NCBI GenBank assembly: GCA_035221665.1
Contig: CM069143.1
Location: forward strand, 45,322,001 to 45,386,000
DNA length: 64,000 nucleotides
Reading direction: 5' to 3'
From: Okamejei kenojei
Taxonomy: Eukaryota
Every line of letters starts with the position of its first letter. Within the stretch, counting starts at the first letter, position 1. This document shows positions 1 to 64,000 of the stretch, piece after piece. Position numbers and translations under genes: made by a program. Below the pieces are notes generated by a model, which saw only the letters and a list, made by a program, of their open reading frames with translations, made no database searches and was not told the origin of the DNA.

Positions 1-268
1 GGCTAGATGCAGGAAGATTGTTCCCGATGTTGGGGAAGTCCAGGACAAGGGGTCACAGCTTAAGGATAAGGGGGAAATCCTTTAAGACCGAGATGAGAAA
101 GACTTTCTTCACACAGAGAGTGGTGAGTCTCTGGAACTCTCTGCCACAGAGGGTAGTTGAGGCCAGTTCATTGGCTTGAGTTGGATGATCAGCCATGATC
201 ATATTGAATGGCGGTGCAGGCTCGAAGGGCTGAATGGCCTACTCCTGCATCTATGTTTCTATGTTTCT
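1..268 (+). mobile_element. CR1-clade LINE 3' end (runs off window start)
   Basis: RT C-terminal remnant, 3' UTR and (CTATGTTT)n tail; nearly identical to 45731-46080. Confidence 0.85.
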
Positions 269-685
269 AATAAGCCTGTTGGATTGTTCTGTAAAACTCA
301 ATCAGTTCTTTAGATTCTTTGAGGGAATGAGGTATATCACTCTTCCCAAGTTTAGGTCTATATGGAGTTCTAATCTTATTTATCTCAACTTATTATCTCT
401 CAATATGAAAGAAAGATCCATTATCACAATCTTGGCTTAAACTAGGCATGGGAATAAATGGCAACCTCACCAGTAAATCCTACAAACCAAAGATCGTTTT
501 TTTTAAATATCAGGACACACCTGGCTTCACCAATGATAGAATATGCAATCTGTTGCTTTACATGTGCTATTCCTAAATTTCCTCTTATAAACATAGATAA
601 TTTTCCGTTCTTGAAGAGTAAATTCAGTCCATCCGGCAATTGTTCTTATGGCTCATGAAAGTGCTGGTTCTGGCTGGGAGAATTT

Positions 686-816
686 ACATGAAGAAGGGCC
701 TCAACCTGAAATGTCTCCCATTCCTTCTCTCCATTGATGCTGCGTGTCCCGATGAGTTTCTTTAGAAATATTTGTCTATCTTCGATGTAAACCAGCATCT
801 GCAGTTCCTTCCTACA
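686..816 (+). mobile_element. Penelope pseudo-LTR fragment with degenerate hammerhead core
   Basis: tgaagaagggcctcaacctgaaatgtc followed by the family tail ...aaaccagcatctgcagttccttcctacac. Confidence 0.7.
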
Positions 817-947
817 CAAACCTTCTGCCATCATTTGATAGTAACAGCCTTGCCACTTTCTCAGGTTTTAGTTAATTGTGCATGCTTTAAATGTGAGCCC
901 ACAGCATGAATTTTAGATGCCTATTCCAATGCATAGGAACGTTAACT

Positions 948-1044
948 ATTCATGTTTTCCAGAGATGCTGCCTGCCCTATAGAGTTACCCCAGCATTTTG
1001 TGTCATTCCTTGGTAAATCAGCATCTGCAGTGCCTTGTTTCTAC
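948..1044 (+). mobile_element. Penelope pseudo-LTR fragment
   Basis: ccagagatgctgcctg...gagttaccccagcattttgtgtc...cagcatctgcagt, same family as the other copies. Confidence 0.65.
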
Positions 1045-1187
1045 AGAGGGCATTACTGTTATGTACAGCCCATGTAGAGAATGAGATCTTCCTAACCATA
1101 GAATTCCAAGATCAGTAATACCATCTTCACCAGAGAGGAGACAGGTGGGTTGCTATTTGGGAATGGAATCAAATATCCTTATTTTTT

Positions 1188-1412
1188 GTGTAGGAAAGAA
1201 ATGCAGATGCTGGTTTATACCTTAGACAGAAAATGTTGGAGTAACCCAGCGGGTCAGGCAGCATCTCTAGAGAAAAGGAATAGATGACATTTCGGGTCAG
1301 AACCCTTCCGCAGACTGAAAAGGGTCTGAGGAAGGGTTTCAACCTGAAATGTCACCCACCCTTTTTCTCCAGAGATGCTGCCTGACCTGCTGTTATTCCA
1401 GCATTTTCTGTC
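1188..1412. mobile_element. Fold-back (inverted) Penelope pseudo-LTR insert with a hammerhead core on each arm
   Basis: Arms about 1225-1315 and 1324-1412 are reverse complements; flanked by direct repeat tatccttatttttt (1174-1187 and 1413-1426). Confidence 0.8.
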
Positions 1413-2072
1413 TATCCTTATTTTTTTCACAGGCTTAAGAAGATGCCTATTCTATCAGAGGGTTGGATGTAACATTAATCTCTTGTGCATTGAAATAGCA
1501 AGGTAAAATTCACACCGTAGACTCACATTTAATGCATCGACTTAACAAAAACAGACTGAATCACAAAATCTGCCATGTTGCTACTATCAAGTGGTGGCTC
1601 CCCCAGCCAGAACCAGCACTTTCAGAGGGTAATTTGTTATGAGAAATAGAACCATTCTGCCACTTTTTATCAAAAGAGTTTACCTGTGAGTGAATCACTA
1701 CAGCACTGGGGGATTTTATTACTGAAGAAAAAATTACCAAAATCACTCCTGGAAAACTAATCATACCCCAGCAAACCCTGGCAACCCATGGCTCTCCCTG
1801 ACTCCCCGTATCCTCCAACCCTGGGCTTTTATCCTCCAAGAGGAAAAAACCTCATGCAAGCTTTATAAAGCAAAGGTGTGTGGACAATTAAATTATCCAG
1901 GGGCAGACCCACAAAGAGCTGGCAACCTGCTGCTATCCAACTTTTTAAATATGCCTTGTTACATTGTGTTCTTCTACCCCATCACACATTGAAAAACAAT
2001 TTGGTTCATCCCCCTCAACATAGACAAACGACCTAAGTCTATAACAATTCATTCCCCAAAGGGTTTTGCTTT

Positions 2073-2073
<1 letters not shown>

Positions 2074-2110
<37 letters not shown>
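2074..2110. repeat. (CT)n microsatellite
   Basis: Direct reading. Confidence 0.95.
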
Positions 2111-2113
<3 letters not shown>

Positions 2114-2919
2114 AGGTTGTTGTTGTTCATCTGGAGGCAATAGAGAGTGTACCATCTTTAAATAATTTGTTTTAAAGTATTGTGCTTCAAGTAGTTTCCC
2201 GTTTTGTCACTGTCCCACAACTAATTACTTTGAGACATGTGCTTAATGAAGCTTTTTGAAATAATTACAGTAAGAAGTAGTAGTTACCAAAAGGGATTCC
2301 TCCTGCTGTTAGGCATTTTTCAGTCACAACTATACTTGTAGACCAAAATGAAATTGCAACTGTTTTTATCCATAGCCTAAATAATAATCCCATGTGCGCA
2401 TGAAAGCGATAATTTTCAAATTGTTCCTTTTGTGGACAACTGTGCATAAAACTGGAATACAGAGATGCAAGTCATCAATGACCGACAGACCTGTAGACCT
2501 ACTCAAAGAAAGGAATCATTTAGTTTTGAAAATTACTTGTTTCAGCATAGTTGAATTTTACATATAAAGAGGTAGAATATAGAAAGAAGACATATTCCTC
2601 TCTAATACAGACTTCACTTTTAGAAGATGGATTCATAAACATTGGCTTGAGCAGCTTCAGGGACTTAAACTATGCAGTCTCCAAATTCCATGAAAAAGCA
2701 ATCCTGTTTGTAAATCGGGAACTCCAGACATGCTGCAAATATCTGAACACCACTTGCATGAAAGTACCAGCCCAAAATGTTGTAACCTCTGGGACAGATT
2801 TAAATTCAGGATTTTGAGTGATCCAATGTCCATGCATTTGTCCCAGCCAGCTCGGACAATAGTTTACACCCCAGCAGTATGAACATTGACTCATCTAATT
2901 TTTGATAGCCCTTGCTTTC

Positions 2920-3122
2920 TCCCTCCTTTCCCTCGCCCTTCCCAGTTCTCATACAAGTCCTCATCTCCACCCACTTTCTATCTTTTTCCACCCCCCCCCC
3001 CCACCCCGAGATCAGACTGAAGAAGGGTCCCGACCCAAAACGTCACCCATGCCTGAAATGCTGCCTGAAAATGCTGACTGAAATGCTGCCTGGCCCACTG
3101 AGTTACTCCAGCACTAAAGTGT
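2920..3122 (+). mobile_element. Penelope pseudo-LTR fragment with hammerhead-like core
   Basis: Pyrimidine tract, then ctgaagaagggtcccgacccaaaacgtcaccc (about 3017-3048) and gagttactccagcac. Confidence 0.7.
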
Positions 3123-3880
3123 GTAAATGTATACTTTTATAAATTGGGGTAAATAAAGTTAGTTTTCCACAGTATCTAACAGAACTAAAGCTAGAGTTTT
3201 TGCTGTTGACACAGGACTGAAATACACAATGTGCGCAGCACTAAATCTAAACAGATGAGAATTGCTCAGCCATTGATTGAAAAGAAGGGTTACATTTCAG
3301 TTCAAAACTTTGGCAGTACTGAAATATTAACTTGCCTTTTCTCCTTGAGGTGCCAAATGGTTTGTCATGCAATTCCTGATATTTTGGTGGCAAATGCAAC
3401 TTCAGCTTAAACACAAGTTTTACAACAATCAGTTCCTCCAAGTAGAAAATAACTTAACATTTCTTTAAAGTTATGCCAAAACTCTAATACAAAGGTCAAT
3501 TTACCCTTGCATCAAAATGCCATCTTTGATATTTCTGATTTTATTTTAAAGGTAGAAGAGAATGGTCTGTTATACTAAAGTTCAAAGTGTATGAGCATGA
3601 TAAGTTCGGCATAAGTTCCTCAGAAATCATTCAAGATTAGGAATTTAGTTTTAGCTGTTATTAATTATCGGGCCCACTCCTCCCAAACCACTACTCTCCT
3701 CTCTTCCACCATTTCATCAGGATTTGCCTGGAAGGCAGCTCCATGTCAATTTCTGATCTTCAAGCACTGACATGCTACAGCAGATAAACAGATTAACATT
3801 CAAACATCAAATGGTGGAGCCTCAAGACTGTGGTCCTCTGCAGGCTAAAGGTACACACCGCTGCCTTAGAACTCCAACAC

Positions 3881-4209
3881 GGCACGGTGGCGCAGCGGTT
3901 GAGTTGCTGCCTTACAGGCAAATCCTTGCAGCACCGGAGACCCGAGTTCAATCCTGGCTACGGGTACTGTCTGTATGGAGTTCTCCCTGTGACCTGCGTG
4001 AGCTTTCTCCGAGATCTTCGCTTTCCTCCCACACTCCAAACATGTACAGGTTAGTAGGTTAAATGTCTTGGGTTTGTATACTTGGTATACGTGTAAATCA
4101 TCCTGAGTGTGTGTAGGATAGTGTTAATGTGCGAGGATCGCTGGTCAGCATGGAGTCGGTGGGCTGAAGGACCTGTTTCCTCGCTGTATCTCTAAACTTA
4201 ACTAAACTA
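3881..4209 (+). mobile_element. tRNA-derived V-SINE (HE1-like)
   Basis: Head ggcacggtggcgcagcgg (A box), gagttcaatcc (B box), conserved body, CR1-like 3' end with (CTAAA)n tail. Confidence 0.85.
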
Positions 4210-5105
4210 CACTCGCCTTGTACAAATGGACCAATTTGTCACGCAAGTTGTTAAAGTGTTTTGAAGACTTCCACCAAGTCATGATAAAGGGTTTTTTCAG
4301 TTTTGGTGAAGCATGCAATATTTTATTTTAAATAGGTCCCAACAGGGAAGAAAAAACTGGAATAGCCAGACTGTCACAATGTAAAAAGCATGAAGGATAT
4401 TGAGCTGTGTCATAGCTGTGTTCTCTCTGTCACATTACCCTTTCTCCCTGCCCCAAAACCTTTGATTTTTTTCTTATTTAACAACATTCTTATTGACAGA
4501 TCTAGGGTTTCCTTGCACTAACTTGAATTTTCCAGTCTCCCTAGTTCTGCAAATATTTAAAATTGAGAATTTGAAATTGGATCCAAAATGTTATTTTCTG
4601 AGCAATAATCTAACATCTACATTGCTGTAATATTATATCTCAAATGCAGCCTTTCAAGCTTATCCAAATTTTTCTACGTTCCCTAGGATTGCTCTTGGTA
4701 TAAGTCAAGCACGAGTCAGATATTTGTATTTTTCACTGAAATAAGACAGACATTGCTCTAGTCCCATTTTGTATTCTTTTGTTTGTGTGAGATATCTCAA
4801 ATTCACAGATAATTAAGTAAATAAGATATGTTGCTGTCCGAAAAAGTGTTGCAACCCGAAATGTCACCAATCTTTGTTCTCCAAGAATGCCTCCTAACTC
4901 CAGCAATTTGTGTCATTTTCATGGAAATAAGATTGGAGTTTTCAATCCAAATGAGAATATTAGCAGAGTTAAATTGAATGGATTGGTATAATGCAAACTG
5001 TCCTTCATAACACCTTGGAGCGAGCCTGCAATCCAATCTTGACCATGGCATTCAGGGTCAGTCAATGATAAACAAATAAATGGATAAATCTAATCAAAAT
5101 GTACT

Positions 5106-5800
5106 GACACAAGGAAATGCAGATGTTGGAATCTTGAGCAAAACACAAAGTGCTGGAAGAACTCAGCGGGTCAGGCAACATCTGCTTTCAAGAGAGAGCT
5201 AGATAGGGCTCTTAAAAATGGCGGTGTCAGGGGATATGGGGAGAAGGCAAGAACGGGGTACTGATTGGGGATGATAAGCCATGGTCACATTGAATGGCAG
5301 TGCTGGCTCGAAGGGCCAAATGGCCTACTCCTGCACCTATTGTCTATTGTCTATTGCTTATAACATCTGTGGTGGAAATACAGATGACATTTCGGGTTCT
5401 GGCCCTTCTGCAGATAGATAGTAGTAGGGGGAAGAAAGCTGGAAAAGAGAGTTGGGGGCGGGATAAATCTGGTATTGGTAAGGGGGGGATTTAAATGGCA
5501 GATGGCTGGAATACCTAAGAAAAAGCTGGAGGTAAAAAATGACAAATGGTATCAGATAAGGAGAGAAGAGGAGTGAAAAGCAAAGCCAGAGGGAAGGAGA
5601 GAGTGGACGGGGGCAGGAGGGAGGGGAATAAAAGGAAAATGAGGGACGAGGATAGGCAATGAGTAAATGCAAGAGGGGAAGCAGCTGGGGAACTGGGAAA
5701 GTTGGAGGAATGGATGTGCATTGGGATGAGATGTGCATGGGAAAGAGAGAGGGATGGGAAGTGTTACTACAATTCTCCAATTGCAAGTATCTAACAAAGG
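5106..5800 (-). mobile_element. Penelope 3' region interrupted by a CR1 tail (about 5186-5360, +)
   Basis: Pseudo-LTR motifs (aaagtgctggaagaactcagcgggtcaggc; gatgacatttcgggttctggcccttctgcag) and purine-rich tract; the inserted piece ends in a (CTATTGT)n tail. Confidence 0.6.
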
Positions 5801-5807
5801 TATATTT

Positions 5808-6068
5808 GGTAGAGTTGCTGCCTTACAGCGCCAGAGAACCACATTCGATCCTCACTAAGGGGACTGTCTGGGTAGAGTTTGTATGTTTTCCAAATGACCC
5901 CGTGGGTTTTCCTCCCACATTCCAATGGCGAGCAGATTTGTAGGTTAATTGCTTCTGCAAATTGTCTATAGTGTGTAGGATGGAACTATTGTGCGGGTGG
6001 TCGCTGGTCGGCACTGCCTCGGTGGGCTGAGGGGCTTGATTCCACACTATTTCTAAAGTAAACTGAAC
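5808..6068 (+). mobile_element. V-SINE (HE1-like), 5'-truncated
   Basis: Similarity to 3881-4209. Confidence 0.8.
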
Positions 6069-6074
6069 ATAAAA

Positions 6075-6530
6075 GGATGTCAAAGACTCACTAGATTGAT
6101 TCCAGCGAAGGTGAGTGGCCATGTGAGAAAAGAACAACTAGAATGAGCCTGTATTCTCTCTAATTTAGAAGAAAGAAAGGAGATCTTACTGAAACATAAA
6201 ATTTCTATTAGACTCAATATACACGGTTTTGCAGGGAGACTGTTTCACTGGCCAGTGAATCCAGAACCACGGGCAACATTCTCAGAATATGGAATAGATC
6301 ATTTAGGACTGAGATGAGGCTAAACTGCTTCACACAGGCGAGGAATCTCTGTAACTCTCTCTCTGGAGGCTGAGTTACTGATTCAAAACAGAGATCAATG
6401 GATATTACAGGAACCAACAGATCGTGCAAGTAAACAGCACCAAGGTAGAAACTTAGCCTTAATCTCAATGAATGGCAGAGGAGGCTTGAGGGTCCAAATG
6501 AGCTACGCCTGCTCATATGTTTAATGCTCC
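6075..6530 (+). mobile_element. Degenerate CR1 3' fragment
   Basis: tattctctctaatttagaag...gatcttactgaaacataaaa, tttaggactgagatgagg and 3' UTR motifs. Confidence 0.65.
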
Positions 6531-6824
6531 TATGCTGTGATATCAAGGAAACCTCAGCAAAATCAGGCCTGTAATGCAGCATTGATTCTCACTGTAAACC
6601 AGTGCTGCAAGGACTCTTACTTGACTGGACATTGCACAGGGATGTTCCTTCTTATGCAATTCCTGAATTTGTGTACAATTACTGTCCATTAAAGGCCTGG
6701 ACTTTGCAGCACTTATTTGCACAACCCATTGGGTATAAGAAAATTGTTATTGCAAACGAAAATGGCGTGCCTCACTTGTATTTAGCCATTTGAAGGCACA
6801 ATTCAATCAATATGCTTCTAGGAT

Positions 6825-9020
6825 TATTCTCACAAATTGAAACATGGTAAAAAGATTCCAGAATGGTTCCCAAGGATTGGAGGATGGCAAATGTAATTAA
6901 ATTATTTAAGGGAACTGGAAGAGAGAAAATGGAAAACTTAAGCCAAACAATGTGCAGGTACCATGACATTATTTAAAAGACATTTGGACAGGTACATGGA
7001 TAGAAAACGTTCAGAGAGATATGGGCTGAACACAGACAGGTGGGACTAGAGTAGATGGGTCATCTTGATTGGCTAGAGAAAGTTGAGCCAAAGGGCCCAT
7101 GACTACAACTCGTGTTCTATGACTACAACCACAGCCCCTGTTTGCTTGAAATCAGGAGTAGTGAAAATACTAAAATCTAATGTTCAAGAAATGGTTGCAG
7201 TGCACTTGGAAAACATGAAATGGAATGGGCAGTGTTAATAATGATTTGTGAAAATCCGCTCTGTCAAATCTGTTACAACTTTTTGAGGTTGTAGCTAAGA
7301 CAAATAATTTAGTTTAGTTTAGTTTAGAGATAAAGTGCGGAAACAGGCCCTTAGGCCCACCATGTCCACACCGACCAGCGATCCCCGCACATTAACACTA
7401 TCTTATACTATGGTCAATTTTTACCAAGCCAATTAACCTACAAACCTGTACATCTGTGGAGTGTGAGAGGAAACCAAAGTTCTCGGAGAAAACCCATGTG
7501 GGTCACGGTAAGAACACACAAACTCCATAGAGACAACACCCGTAATCAGGATCGATCCCGGGTCTCTGGCACTGCCAGTGCTGTAAGACAGCAACTCTAC
7601 CGCTGCGTATATTTGGGTTTCCAGATGACAGATGAGGTGCCACACATGAGGCTTTGAAAGTAATATATTGAGGATTGGTTAATGTACAGGAAACTGAGAG
7701 CATAAATAATTAATTCATTATTGGGCTGGGAGGCTGTGACAAGCGGGCACTGCAGGGACTAGTGCTGGGGCTTGAGATGTTCATGATCCATAACATGATT
7801 TGGAAATGGGGACAACTTGACACACAACCAAGTTTGCTATTGTTACTACATTGAGTGGCAGTGTGGATTGTGAGGAAGATTAAAATAATTTTCAAGGCGA
7901 CCTAGAAAGGCAAAGTGAATAGGCAAGGCCATGTTCAATGGAACATAATGTGGAAAAATGTAAAGCCATCAACTCTGGTCAGCCAGTAAACCTACATTTT
8001 TTAAATGGCAAGAAACTGATGGATGTTGATGTTCAGAGGGACCAGTTAGTCCTTGTGAACAAATCAGGTACATCAAGCAACTGGAAAGGCCAACGATATG
8101 TTGTGAAAAAAAGACATAAATTGCTGGAGTAAGTCAGCAAGTCAGGCAGCATCTCTAGAGAACATGGACAGGGGCGGTCCGCATTCAGAGCCTTCTTCAG
8201 ATTGATAGTTCCTCCAAACAATTTGTTGGCCTTTCTTGCAAAAGGATTTGTGTGCAAATGCAGATGTCTTATTGCAATTATGCAGGTGACCCCCCACATT
8301 ACGGAGCAGGTGTGTACTCCTGGAAGATGTATTTTCCATAATGCAAAACCACATCATCTCTGAATGCGTCAAGAAATGCGAATTGAAAATAAATTGTGTT
8401 TATTAATTTACTTTTTCCCCCCGATATTCCATGTGAGTGATTTTTATTCCATATCTCAAAAATAGGGAATTTGGTACAAGTTTCCAGCTTGATATTACCT
8501 GGAATAATGCAAGCAGGTCTCCCTATGTAGGCGAGATGTATTAGTGACAGAGGGAGTGTGTTATGAGGCTTCACCAAATGATTTCTGAGATAGGGGAACT
8601 GCCTTGTAAAAATGATTAGGCACACTGGATCTGCAACTGTCTTGAATTCAGAAGCATGCGATTAACTAACTGAAACATGTAACATTCTTAAAGGGTGTTA
8701 CAGGATAACTGCAGAGATTTTTTTTTTCCTTGACTGGAGCTTCAAAATAAGGGGCCAGCCTTTCAGGACTGAAATGAGGAGAAATGTTTTCTCCCAGAGA
8801 TAACAATTCTTTGCAATTCTCCTTGCAACTGTGAATGCCATGTTACTGACTATATTCAAGGCAGGGATTGTGAGATTTTTGGATATTAATGAGATCAAGG
8901 GCATGGGGTCAGTGCAGGGCAGTGGCACATTGGTAAAAGATCAGCCATAATCTCTCTGAAAACAAATTAGGTATGAGGGGACGTGGCCTACTCCTGTCTG
9001 TATTTCTTATGTTCTTATAC
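6825..9020 (+). mobile_element. Old fragmented CR1 RT region with nested SINE, CR1 tail and Penelope pieces
   Basis: Remnants of VPxDWxxANV (6863-6893), NVEKC (7947-7961) and 3' tail ttcttatgttcttat (about 9004-9018). Confidence 0.6.
7308..7607 (-). mobile_element. V-SINE (HE1-like)
   Basis: Reverse complement of the family; (TTTAG)n at left end. Confidence 0.85.
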
Positions 9021-9112
9021 TTTCATTAGAATTACTAGTCAATTATTCTAAAGTGGATCAATTACTAAAATAGATCAATTTCTTATTCCAAAAACATGCA
9101 AGAAAACAAAAC

Positions 9113-9412
9113 ATGGTGGCACAGCGGTAGAGATGCTGCCTTACAGCCCCAGAGACCCGGGTTCGATCCTGACTGCAGGTGCTATCTGTAGGGAGTTTGC
9201 ATGTTCTCCCTGTGACCACGCGGGCTTCCTCTGGGTGATCCGGTTTCCAACCACATTCCAAAGATGTACAGGTTTTTAGGTTAATCGGCTTTGGTAAAAA
9301 TTATAAATTATCCTTGGTGTGTAGAATAGTGCTAGTGTACAGTGATCGTTGGTCGGCATGGAATCGGTGGGCCAAAGGCCCTGTTTCCTCACTGTATCTC
9401 TAAACTAAAATA
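9113..9412 (+). mobile_element. V-SINE (HE1-like)
   Basis: A/B boxes, body, ctaaactaaa tail. Confidence 0.85.
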
Positions 9413-9527
9413 AACTTGTATTGATAATGTGGATTTATTTACTTACAAAAGGATCAACAACTCTTCGGAGTAACTGTATTATTTTAAATGAGCCAAGACA
9501 TTTTTCTGCTCCGAAATCTCAACGCAG

Positions 9528-9875
9528 AAATCTAGACTGACACTCCCCCACAGTACTGAACGTTTCCAGCAATATTTGAGATGTTATCTTCATGTGACAT
9601 AATCAAATTAGTCCATCTGCTCTCACAAGTGGACATTAAGGACTAATAACCCTATAACAAAAAGTAGGAGAGTCATTCCAAGTGTCCTACCCAACATTTA
9701 TCACTCAAATACTACTGAAAAGTAAGGATCTGGTCATTATCAAATTGCTGTCTGTGGGAGTTTACCGAGTACAAATTAGACGTCATGTTTCCTGCATTTT
9801 AACAGTGACTGCCTTTCATGAACTACTTCATCATCTGTGAAGTACTGACTGAAGACTTTGCAAGTCTTGCTTTTC
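9528..9875 (+). mobile_element. Deu-domain SINE (SacSINE1/AmnSINE1-like), old copy
   Basis: Collinear motifs aatctagactgacactcc, gtggacattaagga, gtgtcctacccaacatttatc, atctggtcattatcaaattgctgtctgtgggag, tgtttcctgcattttaacagtgact match the Deu-SINE consensus as I recall it. Confidence 0.75.
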
Positions 9876-10971
9876 GTCACCTGCCAGTCCTGCCAAACCA
9901 TGCCTCCTGCAGGCAAAATACCTGCGCTCTGACAAGCATGGACAGTGTCTTAATCTTTATGTAAACCTGCCAGTAAAGGCTATTTAACTCTGCTGATCTG
10001 TAGCATCACAGTTTGATTCTAATGCACTAGTCCCTTTTAGCCATTAACGAGTAGGTCATTTGGAGTCATGGCAATAGACCCTAATGGTGCAAGGGAAATA
10101 TAGGTTCATCCTTAACTATCGTTATTGATGCCTCGCTTCCTCATCAGTTGCCTGGGTTCTAAGGTGGTTGACAAGGTCAATGTAAGACTTATAGAAACTC
10201 CACAGGTGAGGCTCAAGTGTTTGATGGGCCAGGTGGTTGGGTAGTTAGAAAGGTTCTTGGTTTCTTGGTTTCTTGGTTCTCCAAAATATTCCAAATGGAA
10301 TTTAAACTGGAGGTTCTGTTCTGCATAGAGCAGCCTTTTCCCTTATCTGCTCTATGCTTCCAACTACTCCTAAAAAAAGAACTTGAGGTTCACTGTGGCA
10401 TTCTTTCTGCTTGAGCAGTAATGGCCGAAGGATTCCCATGTGTCAGTGAGAATGTTACATTGTTTTACAAGAAAGCTTTCAAAACACCTTGCAATTATTT
10501 CCTCCGACTAACCTGCAACATCCTGCCTGTGCACAGATCAGAGTGGTGTTTGTTTCAAGAGTCTGGTGTCGGTCTAGTCTGTGGCGTTGCCCGCCCTTTG
10601 AAACTGACTGATTAACAATTACTGCAACTACACTGATAAATATAACATGGAAAAACAGATCTTCAGTAAACTAGGGCTCTTACTGACCAAGGCTAATGAT
10701 TCTTACACAAGGTGATGGAGTACCACTTATGTAGAAAGACAATCTATAGTCTGTGAAACAGCCACACTAATTCTCCAGCTGACCTGAAAGGATGTGGGAC
10801 CTGTTAAATTAGAGATCCATTGCTGTAATAAACGTGGTTCAAGTGTTTTTCAAAAAGATAAAGGTGCAACTCAACATAATTTAAAAATAAGCAAAAGTAA
10901 TGAATGTTTGCATTTTTAAAGGACTTACTCCCAATGTCTAATTCACACAATCCAAGGGTAATATTGTACTC

Positions 10972-11071
10972 AAGATAGACACAAAAAGCTGGAGTAATTC
11001 GGCGGGACAGGCAGCATCTCTGGAGAGAAGGAATGGGTGATGTTTCGGGTCAAGACCCTTCTTCAGACTTC
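10972..11071 (-). mobile_element. About 100-bp Penelope pseudo-LTR insert with hammerhead core and TSD
   Basis: Minus strand gtctgaagaagggtcttgacccgaaacatcaccc; 9-bp direct repeat attgtactc at 10963-10971 and 11072-11080. Confidence 0.8.
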
Positions 11072-11769
11072 ATTGTACTCTATTCTTTGGCCCAAGGTAT
11101 GAGATTATATTACTGAAATATTAAGATTTAGTTGTCAGTTCTGCACATGGCAACTCATCTACCTTTACGGCACAGCCAAATGTTCCACAATGATTATCAG
11201 AAAGTTGGTAAAATGGCATATGATTTAATATAGCCTGAATTTATCCATCACCTCAAGACAAAATTACCACTGCCCTCGCCAATCATTCTATCAGAGGCAT
11301 TTTACTGATAGATTCACTGTGAAGTTTCCTCATGATCGCTAACTTGCCAATATTCTATTCTGTTAACAAGCCACACAGAAGTGCCAGATATTATGTCACA
11401 TTTACCCAACAAAGAGAGAGATTTGACCCCAGTTTTCAGAGTTCCTATCAGACAAATAAAAGTGGTGAACTAATGTAGGAGCAACAGAACTATTGCCAAC
11501 ATTCTCTTTCTAGGATATCAGCAAAAGATTTAAACCCTGAACCAATTTGAAGGTGGGGTTATCCACCAAGCAGATTTGTATGCAGAGGATTGACATTTTT
11601 GTTCTAGAAAGACGATGTGAAGTCTGCAGGTAGGCAAATGAACCTTAAGTTCTCCACAGCAGCATTGACGATGTGAATGGTCAAGATCAGCAGACACCAA
11701 AGCTCTGTCAGGGGCGGAGACAGCAACAGATCCCAGTGGGGACAGTTGTGCAAGTAGAATTTACATTTC

Positions 11770-11905
11770 CTTATCTCTGTAACTCCCTCTCCCCTGATGC
11801 TCAGTCTGAATAAGGGTCCTGACCCGAAACATCAAAATGCTGAGTTATTCCAGCATTATGTGTCTATTTTCAGGGTAAACCACCATCTGCAGTTCCTTCA
11901 TACAC
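11770..11905 (+). mobile_element. Penelope pseudo-LTR fragment
   Basis: gtctgaataagggtcctgacccgaaacatc ... catctgcagttccttcatacac. Confidence 0.7.
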
Positions 11906-11909
11906 ATGC

Positions 11910-12530
11910 AAGTAGAATAGACAGTTGGCGCAAACATGAAAATTCCAACAATAGTGAAGAATTTTTAAAAACATTTTTATCAGTTTTGGGAAGGGTAAGA
12001 GCAATCATTCAAGCATTTCAAGAACTGCAGCAAATCCCCTTCAACTTCTCTTCATTTGTGTCTCATGATTCCAGCCTTCCATTAACCATATTTACCTCAC
12101 ATAACTTTCATCGCATCAATTACCTCCAACCATTGGTAGAAGCATTCTGGTTACTCACTGACAGATGATTTTTATGGGGTTCATGTACATGAAGATCAAT
12201 ACAGCTTTTTGTAATGCTATTTATGAGCTCAAACTACTTCTGTTGACTCTTATCTCATCTCATATTATTATTATTTTATTTATTTTCATATTTTTAATTT
12301 CATATTTTTAATTTTCATTTTTAAACTGTATTATTGTTTATTATTGTCTTTTTTATTTCTCCTACCCCCTGATTTGCCATTAACGCTCATTTTCAGATGG
12401 GAGCGGACTTTGTATAAGCCCTCTGGGCTTCCCTTCCCTCCCAGCACTGTATGGTATTATAAATTGATCGTTTGTCTTCTTTTAAAACATGGTGCAAATA
12501 AATAAACAAAACAAATAAACAAATACATTC
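11910..12530 (+). mobile_element. Probable L2-clade LINE 3' end
   Basis: AT-rich UTR, stem-loop aagccctctgggctt (12416-12430) and (AAAT/AAAC)n tail. Confidence 0.4.
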
Positions 12531-12617
12531 TTCTTCCATTTAAAAAAAAAGTAGGCAGCTTATAACTATCTCCAAATATCCAATTTGTCACTTCCTGTAA
12601 AAAGGATTCTGAAATGA

Positions 12618-13300
12618 AGTCATAGAGACATACAGCATAGAGAAAGGCCCTTCGGCCAAACTCATCCAATGCCAACCAAGATGTCCCATCCAAGTCTTAC
12701 TTGACCGCACCTGGCCTATTCGTTCTAAACCTTTAATATCCATGTAAATGTCCAAATGTCTTTTAAATTTTGTTATTATACCTGCCTTAATTAATTCCTC
12801 TGGCAGCTCATTCCATATACATGCCACCCTCTGTGAAAAAGTCACTCCTCCATTCGAATTAAATCGTTCCCTTTAAACCTATGCACTCCAGTTCTTGATT
12901 CCCCTACCATTCACCCTGCCTATTACCATGATTTTAAACACCTCTGTACGATCACGTCTCTGCCTCTTGCACTCCAAGGAATAAAATCCTAGGATGCCCA
13001 ATCTCTCCCTGTAGTTCACACTCTGGCAATATCCTTGTCTATATTGTCTGCAATCTTTCCAGCTTAATGGCATATTTCGTATACCCTGATGACCAAGAAT
13101 GAATACAGTACTCCAAGTGCAGTCTCACCAATATCTTGTCGATATCACTACAATATAACATCCCGACTTCCATACGCAATTCCCTGACCAATGAAGACCA
13201 GCATGCTAAAAACCTTCTTCACTATCCTATCTACCTGTGACGCCACTTTCAGTGCACTTTATACCTATGTTCCGAGTTTCCTTTGCTCTACAGCATTCCC
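12618..13300 (-). mobile_element. CR1 RT/3' fragment
   Basis: ORFs FSQRVACIWNELPEE and YRERLGILGFYSLE; tail at left end. Confidence 0.8.
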
Positions 13301-13351
13301 TAGGGTCTTACCTTAGGACTGGAGACCCACGTCACTTGAACACCATCCCTG

Positions 13352-13443
13352 GTGTTCTCCAGAGATGCTGCCTGAACCACTGAGTTACTCCAGCACTTTG
13401 TGTCTTTTTTGTAAACCAGCATCTGCGGTTCCTTGTTTCTACA
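13352..13443 (+). mobile_element. Penelope pseudo-LTR fragment
   Basis: ctccagagatgctgcctg...gagttactccagcactttgtgtc...gcatctgcggttccttg. Confidence 0.7.
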
Positions 13444-13887
13444 TGTCATTAACATCCTGTTTCTCTTTCTTCGCAAACTACTGCAGCAATTTTCACTCCA
13501 CAATAAATATTATCCCAAACCCCGCTGCATTCTTTCTACTGAAAATCAATCTCAGCTCCTCAGAAACCTCCTCCACTTTTTCTTTGTCTTTTCATGTGTC
13601 AGAAAAGCATGAATTAGATGCTAGTCCTGCCTTGACAAACTCCAGCCTACATTCACCGAGCTGAAGCAGTGTGACTGAGCCAGCATGATGGAGCACAAAA
13701 AAATAAGTATGAAGCAAGAGGGTCAAGAGCTTGCTGACAGGATTTCCAAGCTATGATGAAGTATCTGGGAATCTGGATCCCATAAGTCCTGCTTTCAAGA
13801 ATGTTTAAATTATATTCATGCAGCATGTAGCGTGGTACATTTGTGGAATGAGTTGCCAAAGAAAGTAGTTGAGGTAGATAAAGTAAA

Positions 13888-13965
13888 CTATTTTCAAGAC
13901 ATTTGGACAGGTGCTATTTTCAAGACATTTGGACAGGTGCTATTTTCAAGACATTTGGACAGGTG
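13888..13965 (+). repeat. Perfect 26-bp tandem triplication inside CR1
   Basis: ctattttcaagacatttggacaggtg x3. Confidence 0.95.
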
Positions 13966-13989
13966 CATGGGTAGGAAAGGTTTAGAGGG

Positions 13990-14230
13990 AAGATACACAC
14001 AAAATGCTGGAGTAACTCAGCAGGTCAGGCAGCATCACTGGAGAAAAAGGATGGGTGACATTTCAGATCAGAACCCTTCTTCAGACTCATCTGAATCTTC
14101 AGTGGGAAGAAGGGTTCCGACCCGAAACGCCACCCATCCTTTTTCTCCAGGAATGCTGCCTGAGCCACTCAGTTACTTCAGCACTTTATGTCTATCTTCG
14201 GTATAAACCAGAATCTGCAGTTCCTTCCAA
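13990..14230. mobile_element. Fold-back Penelope pseudo-LTR insert with hammerhead cores on both arms
   Basis: 13990-14086 is the reverse complement of about 14102-14198, with a short spacer. Confidence 0.8.
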
Positions 14231-14787
14231 CGTAAGGGTTAGTGGGATATGGGTCAAACAAGGGCAAATGGGACCATCTTGATTGGCATGAACGAGTTGG
14301 GCCAAAGGATTGATTTCCATGCTGTATGACTCTATGATTCTAAGTGGTGGTGAAAACCTGTTAATTGTTTTACCAGCTTTTCTCAGCTAGCACTAGTACC
14401 ACCATTGGGTGTTTGGAATTCACCTAGCAACCACGTGACTGTACTATTCTCATAATCGAATTTAGGCCCCATCTTATTCTCAGATCACTTACCTCAGAAT
14501 TTTGCAGGATCTTTCTCTCCATTGAAACTACATCGTAAATAATAATTTGCTGGCCGCTGGTTTTTGACAGAAATCCTGATAAATCATCAGAGTGATTGGG
14601 ATCCCAGTCTGTCTCAGTATACTAGTTAATTTGGCAAATAAATTGTGCAAAACTGTGACTGTAACCAAATGGTGGTACACATGACCTTTTAAATAATGTT
14701 CAATTTGAGCCTACTTTGTTATTAAGAGATAGTCTTTCTAGGAGAGAGCAGCACGATTCAGAAACATTGGGTGAACTGGACAGTTGT

Positions 14788-15845
14788 AGAATCATGGAAC
14801 ACAGGGACAGACCCTTTGCCCCATCTCATCCATGCTGACCACATTGCCTTCCTGGGTTAGTCCCATTTATCTGCATTTTCCCAAATCCCTCCAAACCTTA
14901 TCTGTCCATTTCTAAAAGTATTTTAAGCATTGTAATTGTTCCCACCTCTGCCACCTCCTGCGACAATTCATTGGATATACCCACCACCTTCTGTGTGTAA
15001 AACTTGCTCTCAGCTACCCTTTAAATCTTTCTCCCCACATGTTAAACCTATGCCCTTTATTTTTAGACACCCCTGCCCTGGAAGAAAGAGTATGACCATA
15101 GATATGACCTTACCTCAGCCCCTCATTATTTTATAAACCTCTGTAAGGTCACCCCTCAGCCTCCTTTGTTGCAAGGAAAATAGTCCCAGCCTATCCAGCC
15201 TCACCTCATAATTCAAGCGCCCTAGTCCTGGTTACATAACTGTAGATGGCACTTCACCCTCTCTTGCTTAATCACATCTTTCCGAAAGTATGATGATCAA
15301 AAATGCACACAATATTCCAGGGAGGGTCTCACCAACATCTTGTAACATGACATCCCAGCTCTTGTTCTCAGTGCCCCAACCAACAAAGGCAAATGTACCA
15401 TATTATATGTATTTGCCGCTTTGCCTAACTATGTTACCAGTTCAGAGAAATATGTACTTGTACCTTTTGTGCAAGTGTTCTACAACACTCCTCAAGTTCC
15501 TGTCATTTACTGTGCAAATCCTGCCCTGGTTTAACACACCAAAATAATCACCTTGCATGTGTCTGAGTTATGTTCCCTTTGCCCTCTTTCCCTATTGATC
15601 TAGATTCTGTTGTAACTTTAGACAAGCTTCCTCACTGTCCACCACATCTCCAATTATGGTGACGTCCGCCAAACTTACTAATCAAGCCACCTGCATTTTC
15701 ATCCAAATTGTTAATGTATTTGACAACTGCAAAGACCTATCATTGATCCGTGAGGCACACCACTGGTCATCAGCTTCCGATCTGACAAACACCCTCTGAC
15801 TACTGTCCCCAAGCCAAATTTTGATCCAAACAAAGCCAATTTTAC
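14788..15845 (-). mobile_element. CR1 RT/3' fragment
   Basis: Reverse-strand remnants of SGVPQGS (15740-15765), SKFADxxxIGG (15648-15682) and 3' tail. Confidence 0.75.
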
Positions 15846-17098
15846 AGCCACTGGGAAAAGTGAAATAAAGTGTACGAATTCCTTGCATCAAAAGTTCGTC
15901 CTCATTAACAACCAGCTCTCACTTACTGAGTAGTGTGTGCAAAGTTGGTTAATGCTGTGTTACATCTATGCAATGTTATTTTCTGGAGTTCAAGGCAAAT
16001 AGATTTCAGTGTCAAGCAACCCTCAGTGTAAAAACACATTTTGTTTTGAGTTCGCAGCTAGTTGACTCTTAGTTTTTTTAAATCATTGATGAAGGAAGTA
16101 AAATTCATTTTAGGATCGTTATTGCAGGTTGTCTGAAACTATGAGAACGTTTTGAATTTTAACTAATGAAGAAAATGATTACAATTATGTGCATTCATAA
16201 AACCATTTGGAACAAACTCTGGAGACCTAGAATTGTGTGTTGTATGCTGCACTGTGTATTGTTTCAATTTTGGTGACCATTATGAAATGATTTTGCTTTA
16301 ACCATTATACTTTACCCTTCAAAAAGTACGCACAATCAATTGTGAGTTACCAAGCTGTTTTTAAGGATGATGTGATTTATGTTTCCTACGTTGCTATGGT
16401 GATATGATGGGACATTTTATTTTTCTCCTCCTTATTTTCCCACATTTCCTCCTGATTCTTATGAAAGCACCGAATCCCCGCTGGTTTGGATTCTTCAGGC
16501 ACTAAATGTCCTCCTATATACGGTTGCCGAGACTGAATTGCCGTAAGTGCAATCAGGCAATTCACTCACAGAGAGCAACACAATGCATGTCCTGTTCACA
16601 TTCAATAATTGCACATGTGCACTTTAATCTGCTGTCATTTTAAAAAGTGATGTTGTCGGTGTACATTTTGCTGAAAGTGAATTTGTGCAAAACATGATTT
16701 GTGGAATCCACTTGCATACCCAGAGTTACCGCTAGGCGTACTGAGAAAACCAATATCAATATGCTGTCAGGGGGGATAAAAGTAATAATTAAACTTGAAC
16801 CAATATATGTTAATGTTCAGCTACACTACTTCAGTAATTATGTTACTTTATCATCTTAAATAGCTCTATTACAATCACAACTTTGACAGACTTTCAGAAT
16901 TTCACCTTAATGTTACACAGTGCTGAATATATTCTTTAGACACAACCTAATCTAGAAGGATTAAATCAGCAATTCTATTGCTCGTTGTATTTCACTGTTC
17001 AAATTTGCCTGACACTGAATTTTCAATTGGCTGATATTAATGGCTGCTTTTCAGCACAATTGTCGTAAAAGTAATACTGGAAATACATAAAATGCATA

Positions 17099-17747
17099 CG
17101 TAGACAAAAATGCTGGAGAAACTTAGCGGGTGAGGAACCATCTATGGAGCGAAGGAAATAGGCAACGTTTCGGGTCGAAACTCTTCTTCAGACTGATGTG
17201 GGGGGGGGGGGGGGGGGTAGAAAGGAAGAGGTAGTGCCAGTGGGCTGAGGGAGAGCTGAGAAGGGGAGGAGAAAGTAGGGACCACCTGAAATTAGAGAAA
17301 TCGATATTCATACCACTGGGGTGCAAACTGCCCAAGCGAAATATGAGGTGCTGCTCCTCCAATTTACGGTGGTCCTGACTCTGGCCATCGAGGAGGCGCA
17401 GGACTGAAGGGTCAATTCATCCCTTCCAACCCGTACCACCACCCCGTCTCCGGGCACTTTCCCTTGCAACCGCAGGAAATGCTACACTTGTTGCTTTACC
17501 TTCCCCCTTCATTCAAGGACCCAAGCAGTCTTTCCAGGTGCGGCAGAGGTTCACCTGCACCTCCTCCAATCTCATCTATTGCATCCGCTGCTCTAGATGT
17601 CAGCTGCTCTACATCGGTGAGATCAAGCGTAGGCTTGGCGATCGCTTCGCCGAACACCTCCGCTCGGTTCGCAATAACCAACCTGATCTCCCGGTGGCTC
17701 AGCACTTCAACTCCCCCTCCCATTCTGAATCCGACCTTTCTGTCCTG
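17099..17747. mobile_element. Penelope element fragment: inverted pseudo-LTR (17099-17415, -) joined to GIY-YIG endonuclease region (17420-17747, +)
   Basis: FTCTSSNLIYCIRCSRCQLLYIGEIKRRLGDRFAEH is a Penelope GIY-YIG signature; minus ORF EEQHLIFRLGSLHPSGMNIDF is the ORF C-terminus; hammerhead core at 17161-17193 (-). Confidence 0.9.
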
Positions 17748-17950
17748 AGTGAATCTGTGGAATTCATTGCAACATATGACTATGGAGGCCAAGTCATTGG
17801 GTATTTTAAAAGTGGAGATTGACAGATTCTTGATTCGTAAGGGTGTCAAGAGCTATGGAGAGAAGGCAAGAGAATGGGTAAAGATAGATCAGCCACGATT
17901 GAATGGCATAGTATACTTGATTGGCAGAAAGGCCTAATTCTCCTCCGATG
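17748..17950 (+). mobile_element. CR1 3' end fused to the Penelope fragment
   Basis: NLWNSL...KVEIDRFLIRKGVKSYG. Confidence 0.75.
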
Positions 17951-18071
17951 ATTTTTAAAAAATGTTTTAAAAAGTGCTCTTTTCTCAATATGAGACACAT
18001 ATTCTGGTATCACATATCATGATGACAAAATACTGGTAATTTGTAACATCCAATTCTGCAATAAAGCTTAC

Positions 18072-18388
18072 CATGCAACCGGCAAAATAGCATCTTCAAA
18101 ATATCATCTATTACTGTTGACAATGTGTACAAGATATTGGAAAACACAAGTTTTAAATCATAGTGTAAGATTGAAGTATTTTAAAGTAGTGTGTTAAACA
18201 GCCAAAAAGGCAACGGTCTGGAAAATGCTGGTTTCCTTCCGATATCAATATTGAGGTGGCTGTTTACAATTGGTTTCGACAACCCTGAACCGGGAGAAGT
18301 AAAAGTCACTCTGACGAGGATAATACTCCATCAACCACTTGCGGAAAAGGTGCATTAGAGGCTACATGATGAGGAACCCATTTGTTTC
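18072..18388 (-). other. Candidate non-coding (5' UTR) exon of a minus-strand host gene
   Basis: Unique sequence bounded by cattgcag| acceptor and gcATG|gtaagc donor; no recognisable protein. Confidence 0.3.
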
Positions 18389-19099
18389 TGCAATGATGAC
18401 AACCATTTTCATATAATCTACAAGTATTCACTTTGACCGCTCGCTTTAAAGATTGACAACTGGATGGCATTTAGAATTATAATCTAGAAAATGTCAATAC
18501 TTAACGTAGGATTGGGGAGATGTTTTAGGAAGCAAACTAGTGCTGTCCCTGGATGTGCTGTGGAAGAACTTGGAAAGACTAAAAGTTGGCAAGACGAAAA
18601 GGAGATCAGGAATGTATCTTCAGCCACTTAACGGGTTTATCGCCTGCAGTATTATGTATGGCAGAAATTATATGGTTTCATTTTGCACTGGTATGCAATA
18701 GACATTGCAAAATAAACAGTAACTAAAGCACATCTTAAGCAAGCCTTTTAACAATAGGCGAGATAATTTTTTTTTGCAAATCAGTTAATTTCACAAACTC
18801 AATTACAAGAAAAAAAGCAAGATATAAGTATATTGAGCAAGATATGAGGGACTAATTGAAAAGTAAAGGGACATGGTTACAGGGAATATAGTTATATCGG
18901 CTTAATTATTCTGCAGCTACCTTTTTCATTATAATACAGGCTACATTTTGAGAAAATAATTATAATCTCTCTCACCAAAAGCAACCATTCACTGCCAGAG
19001 ACACGAAAGCAAAGACTTGAATAATTTTGAACATACTACAAAAATGTTAAATCCCAGCTAGACCAACGAATGATAAGGAGGATTGGCTTAACTCTAAAT

Positions 19100-19710
19100 A
19101 TAAGATCATAAGGTCATACCATAAGAGTAGAATTAAGTCATTTGGCCCATCGAGTCTACACTGCCATTCAATCATGATCTATATTTCCCTCTCAACCCCA
19201 CTCTCCTGCCTTCTCCGCATATCTTTTGACACCCTTATTAATCAATAATCTATCAATCTCCACTTTAAAAAATACTCAAAAACGACCTCCATAGCTGTTT
19301 GTGGCAATTACTTCCACAGATTCACCATCCTCTGGCTAAATAGATTCATCATCATCCTTCTAAACTCCAGTGAGTACAGGCCCAGAGCCATCAAAAGTTC
19401 ATCATATGTTAACCCAATCATCAGTGGGATTATTAGTAGTAAATGCCTACTAGGTTCTGTGTGCCGAAGCAAAGCAAGAATTTCATTGTCCTATCGGGAC
19501 ACATGACAATAAACTCACTTGAACTTGAACTTATTCTCGTAAACCTCCTCTCAACCCTCTCCAACAATAGCACATGCCTCCTCAGATATGGGGCCCAAAA
19601 CGGTTCACAATATTCCAAATGCAGTCTGACCAGTGCCTTATAAAGCCTCAGTATTACATCCATGCTATTTTAATCCTCTCAAAATAAATACTAACATTGC
19701 ATTTTGCCTT
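19100..19710 (-). mobile_element. CR1 3' fragment with inserted Rex1-like tail (about 19433-19532, +)
   Basis: LYKALVRLHLEYCxxFWAPY; the insert ends in aataaa...(cttgaa)n. Confidence 0.75.
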
Positions 19711-20265
19711 TCTTACTTTTGATGCATTGAATGGTACAAAATAAATCAGACATGAACATGGCATGATTGAACACTGACTTTATTAAAAACTAACAGATTT
19801 TGGCTTAAACCACACAGGCGGCCAAAATTAGCTGATAGAACTATGGATAGTAAGGCCTGAGTGTAACAATGGGCAGAACCTCACAAGGAAGCAAAATGGG
19901 CAAAGACAGCAAAGGAAATCAATCATGGCAGCCCCCAAACATCCAAGTGTTCACGCTGATTAACACACAATGAAAGATGGGAGCAACGGTGGATACGCTG
20001 TGCACTGCTTACAAGATTACCCTAATAGTGTTTTAAAATATTTTCTGAAGGCTGTACTTCGAAGACTCAATAGAAATATCTCTAGAGCTAAGGATAACCT
20101 ATTTTACATTTCCATTATAATTTTGCAAGATTGAATTATTACAAAGTTTACTCTAATGAAAGTCTTCCCTCAAAAATCCAATATCTGCAAGCTACTGTGT
20201 GTTATCAATTGTGAAATCATGGCTTGCCATGCTACTAAAGTGCTCTGCATTCAGCAATGGACCCA

Positions 20266-20470
20266 GAGAAAGACATAAAGTACTGGAGTAACTCAGTGGG
20301 TCAGGTAGCATCCCTGCAGAGCATGGATAGGTGGCGTTTCGGATTGGGACCTTTCTTCACACTCAACCCAAAACGTCATCTATCAATGTTCTCCAGGGGT
20401 GCTGCCTGACCTGCCGAATTACTTCAACACTTTGTGTTCTTCTTTTGTAAACTAGTTCCTGGTTTCTATA
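20266..20470. mobile_element. Fold-back Penelope pseudo-LTR insert
   Basis: 20270-20345 is the reverse complement of about 20366-20440. Confidence 0.7.
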
Positions 20471-21593
20471 ATGCTCGCCTAGATTTTTATACGTCTTCAA
20501 AGCCTATACGCAAACTGATTATGATCAAATAATAACTTATTTTCCATGCACCAAACACAGTTCTCTCAATTATAAATGCCAGATTGTTCAGCAATTATAA
20601 AGCAATTGTTCAGACCGAAAGGTCTGAATGACAAAAATAAAATTCAATTCAATTCAATTCAGATCCAGCTCATGCACAACATCCTTCTTTCTGCTCACAA
20701 TCAGAATATCACATACGACAAGTTCACACTGCTATCAAATGGTGTGGTGCGGTCACCTCAGGTGGTACAGGGCATGGGGTTGTGTTGCTAAGTGGAAATG
20801 TTATTGCTTAGTAACCAGGCAATGGTAGTCTTATAGTCTTCTTCCTAACCAGGTGGCCGACAATTGAAAATTTGAACTAAGATTTTGCTAACTATTTTAC
20901 TTCGGAGTCACGTGAGTGACTACGTGAAGAAGCCCCGCCTGGCGCTGGAACGGCATTACGTCGACGCTGACGGCAGAAGCAAGAGCTGCAGAGGCTAGCT
21001 CGTCGACAGCGGTAGGTACGGAACTGGCAGGTAAGTGCAGTTGAAAAACTTTTAGGGTCTGGAAAACTCCGTGCCTGGTGTATTGAACCAGGATTTAAAA
21101 TGAATTTAAAAACAAAAATAAAATAAAAGATTAAAATAGAACAGAAATACTCTGTATAAAACAACGGAGTTTAAAAAAGAACGTCCCGGGGGAATACCCA
21201 GCGATCGGGATGGGAGATAAATTACGGAGCCGGTTCCGATACTGGTGACCGTTAAAATTACGTTAGGGAGTTTTAGATGCTCCACAAACTTTTGGCAGGG
21301 GGGGAAATTTTAAATAAGTCAGAAAGGCCATAATTTAAAAAAGTTAATAAAGGCCTTCAGACAGAAAATTATGGAAATATTCCCTAACCTACCCTAAGGG
21401 GGTTTCACATATAAAGAGAAAAAAAAAAATATGATGAAATATGATGGGAATATCTACCTCAGATATTTCTGAAGGTAGTCTCCTTGAGGGGAAAAAACTC
21501 AGGAGAAACAAGGGCAGTGAAAAATAAAATGGAAAAACTGACCCTAAAAATGCACTGATAGTGGTGGCTGGTCCTGAAGTACCCACCACAGCA

Positions 21594-21596
<3 letters not shown>

Positions 21597-21641
<45 letters not shown>
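21597..21641. repeat. (TA)n microsatellite inside DIRS
   Basis: Direct reading. Confidence 0.95.
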
Positions 21642-21646
<5 letters not shown>

Positions 21647-22123
21647 GTGAATGCACAACACCTGAATAAGAAGTGAGGCCACGAAAAGTAAACATGGAAA
21701 CTAAAAACTCACCAAAGCTGTAATGATTGAAACAGCGGAATATGATAAAACTTTATGTTTTATAAAGATATCAACGGTGAATCCGTTTATGATATCCATG
21801 TCTCAAATTATATGAGATATAAGGAAATACAATTTCAAAGTATTTCAAACTGGTGCATGGCATTACTATTCAAAAAGAAAAAAATAAAAAAATAAAAAAA
21901 TAATAAAATAAAACGTTGTGCAAATAACTAATATTTTTAAAATAAAATAAATTGCCATCAGTTTGTGGAGCTCAATGGGAAGAAATATATAATATTAATT
22001 ACCAAATCTGCAGTCTAGATTCACAGATTAATACAAATCAGGTTATGTTAAACTCCTGATTATTATGGAATAAACCTGCTTTATGATAAATCAAAGATAT
22101 TGATTACAAAAGAACAGACTACT

Positions 22124-22263
22124 GATCTTTAAACTTTGGGGGAAAAACTATGATCCAATGAAAGATTTGATAATGGATCAAAACAAAGGCAAAGATCTTT
22201 AAACTTTGGGGGAAAAACTATGATCCAAAGAATGATTTGATAATGGATCAAAACCAAGGCAGA
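22124..22263 (+). repeat. 70-bp tandem duplication inside DIRS
   Basis: gatctttaaactttgggggaaaaactatgatcca... starts at 22124 and 22194. Confidence 0.9.
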
Positions 22264-22539
22264 AGTGGTATAATCCAACATAGCCTTATCCAAACCCATA
22301 CAATGGGGAAAGAAGGCTTGAAGTACGTTGAAGAGGTGCAAACATCTTGTTACAAAATAAGTTCATGAGATCTCCAATTGTGGGGGATTACAGGTGTATT
22401 ATGATCATTAATTTAATATAACTAAGAAAGGAATGGTTCACCTGTATAAGAAAACCTTAAAAATTGATTTTAGGTTTGCACTCAAAAGTAACTCCAATAA
22501 AGAAGGGGTACGTACATATATATTATAAAATTACCTCAG

Positions 22540-23880
22540 TGTAAATATTTGATGGTATAAACCATACAAAACATCATTTTATATACACTTTCACAGTGTA
22601 AGAACATTTTATTAAAATGGAAACATCTTGAACATTGAAATACAGTTGCTATTAACAAATTGTTAATCAATATTACAGGTGCTTGAAATTAATTAAAATG
22701 GGTCAAGCTGTGCAAGTTAAAACATTGTCCAAAGGATTAAACCAGTTCAAGGCTGTTAAACAGAATACTGGAAGAACAATTATGCTGATAAAAGATCAGC
22801 ACTTGCACTAATGAGGTCAAGATCATGGGTTATCTTGATTACATTTAAATTGGAAGGTTATAAGAGTCAGCTGCAAATTAGTGCTGCAATTACAAATCTG
22901 TTGGAGGGCAAGGACCTGACCCATTACATAAAGCGTATGCTTAGGCATTAATAAAATATTCATAAATTACTATTCTGAATTTAGAAGTAATTCAGCACCA
23001 TAAGAGGGGGAAAATTGCTCCATGATACAAATATGTCTCGTTGTTGTTGACATACTTTGTCCCTCCATTAGGTTAGGTAAAGAGTAAATAAAGCTCCAAA
23101 AGAAGGAATACAGAAGCTTATAAGAATATGTATGCCTTTGTGAGAGGCTTATGCAAATATCAAATGATACGTTATCATTATTAAAGTAATGTAAAAAAGG
23201 TTCACAAGCTGCTTCAACTATAAGCTTAACAGCTGTTGCAAACTGAAGCAAGTGTTACAGATGATGTACAGCTTCTGTGAATGTTTGGTGATACATTTCT
23301 TGTTGGGACTGCGGACAATAATACCAGGTGAGCATAAATGGATTGTCCTAAAAAATTTTCCAAACATTTGTATTAATTATTGAAGTATAAGGAGTTATGG
23401 ATTAAATATCGATTGTTTTATTATGGAAGTGTCCATGTCATATCAAGGTGAATAATACCACGGCTGTGGCATATGTTAAAACACACAAGATAAGTCAAAT
23501 AATAATCATGGGACTATCTGAGTAAACAGATGTGGCATATTCTAAAGTTTTAGTCCAGCTGTTTATCTCTAAAGAAGAGACAATGGTATCGGAGACAACA
23601 AATTTAGGGAGGAAAACACATTGTCATTAATATGGATTACTTACGATTAATCTGGTTGCATACAGATTAAATCACCGATCTTTCAAATGTTCTTGTGGGT
23701 AAACCAAGTACAGGAAAGGTGGATGCTTTTCTCTCAATCACATGAGGAAAAGATGTTATTTTGTGTTCCTCATTTTGTTGATAGGGCAGTGTCTGATGAA
23801 AATGTAGCAGTACACTGCCAGATGCATTTTGGTGGCCCAATACGGATCCTTCATGGTTTCATTAATATTGAGTGATGTTG
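22540..23880 (+). pseudogene. Degenerate DIRS RT-RNaseH-adenine methylase region
   Basis: HFIKMET (22605-22625), YRCLKLIKMGQAVQVKTLSKGL (about 22674-22739), IMGYLDYI (22822-22845; YLDD remnant), NNTTAVAYVK (23451-23480; DNTTAVAYIN), INLVAYRLNH (23646-23675) and VDAF (23719-23730); many stops and frameshifts. Confidence 0.8.
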
Positions 23881-23917
23881 AACCACTTGTGATGATTCAT
23901 AGTTGCAGTAATTTATT

Positions 23918-24013
23918 AAAGTCTGAGGAAGGGTCTCGACCCGGGGCGTTGCCTGTCTCCTTTCGCTCCTTGGATGCTGCTGCACCCGCTGGGTTCTCCA
24001 GTTTTGTGTAACC
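23918..24013 (+). mobile_element. Penelope pseudo-LTR insert inside DIRS, A-to-G altered
   Basis: Family match; flanked by tgcagtaatt at 23904-23913 and 24015-24024. Confidence 0.8.
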
Positions 24014-24199
24014 CTGCAGTAATTATTGTTGTACAAAGGCATCCATGACATGAGAATATGAATTTGACTATCTGCAGGTTGACCAGACCATTACAACAGT
24101 TTGATGGTCAAAGAAGTCTAGGAATGTTTAACTAATATAACAACATAACAATAAAATAATTATGTATAAAAGAAGTGTTATACCTGCAATTTGCAGAAA

Positions 24200-26071
24200 T
24201 AAGTTTTAAAAAACAATATTTTGTTATAAGAAATTGGAAGTCTGTGTATACAGTAAAGTTATTTTATCATATTAGATATATGTGAGTTCCTTGTGGATTG
24301 CATTTTTCTGAGTATCTAATTGATAGAGCCAATAATAGGGCTCAGAGTGTTACCGTCCTATTAACGGACAATATACTAACCAAGAAGTTATCAGGTGCAT
24401 TCATAATATCCCGATATGGAAAGGGATATATATGTGGATATTAATATAAATATATATATGTGTGTATATACACTTTTGAAAAATATAAAAGTGGATAAGT
24501 CTCCAGGTCCTGACAGGATATTCCCTAGGACATTGAGGGAAGTTAGTGTAGAAATAGCAGGAGCTATGACAGAAATATTTCAAATGTCATTAGAAACGGG
24601 AATAGTGCCGGAGGATTGGCGTACTGCGCATGTTGTTCCATTGTTTAAAAAGGGTTCAAAGAATAAACCTAGCAATTATAGACCTATTAGTTTGACGTCA
24701 GTGGTGGGCAAATTAATGGAAAGGATACTTAGAAATAATATATATAAGCATCTGGATAAACAGGGTCTGATCAGGAAGAGTCAACATGGATTTGTGCCTG
24801 GAAGGTCATGTTTGACAAACCTTCTTGAATTTTTTGAAGCGGTAACTAGGGAAATTGATGAGGGTAAAGCAGTGGATGTTGTCTATATGGATTTCAGTAA
24901 GGCCTTTGACAAGGTTCCCCATGGAAGGTTGGTTAAGAAGGTTCAATCTTTGGGTGTTAATGGCGGAGTAGCAAGATGGATTCAACAGTGCTGAATGGGA
25001 GATGTCAGAGAGTAATGGTGGATGGCTGTTTGTCAGGTTGGAAGCCGGTGACCAGTGGGGTGCCTCAGGGATCTGTGTTGGGTCCACTGTTGTTTGTCAT
25101 GTACATCAATGATCTGGATGATGGGGTGGAAAATTGGATAAGTAAGTATGCAGATGATACTAAGATAGGTGGTGTTGTGGATAATAATGAAGTAGATTTT
25201 CAAAGTCTACAGAGAGATTTGGGCCATTTGGAAAAGTGGGCTGAAAGATGGCAGATGGAGTTTAATGCTGATAAGTGTGAAGTGCTACATCTTGGCAGGA
25301 CAAATCAAAATAGGACGTACATGGTAAATGGTAGGGAATTGAGGAATGCTGTGGAACAGAGGGATCTAGGAATAACTGCGCATAGTTCCCTGAAGGTGGA
25401 ATCGCATGTAGATAGGGTGGTAAAGAAAGCCTTTGGTGTGCTGGCCTTTATAAATCAGAGCATTGAATATAGGAGTAGGGAAGTAATGTTAAAATTGTAC
25501 AAGGCATTGGTAAGACCAATTCTGGAGTATGGTGTACAATTTTGGTCGCCTAGTTATAGGAAGGATGTCAACAAAATAGAGAGAGTACAGAGGAGATTTA
25601 CTAGAATGTTGCCAGGGTTCCAGCAACTATGTTACAGAGAAAGGTTGAACAAGTTAGGTCTTTATTCTTTGGAGCGCAGAAGGTTAAGGGGGGACTTGAT
25701 TGAGGTCTTTAAAAATGATGAAAGGGATAGACAGAGTTGACGTGGATACGTTTTTCCCATTGAGGGTAGGGAAGATTCAAACAAGAGGGCATGACATGAG
25801 AATTAAGGGACAGAGGTTTCGGGGTAACGTGAGGGGGAACTTCTTTACTCAGAGGGTGGTGGCTGTGTGGAATGAGCTTCCAGCAGAAGTGGTGGAGGCA
25901 GGATCGATTTTAACATTTAAGAGTAAAGTGGATAGGTATATGGACGTGAAGGGAATGGAGGGGTATGGTCTGAGTGCAGGTAGATGGGACTAGGGGAAAA
26001 CAAATGGTCGGCACGGACTGGAAGGGCCGAGAGGGCCTGTCTCCGTGCTGTAATTGTAATATGTTATAAGG

Positions 26072-26110
<39 letters not shown>

Positions 26111-26700
26111 CTGTCCAAAATTGTAATATATAAGTCGGGAGATAAATAGTCCTGAATTGCCTTAGGCAATGGACTCTAATTCTATCAATGATTCAAAAAA
26201 AAAAAAAAAAAAGTTAACATTGAAAATAATAATGCTGATGACTTTAGTATCAATATAAGAGTGCAAACATTGCAAATATTACGTTATAATTGCATGTGGA
26301 TACAGATTACATTATCATATATGTTTATGAATATACCAAACAAAGCACACCAAGAAGAGCTGAAACCAAGGTAAACCTATAAGCGTATCTTGTTGGCCTT
26401 AAGTTGTGTGTGTGTGTGTGTGTGAACAATGATGAAATATGTTGAAGTAGGTAAGAGTCTGTGGTAATGAGACAGCACTACTTATTACACACAAAAACCA
26501 CATTAGGTTCAGTAAAAACTGATGGTTCTAGAGGAATGTATTCTAGATGGTTAGAAATTGGATACATTCAGTGGAATTAGACACTGAAAGGTGGAAAATC
26601 ACTCTGTTAATGAGGTAGATACATTCACAGGAATGGCACGGGATGAGCCGCTCGAGCAAAGATGCAAGGCCGCAGGAGGGTGTAAATTAATGTTAAAAGG
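24200..26700 (+). pseudogene. Degenerate DIRS tyrosine recombinase, split by a CR1 insertion
   Basis: ISRY-KGIY remnant (about 24407-24432) before the CR1; VLNCLRQW (26149-26172), KLTLKIIMLMTLVS-RVQTLQIL (26211-26281), SRWL (26542-26553), HSV (26600-26608) after it. Confidence 0.75.
24471..26072 (+). mobile_element. Young 5'-truncated CR1 LINE (RT domain nearly intact, two frameshifts)
   Basis: ORFs 24416-24994, 24976-25740, 25700-25993: NYRPISLTS, DFSKAFDKVPH, SGVPQGSVLGP, KYADDTK; flanked by TA-rich tracts. Confidence 0.95.
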
Positions 26701-26980
26701 AACCAGTCATGGTGTCAGGTTTGGACACACAGTGTTGGGTTCTCTATAATTGTTGCTTTGTCATATCATCAAAATATATATATCAATTGATATTTTGTGA
26801 TAAACTTGCCTTTCAATGGAAAGGGCATTACTTTTATTCTTTATAATGTGAAATAATTTATCACATAACTTGAGGCAATGTTTGGGGAAAAATGTGTTAT
26901 TCGCTCGTTACTGTGTTGAATGAGCCGGACTGTCGTATGGAATAAATTCTACGACATGAAAAACACAGAAAGCTTCAAAC

Positions 26981-27093
26981 TCTTCACGTAGTCACTCACG
27001 TGACTCCGAAGTAAAATAGTAAGATTAAACGAGAACTTACCAGTTCAAAGTTTGATCGTTATTTTATGAGGAGTAACGATGAGGGATTACGTG
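26981..27093 (+). repeat. DIRS internal complementary region (ICR)
   Basis: 26981-27020 = reverse complement of 20891-20930 (40/40); 27021-27093 = reverse complement of 27243-27315 (71/73). Confidence 0.95.
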
Positions 27094-27511
27094 CCCTCCA
27101 CTCCCGACCCTCATAAAATAAATGATCATCTGGTAGTTCTAAATCTAGGTTGAGCCTTACTATCTTACTCCAGCTATTATGTTCTGTGTTTTTCATGCCG
27201 CTGCTTTGAAGTATGCCGTTCCAGCGCCAGGCGGGGCTTCTTCACGTAATCCCTCATCGTTACTCCTCATAAAATAACGATCGAACTTCGAACTGGTAAG
27301 TTCTCGTTTAATCTTACTATTTTAAAAATTGTGCATGAGTACAGGTGACAACAAAACTGTTGATCATTTGTAAAGATCCAACAAGACCACTCGTATTCTT
27401 CGCCCAAACGAGACTAGAATTGGTAACAGCCTGAGGCTGAATATTACAGAGAGTAGGTGTCAGGCGGGTAGCAACAGAGCTTGTGTTGGAGGTATTTTCT
27501 ACACATCCAGC

Positions 27512-27725
27512 GTGACGTTTTGGGTCAGAATCCTTCATCAGAATGAAAGATAGAAAAGGCCAGAACAAACAGGGCTGGCAACAGATAACCTTAGGAAGGG
27601 CGGAGTCCATAATGGACATTCAATTTCAAGTCAAATTGGTGATTGGTCTGGTTCAATTATGGAATTCTAGAAAGGTCAGCATAGGCTTGGGCTGCAACAG
27701 ATCGTTCATCTCGGAGATGAAAGGA
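27512..27725 (-). mobile_element. Penelope 3' fragment with hammerhead-like core
   Basis: Minus strand tctgatgaaggattctgacccaaaacgtcac. Confidence 0.55.
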
Positions 27726-27789
27726 TGCCTGGAAATCAGTTGGTATTTGCAGGACAGAGAGATCGTGAGTAAGCTTTTTGTGGTGACGA

Positions 27790-28960
27790 TGGATAACTTA
27801 TGTCTTCCTAACTATATTGAGTTTTCTGAGGAGGTAACACAGCTGATTGATGGGGGGGGGGGGGGGGGTTAGAGGATGTTGTCTAATGGATTTTAGTAAT
27901 GTATTTGAAAGTGCCTTTCTGATGGAAGACAGAGGGCTGTGGTGGAAGGACAATATTCAGGCTGGAGGTCTGTGACCAGTGGATTTCCACAGGGATCCGT
28001 GCCAAAATCTCTGCTGTGTGTTTTATAAAAAATGACTTGGGTCTAAACATAGACGGGTTGATTAGTAAGTTTGTAGATTACAGCAAGATTGTTGGGGTCA
28101 CAGTCTGTGAGGAAGGCTGTCAAAGTGGGATACAGATCAGCTTGAGAAATGAGTGGCAAAATGGCAAAAGGAGTTTAATATTAACAAGTATGAGGGTTGC
28201 ACTTTAGGAGGTTGAATGTAAGGGGAAAATATACAATTAATGGTTAGACCATAAATAGCACTGATGTACAGAGGGATCTTGTGGTCTATGTCCATAAATC
28301 CCTGAAAGTGGCAACACAAGTAGATAGAGTTACAAAGAAAAATTATGGTATGCTTGCCTTCATTGGTCAAGGCATTGAATATGTCAGGAAGTCAAGAGAC
28401 AGTTTTGTAGGACTTGTTAGGTTGCATTTGGAATTTTGCATGCATTTCTGGTTGCCCCTTTACAGGAAGCATGTGATGACTTTGGAAAGGGTGCAAAGGA
28501 GTTTTATTGGAATGATGCCCGAGTTAAGGGGTATCAGCCACAGGGAGAGGTTGTAAAGACTAGAATTGTTTTACCTGGAATGCTGGAGTCGAGGATAAAC
28601 CTGTTGGAAATATATAAAATTGTGAGAGGCATCGATAGGGTAGATAGTCAGAACCTTTTTCCCAGGATGGATACATCAAATACTAGAGGGAATATCTATC
28701 AGGTGAGAGAGGCAAAGTTTAAAGATGTGCAGGGCAAGTTTTTACGCAGAGGGTGGTGACTGCCTGGGACGGGCTGCCAAGTGTGGTGGTGGGGGCAGAT
28801 ACAAAAGTGGCATTTATGAGACTTTAAGTTATACAGTAGATGTGTAGGTAATGGGGGGATATGGATTATGTGCAGGCAGATATGTGTTGATTTTGTCATC
28901 ATGTCCAACACAAATATTGTGAGCTGAAGAGCCCGTTCCTGTGGTGTATGTTTCACGCTC
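27790..28960 (+). mobile_element. Degenerate CR1 RT fragment
   Basis: SGFPQGS, ISKFVD, VRLHLEFCMHFW, GIDRVDSQNLFP. Confidence 0.8.
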
Positions 28961-29394
28961 TTGAAGGGCAGGGGAGCCGAATCTCTCATAACTTGATGCA
29001 TGTGCAGATGACACTGGTTCACATTATGGAAATTACAATTTGGATGTTTTCATGGAACACAACCCCTGCCTCCATAATGCAAGGTCACCTGTACCGACAA
29101 TCATTATCAAATGAGTCACTGAGGTTCACAGGGGATAAAGGACATTTAAGAAATAAATTAGGAGGGCATTAAGAGGCCAATAAATGTCCTTGCCAAGCAG
29201 GATTAAGGAGACTCCTAAAATCTTTTGAAGCATATCAGAAGCAAGAAGCAGCAAAGGAAGGAATAGGTCCTCTCATGGACCAGAGGGGTAGTTCAAGCGT
29301 GAAGCGAGAAGTCCTAAATTAATATTTCTCATTGATATTCAGCAGGGAGATGAATGTGAAGGCTGAAGAGTTAAGCGTGGGATACAGTGATACT

Positions 29395-29699
29395 TTGGTG
29401 GCGCAGCGGGTAGAGCTGCTGCCTCACAATGCCAGAGACCCAGGTTCGATCCTGACCCGGGGGATGTCCGTGTGGAGTTAGCACTTTCTTCCTGTGACCA
29501 TGTGGGTTTCCTCTGGGTGCTCCAGTTTCCTCCCACATCCCAAACACTGTGGGTTTGTAAGTTAATTGACCTCTATAAATCTCCCATAGTGTGTAGGGAG
29601 TAGATGTGGATAGTGGGATGACCTAGATCTAGTGTGAATGGGTGATCAATGGACAGTGGGCTGAAGGACATGTTTCCATGCTGCATCTCAAAACTAAAT
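29395..29699 (+). mobile_element. V-SINE (HE1-like)
   Basis: Family similarity, A/B boxes. Confidence 0.8.
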
Positions 29700-30330
29700 C
29701 TGTCAGAATGGAGAAAGTGCTGGAAATATTAGAGTTTATTCAGGGAACTAGTCACTTGGGCCAGATAGGATTTATCCTACAATGCTAAGGGAAGCAAGAG
29801 AGGAGCTGGGGCTCTTGCAGAGGCTTCTGTATCTTCATTAGTCACAGATTAGATATAAGTCAACTGGAGGAGAATAATGTTGTCCCCTTGTTCATATAGA
29901 GAGCAGTAGGGATAAGCCTGTACACTACATAAGTGGTGGGGAAGTTTTTGGAGAAGATTCCAATGTTCAGGATCAGACTCTTCTCCAGGATCAAACTTGG
30001 AAAGGCAGGCACTGATTAGAAGGAGTCGGCATGGTTTTGTGCAATTGAGGTAATGTCTCACAAATCTGATTTCTGTGGAGGTAAAAAAAAGAGATTAACA
30101 AAGACAGGATCAAAGATACTAGAGAAGCTCCTCTAGTATCTTTGGACAGGATGGTGGATGTCACCTATACAGACTTTAGTAACGCTTTTGACAAAGTTAT
30201 GCATGGTAGGCTGGTACGGAAGGTAAATGCACAAGGGATCTTAGGTATGTTGGTGAACTGGATCCAAAACTGGCTGGGCAATGGGAGGCAGTTGGGAGGC
30301 AGTAACAGCACCTGAAAATCTCTAACTGAG

Positions 30331-30614
30331 GCGGCACGTTGGTGCAGCAGTAGCGTTGCTGCCTTACAGCGCTTGCAACGCCAGAGAGCCAGGTTCGATC
30401 CTGACTTTGGGTGCTATCTGTACGGAGTTTGTACATTCTCCACGTGACCGTTTAAGTTTTCTCCGAGATCAAAGATGTACAGGTTTGTAGGTTAATTGGC
30501 TTGAGTTAGTTTACTTGGTGTGAGTGTAAATTGTCCCTAGTGTGCGGGAATCACCGGTCGGTGCGGACTCGGTGGGCCAAAAGGCCTGTTTCCGCGCAAT
30601 ATCTCCAAACTAAA
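30331..30614 (+). mobile_element. V-SINE (HE1-like)
   Basis: Family similarity, A/B boxes. Confidence 0.8.
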
Positions 30615-32802
30615 TTAGTGGTGTACCCATCAGGATCAGTGCTGGGAATGTTGTTCTCTGCAATAGATAAAAATTACTTGGATGAGAATGAAGGTGATAT
30701 AATTAGTTAGTTTGTAAAGAACACAACAATTGGTAGCATGGCAGAAAACAGAGAAGGTTGTGAAAGTACAGAGAGAAACATACATCAATTGGGAAGGGCG
30801 GAGAGATGGCAGATAGAATTTAATCCAGACAAGTGTGAGATAATGAACTATGTAAAGTCAAATTCTGTAAGGACATGCAGAGTAAAAGGCAAAGAAATTA
30901 GGTGTAGATCGACACAAAATGCTGGAGTAACACAGCGGGTCAGGCAGCATCTCTGGAGAAAATTAGGTGTGTTGATGTACAGAGGACTTTCAGGCCCAAG
31001 TCCATAGCTCCCTGAAAGTGGTGAAAAGGGCATTTGGAATGCTTACCGTCATAGGACAAGATATTGAGGAAAAGAGTTGGGATGTCAGACAGTTATACAA
31101 ATCACTGGTGGGCCTATCCTAGGATATTGTTTTGGTTACCACACTACAGGAGGGGTGTGATGGCAATAGGGAAAGCCCAGAAGAGGTTCACAGGATGTTG
31201 CCTGGAATGGATGCATGAGGTTATAAAGAGGGATTATAAAGGCTGGGTTTATTCTCACTGGAATGTAGTGGGCTGTGGGGTGACCTTTCTAAAATTATTG
31301 GAGGTGGGGAGGGCAATGCTCCGGTAGATAGCCAAAAATCATGTTGCCTGTAGAGTGGAGATTAGAACTCGAAGGCATGTGTTTAAAGTAAGAGGGGAGA
31401 AAGTTAAAGGAGATCGGAGGGGTTACATTTTTCACACAATATTTGGCATGAGCTGCCAGAGGTAGTGGGGCTGTTGAAATACACATTTGGACAGGTACTT
31501 GGAGTAAGAAATACAGACTATTACAGAATATAGAATGGGTGTCAAGGGTTATGGGAAGAAGACAAGAAAATGGGATTAGGGGGTAGCGATCAGCCATGAT
31601 TGAATGGCGGAGTAGCCTCGATGGGCCGAATGGCCTAATTCTACTTCTATAATTTGTGAACTAGCAACATTTTTACCAGAATGCTTCCTGAATTAGGGGC
31701 TATTAGCTACAAGGTGAAGTTGGACAAACTTGGCTTGTTTTCACTGGAACACTGAGGAGGACTGGAGAGCCGAGGATAACTATATAACATTATGAGAGGC
31801 AACGTTGGGTAGAATGTCAGAACCTTTTTCACAGGATGGAAATGTCAAAGACTAGAGAGCAGAGCTTTTGGGTCAGAGCGACAAAGTTTAAAGGAGATGT
31901 GCTGGGCAAGTTAATTTTTTACACAGGTATTTGGAGTTCTTACTTTCAGAGAACAAGGCATCGAGGTAAGTGCCTGAGCAGATATGATGGTGGCTATTAA
32001 GAGGCTTTTATACAGGCACGTGAATAGGCTGGACATTGAGAAATATGGATCAGGTGCAGGCAGACGAGATTATTTTACTTGGCATCCTGTTTGGCAAGAC
32101 ATTGTGGGCCGAAGGACATAGTCTTGCGCTGGATTTACTTTGTAGATGGAATTAGCAAAGACAGGCATCACGGTTGGCGTGGATGAGGTGGGCCATAATG
32201 ACCTGTGTCGGTGCTGTGTGATTTATTGTATGCAGGTTCGTGCTTGGGTCGGGCAATACATGCCACTGTCACATTCGCTGCACCAGCCCGACAAACGCGC
32301 CGGGAAGAACAGCTTCACACGTTGAATGTAATTGTACAGCCGGCCCAACAGGCCACGCAATGTGAAGAGGGCACAGGGTGGGGTCTTGGCTGCGAGGCCG
32401 CGCCCTGTTCTCATGAAGCAGCAACGGGATGAATCACTCGAGTCCTGTCCCCCAATTACCTCCCTCTCCCTTGCGCCGAGTCTAATCTTTAAAATCGAAT
32501 CGTTCATCAGAACCTCAAAACGTGATCGTTCGAGCAGACGCCGAAGCGGGACTGAATCCGAGTTGAAAACTTTCTCGGGATCGAACACAAGTTGCTTGTG
32601 CAACAAGGCCCGGCAGCTCACGGCATCTAACTATCATTGTAAACGGCTTGTTGTCCGGACACGATTGGGTTCCGCAGGAACGGGAGGAGGAGAGGGAGGG
32701 AAAGAGGGAGGGAGGGAGGGGGTTACTAATTTAACTACAATTCCCGCTGTGCAGAATTGAGATACGCCGCGAAGATCGGAGATACACGAGTATAAAGCCA
32801 AG

Positions 32803-32974
32803 CCCCCCCCCCCCCCCCCCCCCCTTGCACATGTTGTGTTTGTGTTGTGCACCCCTCGGTGCGGAATAACAAGCAGTCGTCCGTCACATCCTCCTTCCAC
32901 ACAGACACTATTGTCGGTCGAGGGTCACCGCGGATGGACTTTGTGCAAACCATCGTTTAGGGGACCGGGGACCA

Positions 32975-33008
<34 letters not shown>
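32803..33008. repeat. Two poly-C tracts (32803-32824, 32976-33008)
   Basis: Direct reading. Confidence 0.9.
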
Positions 33009-33685
33009 TTATCCCTAAAATAAAATCTTTGCAAACACTCAGTCGTCTTCTAGTTTGCACATTACAGAATAGAAAATGCACACGTGAATCCTGCTTGAGT
33101 CGGGGGTCATTTTGTTTGCATTTCCCAAATTGCAGAATGGCACCAGTGACTGTCGGCTGCTGCTTTCTCCATTTCTCCGCTGGTGAAACATTTATGGCCG
33201 TTTCGAGGTCCCTGCAAACATCCTCAAGGGTCGAGGAGCAGTGGGGTTGACTCAGGGCTCCAGAGTGGTTTTCTGCCCTCCCCACCCCAGTCTCACAGGC
33301 AGCAGCTCCTGAACCTGACAATGTTTATACAACCCTGAGTCCGGTGTTTGGCATCGCTCCGCCTGCTCTTGTCCTCGCAAGTGCAAATCCTAATTAAACC
33401 CCAAATGAAGCTCCACAATGGCCTGGCTACAAACTAACTCGATCTCCACCCGTGTTTGAAACCTTCATTGTTTGTTAATAAATAAGAGCTGCGCACAGTA
33501 TGTGAATAAGTTGCCTTCCCGGAAGTTGGGTATTTACCCTTTTAAATGTCTTGCTTTAAACTTGTGTTTCAAAATAACCTGGCCCGATGCTTTTTTTTCT
33601 GTTTGTCGAATCCTTTGCACGGTTTTTACTCGTCTGGCGGTTTTGCAATCATCCCCTCTGTTAAAAAACGTTTGCAAAATAAAAC

Positions 33686-33687
<2 letters not shown>

Positions 33688-33716
<29 letters not shown>
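33688..33716. repeat. (GA)n microsatellite
   Basis: Direct reading. Confidence 0.95.
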
Positions 33717-33895
33717 CAAGCAAAATGCCAGCGGGACTGACACGAAATTGGCGAGATCGCCCCCGGAGCGGAGAGAAGCGAAGCGAGACGTCTCCTTTTG
33801 TTAAAGGAAGAGGGGTAGATAGTGGCATCTCGGATCCTCGCCACACGCACTGCTCAGCCCCGCCGAGTCCGGCCTCTTTATCTTAATGAAAATAC

Positions 33896-34200
33896 CTGAA
33901 TGTAATCCCGAGCTGCTGCTGCCGCTGCTGCCGCTGCTTTCTCGGTCCAGGTCCAGGTCCAGCTCCGATCCAGATCAGCTCCGACTGCGGGCCCCGGAGC
34001 TTGTGAAAGTGCGGTCCCGACGGTGCAAGAGCACCGAGCACGGGCTGATATAATCGACGTGTATTTTTTCTATGTATATAGTGTTGTGTGAAGCGAGGAA
34101 TGAGTTTACTTTCGCTCCATATCGCTGTCTGCTGCGCACATTTCCACCACTCCTCACTGCAGTCGCGTCCCCAGGGTCCTAGCGCCGCCGCAACTACTTT
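33896..34200 (-). other. Candidate non-coding first exon of a minus-strand gene (5' boundary uncertain)
   Basis: GCA/GCG-repeat-rich UTR-like sequence ending at donor ttcag|gtattt (33896/33895). Confidence 0.4.
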
Positions 34201-34394
34201 ATTTGCAGGGGCACAGCTAGACAACTCGCTAGTCCGGTGCAAACCATCTTCCCGGGTCTCGATGGCACTTCGAGAGTTTTATTTATTGCTAAATAACTTC
34301 CACCTAATAGCATTCCCGCTGCTGCATTTAGGTGTAGTTGCACCTTTATTTCAGTAGTTTATCCACTGCCCTATCTACTGTCCAACACTGGATG

Positions 34395-34396
<2 letters not shown>

Positions 34397-34448
<52 letters not shown>
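34397..34448. repeat. Poly-G tract (52 nt)
   Basis: Direct reading; length may be affected by sequencing error. Confidence 0.9.
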
Positions 34449-34451
<3 letters not shown>

Positions 34452-35419
34452 GATTAAAACAATACAACTCGGTTAGTGACTGATCACGTTCTCTGGAGTA
34501 GCGAGCAAAGGACAAGGATGTAACAGCTGACGGACACCAGGGAGCAGGTAACATTGTACGCAACTACATCGGGCTTTCCACGGCCCATATACCCACCCTC
34601 TCAAACACAATTCATATCGTTCAGTTATGAAGGTGTTGGCTTGCATGTTAGCTGAATACAACTACCCGAATTGTCCTATAATAGTGTCTTATCGTTAAAA
34701 AAAGATGTTGTTTTATACTTCTTAATGTTAGAACGATTCTTCAAATAACTATCATGCCTTTACCATCAAAAAATGTTGGAAAGGAAAAAGCACATATGCG
34801 TGGGCTCACGCTTTTAGAGGCTATTCAGAAGTTTGAAGCCCTCTGTATGGGATTTCCTCTGCATCTCTGTGGCCTCCCATCATCATAACCTCATTAATTG
34901 TACCTCAATTTATGCATTGCTTTTGCTTCAGTCCAAAACTGGACAGCAGAGACAGGTGGGGTGATGAAAGAAAAGCGTTACATGTTAGATGTCTCAGCAA
35001 GTTGGGCAGCATCTGTGGCGAGAGTAAAGGCAGAGAACTTTATAGGCTGATGAATTTTCATCAGAATAGACCAATATGAATAGGAAAAGCTGTTTTGAAT
35101 GATTCTCAACAAAAATGTTCGAATATACAAAGGTATTCTTGCGAGTTGAGATGTGCTCCCATTATAAATATGTAAACCTACACTTGTCTACACCAAAAAT
35201 ATTAAAGTGAACAAAGTAACTGTAACTATTGCAAATTCTATTTAATCACCTATTGTTATCATTGTGTTTAAAGAGAATAAAACCACCATGTATTTGAATT
35301 CAGAGCAATTCATGAAACATTCTTCCAGCATGCCTGCTTGTTGTGCTGAGTAAATGCTTTTTATATCTGCAGCTCCACTCTCTGTCTGGCTCATTTAAAG
35401 TCACAACAATCTGAAATAG

Positions 35420-35830
35420 TTGAATTAATTGACTGCGAGGATAGAATTTAGCAGCAAAGTTGATGAAATGTTTGTGTTCTGAAGAAAGCAGAAAACAGCA
35501 CCAATATGGTCATTAATAAACTGGAAATAAAGATTAGGCAGGTAACCTGAGAATGATTGAAATGAGGACTGTTCCACATATCCCCTAAAGAAAAAGGGAC
35601 TGCTTGGACTCGTGCAACTTCCCAAAGCTGCACCTTTTGATCTGGAGGAAGTGGGTTAAGGTAACAGAGAAGGTGTTCAATGTGAGAATGGGTTCAGCAA
35701 GGCAAACGTGTGAGGTCATGAAGGGAACTAATTGGGCTTTGACACAAGGACAAGACAATGGGCAGATGGGCTAACCTGCCGTGGGATGGACGTGTGGAGG
35801 AATTGGATGTCCTTGTTAAAAAAGAGAGCC
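35420..35830 (-). mobile_element. Degenerate Penelope RT fragment
   Basis: GSCTSPSSPFFFRGYVEQSSF...YFQFINDHIGA resembles PLE RT MGxxxGPSYACLFVGYVEQ...RYIDD. Confidence 0.65.
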
Positions 35831-35909
35831 ATTTGGGATTATGAATGGGAAATTATGAAAGTGGCAGAGGACAGCATAAGTGGTAAGTGAATGGAGAAGT
35901 GGAGAAAGC

Positions 35910-36217
35910 AGGGCAGCGCAGTAGCACAGCAGTATAGTTCCTGCCTTGCAGTACCAGAGACCCAGGTTCGATCCTGACTACGGGTGCTGCCTGTACAGAG
36001 TTTGTATGTTCTCCATGTGACCGCGTGTGTTTCCACCGGGTGCTCTGGATTCCTCCCACATTCCAAAGATGTGTGGGTCTCCAGATTAATTGTCTTCTGT
36101 AAATTGTCCCCAGTGTGCAGAATATAACTAGTGCACAGGTAATCGCTGGTCAGTGCAGACTCAGTGGGCCGAAGGGCTTGTTTTCACACTGTACCTCTAA
36201 ACTGAACTAAACTGAAC
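35910..36217 (+). mobile_element. V-SINE (HE1-like)
   Basis: Family similarity and tail. Confidence 0.85.
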
Positions 36218-37608
36218 TTGGGACAAAAATAGGATGAAATGACAAGTCTACAAGAACAACCCAGTGGGAGAGATCCTGGTAGTTTGAAAATTGTAAAGAT
36301 GGAAGAAAGAATGCAGCCTGTGGTGAAGCCCAGACCGAAGGTCTGGTATGGAAGCAAACATCCCAGGAGAAGAACTACTGTAAATTATGTGGACATTGAA
36401 TTAAATAGAAAGGGATGTAGAGGAAGAAGTTGAAGCCACTTTTAAGGAGGGAGGGACAGTGAAAACCCAGCAAGGATGGCAGGGAGGTGGATGGGGTCAG
36501 GGAAAAATGAAGGGGAAAATTACCTGGAGGAATTTTTAGAATTCAGGAAATGTTGAAGTTTGTACTTTTTGATGCCTGAAAGGAAGAAAAGATATTTTTT
36601 TCTTAAAACAACTAATGTGGCGAAGGCTGAAGTAGAATCATGGTCCAGGACAATTTTGACGGGAAGTAAATTGTGCTTTTGGAGAGAAAGGTCTAGAGCA
36701 TGTGCTAATGTATGGATCTTGCACATTCAAGAAATCTAGTCATAGTTGGAAGCCACATGGAATAAATCAAAAATTAACACATACCATGGAAGGAGTGGTC
36801 GTGTGGAAACAAGTTTTGGTCAAAATCTTAACAAAAACAATAAGAAAAACAAAAGTTACTGATCGTGAATAAGGTAAACATCCTGGGAAAGTAGCAGTGA
36901 TTTAATGGTAATTGAAAAGCAAAATTGAATTTTTTATTTAAGTAGCGATATTTGATTAATTAATTTGAATTTATTGCAAACCTGAATGTATCTCCATCAT
37001 AAATTCACAGAAGTAAACACAACCAATCTGTTTGTTCTCAGAATATGAACGTCATTTGCAGACGAGCCAATCGAAAGTCAGATTGTTAAATCCTTCTCTT
37101 ACACCTAATAAAAAAGGGGCTGGAAGCAATTGTCAAAATTAGGATTTGTTGTAATTTCCTTTCTCCCAAATAATTATGTGCTTTGAAAACAATCTTATTG
37201 TTCATTCATCAAAAAGTTAACCCTTTTTGAATCTGTATTTGTACATTACAATATGCTTGTTAATTTAATAAAGTACAGTCATGGAATATTTCAATTTACT
37301 ATGAAAAATTAAATAAAGCAATCAAAGGAACAGGACCTAGACATTGATCCTGTAGGTATACATGGTGCTGGTCACACAAGTCTGCTGCATAAAGTTCATG
37401 AACAATTCCTCTGGTGTGAGAGATGATTTGTGCCTCTTTCCCTCTCTCTTCCTCTTCTGAAATCACAAATCTAGTTAAAATATATAATATTCACATATCA
37501 ATATTCTCTCAGGATGTATTCCACTTGTTATGAGATTTACATGATATCTGCATGACATCAGTTTTTCTTCCTCATTCATTTAATGAGAAGTATTGACTCA
37601 CGTCATAG

Positions 37609-38374
37609 TGTAAATAGGTCATTCTAAGCTTCCACCCCCCAGTCTAGTTTCAGTCAAAGATCACTGAGTCAAGCACTTGCGCAACTAATCTTTATTTTGA
37701 TAAAACACATTTAAAGTTCCCACTACCATACCTAACCACCGCGGGTTTGATCCTCGTATCTGTCTGGGCAAGCCCTCTTTAGCCTCGTTCAAGCAGAGAC
37801 ACTCCAGAAGGTCACGCAGTCCTAAGCGTTCTCCCAGAAGATCGGCACAGGACCTCGTGGGAGCTGCCTTTTATAGGTCCCCGAACCTTGAGGGGCCGAA
37901 CCAAATGGGGGTGGTCTTTATACAGTCCAATAACAGATATCCATTAACACAGTATATGATAGACATTTCCCCAACCCAATAATACAGTGACTAATACATT
38001 GTATTCAAACGGAGCTTCTGAAAGGAAGCAAACATCGCAACATGTGCCTTGATATTCAAGAAACCCAGACAAGGCTCAATACTTAATCCAATCAACATCT
38101 AGCAAAGTATAGCTTTGCAACAATATGTAGAATGTGTATGTCTGGTTTGCATTCATCCAATCCATTCCATGCAATTTGCACCTAATTGTTAGGAACTGCA
38201 GATGTTTCATTCTCTTCCTGCAGCTCTTATCTGGGCTCCAGACAAACTGGCACCATGCTGCATCTTGTCCCATTTCTGCAGAAGGCACATTTAAATTGAC
38301 CAAATGGCCTAGCAGCCCAGAAGCCTTTATTCAATTTTAGTGTCCTTGCCTCTCCGATTTCTCCAGAATTAACA
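37609..38374 (-). repeat. ERV 3' LTR
   Basis: Direct repeat of 44608-45192 plus 46081-46249; minus-strand TATAAAA (37869-37875) and AATAAA (37691-37696); PPT aaaaggaaggaa at 38375-38386. Confidence 0.92.
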
Positions 38375-38879
38375 TTCCTTCCTTTTATCATATATGATAA
38401 ACCATCATCTATGATAACCAAATAATCTGATAATCAGATATACATATGTGTGTCTATACATTCTCCATCTATTAACAACAACGAGACGATGATGTTTCTT
38501 CCTAGAATCTTGTCAAGCTTCCCGAGTTTTCGTGGGCGTAGCTTCACAATTTCCGTCTGATGAGTCTTCACCTCCCGAGTTTTCGTGGGCCCGAATTCCC
38601 TCCATCTGCGTTGTTGCCCATTCTTCCATCCGTTTCTATAGTTGAACCTATAGCCTATAATTCTTGAAAAACTTGGGACAAAGCAAGTTCATGTACTAAA
38701 GCTTTCCCATATATTCACTGTAATTCTGCAATATTATCCCTTTTCCATTTCACTATTCTGCTCTATTATATTCTACTCTATCATTGTACTCCTATTACTA
38801 TTCTGTTGTATAATATACTCTTTACTATCCTAAGATCAACACTAATCAGCTTTCTCATTATTCACTCAATGTTATAATA

Positions 38880-39760
38880 TGTATATCTGATGATGGTTTC
38901 TCATATAAATTTCAGCTGGGTTCAGTCCAAATTTCCCTAGAGGCATGACCCTTACTTAAAACAAACCATGAAGAATGTTTCCATTCAACCAAATTCGGTC
39001 TCAGCCTTCAATTTAATATTTTAAATTTCAGTGTCCATCTCACCCTTCTCATTCCACAGCATTGTGGCCGATAATACAATTCCTTTCCAATTCCTGTGGA
39101 ATTCCCAGCTGTTCAATTTTAATCAATCAATTTCCATATGTTGTCAATTTTATCATAAAGCCAATTAAGAATGCCGAATCTGGGGACAATTTCTTTCCAC
39201 CTTGATAATAGAAGCCGCTTTACTATCAAGGGTTAAACAATTTAACCAGTCAAATACATCAACTCTGATATCAACATCCACTTCTATATTTCTCCTTCTA
39301 ATTCAATAGATTTCTCTTCCAGTACTTCTTCCTTAGTATGTTGGCTTGGCTCTTAGTCCTTAGGGTTTCTCTCTCATAACTAATTTCTTAACCACTGAGT
39401 AATTTCTAGATGGTTAGTATTGACAAGGGGAACTCACAAAATTTCAGTCCACCTCATTGTTTTATACTATCTCCTGACATTTCCAGGGTATGTCTTAATT
39501 CCTGATATCCACTAGGGTCTGTCCCTTTCTTGATAGCAACTAGGTAGTCCCGTCCCATCTTCGATTATCGTCCTATGGGTGAGACAAGAGAAGAATGCCA
39601 AGTCATCAGTCAATTCTCTAACAATTTTTAAGACAATATCCTATAAGCCCTTTTCAAATCAATTTATTTATAACTAAATTTAGGTGCAAAGTGAGTATTT
39701 TGCCCCGAACCACAGAGGAATGTCCATTTTCAGTTTTTTAAAGTGGAGCTCGGCCCAATA
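38880..39760 (-). pseudogene. pol: ERV pro/pol remnant: protease followed closely by integrase core
   Basis: GAKYS (about 39692-39706) and MGRDYL (39541-39558) protease remnants; LGIPQE, YRPQCCG...TLK and VRVMPLGKFGLNPAEI (about 38908-39109) integrase remnants; no RT motifs between them. Confidence 0.65.
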
Positions 39761-40245
39761 GTCGTCATAGGTTGTTTGTGTTGTTTCTTTAGGAAAGATT
39801 GGATGGTGTTACTCTCCTTTCCTTCACTGGTGTCAAAAGATAGATAATATTAAAGTTGGGCACTAGGGTAGGTATCTTCCTCTTCTTCCTCAATGTTAGT
39901 TTCAAATGAGTAGGCTTACTGAGGAGCTGCCTTCTCTATCTGTTGGCCTTCCCAGATTTGTCTTAAAGTGACAGGACAGTATCATTTCCTCCTTATTGTT
40001 GGTTCCTGTTTCTGGGGAGCTACATTACCTGAGCTGTCTTCTGCCCATTCTCAAGGGGTCTGTATATTCTTTACCTCACTCGCCAGATAGTATGTTGTCG
40101 ATTATATTGTCCTGCAGGCACAAACTTGGTAACAAGTCAGTACAATAGCTCCTTTCCACTCCCGTACCTCCTGCACAATAAGTTTGTTTCTTCTCTCCCT
40201 AGCGCCATTTCAGTTCTCCTTAGTTCCCATTCCTTCTGACCCCAG

Positions 40246-42678
40246 CTACTGGGTTCCTTTTCTTACTTTCTTTATTGCCCCTTGATTTTTCTTCCGTTTT
40301 GCTATATTCTGTCTTCTTGCTGGGCATTCCTTGTTCCAATGACCTAATTGTGTACAGACGTGACAAGCTTCTTGATTTACAATGTTCTTTGCTCTAAGGG
40401 GTTTTCTTGGGCAGTCATAAGATTGTTTACAATTTTCTTTTATGTAATCTTCAGTTTTTACTATGATAGTACATCCAATTTGTTCATTCTGGTAAATTAC
40501 TCGAGGGGTTTCTAGAGTAGGGGCCAAGTCTCCACATCCACAATTCCTGGACGGGTTGGTAAGTCAGGACTGCGAAAATGGGTTGGTTTGAGTGAACGGT
40601 GTGTGACTTCCGTGTTCCTGACATTCGGGCCATCTCTCTCTCTGTTCTCTCGGTTCCCAGTTGTCCCTTGAATTAAAGGACCTCCCATAATTCCTGGGAT
40701 CTCGGATATTTCTATATTCTCTAGGATCTCTAATTTCTTCATAATCCTGGAAATCCTTTATTTGACCCATCTCTCTCACTCGCTCTTACGTTTGACAGGC
40801 TCGACTCCAGTGTCCCATCGCACCACAAGTGAAGCATTGATTAGGCAATATGGTTGGCTTTATTCTACCCCTTAGTTCCATTCAAATGGGTTCTAAATTG
40901 GGAGTGTAATTGTAATAATAATCTGAGTAATCTGGAACCTTAATTTCTCCCAATCCGTAATTTTCTGGTACTCTGGGGATCCATGGTTCAGACTTAGATT
41001 TTGGCACTTCTTTCTTGGCTATACATTCACTTTCTCTTCTACTTACAGGATAATTTCCTGTTTCTTACCCTTCTTCCATTAGTGCCTCACAGCTTTGGCC
41101 ATTTGACTGGCGCAGTTCCCAGACCTGTCCCTGTTATCGGTCCTAATTAAGTCCGCTACTTTAGTGGGGAGACAATTCAATAAGATAGCACAATACTGTG
41201 GGGAACTTGCTCCATTCTGATAGTCTGTCACCTGATTGGTCCATATATAATTTTGAAAAACAGTCTAAATATTTGTCTGCTCTTTCATTCTCTTCTGGTT
41301 TTATTTCCTGAATTTGTTTTAAATCGCTTGGTTTCTGAAACATTTTTGCAAGGGCCATTAAAACAGCCTCTTCTCTTGCACTGTCAACAATTAATATGTT
41401 TGCCAAGGCTTCATAAGTTGGGTGTCCTAGAGCTACTAGAAATTTGGTATATTCAGCTGGAGTAATTATCTGTTGTATGGTCTCCCACAAATCCTGGGAA
41501 TCTGCGTGATATACACGCATTGTGGTGCTTAAATAATCTATAAAAGCAGCAGGTGACTTCTTCCTATCAGGGATTCTGTTTAGTACTGCCATTATTTCAT
41601 GAGGCTTCCACGGAGTATGGACATCTGTGGCACGGGGATTGTTTATTCTTACCGCGCTGGTCAAATCCGCTGTACCCCGCCCTTCATCTACTGGGAACTG
41701 CCTATGGGATATCTGTTTAATTTGTAAACTTTCAGTTACATCAAAATCTATCTCGGCATCTTCAATCACTGTCTCACCCTCAGATGAATCTTCCCGTTCG
41801 CTAGGCGTTTCCCGATACTGTCCAAATAAATTGTTCCTCTTTCTCACTACTCATGTAATCTATCTAGGTTGTGGCTCACAGAAATACTCTGGCTGTTGCA
41901 CTATATCTAACACACCTTCCCTTTCTTTAAACACCGGAGCTAATCTCTTCGTTCTACTCCGGGTGCCATAAGTCACTGGACGATCTGTCAATGATGGAGT
42001 GGATGGGGTCAAAGAATCTGGTACCCCAGTATCTGCTGTTGGTAGAATCTGCAGGAGTTGTTATAGACCCTGCAGACCTAAAATATTTATTACGGACACG
42101 TCAAACAAAGTGTAGGTGAAGCCTGGGAAACGCAAGAGGAACATTGTGGGAGCTGTGAACTTCCACTGGCATTAACATTTGTCCATTCTTCCCAATATTC
42201 ATCTCCTTCCCTCTCAAAGTCAGCACTAACCATCGGATCCCTAATCTTTAAATTTACAGGGACTAATTTCCTTCCAAGAGACCTGCCTTTTCCTTGTTCC
42301 GTGTGTTTTCCTTCATCTCTACACCTGTCCTTCCTACTGCCTGGAGGTCGATCTGCTTCACCTTCTTTCAGTTCTATTCCAAGTTTAGCGATCGCTTTCT
42401 CCCAACTAGCCATACTCTTAATTTTTTTTATTCACCTTCTGTTCCCCATAATATTTTCTCCATAACCCTATTAATTATTTTGCACTTTTGTTATTACTAT
42501 GCTGCCAAATAATTTGTTCTATGTATTTTATCCATTTTACTGTTCTAATGCCCCCCGGCGGCCATAGCTTCTTTCCTAATTTCTTATTTAATGTTCCTGA
42601 TAAATCTCTTAATTTCTCTGCCTTGTGAGGGAACTCATTGCACATTATTTGCAATGGGCTACTTTCCTCTTCTGTCAT
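40246..42678 (-). pseudogene. gag: ERV gag (fragmented)
   Basis: MA-like ...KKLWPPGG (42475-42678), CA-like TPWKPHEIMAVLNRIPDRKKSP (41161-41847), zinc knuckle CHVCTQLGHWNKEC (in 40246-40527). Confidence 0.85.
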
Positions 42679-44588
42679 ATCTCATTCTGTGCTATTCCCC
42701 ATGCTTCCGAACAACCAAAACAGAATTCCTAAATCCTGCACTCTTTCCTTTTAATCCCGAAATTATCAAGCTCACTCCTGAACAGTGACTAATGGCCCCA
42801 AGGCATCCGCAGCCTCGCACTTCCTTTACTCCACCAATCCTACTCTCCTATTCAAATTCTACTCCTATCTCCCACAAATCCACACCCTTTCAACCTTACA
42901 AGTTTCACAATCCCCAGTCATTCAAAGATCAGAGTACTCCAGGGAACAAACAAACACATTCGAGCACAATTAAACACATTCTCGCAACTCGTTTTATCCT
43001 CAATCGAAACACCTGAAAATGAGCTTTACCACAGTACACAAACAGGAGATCACACTGCTTATTATTATCAGGCACAATCACATGCCTACATAAATCACAA
43101 TCATTCATTTATTATAAATCACACACTCTAATAAATCCTCCTCGTGGCGTACTTGGTCAAAGGAACGATATCTCCCCCGCCACAGCGATTGAAATAACAC
43201 GAACCCTGATTGAACCACCACGAAGTGGATTCTAACAATATTACAATTTAAACATTTAGAAATATTAAATTCAAACACACTTCTACTTCAATTATCTTAC
43301 ACCCAAAAATCCTTAAGCACTCACACAAGCAATACAAATAGCAGTCCGCAATCTAAACACTCTAAATCTTAATACACTCTAAATCGTTTTACATACACAA
43401 AGTATTTAAACAATTCAGATGCAAAAAAAGACGTTGCTGGATTTCTACAATATACAATAATAATTTAACACGCTAGCACACAGTTTACAAACACTCGATC
43501 TCAGTCACGCGTCACGCTGTTATCAATCAGTGAACCTCTCCCTCTGATACTGAAGATTTTCCCCTTCCTAGGGTACTCTTTGCTGAGGGGTACTACTTCT
43601 TAAATGACTACTTTTCCTCCTAAATGTTAGTTTCCTCCTGCTAAGACTGGACTTCTATAGGGGGACCTCTATTCCTCCTCTCTAAGTTCTACAGAATTAG
43701 GGGTACCTTTCGCACCCGGGTACTTTTCACCAAGTAAACCAGGTTCACATCTCTCAGTTACTCTTCGCTATCAGGTACTAATCTACAATCGATCAGAGGG
43801 TTACTATTCACTGTTGATCAGCCGGTATTTGGAATCAATCTCACATATGCACAAACTCCAAAGTTCTATCTACACAGAATTCGAATTCTACTCTTTGGAC
43901 AGACCTTCAATGTGAAATTCTGTATTTGGAAATTTGATTCTGTAAATCTAGATTCATTCTCGGACCAACTAGTTTTGGCGCGTATCTCTCCACATATGCG
44001 GGCTCTCAAATTCAAATTGCCCAATTAAGTCTCAAATGGACTAGAGTATTCCCAGCCAATCTATACTCTAGCCACCGAGCCCAGTGCCTTTACTCGTCCG
44101 TCACTCCAGGGAGGGACTCAGATACCTTCACGCAGACACCCCTCTCTGCTGGGCACCGGGGGTTCAGCGCCTAGCCTCTTCACGCTGTTAGTCGATGCCG
44201 CTTTTCAGAACTCACCTTTCCAATCAGCGCTCCCGGCAAAGATAGATCAATATGTAGACCAGACCTGTGTTTCAACACTCCACCAATTGGATACAAAATC
44301 TGGACAATGGGCCACCGCTCGCCCTCGAAGCACGCCAGGCTTACGTTACAGCTGCTGCAGTCTGCCAACTACGACCAAGTTTTGGGCCACTCCTCGCCCT
44401 GTTTTATGGGCCCCTAACCGTGCTTGCTGGACTCTGTTTTAACGATCTTCATTGGACCCTTTCCCAAGCCCGCGAATGATCTCCGTCTAGCGAAGGGCCG
44501 AAAATCAATGTGAAAACCGCACAGTGGGCCCGATTTCTGCACAGCTCAACACCCTTGATCGCAAACTTGTGTTTGGCGGTCCGTTGTG

Positions 44589-44606
44589 ATCCCGGACGAG
44601 CCCCCA
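44589..44606 (-). promoter_or_regulatory. Primer binding site, tRNA-Pro
   Basis: Minus strand TGGGGGCTCGTCCGGGAT, identical to the canonical MLV-type PBS-Pro, 1 nt from the LTR. Confidence 0.95.
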
Positions 44607-44607
44607 A

Positions 44608-46249
44608 TGTAAATAGCTCGTTCTAAGCTTCCCCCCCCCCCCAGTCTAGTATCAGTCAAAAATCACTGAGTCAAGCACTTGCGCAAGTAATCTTTATTTT
44701 GACAAAACACAATTAAAGTTCCCACTACTATACCACCACGGGTTTGATCCTCGTATCTGCCTGGCCAAGCCCTCTTTAACCTTGTTCAAGCAGAGACACT
44801 CCAGAAGGTCACACAGTCCTAAACATTCTCCCAGAAGATCGACACAGGACCTTGTGGGAGCTGCCTTTTATAGGTCCCCGAACCTTGAGGGCCGATCCAT
44901 ATATGGGTGGTCGCTATACAGTCCAATAACAGATATCCAGTAACACAGTATATGATAGACATTTCCCCAACCCAATAATACAGTGACTAATACATTGTAT
45001 TCAAATGGAGCTTCTGAAAGGAAGCAACATGTGCCTTGATATTCAAGAAACCCAGACAAGGCTCATTACTTAATCCAATCAACATCTAGCAAAGTAAAGC
45101 TTTGCAACAATATGTACAATGTGTATGTCTGGTTTGCATTCATCCAATCCATTCCATGCAATTTGCACCTAATTGTCAGGATCTGCAGATGTGCAGGTGT
45201 GAGGAGGATGCTAGGAGGCTGCAAGGTGATTTGGATAGGCTGGGTGAGTGGGCAAATGCATGGCAGATGCAGTATAATGTGGATAAATGTGAGATTATCC
45301 ACTTTGGTGGCAAAAACAGGAGGGCAGACTATTATCTGAATGGTGGCAAATTAGGAAAAGGGGAGATGCAATGAGACCTGGGTGTCATGGTACACCAATC
45401 ATTGAAAGTAGGCATGCAGGTGCAGCAGGCAGTGAAGAAAGGAAATGGTATGTTGGCATTCATAGCGAAAGGATTTGAGTAAAGGAGCAGGGAGGTTCTA
45501 CTGCAGTTGTACAGGGTTTTGGTGAGACCACATCTGGAGTATTGCGTACAGTTTTGGTCTCCAAATCTGAGGAAAGACATTCTTGCCATAGAGAAGGTTC
45601 ACCAGACTGATTCCTGGGATGTCAGGACTTTCATATGAGGATATGGATAGACTTGGCTTGTACTCGCTAGAATTTAGAAGACTGAGGGGGGATCTTATAG
45701 AAACTTACAAAATTCTTAAGGGGTTAGATAGGCTAGATGCAGGAAGATTGTTCCCGATGTTGGGGAGGTCCAGAACAAGGGGTCACAGTCTAAGGATAAG
45801 GGGGAATTCCTTTAGGACTGAGATGAGGAAAACATTTTTTCACACAGAGAGTGGTGAGTCTCTGGAATTCTCTGCCACAGAAGGTAGTTGAGGCCAGTTC
45901 ATTGGCTATATTTAAGAGGGAGTTAGATGTGGCCCTTGTGGCTAAAGGGATCAGGGGGTATGGAGAAAAGGCAGGTACGGGATACTGAGTTGGATGATCA
46001 GCCATGATCATATTGAATGGTGGTGAAGGGCCAAATGGCCTACTCCTGCACCTATTTTCTATGTTTCTATGTTTCTATGTTTCATTCTCTTCCTGCAGCT
46101 CTTATCTGGGCTTCAGACAAACTGGCACCATTCTGCAGCTTGTCGCATTTCTGAAGAAGGCACGTTTAAATTGATCAAGTGGTCTAGCAGCCCAGAAGCC
46201 TTTACTCAATTTTAGTGTCCTGGCCTCTCCAATTTGACCAGAATTAACA
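44608..46249 (-). repeat. ERV 5' LTR, interrupted in U3 by CR1
   Basis: Aligns with the 3' LTR on both sides of the insertion. Confidence 0.92.
45193..46080 (+). mobile_element. CR1 3' fragment inserted in the ERV 5' LTR
   Basis: LQGDLDRLGEWANAWQMQYNVDKCE, LYSLEFRRLRGDLIETYK, (CTATGTTT)n tail. Confidence 0.92.
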
Positions 46250-46253
46250 ATAG

Positions 46254-46795
46254 TACCATAGTGGCCTTTCCCTACAGAAGTCCTCAGCGCATCCCTCAAG
46301 ACCGTGGGATATGCCAGCTTGAAGGTTTTAGCCATGGACAGTTCCTTTACAGCATGACCAGTGAGTTTCAGACAGATCAAAGTGTGTCTTTCACTGAATT
46401 GGTAAACTTTGAGTGGTTGCTGGTGCTTGTCTATGTTTCCCTGGAAACTACCTATAAAAGCAGGGCATCCTCTGCTGACCAACTGTTCCGGATGAAACAC
46501 TAAATGTACCATTGACATCCTTCCTAGACCATCTTGGCAAACACGCATTCAAGAAGGATCTGGCTGATGGCATTACAAACATCCCGAGATGCATTGCTGC
46601 ACACGAAGGAACTGACAGGAACAGAGCTTCTTACAAAAAACAAGCAACTTCTTTGGTGTATGTTTGAAATTTCTGGTGATGAACAATCCTGCCATGTGAT
46701 GTTGACAATCTGCTCAGGGAACCATTCAACAGCATTCACAATCTCCTTTTCCTGTAGGGATTCAAGGCTATTAAATGCTGACACTGCCTGATTGA
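46254..46795 (-). mobile_element. Tx1/L1-clade LINE C-terminal fragment
   Basis: VEWFPEQIVNITWQDCSSPEISNIHQ...LLECVFAKMV (zinc-knuckle region) and VLRDALR. Confidence 0.55.
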
Positions 46796-46903
46796 AGTGG
46801 TCAAGAGTCAAGAGTGGTTTGTGGTCATATGTCCTAGATAGAACAATGATATTCTTACTTGCTGCAGCACAACAGAATATGTAAACATGGTACATTGCAT
46901 ATA

Positions 46904-48507
46904 CAGTGGCTTGCAAAAGTTTTCATAACCCTTGAACTTTTCCAAATTTTGTCACGTTACAACCACAAACGTAAATGTATTTTATCGGCATTTTATGTGA
47001 TAGACCAACACAAAGTGGTGCATAAATGTGAAGTGGAAGGAAAATGATACATGGTTTCCAAATTTTATTACAAATGAAAAAATGAAAAGTGTGGCGTGCA
47101 AAAGTATTCAGCCCCCCTGAGTCAATACTTTGTAGAACCACCTTTCGCTGCAATTACAGCTGCAAGTCTTTTGGGATATGTGTCTACCAGCTTTGCACAT
47201 CTAGAGACTGAAATTTGTGCCCATTCTTCTTTGTAAAATAGCTCAAGCTCAGTCAGATTGGATGGAGAGCGTCTGTGAACAGCAATTTTCAAGTCTTGCC
47301 AGAGATTCTCAATTGGATTTAGGTCTGGACTTTGACTGGGCCATTCTAACACATGAATATGCTTTGATCTAAACCATTCCATTGTAGCTCTGGCTGTATG
47401 TTTAGGTCGCTGTCCGGCTGGAAGGGAACCTCCGCCCCAGTCTCAAGTCTTTTGCAGACTCTAACAGGTTTTCTTCCAAGATTGCCCTGTATTTGGCTCC
47501 ATCCATCTTCTCATCAACTCTGACCAGCTTCCCTGTCCCTGCTGAAGAAAAGCATCCCCACAGCATGATGCTGCCACCACCATGTTTCACAGTGGGGATG
47601 GTGTGTTCAGGGTGATGTGCAGTGTTAGTCTTCCGCCACACATAGCGTTTTGCATTTAGGCCAAAAACTTAAATTTTGGTCTCATCAGACCAGAGCACCT
47701 TCCTCCACATGTTTGCTGTGTCCCCCATATGGCTTGTGGCAAACTGCAAAAGGGGCTTCTTATGGCTTTGTTTCAACAATGGCTTTCTTCTTGCCACTCT
47801 TCCATAAAGGCCCGATTTGTGGAGTGCACGACAATAGTTGCCTGTGGACAGATTCTCCCACCTGAGCTGTGGATCTCTGCATCTCCTCCAGAGTTACCAT
47901 GGTTGCTTCTCTGATCAATGCTCTCCTTGCCCAGCCTGTCAGTTTAGGTGGACGGCCATATCTTGGTAGGTTTGCAGTTGTGCCATACTCTTTCCATTTT
48001 CGAATGATGGATTGAACAGTGCTCTGTGAGATGTTCAAAGCTTGGGATATTTTTTTATATCCTAATCCTGCTTTAAACTTCTCCACAACTTTATCCCTGA
48101 CCTGTCTGATGTGTTCCTTGGGCTTCATGATGCTCTTTGTTCACTAATGTTCTCTAACAAACCTCTGAGGCCTTCACAGAACAGCTGTATTTATACTGAG
48201 ATTAGATTACACACAAGTGGACTCTATTAAATAGTTAGGTGACTTCCGAAGGCAATTGGTTGCACTGGATTTTATGTAGGGGTATCAGAGTAAAGGGGGC
48301 TGAATACTTTTGCAGGCCACACTTTTCAGTTTTTTATTTGTAAAAAAATTTGAAAACCATGAATTATTTTCCTTCCACTTCACAATTATGCGCCACTTTG
48401 TGTTGGTCTATCACATAAAATCCCAATAAAATACATTTACGTTTGTGGTTGTAATGTGACAAAATGTGGAAAAGTTCAAGTGGTATGAATACTTTTGCAA
48501 GCCACTG
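46904..48507 (-). mobile_element. Tc1 DNA transposon, IR/DR type (Passport-like), transposase frameshifted
   Basis: About 213-bp TIRs starting cagtggcttgcaaaagt, with inner DRs at about 47091-47116 and 48295-48320; TA at left end; [53 protein letters not shown]. Confidence 0.95.
47122..48128 (-). pseudogene. Tc1 transposase (split into several ORFs)
   Basis: ORFs 47760-48128, 47402-47641, 47122-47382 are consecutive parts of a DD34E-type transposase. Confidence 0.9.
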
Positions 48508-48509
48508 TG

Positions 48510-48543
<34 letters not shown>

Positions 48544-49618
48544 TATCAATATATATATGTGGGTGTGTATATATACACACACATGCACACATACGTACAC
48601 ACAATAAACAAACAATAATAGTATAATGTATAATAATAATAATAATAATAATAATAGTCTATTGAAGTTCAGAGTTTAATTGAGGCTTATTCGTGTTTAA
48701 TAGCCTGATGACTGTAGGAAGAAGCTGTTCCTCAACCTGGATGTTACAGTTTTCAGGCTCCTGTACCTTCTTCCCAATGGCAGGGGTGAAATGAATGTGT
48801 GGCCAGGATGGTGCGGGTCTCTGACGATACTGGCTGCCTTTTTGAGGCAGCGACTCTGATAAATCCCTTTGATGATAGGGAGGTCACAGCCGGTGATGGA
48901 CTGGGCAGTGTTCACTACTTTTTGCAGTCTTTTCCGCTCTTGGGCATTCAAGTTGCAGAACCAAGCCATGATGCAACCAGTCAATATGTTCTCTACTATA
49001 CACCTGTAGAAGTTCAAGAGAATCCTCTCTGACACACCAAATCTCCGTAATCTTCTCAGGAAGTAGAGGCGTTGATGTGCTTTATTTATAATTGCATCAA
49101 TGTGCCTGGCCCAGGAAAGATATGCAGGAAAGATATGCAGGAAAGATCTTCGGAAATATACACACCCAGGAATTTGACTTTTTTGACTCTCTCCATCATC
49201 GTCCCGTGGCTATAAACAGGATTGTGGGTCCTCGTCAACCTTCCTCTTCCAAAGTCCACAATCAGCTCATTGGTTTTATTGATATTGAGAGCCAGGTTGT
49301 TGTACTGGCACCATTTGGTCAATCGGTCGTTCTCACTTCTATACTCAGACTCATCAACATCGGTAATTTGTCCAACAATGGTGAAGTAGTCGGCGAACTT
49401 GAAGGAGTTCACACTGTGTCCGACTTCACAGTCATGAGTATCGAGTGAGTAGAGCAGGGGGCTGAGCACGCAGCCTTGAGGTGCTCCCGTACTGATTGTT
49501 AATGAGGAAGAAGTATTTCCGCCAATTAAAACAGACTGTGGTCTGTGGATGAGGAAGTCGAAGATCCAATTGCAGAGGGATGCGCAGAGACCCAGTTCCA
49601 TGAGCTTGGTAAACAGCT

Positions 49619-50001
49619 TTTAATTTTTTTTATTTTTTAGTCAAAAATAATCATTCAAATATTGAACAGGAAAAAAAAAACAGAGCCCACTACCATAATA
49701 CACGACAAATGATAAACTATTATATAACTATCTTACACCCCTTTTCAAAGATGCATTCAAACTCCCGCAGTGCCCAGCGGGCCTGGAAATCCCACAGGAC
49801 ACCCATGGACAGTGCGCAGTCCTTCTCTAACATCCCCGGGCACGGAGATAACCCCGGAAAAGGGGCAGGCAGCCGGCTCGGGCAGAGCCTCTTCCACCTG
49901 GCGCCATGACTCGTGGATGGCCAGCTTAGCCAGGCCCAGGAGCAACCCAACCAGGACATGCTCGGCACTACCCTCTCCCCTACGCACAGGGTATCCGAAG
50001 A
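49619..50001 (-). mobile_element. Tx1/L1-clade LINE 3' end with TSD
   Basis: IFGYPV...VLVGLLLGLAKLAIHES; A-rich tail (T-rich at 49618-49638 on +); 12-bp TSD tggtaa(a/c)cagct at 49607-49618 and 50002-50013. Confidence 0.8.
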
Positions 50002-51008
50002 TGGTAACCAGCTCGGAGGGGATGATGATATTGATCGCCGAGCTGTAGTCCATAAACAGCCTGATGCGTGTTTTTATTGTCCAAGTGGTGCAGTGCGGAG
50101 TGGAGAGTGAGATTGCATCCTCCATTGACCTGTTGTGACGGTAACCGAACTGTAGTGGGTCGAGGGTCTTGTTGAGGTAGGAGTTGATATGCACCATAAC
50201 CAACCCCTCAAAGCACTTCATTACCACGGATGTTAGTGCCACTGGTAGTCATTGAGGCACGTCACCTTACTCTTTTCTTGGGCACCGGTATTATTGATGC
50301 CCTCTTAAAGCAGGTGGGAACCTTAGACCTCCGTAATGAGAGATTGAAAATGTCCGCAAAAACTCCAGCCAGTTGGTCTGCACAGGTTTTGAGAACTCGA
50401 CCGGGTATACCATCAGGTCCAGAAGCTTTCCAAGGGTTCACCCCACCTTGAAGGATCTTCTGACATCGGCCTATGTGACTGTGACTGTAATATCATCAGG
50501 ATGTATGGGGGCTCGGGAAGGCACATCAGTGTTCTCGCTATCAAAGTGTGCATAGAACGAAATTGAGCTCGTCAGTGAGTAATGCTTCGGTCAAAGGTGT
50601 TCTTGCTGATAAAGTGTAATTCCTCCACAATTTAACAGGTGCCTAAGAACAATTAGAAAGCCTTTGCCCCTGGCCTTGGTACTGCATCCTAGGCCTGGTT
50701 CTCCTTCAGAGCTGTCTCTGCCCTGTAGGATACCTCTCAAGTGTGGCCCTTCAGGAAAAGGGTGCATGGGTAGATGGGCAGCAGGGGTCTGGGCAGCCAC
50801 CTGACCCCAGGTACCTGGTAATATACATTCATTTCTACTTTCTACAAATGACTCAAAGGGGAAGTGCCTCCCTGCCCTTTGCTGTCTACACATTTCCCAT
50901 TTATGTTATGAATTGAGATGACAACAAGAGCTCCTTTTCGGGTTCTCTGAAAACATATATATTTTATAAAACCATTGCCCAATGTGAAACCAAACAAGGA
51001 TGATCCCA

Positions 51009-51138
51009 CGATAGACACAAAAAGTTGGAGTAACTTAGTAGGTCAGGCAGCATCTCTGGAGAAAAGGAATAGGTGACATTACTCCAGATTTTTGTGTCTA
51101 TCCTTGGTTTAAACCAGCATCTGCAGTTCCTTCCTATG
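51009..51138. mobile_element. Fold-back Penelope pseudo-LTR insert (centre deleted) with TSD
   Basis: gatagacacaaaaagttggagtaa ... ttactccagatttttgtgtctatc; TSD caagg(a/c)tgatccca at 50995-51008 and 51139-51152. Confidence 0.75.
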
Positions 51139-51464
51139 CAAGGCTGATCCCAGATATGTTTCCTAATCTGAACTGGGATGGCTGAACTCCACCAGGATTT
51201 TAACATGGGGAGATAACTTTGTGGAACCTTAAATGTTTTTATCTGGATCTTCAATTTACAGCTCCTATTTCTTTTAATTAAGATATGCACTGATATATGT
51301 TTTGTATTACATGTGATGTTGATCTGGTAATTTATAACAGACTTATTGAGTTAATCACATTTCCCACCTATCCTAATATTGTTCTTCTTTGTTCTTACAA
51401 TGTGAGAAATAATGTCAGGGAAATGTATTGCCTGCTTATAGTTGTCCTGAGGGTATTAACATTT

Positions 51465-51812
51465 ATTGGTATTAGTATTGGCTTATTATTGTAATGTGTA
51501 CCGGGATATAGTGAAAAGCATTGTTTGCATGCTATCCAGTCAAATCATACTATATGTGAGTATAATCAAACCATACACAAGTATAACAGGTAGTCCAAAG
51601 GGGAAAATACCAGAGTGCAGAATATAGTGTTACAGCATTATAGTGTTGTAGTTACAGAGAAGTCCAAGGTCTGCAATGAGGTAGATTGGAAGATTGGGAC
51701 TACACCCTATCTTATATTATGACTGTTCATTAGTCTGGAACAGCAGGGTAAAAGCTGTTCTTGAATCTGTTGGTGCATGCTTTCAAACCTTTATATCTTC
51801 TGCCCACTGGGT
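51465..51812 (-). mobile_element. Rex1/RTE-like LINE 3' end
   Basis: aaagctgttcttgaatctg motif shared with 48720-48740; tail-like left end. Confidence 0.45.
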
Positions 51813-54420
51813 GAATCACATAGTGTGGCCTTTAATTCAAGTGGCTAGACTATGCAGTGGTCAAGGTTACTTTCCATCAAAGATATTAGTACATTAATTA
51901 ATATTTGAAGACAGCTTTTATGATCATTTTTCAAGACAGTGAATATCACTACTGAGTAATTTAACATTTCTTGCTTTTGAGATCGAGAGCCTTTTGGTAA
52001 AAGCAGAGCATTGCCAGCTGCACAAAAGAATCTAATACTCAAGCACTGAGTAACAGGAGTGATAGGGTTAACAACATGAATGCACTGACTCCTGCAAGAA
52101 CCAGGATGGAAATATCTGGAAGTCAGTCTCTGACAGACAAAATATCTACATTATAAAACATAAATATTTGGTTTTTAATAAAGATTAATTTTAACTAGTT
52201 CCTCCTTCAATACTCTCCCCTCTTAAATACACAGACTTTTGCTGAGGTATGATACTTCACCCACGAGGCCACTGATCATGTGTGAGCCTGGAGTGTTGGC
52301 AGGCTAATCAATCACAGAGGACATCGTAGGTAAGACTGTTTCTGTCTGCAGCGTTAACATTCAAACACCTTCCAGCAAGAGTACAGGATAGCTATCAAAA
52401 GTCAAAACCCTGGTTGATATTTACCCTCTTCATTCGATGAGCATTGAGAGCGATTTCTGCGCCCCAAATGTTGCCCTTAATAAGCTCAACAACTCAACGT
52501 ATGCCAGGGATCAAACCTGGGCCCTTTGAAAAGAGCCTGCTGTTTCCTCTGTTCGTACATTGAATCAACATCTTTTTTTTTCTACTTCTTTATCCATTCA
52601 GACCTCCTTGATTTGTCCAGCTTAATGACAAATCTGAACATATCAATGCTGAGGTTACAGAAACTCGAGGTACTGGTTGCAGCAGACCCCTGCAGTTAAA
52701 CCAATCATGGTAAAAACTCAACAATAAAGACGAAACACTTTAGTCCGGCCTGAGGCATTCTTTGTACCATGAAATGTGTAGAAGTACAGATGAACCAGGG
52801 AAGGTATTAAATAGCTAAAACGTCTGATTTTCTCTCAAGGTTGAAGTCAGGGTGTGGGTATACGTTTACGTTATCATCCATTATTCTCAAGTACTATAAA
52901 CCCTGAAAAAGATCTTGAGATTGAGAATACACTCTACCATCATCCGCATGTATTGAAAAGCATGAAAGTGCTACATTCAGATTTTTTTTGTTTTGCTCAA
53001 AATCTTGCAAAGTTTCTTACTTGAGTGTCACTGTCGTATATTGTACCATTATACAACTGCATATATTTACTGCTTAAATATTATTTTCCCCTTCCCTGAT
53101 TTCCAGCCTCGGCATCATCCCAGAACAGGTGGGCTGAAAGTTGAAACCCACAGACCCACCTAGATCAAGTGGCCTCAGGTTAACACTCTGATCATTGACG
53201 CAAAGGGATTAAAAAGTAAATGGAGACTAGAATGTGCAATTATAAAAATGATTATTGGTGAATATCTGAATAAGAAAGATTCTCAATATGTGGCTTTACA
53301 ATTAAACATTGAATCAAAAGATTAATTTAAGTATTTCGGAAAATATCCAATAACATTAAAATTAAAAAGTCCAAACGGTGGCTCTCAAGCTAAATTGTGG
53401 TAACAAAAATGGGGGTGCATTTAAACAGCATCAGAAAACCCCCTTTGCACAGTCAGTGACAACTGTTAGAATGATTTTGGAGTCTAAAAAATGCACTAAA
53501 CAACTGACTTCTGAAAAATGGGAGAATTAATAGATTAGAGGCCAGAGATTTGATGGGCTCTTGTTTTTTTCACTATCACAACTTTTCTTTTGTTATTCCT
53601 TTTGTGTCATTTTTGGATGGTTTCAGCTGAACACACAGATTTATTGATTCCGATATTGTTAAAGGGACAAGTTCATACTCAGTGACAGCTCATTCAATGG
53701 ATGGAATCCAGTTAGTAAACTCCTCTGTTTTGTCACTTTCTGATCCCAACGTTAAAACATCTTCTCAAACCCTGGCTTAAGTAACACATTCCGTCATCAT
53801 GTCCTTTAGTTTAGTTCAGCATGCTGGGAGATACTTGTTATGTGAAGAATACTACATTAATGCTGTTTCTAGTGTGTGTTGCTGCAGCAATGTGCACCCA
53901 ATTTATAGTTGCTAAAGAGTTATCTCTACTGAGAATGTGAAGATGTTACACTGAGCCATTTTTATTCAGCCTGGAGCAAAATAAAAAAATCATCCCAAAT
54001 TAACAAGCCTGATGAATTTATTCTGAAACCTGATGAAAACTGCTTGAGTGAACAACAGGTGAAGACGTGACTGGGTTCAGTTGAGATGCCTCTCTCTATT
54101 AGGTCATCTCCTTGTACTGGCTAAATAAGATTCACATGTAAAGACAACTTGGGTATGGAAGACAAAGTGCCCAATTGGGGTTGCACTTAATCTGGTTCAA
54201 AGTAAGACAAGGGTAAGATAATTATACACCTCACACATACGGAATTAATTCTTGAGCATTTCCCTTGTATTGTTTTTAAATCATGTTTTTGAGTATCTCT
54301 TTAGGAATAAAAGACAACAGACTTTTCTCACAATGCACTGAGCATGTGGTGATATTTGGATTGGGATTTTCCAATAATATATTAATGTGGCCTAGAAACT
54401 AAATGAATCTGATAATTCTA

Positions 54421-54490
54421 GGGGATGTAGCTCAGTGGTAAGCACGTCTTCTCATGTGTGAGGCTTGGGTTCAATTCCAATGCACCTGCA
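54421..54490 (+). pseudogene. tRNA-Ala-derived pseudogene
   Basis: GGGGATGTAGCTCAGTGGTA matches the vertebrate tRNA-Ala 5' end; GGGTTCAATTCC T-arm; anticodon arm degenerate (cttctca) with small deletions. Confidence 0.75.
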
Positions 54491-54501
54491 GGGTTCCCAT
54501 T

Positions 54502-54815
54502 GGGCGGCACTGTGGCACAGCTGGTAGAGCTGCTACCGCACAGCTCCAGAGACCTGGGTTCGATCTTGACCTCGGGTTCCGTCTGTGTGGAATTGTATGG
54601 AATTTGCACATTCTCCCTGGGTTTCCTCCGGGTGCTCCGGTTTCCTCCCACAGCTCAAAGGCACGCAGGTTTGTCGGTTAATTGGCTACTGAAAATTGTC
54701 CATAGTGTGTAGAGAGTGGATGCAAAAGACCTGGTGTGAACTGTGAACAAATTATTGATGGTCCGTGTGGTCTCAGTGAGCCGAAGGACCCGCTTCCATG
54801 CTTTATCTCTTAAAC
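54502..54815 (+). mobile_element. V-SINE (HE1-like)
   Basis: Family similarity. Confidence 0.85.
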
Positions 54816-55182
54816 GAAAACAAAGAACATAACATCATCCGGTTTACCATTGTAGCAATCAAGAAGTGCATGCTCACAGTAAACTGACAATGCTCAGTCC
54901 ACCATGTTGGTAAAGACAAAAGAGGGGCACCAGTGCCCAGATTTTCTTTGTAAAGAGAGGCCTACATATAACCTTAAAGGGACCGCTGCAGGTCTAACCA
55001 TATGGGTAGTTAATATACTTACCTGAATATGGAGCCACGGGGAATAGGTATATTTTTCCCAATTCTGATTTCAGATAACAAGTTCTGCTTGTGGAACTGT
55101 TCCTACAAACAGCATTGACTCAATCACAACTTCCGACCACCACTGCCCCAATCAATGCTATTTTCTCTACTTCCAACTCGAA

Positions 55183-55375
55183 TAGGATATGGGGAGAAGG
55201 CAGGAACGGGGTACTGATTGGGGATGATCAGCCATGATCACATAGAATGGCGGAGCTGGCTCGAAGGGCCGAACGGCCTACTCCTGCACCTATTGTCTAT
55301 TGAAACGTCACTCATACGTTTTCTCCAGAGATGCTGCCTGGCACGCTGAGTTACTGAAGCACTTTGTGTGTATCT
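55183..55375 (+). mobile_element. CR1 tail followed by Penelope pseudo-LTR piece
   Basis: ggcctactcctgcacctattgtctatt, then gaaacgtcac...ctccagagatgctgcctg. Confidence 0.7.
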
Positions 55376-55574
55376 TCTCTGTTCCAGGTCTTACCATCTT
55401 TCTCAACAACAGCTATTACTATACACCCTTCCAGTCACTACTACCCTCCATTATGGCCACTGCCTTCTTTAATTGGTTGTGCAGTACAGCATGCTAGATA
55501 GTTGGGTAGAGTGGTGTATTAATCCCAAAGACCGTGCATTCTCTATAGTAGTGGGCTAGAAATGGAGAGTACAT

Positions 55575-55870
55575 TTAGTTTAGTTCAGAGATACAGCGCG
55601 GAAACAGGCCTTTCGGCCCACTGAGTCCACGCCGACCAGCGATCCCCGCACATTAACACTATCCTACACGCACTTTTACCAAGCCAATTAACCTACAAAC
55701 CTGTACATCTTTGGAGTGTGGGAGGAAACCGAAGATTTTGGAGCAAACCCACACAGGTCACGGGGAGAATGTACAAGCTCCGTACAGACAGCACCTGTAG
55801 TCAGGACTGAAACTGGGTATCCGGCGCTGCAAGAGGTGTAAGGCCGTAACTCTACCGCTGTGCCACCATG
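55575..55870 (-). mobile_element. V-SINE (HE1-like)
   Basis: Reverse complement of the family. Confidence 0.85.
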
Positions 55871-56532
55871 CCTAAAATTTAGACAATTTGCTATTGTCTA
55901 AAAAACAATCAGCACGTGCCAAACAGACTCCTTACAAACCTCCCCCAATACTTGTTCGTCTTTGTCAACTGAGGGGTGCTGCGATTATCTGCTTCCATTC
56001 TTATATATGATTATAAGCAGATAATCAGTTATAGTGGCTCCTCTTCCCCTGCACCATTCCTCATACCCAAACGCAGGCATTCCTGCCCCTTTTCACATTT
56101 ACATGCTGCCCATTGCCAAATTAATTTGAAAATCCCATTTCTAAATGCATGGTGCCAGGAATCATCTGAACCTCACATCTGTTTCCGTTGAGTCCTCCAT
56201 TGTGTTAAAGTTGTTGAAGTTGACCAAAATACAACACCTGGACAGGTATATGTGCCCCAGCCCTAATCAGTTCCAGTTCAACATCATATGTCGCATTTCA
56301 GAATTGTACTTTCTGAAGTAATTCTCAAGGTAGGAAGTAGCAAATGGGACAACACACTTTTGCACTGATCCTGATTTATTCCTGACTCCTGAATGTGGAC
56401 TTTCCACATTCTTGCTGTAGCCACATGGTTTTTCTCACAATTTTCTGATCACCTTACCTAGCATAACTGATAATTTATTGCATATTTATTTGCTGTGTTG
56501 CGGCATTTAATGCCCCTGTAAAGCTAAAACAA

Positions 56533-56857
56533 GGGTGGCACGGTGCAGTGGCGCAGTGGTAAAGTTGCTGCCTTACAGCACTTGCAGCGCCAGAGATCCG
56601 GGTTCGATCCCGTCTACGGGTTCTGTCTGTACGGAGTTTTCCATTCTCCACGTGACCGCGTAGGTTTTCTCCGAGATCTTCGGTTTCCTCCCACACTCCA
56701 AAGACTTGCAGGTTTGTAGGTTAAGTGGCTTGGTATAATTGTAAATTGTCCCTAGTGTGTTGGATATTGTTAGTGTGTGTGGATTGCTGGTCGGTGCAGA
56801 CTCAGTGGGCCGAAAGGCGTGTTTCCACGCTGATTCTCTAAACTAAACTAAACTAAA
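56533..56857 (+). mobile_element. V-SINE (HE1-like)
   Basis: Family similarity, (CTAAA)n tail. Confidence 0.85.
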
Positions 56858-57329
56858 AAGTAAGTATGTCAGTATATGTCAGTATTCAGGTCCCAATGCT
56901 TATGAGAATTAAACAGTTGACACTTGGCTATTTCCTCATCCCAAAGATGTGCAGGTTGTTAGATTAATTGGTCACTGTAACCTGCCACTAGTTTATAGCT
57001 AAGTGGTAGAATCTGGGGGGATTTGAGGGGATGCAGCAAGAATGAAATGAGGTTAGCGTAAATAGGTGCTGACTGTCAGTGTGCATTCGGTGGGCTGAAG
57101 GGTGGGCTGTTTCCATGCTGCACAATGATAACAGAACTATTTTGGCATTTCAAGGAGTGGCTGTAAATGGTAGAGTCACTGGATATCAAGACCAGAAAAA
57201 GTGAGGAAATCTTGCAGATTTGCGAATTGGAGAAAGTCACAGAATAGTCAGAGGCAATATCATACAGCGATCTCAAAAATTTTTTTGACTATTAGATTTC
57301 AGGTGAAATATGAGATTGTGGGTTAAATT

Positions 57330-57815
57330 GGATGGGAGATGGAGTACAAAAACGGGGAAGTCTTACTGCAACTATATGTAAAACAAACCAGATTGAGCAC
57401 TGTATATGGTTTCAGTCTCCTTATTTAGGGAAAGAGGAATTTCAGGGAAGTTTCATTAGGTTATTTCCGGGATGAAAGAGTTGTGTGGCTTGTAAATGTT
57501 GAGAAGATTGGGCTATTTCCTTTGGAGATTAGAGGTTTGGAGTTGGAGATAATTTTATTGATATACATAATATTCTGAGTGGGATTTACCAGGAAAATTG
57601 GAAGAGTTGATTCTCTCGCAGGGGAAATCCAGAACTAAGCATTGTTTCAAAAAGTGATATAAATTATTGAAAATGGAGATAAGAAGATTTTTTTTCTCTC
57701 AGAGGATCATGAATTTTTGGGAATCTCTACCTCAGAGAGCTATGTAAGCTAAATCATGGAACATATTCAAGGCTAAAAAGATTTTTGGCATACTAAAATA
57801 GATTTTTGGCAAGCT
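57330..57815 (+). mobile_element. Old CR1 3' fragment
   Basis: Degenerate MEYK..EVLLQLY, tttccttggag, tctctcagaggatcatgaat motifs. Confidence 0.55.
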
Positions 57816-57830
57816 AATGGGCACTACAAT

Positions 57831-58155
57831 CATGGTGGCACAGCGGTAGAGTTGTTGCCTTACATCGCCAGAGACCCGGATTTGATCCTGCCTACGGGTG
57901 CTGTCTGTACGGAGTTTGTGCATTCTCCTCGTGATTTGCATGGGTTTCTCAGGGATCTCTGGTTTCCTCCCACACTCCAAAGACATCAAGATGTGTAGGT
58001 TAATTGGCTTGGTAAAATTGTAAATTGTCCCTAGTGTGTCTAGGATAGCGTTAGTGTACGGGGATGCTGGTCAGCGCGGACTCCATGGGCCGAAGGGCCT
58101 GGTTCCACGCTGTATCTCTAAATTAAACTAAACTAAACTAAACTAAAACTAAACT
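57831..58155 (+). mobile_element. V-SINE (HE1-like)
   Basis: Family similarity, long (CTAAA)n tail. Confidence 0.85.
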
Positions 58156-59239
58156 ACAGGGAAGTTGGAGGTTATAAGAGGTGAGGCCAGGACCAGATCA
58201 TCCATGATGGCACAACAGTTTCAAGAAGAAATGTATCCCACATTGCATAGGCTCTTCAGTATGCCTTAGTTTCAGGTTTGGGAGGGAAAGGATGAATGGA
58301 GTCAATGACAATGGAACAGAGCTTCTGAAGGGAATCAAAACAATGGGCTACCCCCCTTGTATTGGACAAAAGTTACACTCATTTTAAGAGTCAAGAGTCA
58401 AGAGAGTTTTATTGCCATGTGTCTCAGATAGTACAATGAAATTCCTGCTTGCTAAGGACTTCAACAATAATGATTGTAATACTTTAAACAAACATATTTT
58501 ACACATTTTGCTGAACAATTCTATTTAAGAAAGTAGGAGACACATAGGACATCAGACTATACAACCTGCCTTTGCAATTGTCTACTGTCAAGTTCACAAC
58601 TGAGACGATCTGATAGATGATGGTGACGTTTAGATGGTTATCATCACCATCATATCTGTGATCTTCAAATATTTTATCCATCACATGGAATACAAGATTA
58701 CTCTGAGTGATAGTCACACGAACACATATGGAGCAACAATGTTTATGGCCTTGTCCTTGTTAACCTTTCTGGCTACTTCTTCAAAAAATTAATCCACATC
58801 ATTGATATTGATGACAAACAGCAATGGGCCCAGCACCACTACCACTAGTCACAGGCCTCTACGCCAAGAAACAACCTTCCACTATCACCCTCTGGTTCCT
58901 GCCATCAAGCCAATTAAGTACCCGATTCCATCTGATATTCCAGACTAACCTACCACTTCCTCAAAGAATTTGAGCAAATTTGGTAGACATTAAACTATGT
59001 AACTGTTTAATTTACCGGAATATTCAGCTCTTTGAAATAATGAGCTACCTCTCTGGAGGGAATGGTGCTGGAGAGGGAAGGGAATCACTGCAGCTGATTC
59101 TTTCCCTATGATAGAAGATATAAAAACAGAACCAGGCAACTGCAATACCACCAAATTAAAAATGATAGGCATTGAAGAAAGATTGTGAGGGCAAGTATGT
59201 CAAAGGCAGAATGGTCAAGAATCTTTTTCTTATGATCAT

Positions 59240-59575
59240 TTATAGAGTCATAGAATCATAGAGTGATACAGCATGGAAACAGGCCCTTCATCCCAGCTTG
59301 CCCACACCAACCAACATGTTCCAGCTACACTAGTCCCACCTGCCCGCATTTGATCCATATCCCTCTAAACCTGTCCTATCCATGTACCTGTCTAACTGCT
59401 TCTTAAACGTTGGGATAATCCCAGTCTCAACTTGCTCCTCTGGCAGCTTGTTCCATACACCCACCATCCTTTGTGTGTAAAAGTTACCCCTCAGATTCCT
59501 ATTAAATCTTTCCCACTTCACTTTAAATCTATGCCCTCTGGTCCTCGATTCACCTACCCTGAGCAAGAGACGCTA
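59240..59575 (-). mobile_element. CR1 3' end
   Basis: RVGESRTRGHRFKV...FYTQRMVGVWNKLPEE. Confidence 0.85.
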
Positions 59576-61126
59576 GGCATATGTTGACACTTGGAGTCTC
59601 TCCCATGACCTATACTGTCATGTACCCATTTAACTCTGCCCCTGATTTTCTTGCTACCCACTACACTTGACTGAAAGTGGCCATTTAACCTACCAACCAG
59701 TACATATTTAGCACATGGGGGGAAACTGCAGTCACAGGGAGAACATGGAACCTGGAGCATCAGATGGGTATTATGCTGGGCTTGGGCTGATGTTCTGGTG
59801 AATGATGAAACACAGTGCGTGAAGGTGGAGGAAAGGAAGGGAACTGATAAATTGGGAAACATTTGTGCAAACACTAAATATCCAGGTATACTTCTGGTTA
59901 CTCAGCATGGAGGATTGGAATATAGGAAGACAACACCTGAAAATGACAAGGTAGAACAATGAATGAAGCCATTTAACACTTTAAATGGCTCTAATGTACT
60001 GCTTCGACATTTGATTAACCCATTGTTAAGGATGGGTGAGAATTTTTTTTTTAAGTTAATATTATTGGTCTAAAATAACATTTAATGAAAATGAATAAAT
60101 CAGCTAAAATGACAAAGGGTAGCATTAGAGTTTGATTAATAACTGTATTTGTATGCTAGTATTTCTCAAAGTGACTCCTGGACCATGATATTACCTTAGA
60201 ACTATTTCACAACTGTGCCATGTTGCACCGAAACACCTTACATACTTGTCTGTCATCGAGCTGTATTACAACGGCAGTATGTGTAGTATTGGCCGGGATG
60301 ATGATAGCTAAGATACAATAAGCATCCTGCAGCTCATGTAAAGTAGACCACTAAGGGGTATCAGCTATACAGATCCTGTATTAGTGTTGTGACCATGGTA
60401 GTTGGAGTGACTTACTTGGCCTAGTCTAATTTGTACCTTTTGATGATTAACAATTGATCTTTATGTTTCATATACGAGAATATATTTATTTTGTGCCCTT
60501 TTCTCTTTTGTTGTTGTTGTGCATGTACGAACAACCTGCACAGCCCCAAAACTAGCCACATGTACAAAGAAAGCCATTCATTTACATCAGCATGCAATAC
60601 TGCTCTTGAAGATGGTGTGAAATGCCTAGACTTGAGAAGAGATGTGAGGTGTAACAACTGTTATTAATTATACAATTAAAAGTGTGGTCATTAGACCAAA
60701 GAAAACAATGATTATATCCTACTGCCATTAATATTTGAAATTGAAAGAATATACTGAATTTTGAAAAACCAAACCATCCCTAAAACTGAAGGTCAGGTAA
60801 TGGGTTCTGTGGAAATGGAAAACTGTCTCTCTAGTTACATTTAGGATCTCCTCTGTTTAATTAATCAATATGCAACCAATATAAGAATCAGCTCAAAGCC
60901 CACAATGCATGAGTTCCTGTCACTTTCCACTGTCAACAAAGTATTGGTCAATCACTGTTTACTGTACTCTTTCCTTCAGTCAATTTCTTCTCCTTTATGA
61001 TATTTTTTTTTTCTGTTTTCTTATACTCACTTTCTTAGACTTCTTCAGTTTTGCCCCTTTTCTCTTGAAGCAGGGTGCAGATTCGCACAAGGCAAACTGG
61101 GTTACGGTGGATGTAAGGGGTCACAG

Positions 61127-61365
61127 GGGCATGGTGTTAGAACTGTTGCCTTACAGTGCCAGAGGCCCTGGTTCGACCCTGACCACGAGTGCTGTCTGTT
61201 CAGATTTTGTTCGTTCTGCCTGTCATTGCATAGGTTTTCTACGGGTGTTCCAGCTTTCACCCACACTTCAAAGACATACAGGTTAATAGTATAACTGGCT
61301 TTGGTAAAAAATGCAAATTGTCCCTAGTATGTAGGATAGTGTTAGCGTATGAGCTGATTGCTGGG
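61127..61365 (+). mobile_element. V-SINE (HE1-like), 3'-truncated
   Basis: Family similarity. Confidence 0.75.
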
Positions 61366-61643
61366 TTTAACAAAAAGCTATTTTGTCCAATTTACTTCTG
61401 CTATCCTTGATTCTAAGCTTCAGAGACGTTTTATGTTTTTGTTCTTTCTTTCAAGGTTCTTCTTTTTTTTTCCTTCCAGCCCTTGAATCTGTTGTGCGCT
61501 GGAACATGATTATGTGAGCATCATTACTATGTAGTCATTTTCTAGTCTTTAAGCGTTTGTTATGCTTTGGACTCTGGAGTGCATTAAATCCAAGGTGAAC
61601 ATAGTTATTTTCAGTGTCCAAGCAGGCATGTACTGACAGCTCA

Positions 61644-61965
61644 ATGTGGTGCAGTGGTAGAGTTGCTGCCTTACAGTATCGGAGACCTGGGTTTCGATCC
61701 TGATTACAGTTGCTGTCTGTATGGAGTTTGCACATTCTCCCAGTGACCGCATGGGTTTTCTCCAGCCACTCTGGTTTCGTCCCACACTCCAAAGACGTTC
61801 ATGTTTGTAGATTAATTGGCATTGGTAAATATATACAAATTGTCCCTAGTGTGTAGGATAATGCTAGTGTTCAAGGTGATCGCTGGTCAGCACAAACTCG
61901 GTAAACTGAAGGGCCTTTTTCCGCATTGTATCACTAAAGACTAAAATAAAGTCTAAAGTCTAAAG
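61644..61965 (+). mobile_element. V-SINE (HE1-like)
   Basis: Family similarity. Confidence 0.8.
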
Positions 61966-63652
61966 ACAGGGACAGCAACCTAGAGAGGCAACCCAGGATA
62001 AATATTTCCCTCCCTACATGGGCATGTGTTATGTCCTGACTGTTTTGGTGCAAAACAGTGACCTCTGGCCTTTAAGACTTAGTGCCTTGTGAGTGGCTGG
62101 ATATGTCCTGGTTATGATTATTTCCATAGTCAAATATGAGGAATCATTGTTCAAGCTCCAACATGAAGGATGCCTGCTTGAACAAGGTTCTGGACAGTTG
62201 CCAAACTGCAAGTCCCTTTTGAAATTGCATCCCAACCAGAATCAATGAATTCAGAATGAACTCTGGGGAAAAACATGTATATTCCAGATGATAACAGTTA
62301 GTACCTTTAGTGAGATTATTTTTGTGTATATTCTGCAGTAGCATGCAATACATAATTAAAAAAAGCACATGCTTCCTTAACTCAATTATAGTTACGTTAA
62401 GAATTTTCTGTGCTAAGTCAATCTAGTTTTCACTTGGTTTAGAACACAGCCCCTAGAGTGCTAATAAACTGCCTGATTATCTCAGATTCTGCTTAGTTTG
62501 TCATCTACACCAGAATGCAATACAATTATTTGTTTGCATGTAGCTCACAGAGTAAACAATACACATACAGTAATAAATGCCATAATAAATACGTGTAAAG
62601 CAGCAGAATGGTGCCGAGATTGTAGTGCAAACTAATGTAGTGCAAAAAATACTTAGGTACAATAACAGAATAACCAAAAGAGGTAGAGTTAAGAGTAAGA
62701 GTAGTGGCAGCACCTCCTGGATCTCTTATCCACAAAAGCAAAACTTTCTTTGGGATGAATACCAGGCCCCTCTCCTAAGGATGTAAATTGGTGTGAGTCG
62801 GTGGCTTTACAGTCATTGCTGTTCTTCCAACTCACAGGATGGAACCAATAGTTTATCAAGCGTTTTAATGAATAAGAGTCTATATAAAGTTATATTGAAT
62901 TACAGACCGAAATTCTCACTCTGACTCAATATGTTATTGATCTATATTTCTCAATTGACGTTTCTTGTTGATTTGGCAGATGGACATGAAATTTTAGAAG
63001 CTGTTATGCAAGTTTGTAATCCATACAATGTCTTCTGTAGTAATGGAGTGAAGGAAAACACACTTATTAGTTAATAATCTTCTTGAGCAACAGTTCATAA
63101 GATTGCCTATGGTTTGGACACCTCTCCACAACTTCATATCATCCATCCTTCAACTTCCATTTCAATAACAGGTGGTTGCTGTGCCCAGATGGAGCTGACA
63201 TACAGTACATTTTCTACATGGCAGTAGAGGAAGTGGCTAATTACACAAGGTCCATAATATTATTCCGATTCTTGGTGCTCCTAGTCAATGTTGTTGAGGG
63301 ATATGAAACAGCTTAGATGGCCTAATGATGAAAAAGACCCCCTTGGTATTCAATTCTTTTTTGGAATAATGGAAAGCAATTTTGATTGAACATTGAAAAA
63401 TGAACAACTTGCAAATCGTACATTACCAGCCAATGACAAATCACGGTTAAAACAAAACTGCAAATATGTTATGTTTTAGCAACTTGGTTGCATTCATGTG
63501 AAACCTTCTGTTTACTGTAAGCCAATAGTACTCAAGTAATACCGGGAGCATTTTCAGCCAGCCATTGTTTTACATGCAGCTTTGGCAGACCTGCTGTTTT
63601 GTGTGCCACTGTTTTTTTTATGTGTGCAGTAATGGATGTTGGCTGAGCTGAG

Positions 63653-64000
63653 ATTTCATTTCGGAGTCACGTGAGTGACTTCGTGAAGACCCCGCCAGGC
63701 ACGCATGCGCGACATATCGTCGACCACATGTGAGCGACAGGCAGTGAGGAGCGTTGCTCCTCTACTGCAGGGACCTGCAGGTAAGAAAAACTAATCCGCA
63801 GTCCTTTTTTCATTTCAAGTGACTCTGTTCACAGGGTCTCCAGGCCGCCTCGAATCTGACTGCAGTGGGCAGTCAGCGGCGGCGCCAACAGACTGGAGTC
63901 GGGAAGAGCCCGTTGACCAGAAGGGTCCGGGCTCACACACTCGCCAGCAGAGGCAGCCCGACTCTACACCGCAGCCCGCAGGACACCACGGGCTGGCGGC
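63653..64000 (+). mobile_element. Left end of a second DIRS1-family element (runs off window)
   Basis: ttcggagtcacgtgagtgacttcgtgaagaccccgcc matches the left ITR at 20901-20939; abrupt switch to GC/CpG-rich sequence. Confidence 0.8.

Follow-up and report, generated by a model that had tools for sequence, protein, structure and literature searches.

How did replication signals that match one another almost base for base come to enclose a coding region that can no longer encode its proteins? The question is raised by a DIRS1-type element in a 64,000-nucleotide stretch of Okamejei kenojei DNA, referred to here as the window; coordinates are those of the window, and stranded features lie on the plus strand. 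The best explanation, which we consider highly probable, is that the element belongs to a long-lived, nonautonomous DIRS1-type family of ∼4.7 kb that is copied in trans with proteins supplied by an intact DIRS relative. Directly observed are the architecture of the termini, the coding-dead interior, its multicopy state, and the indels and SINE common to many copies. That the other copies are dispersed insertions with ends of their own is our assumption, as the interior alone was compared in sequencing runs.

Element termini and the CpG-retaining leader

Element limits were set according to the NTT end rule for DIRS1-like elements, as given in the available part of PMC3266345. The whole element thus runs from ATT to ATT at 20894-27321, or over 20891-27324 if the 9-base stretch common to both ends is included, and measures 4724 bases without its CR1 and SINE inserts. 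As in DIRS1-like elements, the termini are inverted repeats (ITRs), the conserved part at 20921-20956 being identical to that at 27213-27248 (36/36). An internal complementary region (ICR; 26981-27093) matches both ends: its left part (26981-27020) is complementary to the left end (20891-20930) at 40/40 bases and its right part (27021-27093) to the right extension (27243-27315) at 71/73. Recomputation returned the same three values as an earlier note on this DNA, which had also put the length without inserts at ∼4.7 kb. The two mismatches, at 27047 and 27053, are CpG-type transitions, with the decayed CpG form on the ICR side in both cases.

ATT stands at both ends (20894 and 27319), matching the circle junction at 27012-27020, and the right terminus (27213-27324) closes with the junction stretch at 27316-27324. 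Nine bases of the insertion site, rather than three, match the circle junction, an observation that is new here. The sequence repeated at the two ends is that of the junction, found once within the ICR, rather than a true target duplication, as read from the occupied site. Bases common to both ITRs and both ICR halves number 6 as an exact run, or 8 of 9 with one mismatch, where at least 10 are expected of a DIRS1-like element. Because only two CpG transitions occur in 149 paired bases, this copy is likely recent. Since the upper 95% bound on 2/149 differences is 4.8%, compared to an interior difference of 4%, the ends appear, with moderate support, to be younger than the interior difference.

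CpG observed/expected ratios are 1.2 to 1.8 in the termini, ICR, and 5′ leader, versus 0.0 to 0.38 in the interior and 0.38 over the whole window, in line with the intact CpGs that had been noted at the replication signals. Retention extends to unpaired parts of the element: the CpG-rich left part reaches ∼21265, far past the ITR, and the ratio falls sharply from 1.2 (up to that point, and from 26871) to the genome level inside. The CpG-retaining leader (20957-21265) is A-rich (GC content, 0.385) and includes a splice-donor-like word at 21027-21035, which recurs at 63653-64000, where the window contains its only other DIRS end. This second end, whose leader is GC-rich, shares 34/37 terminal bases (92%), has a different ITR, and runs off the edge of the window.

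The first 950 bases are predicted to fold far better than flanking DNA. The predicted structured RNA domain (20957-21895) consists of short hairpins in series with A-rich loops and continues 600 bases beyond the CpG boundary, into the presumed former gag; it is a candidate packaging signal, likewise new here. An Rfam search of 20800-24500 gave 12 matches, none at the gathering score and most on a TA run. An A skew is seen only in the 5′ half of the element and could be ancestral.

A coding-dead interior present in many copies

We assign the labels RT, RNase H, methylase, and tyrosine recombinase (YR) presumptively, by characteristic motifs and motif order, the remnants going unrecognized in database searches. 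RNase H (NNTTAV, starting at 23451) and methyltransferase (MT) remnants were placed at 23424-23915 and an N-terminal YR remnant at 24030-24430. In the RT remnant (22700-22850), YLDY begins at 22831, with a TAA coming two codons later (stop at 22846), while the C-terminal YR remnant (26110-26700) has HSTR in none of its frames; YL/IDD and HSTR are the motifs reported for DIRS1-like elements in the portion of PMC3266345 consulted. Frames over RT-RH-MT carry at least 16 lesions, compared to 17.7 ± 2.4 in shuffled sequence, and are no more open than shuffled DNA; within 22500-23915, the three frames contain 24, 38, and 29 stops in 472 codons. The ruin of the coding region described in the earlier note is therefore confirmed. 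The open gag, RT-RH-MT, and YR frames of DIRS1-like elements, with their YL/IDD and HSTR motifs, are absent, and the element is a coding-dead derivative rather than an autonomous DIRS1-like member.

For Pfam, nine frames were read through their stops as X. The six full interior frames matched no family at an E value of ≤10, and a clathrin match in one of the three extra short frames was put down to chance. Homologue searches with the RH-MT piece scored 0/155 and 0/16 candidates, and its sole full-library match, to a tandem-repeat protein via 10 weak stretches, was judged spurious. Exact interior patterns gave no matches in metagenome contigs and none in viral contigs, and blastn and tblastn retrieved no further copy of the interior from the window.

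Several repeats lie within the element: an unstranded (TA)n microsatellite (21597-21641), a 70-base tandem duplication with copies 96% alike (22124-22261), a SINE 3′ fragment (23918-24014) flanked by a 13- to 14-base target duplication (23904-23917 and 24015-24027), and a 5′-truncated, young CR1-type LINE with an RVT_1 domain and two lesions (24479-26072), followed by (TA)n at 26073-26108. Only part of the family carries the SINE, which is bridged by an X10 contig of depth 94, the SINE-free joint being found in runs X4, X5, and X10; an X9 record over the SINE has 29 letters to its left only and was excluded from the bridging count. The CR1 likely inserted after this copy had arrived. Its interpretation as old lineage cargo is unsupported: it differs at 2/422 bases from an X9 CR1 contig with 138 unrelated letters upstream at the CR1 border, and no listed record bridges that border.

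Comparison of the interior with four public sequencing runs (X4, X5, X9, and X10) found 30/30 bins covered in every run, with median summed depths of 360,355, 231,141, 30, and 430, respectively. As fractions of the depth of the young CR1 part, these correspond to 0.13, 0.15, 0.22, and 0.10. The evidence comes from these four runs, to the exclusion of X1-X3 and X6-X8. Summed depth is not copy number, and judged from depth relative to CR1 rather than to a single-copy reference, interior copies number roughly in the thousands. The lowest single records listed have depths of 34 to 53 (X4 and X5). The length or packaging constraint raised as a possibility in the earlier note is conjectural; deletion variants are present at low depth. 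At several sites (22013, 22023, 23453, and 23573), X4 has zero depth with the letter of this copy; this particular insertion is therefore probably missing from the samples, which may come from a related species.

Sites differing from this copy in at least 20% of depth number 122 (X4), 120 (X5), 169 (X9), and 189 (X10) of 3256, or 4 to 6%, too few changes to restore the genes; a 4% change is expected to add ∼2 stops per 472 codons, versus the 16 or more lesions present. Among the 36 interior differences listed, a stop triplet in one frame or another is lost in 7 cases and gained in 8, out of 184 such triplets in total (the lists cover 40/260 substitutions and 12/80 indels). In one X10 contig, the stop behind the RT motif is retained and the second aspartate is missing as well. 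Frameshifting indels segregate among copies, those of one base at 23689, 23777, 24168, and 24302 accounting for 10 to 91% of depth across the four runs. The earlier note had proposed checking whether the interior is multicopy with shared stops and frameshifts; by run depth rather than genome-wide BLASTN, it is not single copy, and the other copies are equally dead. Coding loss is thus shared among many copies, as in a nonautonomous family, and the shared derived indels and nested SINE imply copying after the genes were lost.

Probable persistence of the family and competing explanations

In the long-lived family that we favor, transcription would begin in the CpG-retaining left end, by extension from the published DIRS model, and helper Gag and RT would likely take up the element RNA, for which the folded first 950 bases are the predicted signal. 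The ICR would template both cDNA ends, resetting their matches at each jump, and the helper recombinase would recombine the circle, at its junction, with an ATT in the genome. Selection would act on cis parts only. During the time that source copies spend in the germ line, the interior would drift neutrally, and its lesions would spread with every fresh burst. Genome-like CpG loss, microsatellites, and the SINE suggest that most decay took place in source copies resident in the genome between jumps and not through copying errors. Strand-biased hypermutation of single-stranded cDNA was rejected as a cause of the recent changes, which are symmetric (in X4: G>A, 23; C>T, 19; A>G, 24; T>C, 17). 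Of the earlier proposal that the interior decayed over many replication rounds before a recent insertion, the timing is supported, given copying after coding loss and a likely recent copy, but copying errors do not appear to be the main cause. Its trans-mobilized lineage agrees with the multicopy dead interior, shared indels, and nested SINE; the trans step itself we infer, the helper (autonomous partner) not having been found.

An ancient copy might instead have decayed in place, gained both ends late from an active DIRS through recombination or template switching, and then been amplified by a helper, making it nonautonomous without being a long-lived mobile lineage. The sharp CpG boundary fits such a history, as does an interior CpG loss resembling long genomic residence. 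However, the leader is A-rich where that of the second DIRS is GC-rich, predicted folding runs 600 bases past the boundary, and several indels segregate among copies along with the SINE, a pattern indicative of a succession of sources; we regard late acquisition of the ends as unlikely. Still less probable is an interior made abundant by tandem arrays or segmental duplications, with few copies moved as retrotransposons. In favor of passive spread, the runs consist of short contigs, the stretch is not crossed by any single record, and the comparison stops before the ends of other copies. This copy, on the other hand, ends exactly as a DIRS element does, with an ATT core at each side, in ordinary flanking DNA. 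Moreover, depth is high over the whole 2.8 kb compared, and behavior as a unit ends at the CR1 border, where the X9 contig departs into unrelated sequence. Inverted repeats can undergo mutual conversion, and intramolecular conversion could have kept the ends alike in a once-autonomous single copy decaying in place; with a highly multicopy interior whose other copies match this one at 94 to 96% and are just as dead, and with CpG kept in unpaired parts as well, this reading is barely credible.

If the trans-copied family is the correct reading, the retained parts of the element are likely those that movement of this kind of element requires. A family free of coding constraint yet still copied would conserve only cis signals, which an alignment of copies would map; the primer for DIRS priming is described as not determined in the available text of PMC7192593. 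Because the interior was missed by every protein search made here, such families would be left as unknown repeats in annotation, although they may fill megabases. More tentatively, and with greater doubt than confidence, near full-length, gene-dead DIRS elements could form a major overlooked class of vertebrate parasites of parasites, with thousands of copies, ∼1% of the genome, invisible to protein searches, and kept long by a folded first kilobase (former gag included) serving as an RNA packaging domain and by a cDNA size near that of the helper. Were that class real, it would offer a natural mutational scan of DIRS packaging and priming signals and of recombinase target preference beyond 3 bases.

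Relation to known elements

In the parts of PMC3266345 and PMC7192593 on which this comparison draws, DIRS1-like elements resemble the present one in their ITRs, in an ICR that is the complement of both the left end and the right extension, in ATT ends matching the circle junction, in gag-RT-RH-MT-YR order, and in a size near 4.7 kb; Aplysia elements (PMC3266345, Table 3) also have a short conserved ITR, 36 bases here. Unlike those elements as described there, the present one has no open frame, YLDY for YL/IDD, and no HSTR; holds SINE, CR1, and microsatellite inserts; and shares 9 bases rather than 3 between the junction and both ends. Zebrafish DIRS-N1, likened here by name alone, is another nonautonomous YR-retrotransposon derivative in the available record (PMC5400779). 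SIRE of Trypanosoma cruzi, according to the part of PMC6681497 consulted, is a nonautonomous YR-retrotransposon derivative formed by deletion and only ∼430 bases long, whereas the present element retains nearly its whole pseudogenized interior.

Outside the DIRS order, our family can be set beside the LARDs of plant LTR retrotransposons. These are likewise long, noncoding, and copied in trans, but they rely on an integrase and have direct LTRs with PBS and PPT as hallmarks, while the present element has ITR/ICR ends around recognizable gene ruins and contains no long direct terminal repeat. TOC1 of Chlamydomonas measures ∼5.7 kb and bears split direct repeats instead of an ITR and ICR. It is named an active nonautonomous DIRS retrotransposon in the available text of bioRxiv 2022.06.16.496473 and, like the present element, is long, although its host is an alga and the comparison is by description rather than by sequence. 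For DIRS-1 itself, the ICR is reported as essential and the RT as working in trans (PMC7192593, in part). Nonautonomous DIRS-order elements (TOC1 and SIRE) and a trans-acting DIRS RT are therefore already published, and the "undescribed system" of the earlier note was an overstatement.

Termini and coding interior of the element

The coding-dead DIRS1-type retrotransposon is real, and its limits are set at 20894–27321 because DIRS1-like elements, in the accessible text of PMC3266345, start and finish with NTT (ATT being commonest). The near-perfect end signals described in an earlier note were all reproduced: the inverted terminal repeats (ITRs) match at 36/36 positions, and the internal complementary region (ICR, 26981–27093) matches the left end at 40/40 and the right end at 71/73, both right-hand mismatches (27047 and 27053) being deaminated CpGs on the ICR side. 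The paired segments still hold 22 CpGs, and CpG observed/expected is 1.2 to 1.8 in the ends, the ICR, and the leader to ~21265 versus 0.0 to 0.38 in the interior (window, 0.38). CpG is also retained at 26871–26980, a stretch of ~110 bases that adjoins the ICR upstream and lies in no paired repeat, a candidate cis signal. The same 9 bases stand at both element ends (20891–20899 and 27316–27324) and have a single counterpart in the ICR, where they form the circle junction; the 6 matching bases beyond ATT have a chance of ~4e-4 from base frequencies (one site), and from this single case the target preference of the recombinase is possibly wider than ATT.

The ruined coding region and the length of ~4.7 kb without inserts were likewise borne out, the latter as 4724 after removal of a CR1 (a LINE) and a SINE. 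Crossing 22500–23915 requires a minimum of 16 stops and frameshifts versus 17.7 ± 2.4 in 200 shuffles, and the remaining three interior parts also have lesion counts at shuffle level; by the same measure, the CR1 insert has 2 lesions versus 18.3 in shuffles. YLDY occupies the reverse transcriptase (RT) motif position, for which the accessible text of PMC3266345 gives YL/IDD in DIRS1-like elements. HSTR is absent from every frame of the tyrosine recombinase part, and Pfam and three protein searches with the interior remnants gave no recognition. The putative RNase H, methyltransferase, and recombinase remnants, named by motif, follow DIRS order along the element.

The 5′ part folds into short hairpins with A-rich loops (z of −3.75 at 20921–21300, −3.61 at 21280–21596, and −4.40 at 21645–21900). 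Three of six 150-base windows over 20957–21895, two of which overlap, lie at z ≤ −3.8; 0 of 111 flank windows go beyond −2.9, and folding of the pol core is marginal (p 0.04). A functional, kept RNA signal is a prediction here, the region having been picked after viewing a folding scan. A splice-donor-like word has an equivalent place in this leader (21027–21035) and in that of a second DIRS end (63777–63785), and AATAAA occurs 11 times on the sense strand of the element's 5′ half and 0 times on the opposite strand; candidate U1 binding at the word might shield the transcript from early polyadenylation. The second DIRS end (63653–64000, a left end cut by the window end) has 34/37 terminal bases in common with the element, a different ITR, and a GC- and CpG-rich leader; it is a candidate helper or sister family. 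Elsewhere, an open frame of 229 codons at 41161–41850 (−) has no real Pfam match and looks, to the eye, gag-like and part of an LTR element.

Interior copies in public sequencing runs

Ten public runs from six studies contain part of 21650–24400, and four (X4, X5, X9, and X10, in which order figures are given) were compared over 21645–24900. The multi-copy interior about which the earlier note had asked was found in all four, with 30/30 bins covered, and the other copies are also dead. Median summed depth over 25 interior bins, the SINE bin excluded, was 360,355, 231,141, 30, and 430, or 0.13, 0.15, 0.22, and 0.10 relative to four CR1 bins. Copies would number roughly in the thousands (~3,600 in X4 and ~4,100 in X5), a hand estimate from summed depth, which is not copy number; it assumes that the lowest-depth records among those listed (40 to 53 in X4, 34 to 40 in X5) are single loci and is corrected for overlap among the short contigs, whose mean lengths are 50 and 84 letters. 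At four sites among those listed, X4 depth with this copy's letter is 0, so the samples probably lack this very insertion. They may be of a sister species; X9 carries the label of another organism. By the likeness of its SINE, the element's host is likely a skate or ray.

Sites differing in at least 20% of depth number 122, 120, 169, and 189 of 3256 (3.7 to 5.8%), and a 4% change is expected to yield ~2 stops per 472 codons. Among 36 interior differences (40 of 260 substitutions, less two in the SINE and two in the CR1), 7 abolish a stop triplet in one frame or another and 8 introduce one, against a total of 184 such triplets. Among the indels listed (12 of 80), none is a majority indel in X4 within 22500–23915. 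Frameshifting one-base indels are common to many copies: 23689 (27, 10, 19, and 23% of depth), 23777 (14, 31, 55, and 15%), 24168 (30, 48, 33, and 91%), and 24302 (35, 28, 74, and 83%). A 101-base deletion (23478–23580), with a depth of 16,883 in X4, was found again in X5 and X9.

The SINE piece (23918–24014) has a target duplication; it is spanned by a contig of depth 94 in X10, where the lowest record has 3, and the joint lacking it was found in X4, X5, and X10. Since these indels and the SINE segregate, templates with differing frameshifts and inserts were each amplified after coding loss. Compared with the majority of 12 other window copies, 22 positions in the SINE piece are changed, 6 of them A>G (those copies, 0 to 3 each), an excess, noticed post hoc in one short piece, that looks like A-to-I editing fixed via reverse transcription. 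The CR1 (24479–26072) matches RVT_1, differs from an X9 contig at 2 of 422 positions, and is, judged by sequence, young; it is likely private to this copy, because no listed record bridges its border.

Probable mobilization by a helper and its alternatives

According to the accessible portions of PMC5633606 and PMC7192593, the DIRS transcript lacks its ends, the ICR templates them onto the cDNA, and the cDNA circle is then recombined into a matching trinucleotide. The latter source, as far as its accessible text goes, shows in Dictyostelium an essential role for the ICR and trans action of RT; a copy whose promoter, RNA signal, ITRs, and ICR are preserved can therefore be carried by a helper, a presumed intact relative supplying proteins. 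Under this scheme, its end matches would be reset at each jump. We consider such helper-dependent copying probable, as it fits all features shown. The earlier note's decay over many replication rounds stands as to repeated amplification after coding loss; genome-level CpG loss, microsatellites, and the SINE suggest that decay accumulated mainly while copies sat in the genome from one jump to the next. In the public-run comparison, recent changes show no strand asymmetry.

The main rival, in which a long-dead copy acquired a helper's end regions late, we regard as unlikely. That passive duplication made the interior abundant is less plausible again. That one lone copy decayed where it stands, the alternative named in the earlier note, is contradicted by the public-run data and scarcely credible.

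Comparison with known DIRS elements

Non-autonomous elements of the DIRS order are in print, namely, TOC1, SIRE, and, by name, DIRS-N1, as far as the accessible parts of the sources extend; PMC9210276 describes degenerate Repbase families in Xenopus, and the accessible text of PMC8498967 is silent on degenerate or non-autonomous families. The literature covered, mainly the main text of open-access papers, yielded neither a high-copy, near full-length pseudogenized ITR/ICR family nor a DIRS element of skates or sharks. The proposal of an undescribed system goes too far, non-autonomy within the order being already published. The element is like DIRS1 in its cis architecture and unlike autonomous members in its failed coding features, and it is therefore a DIRS1-type derivative rather than an autonomous member.
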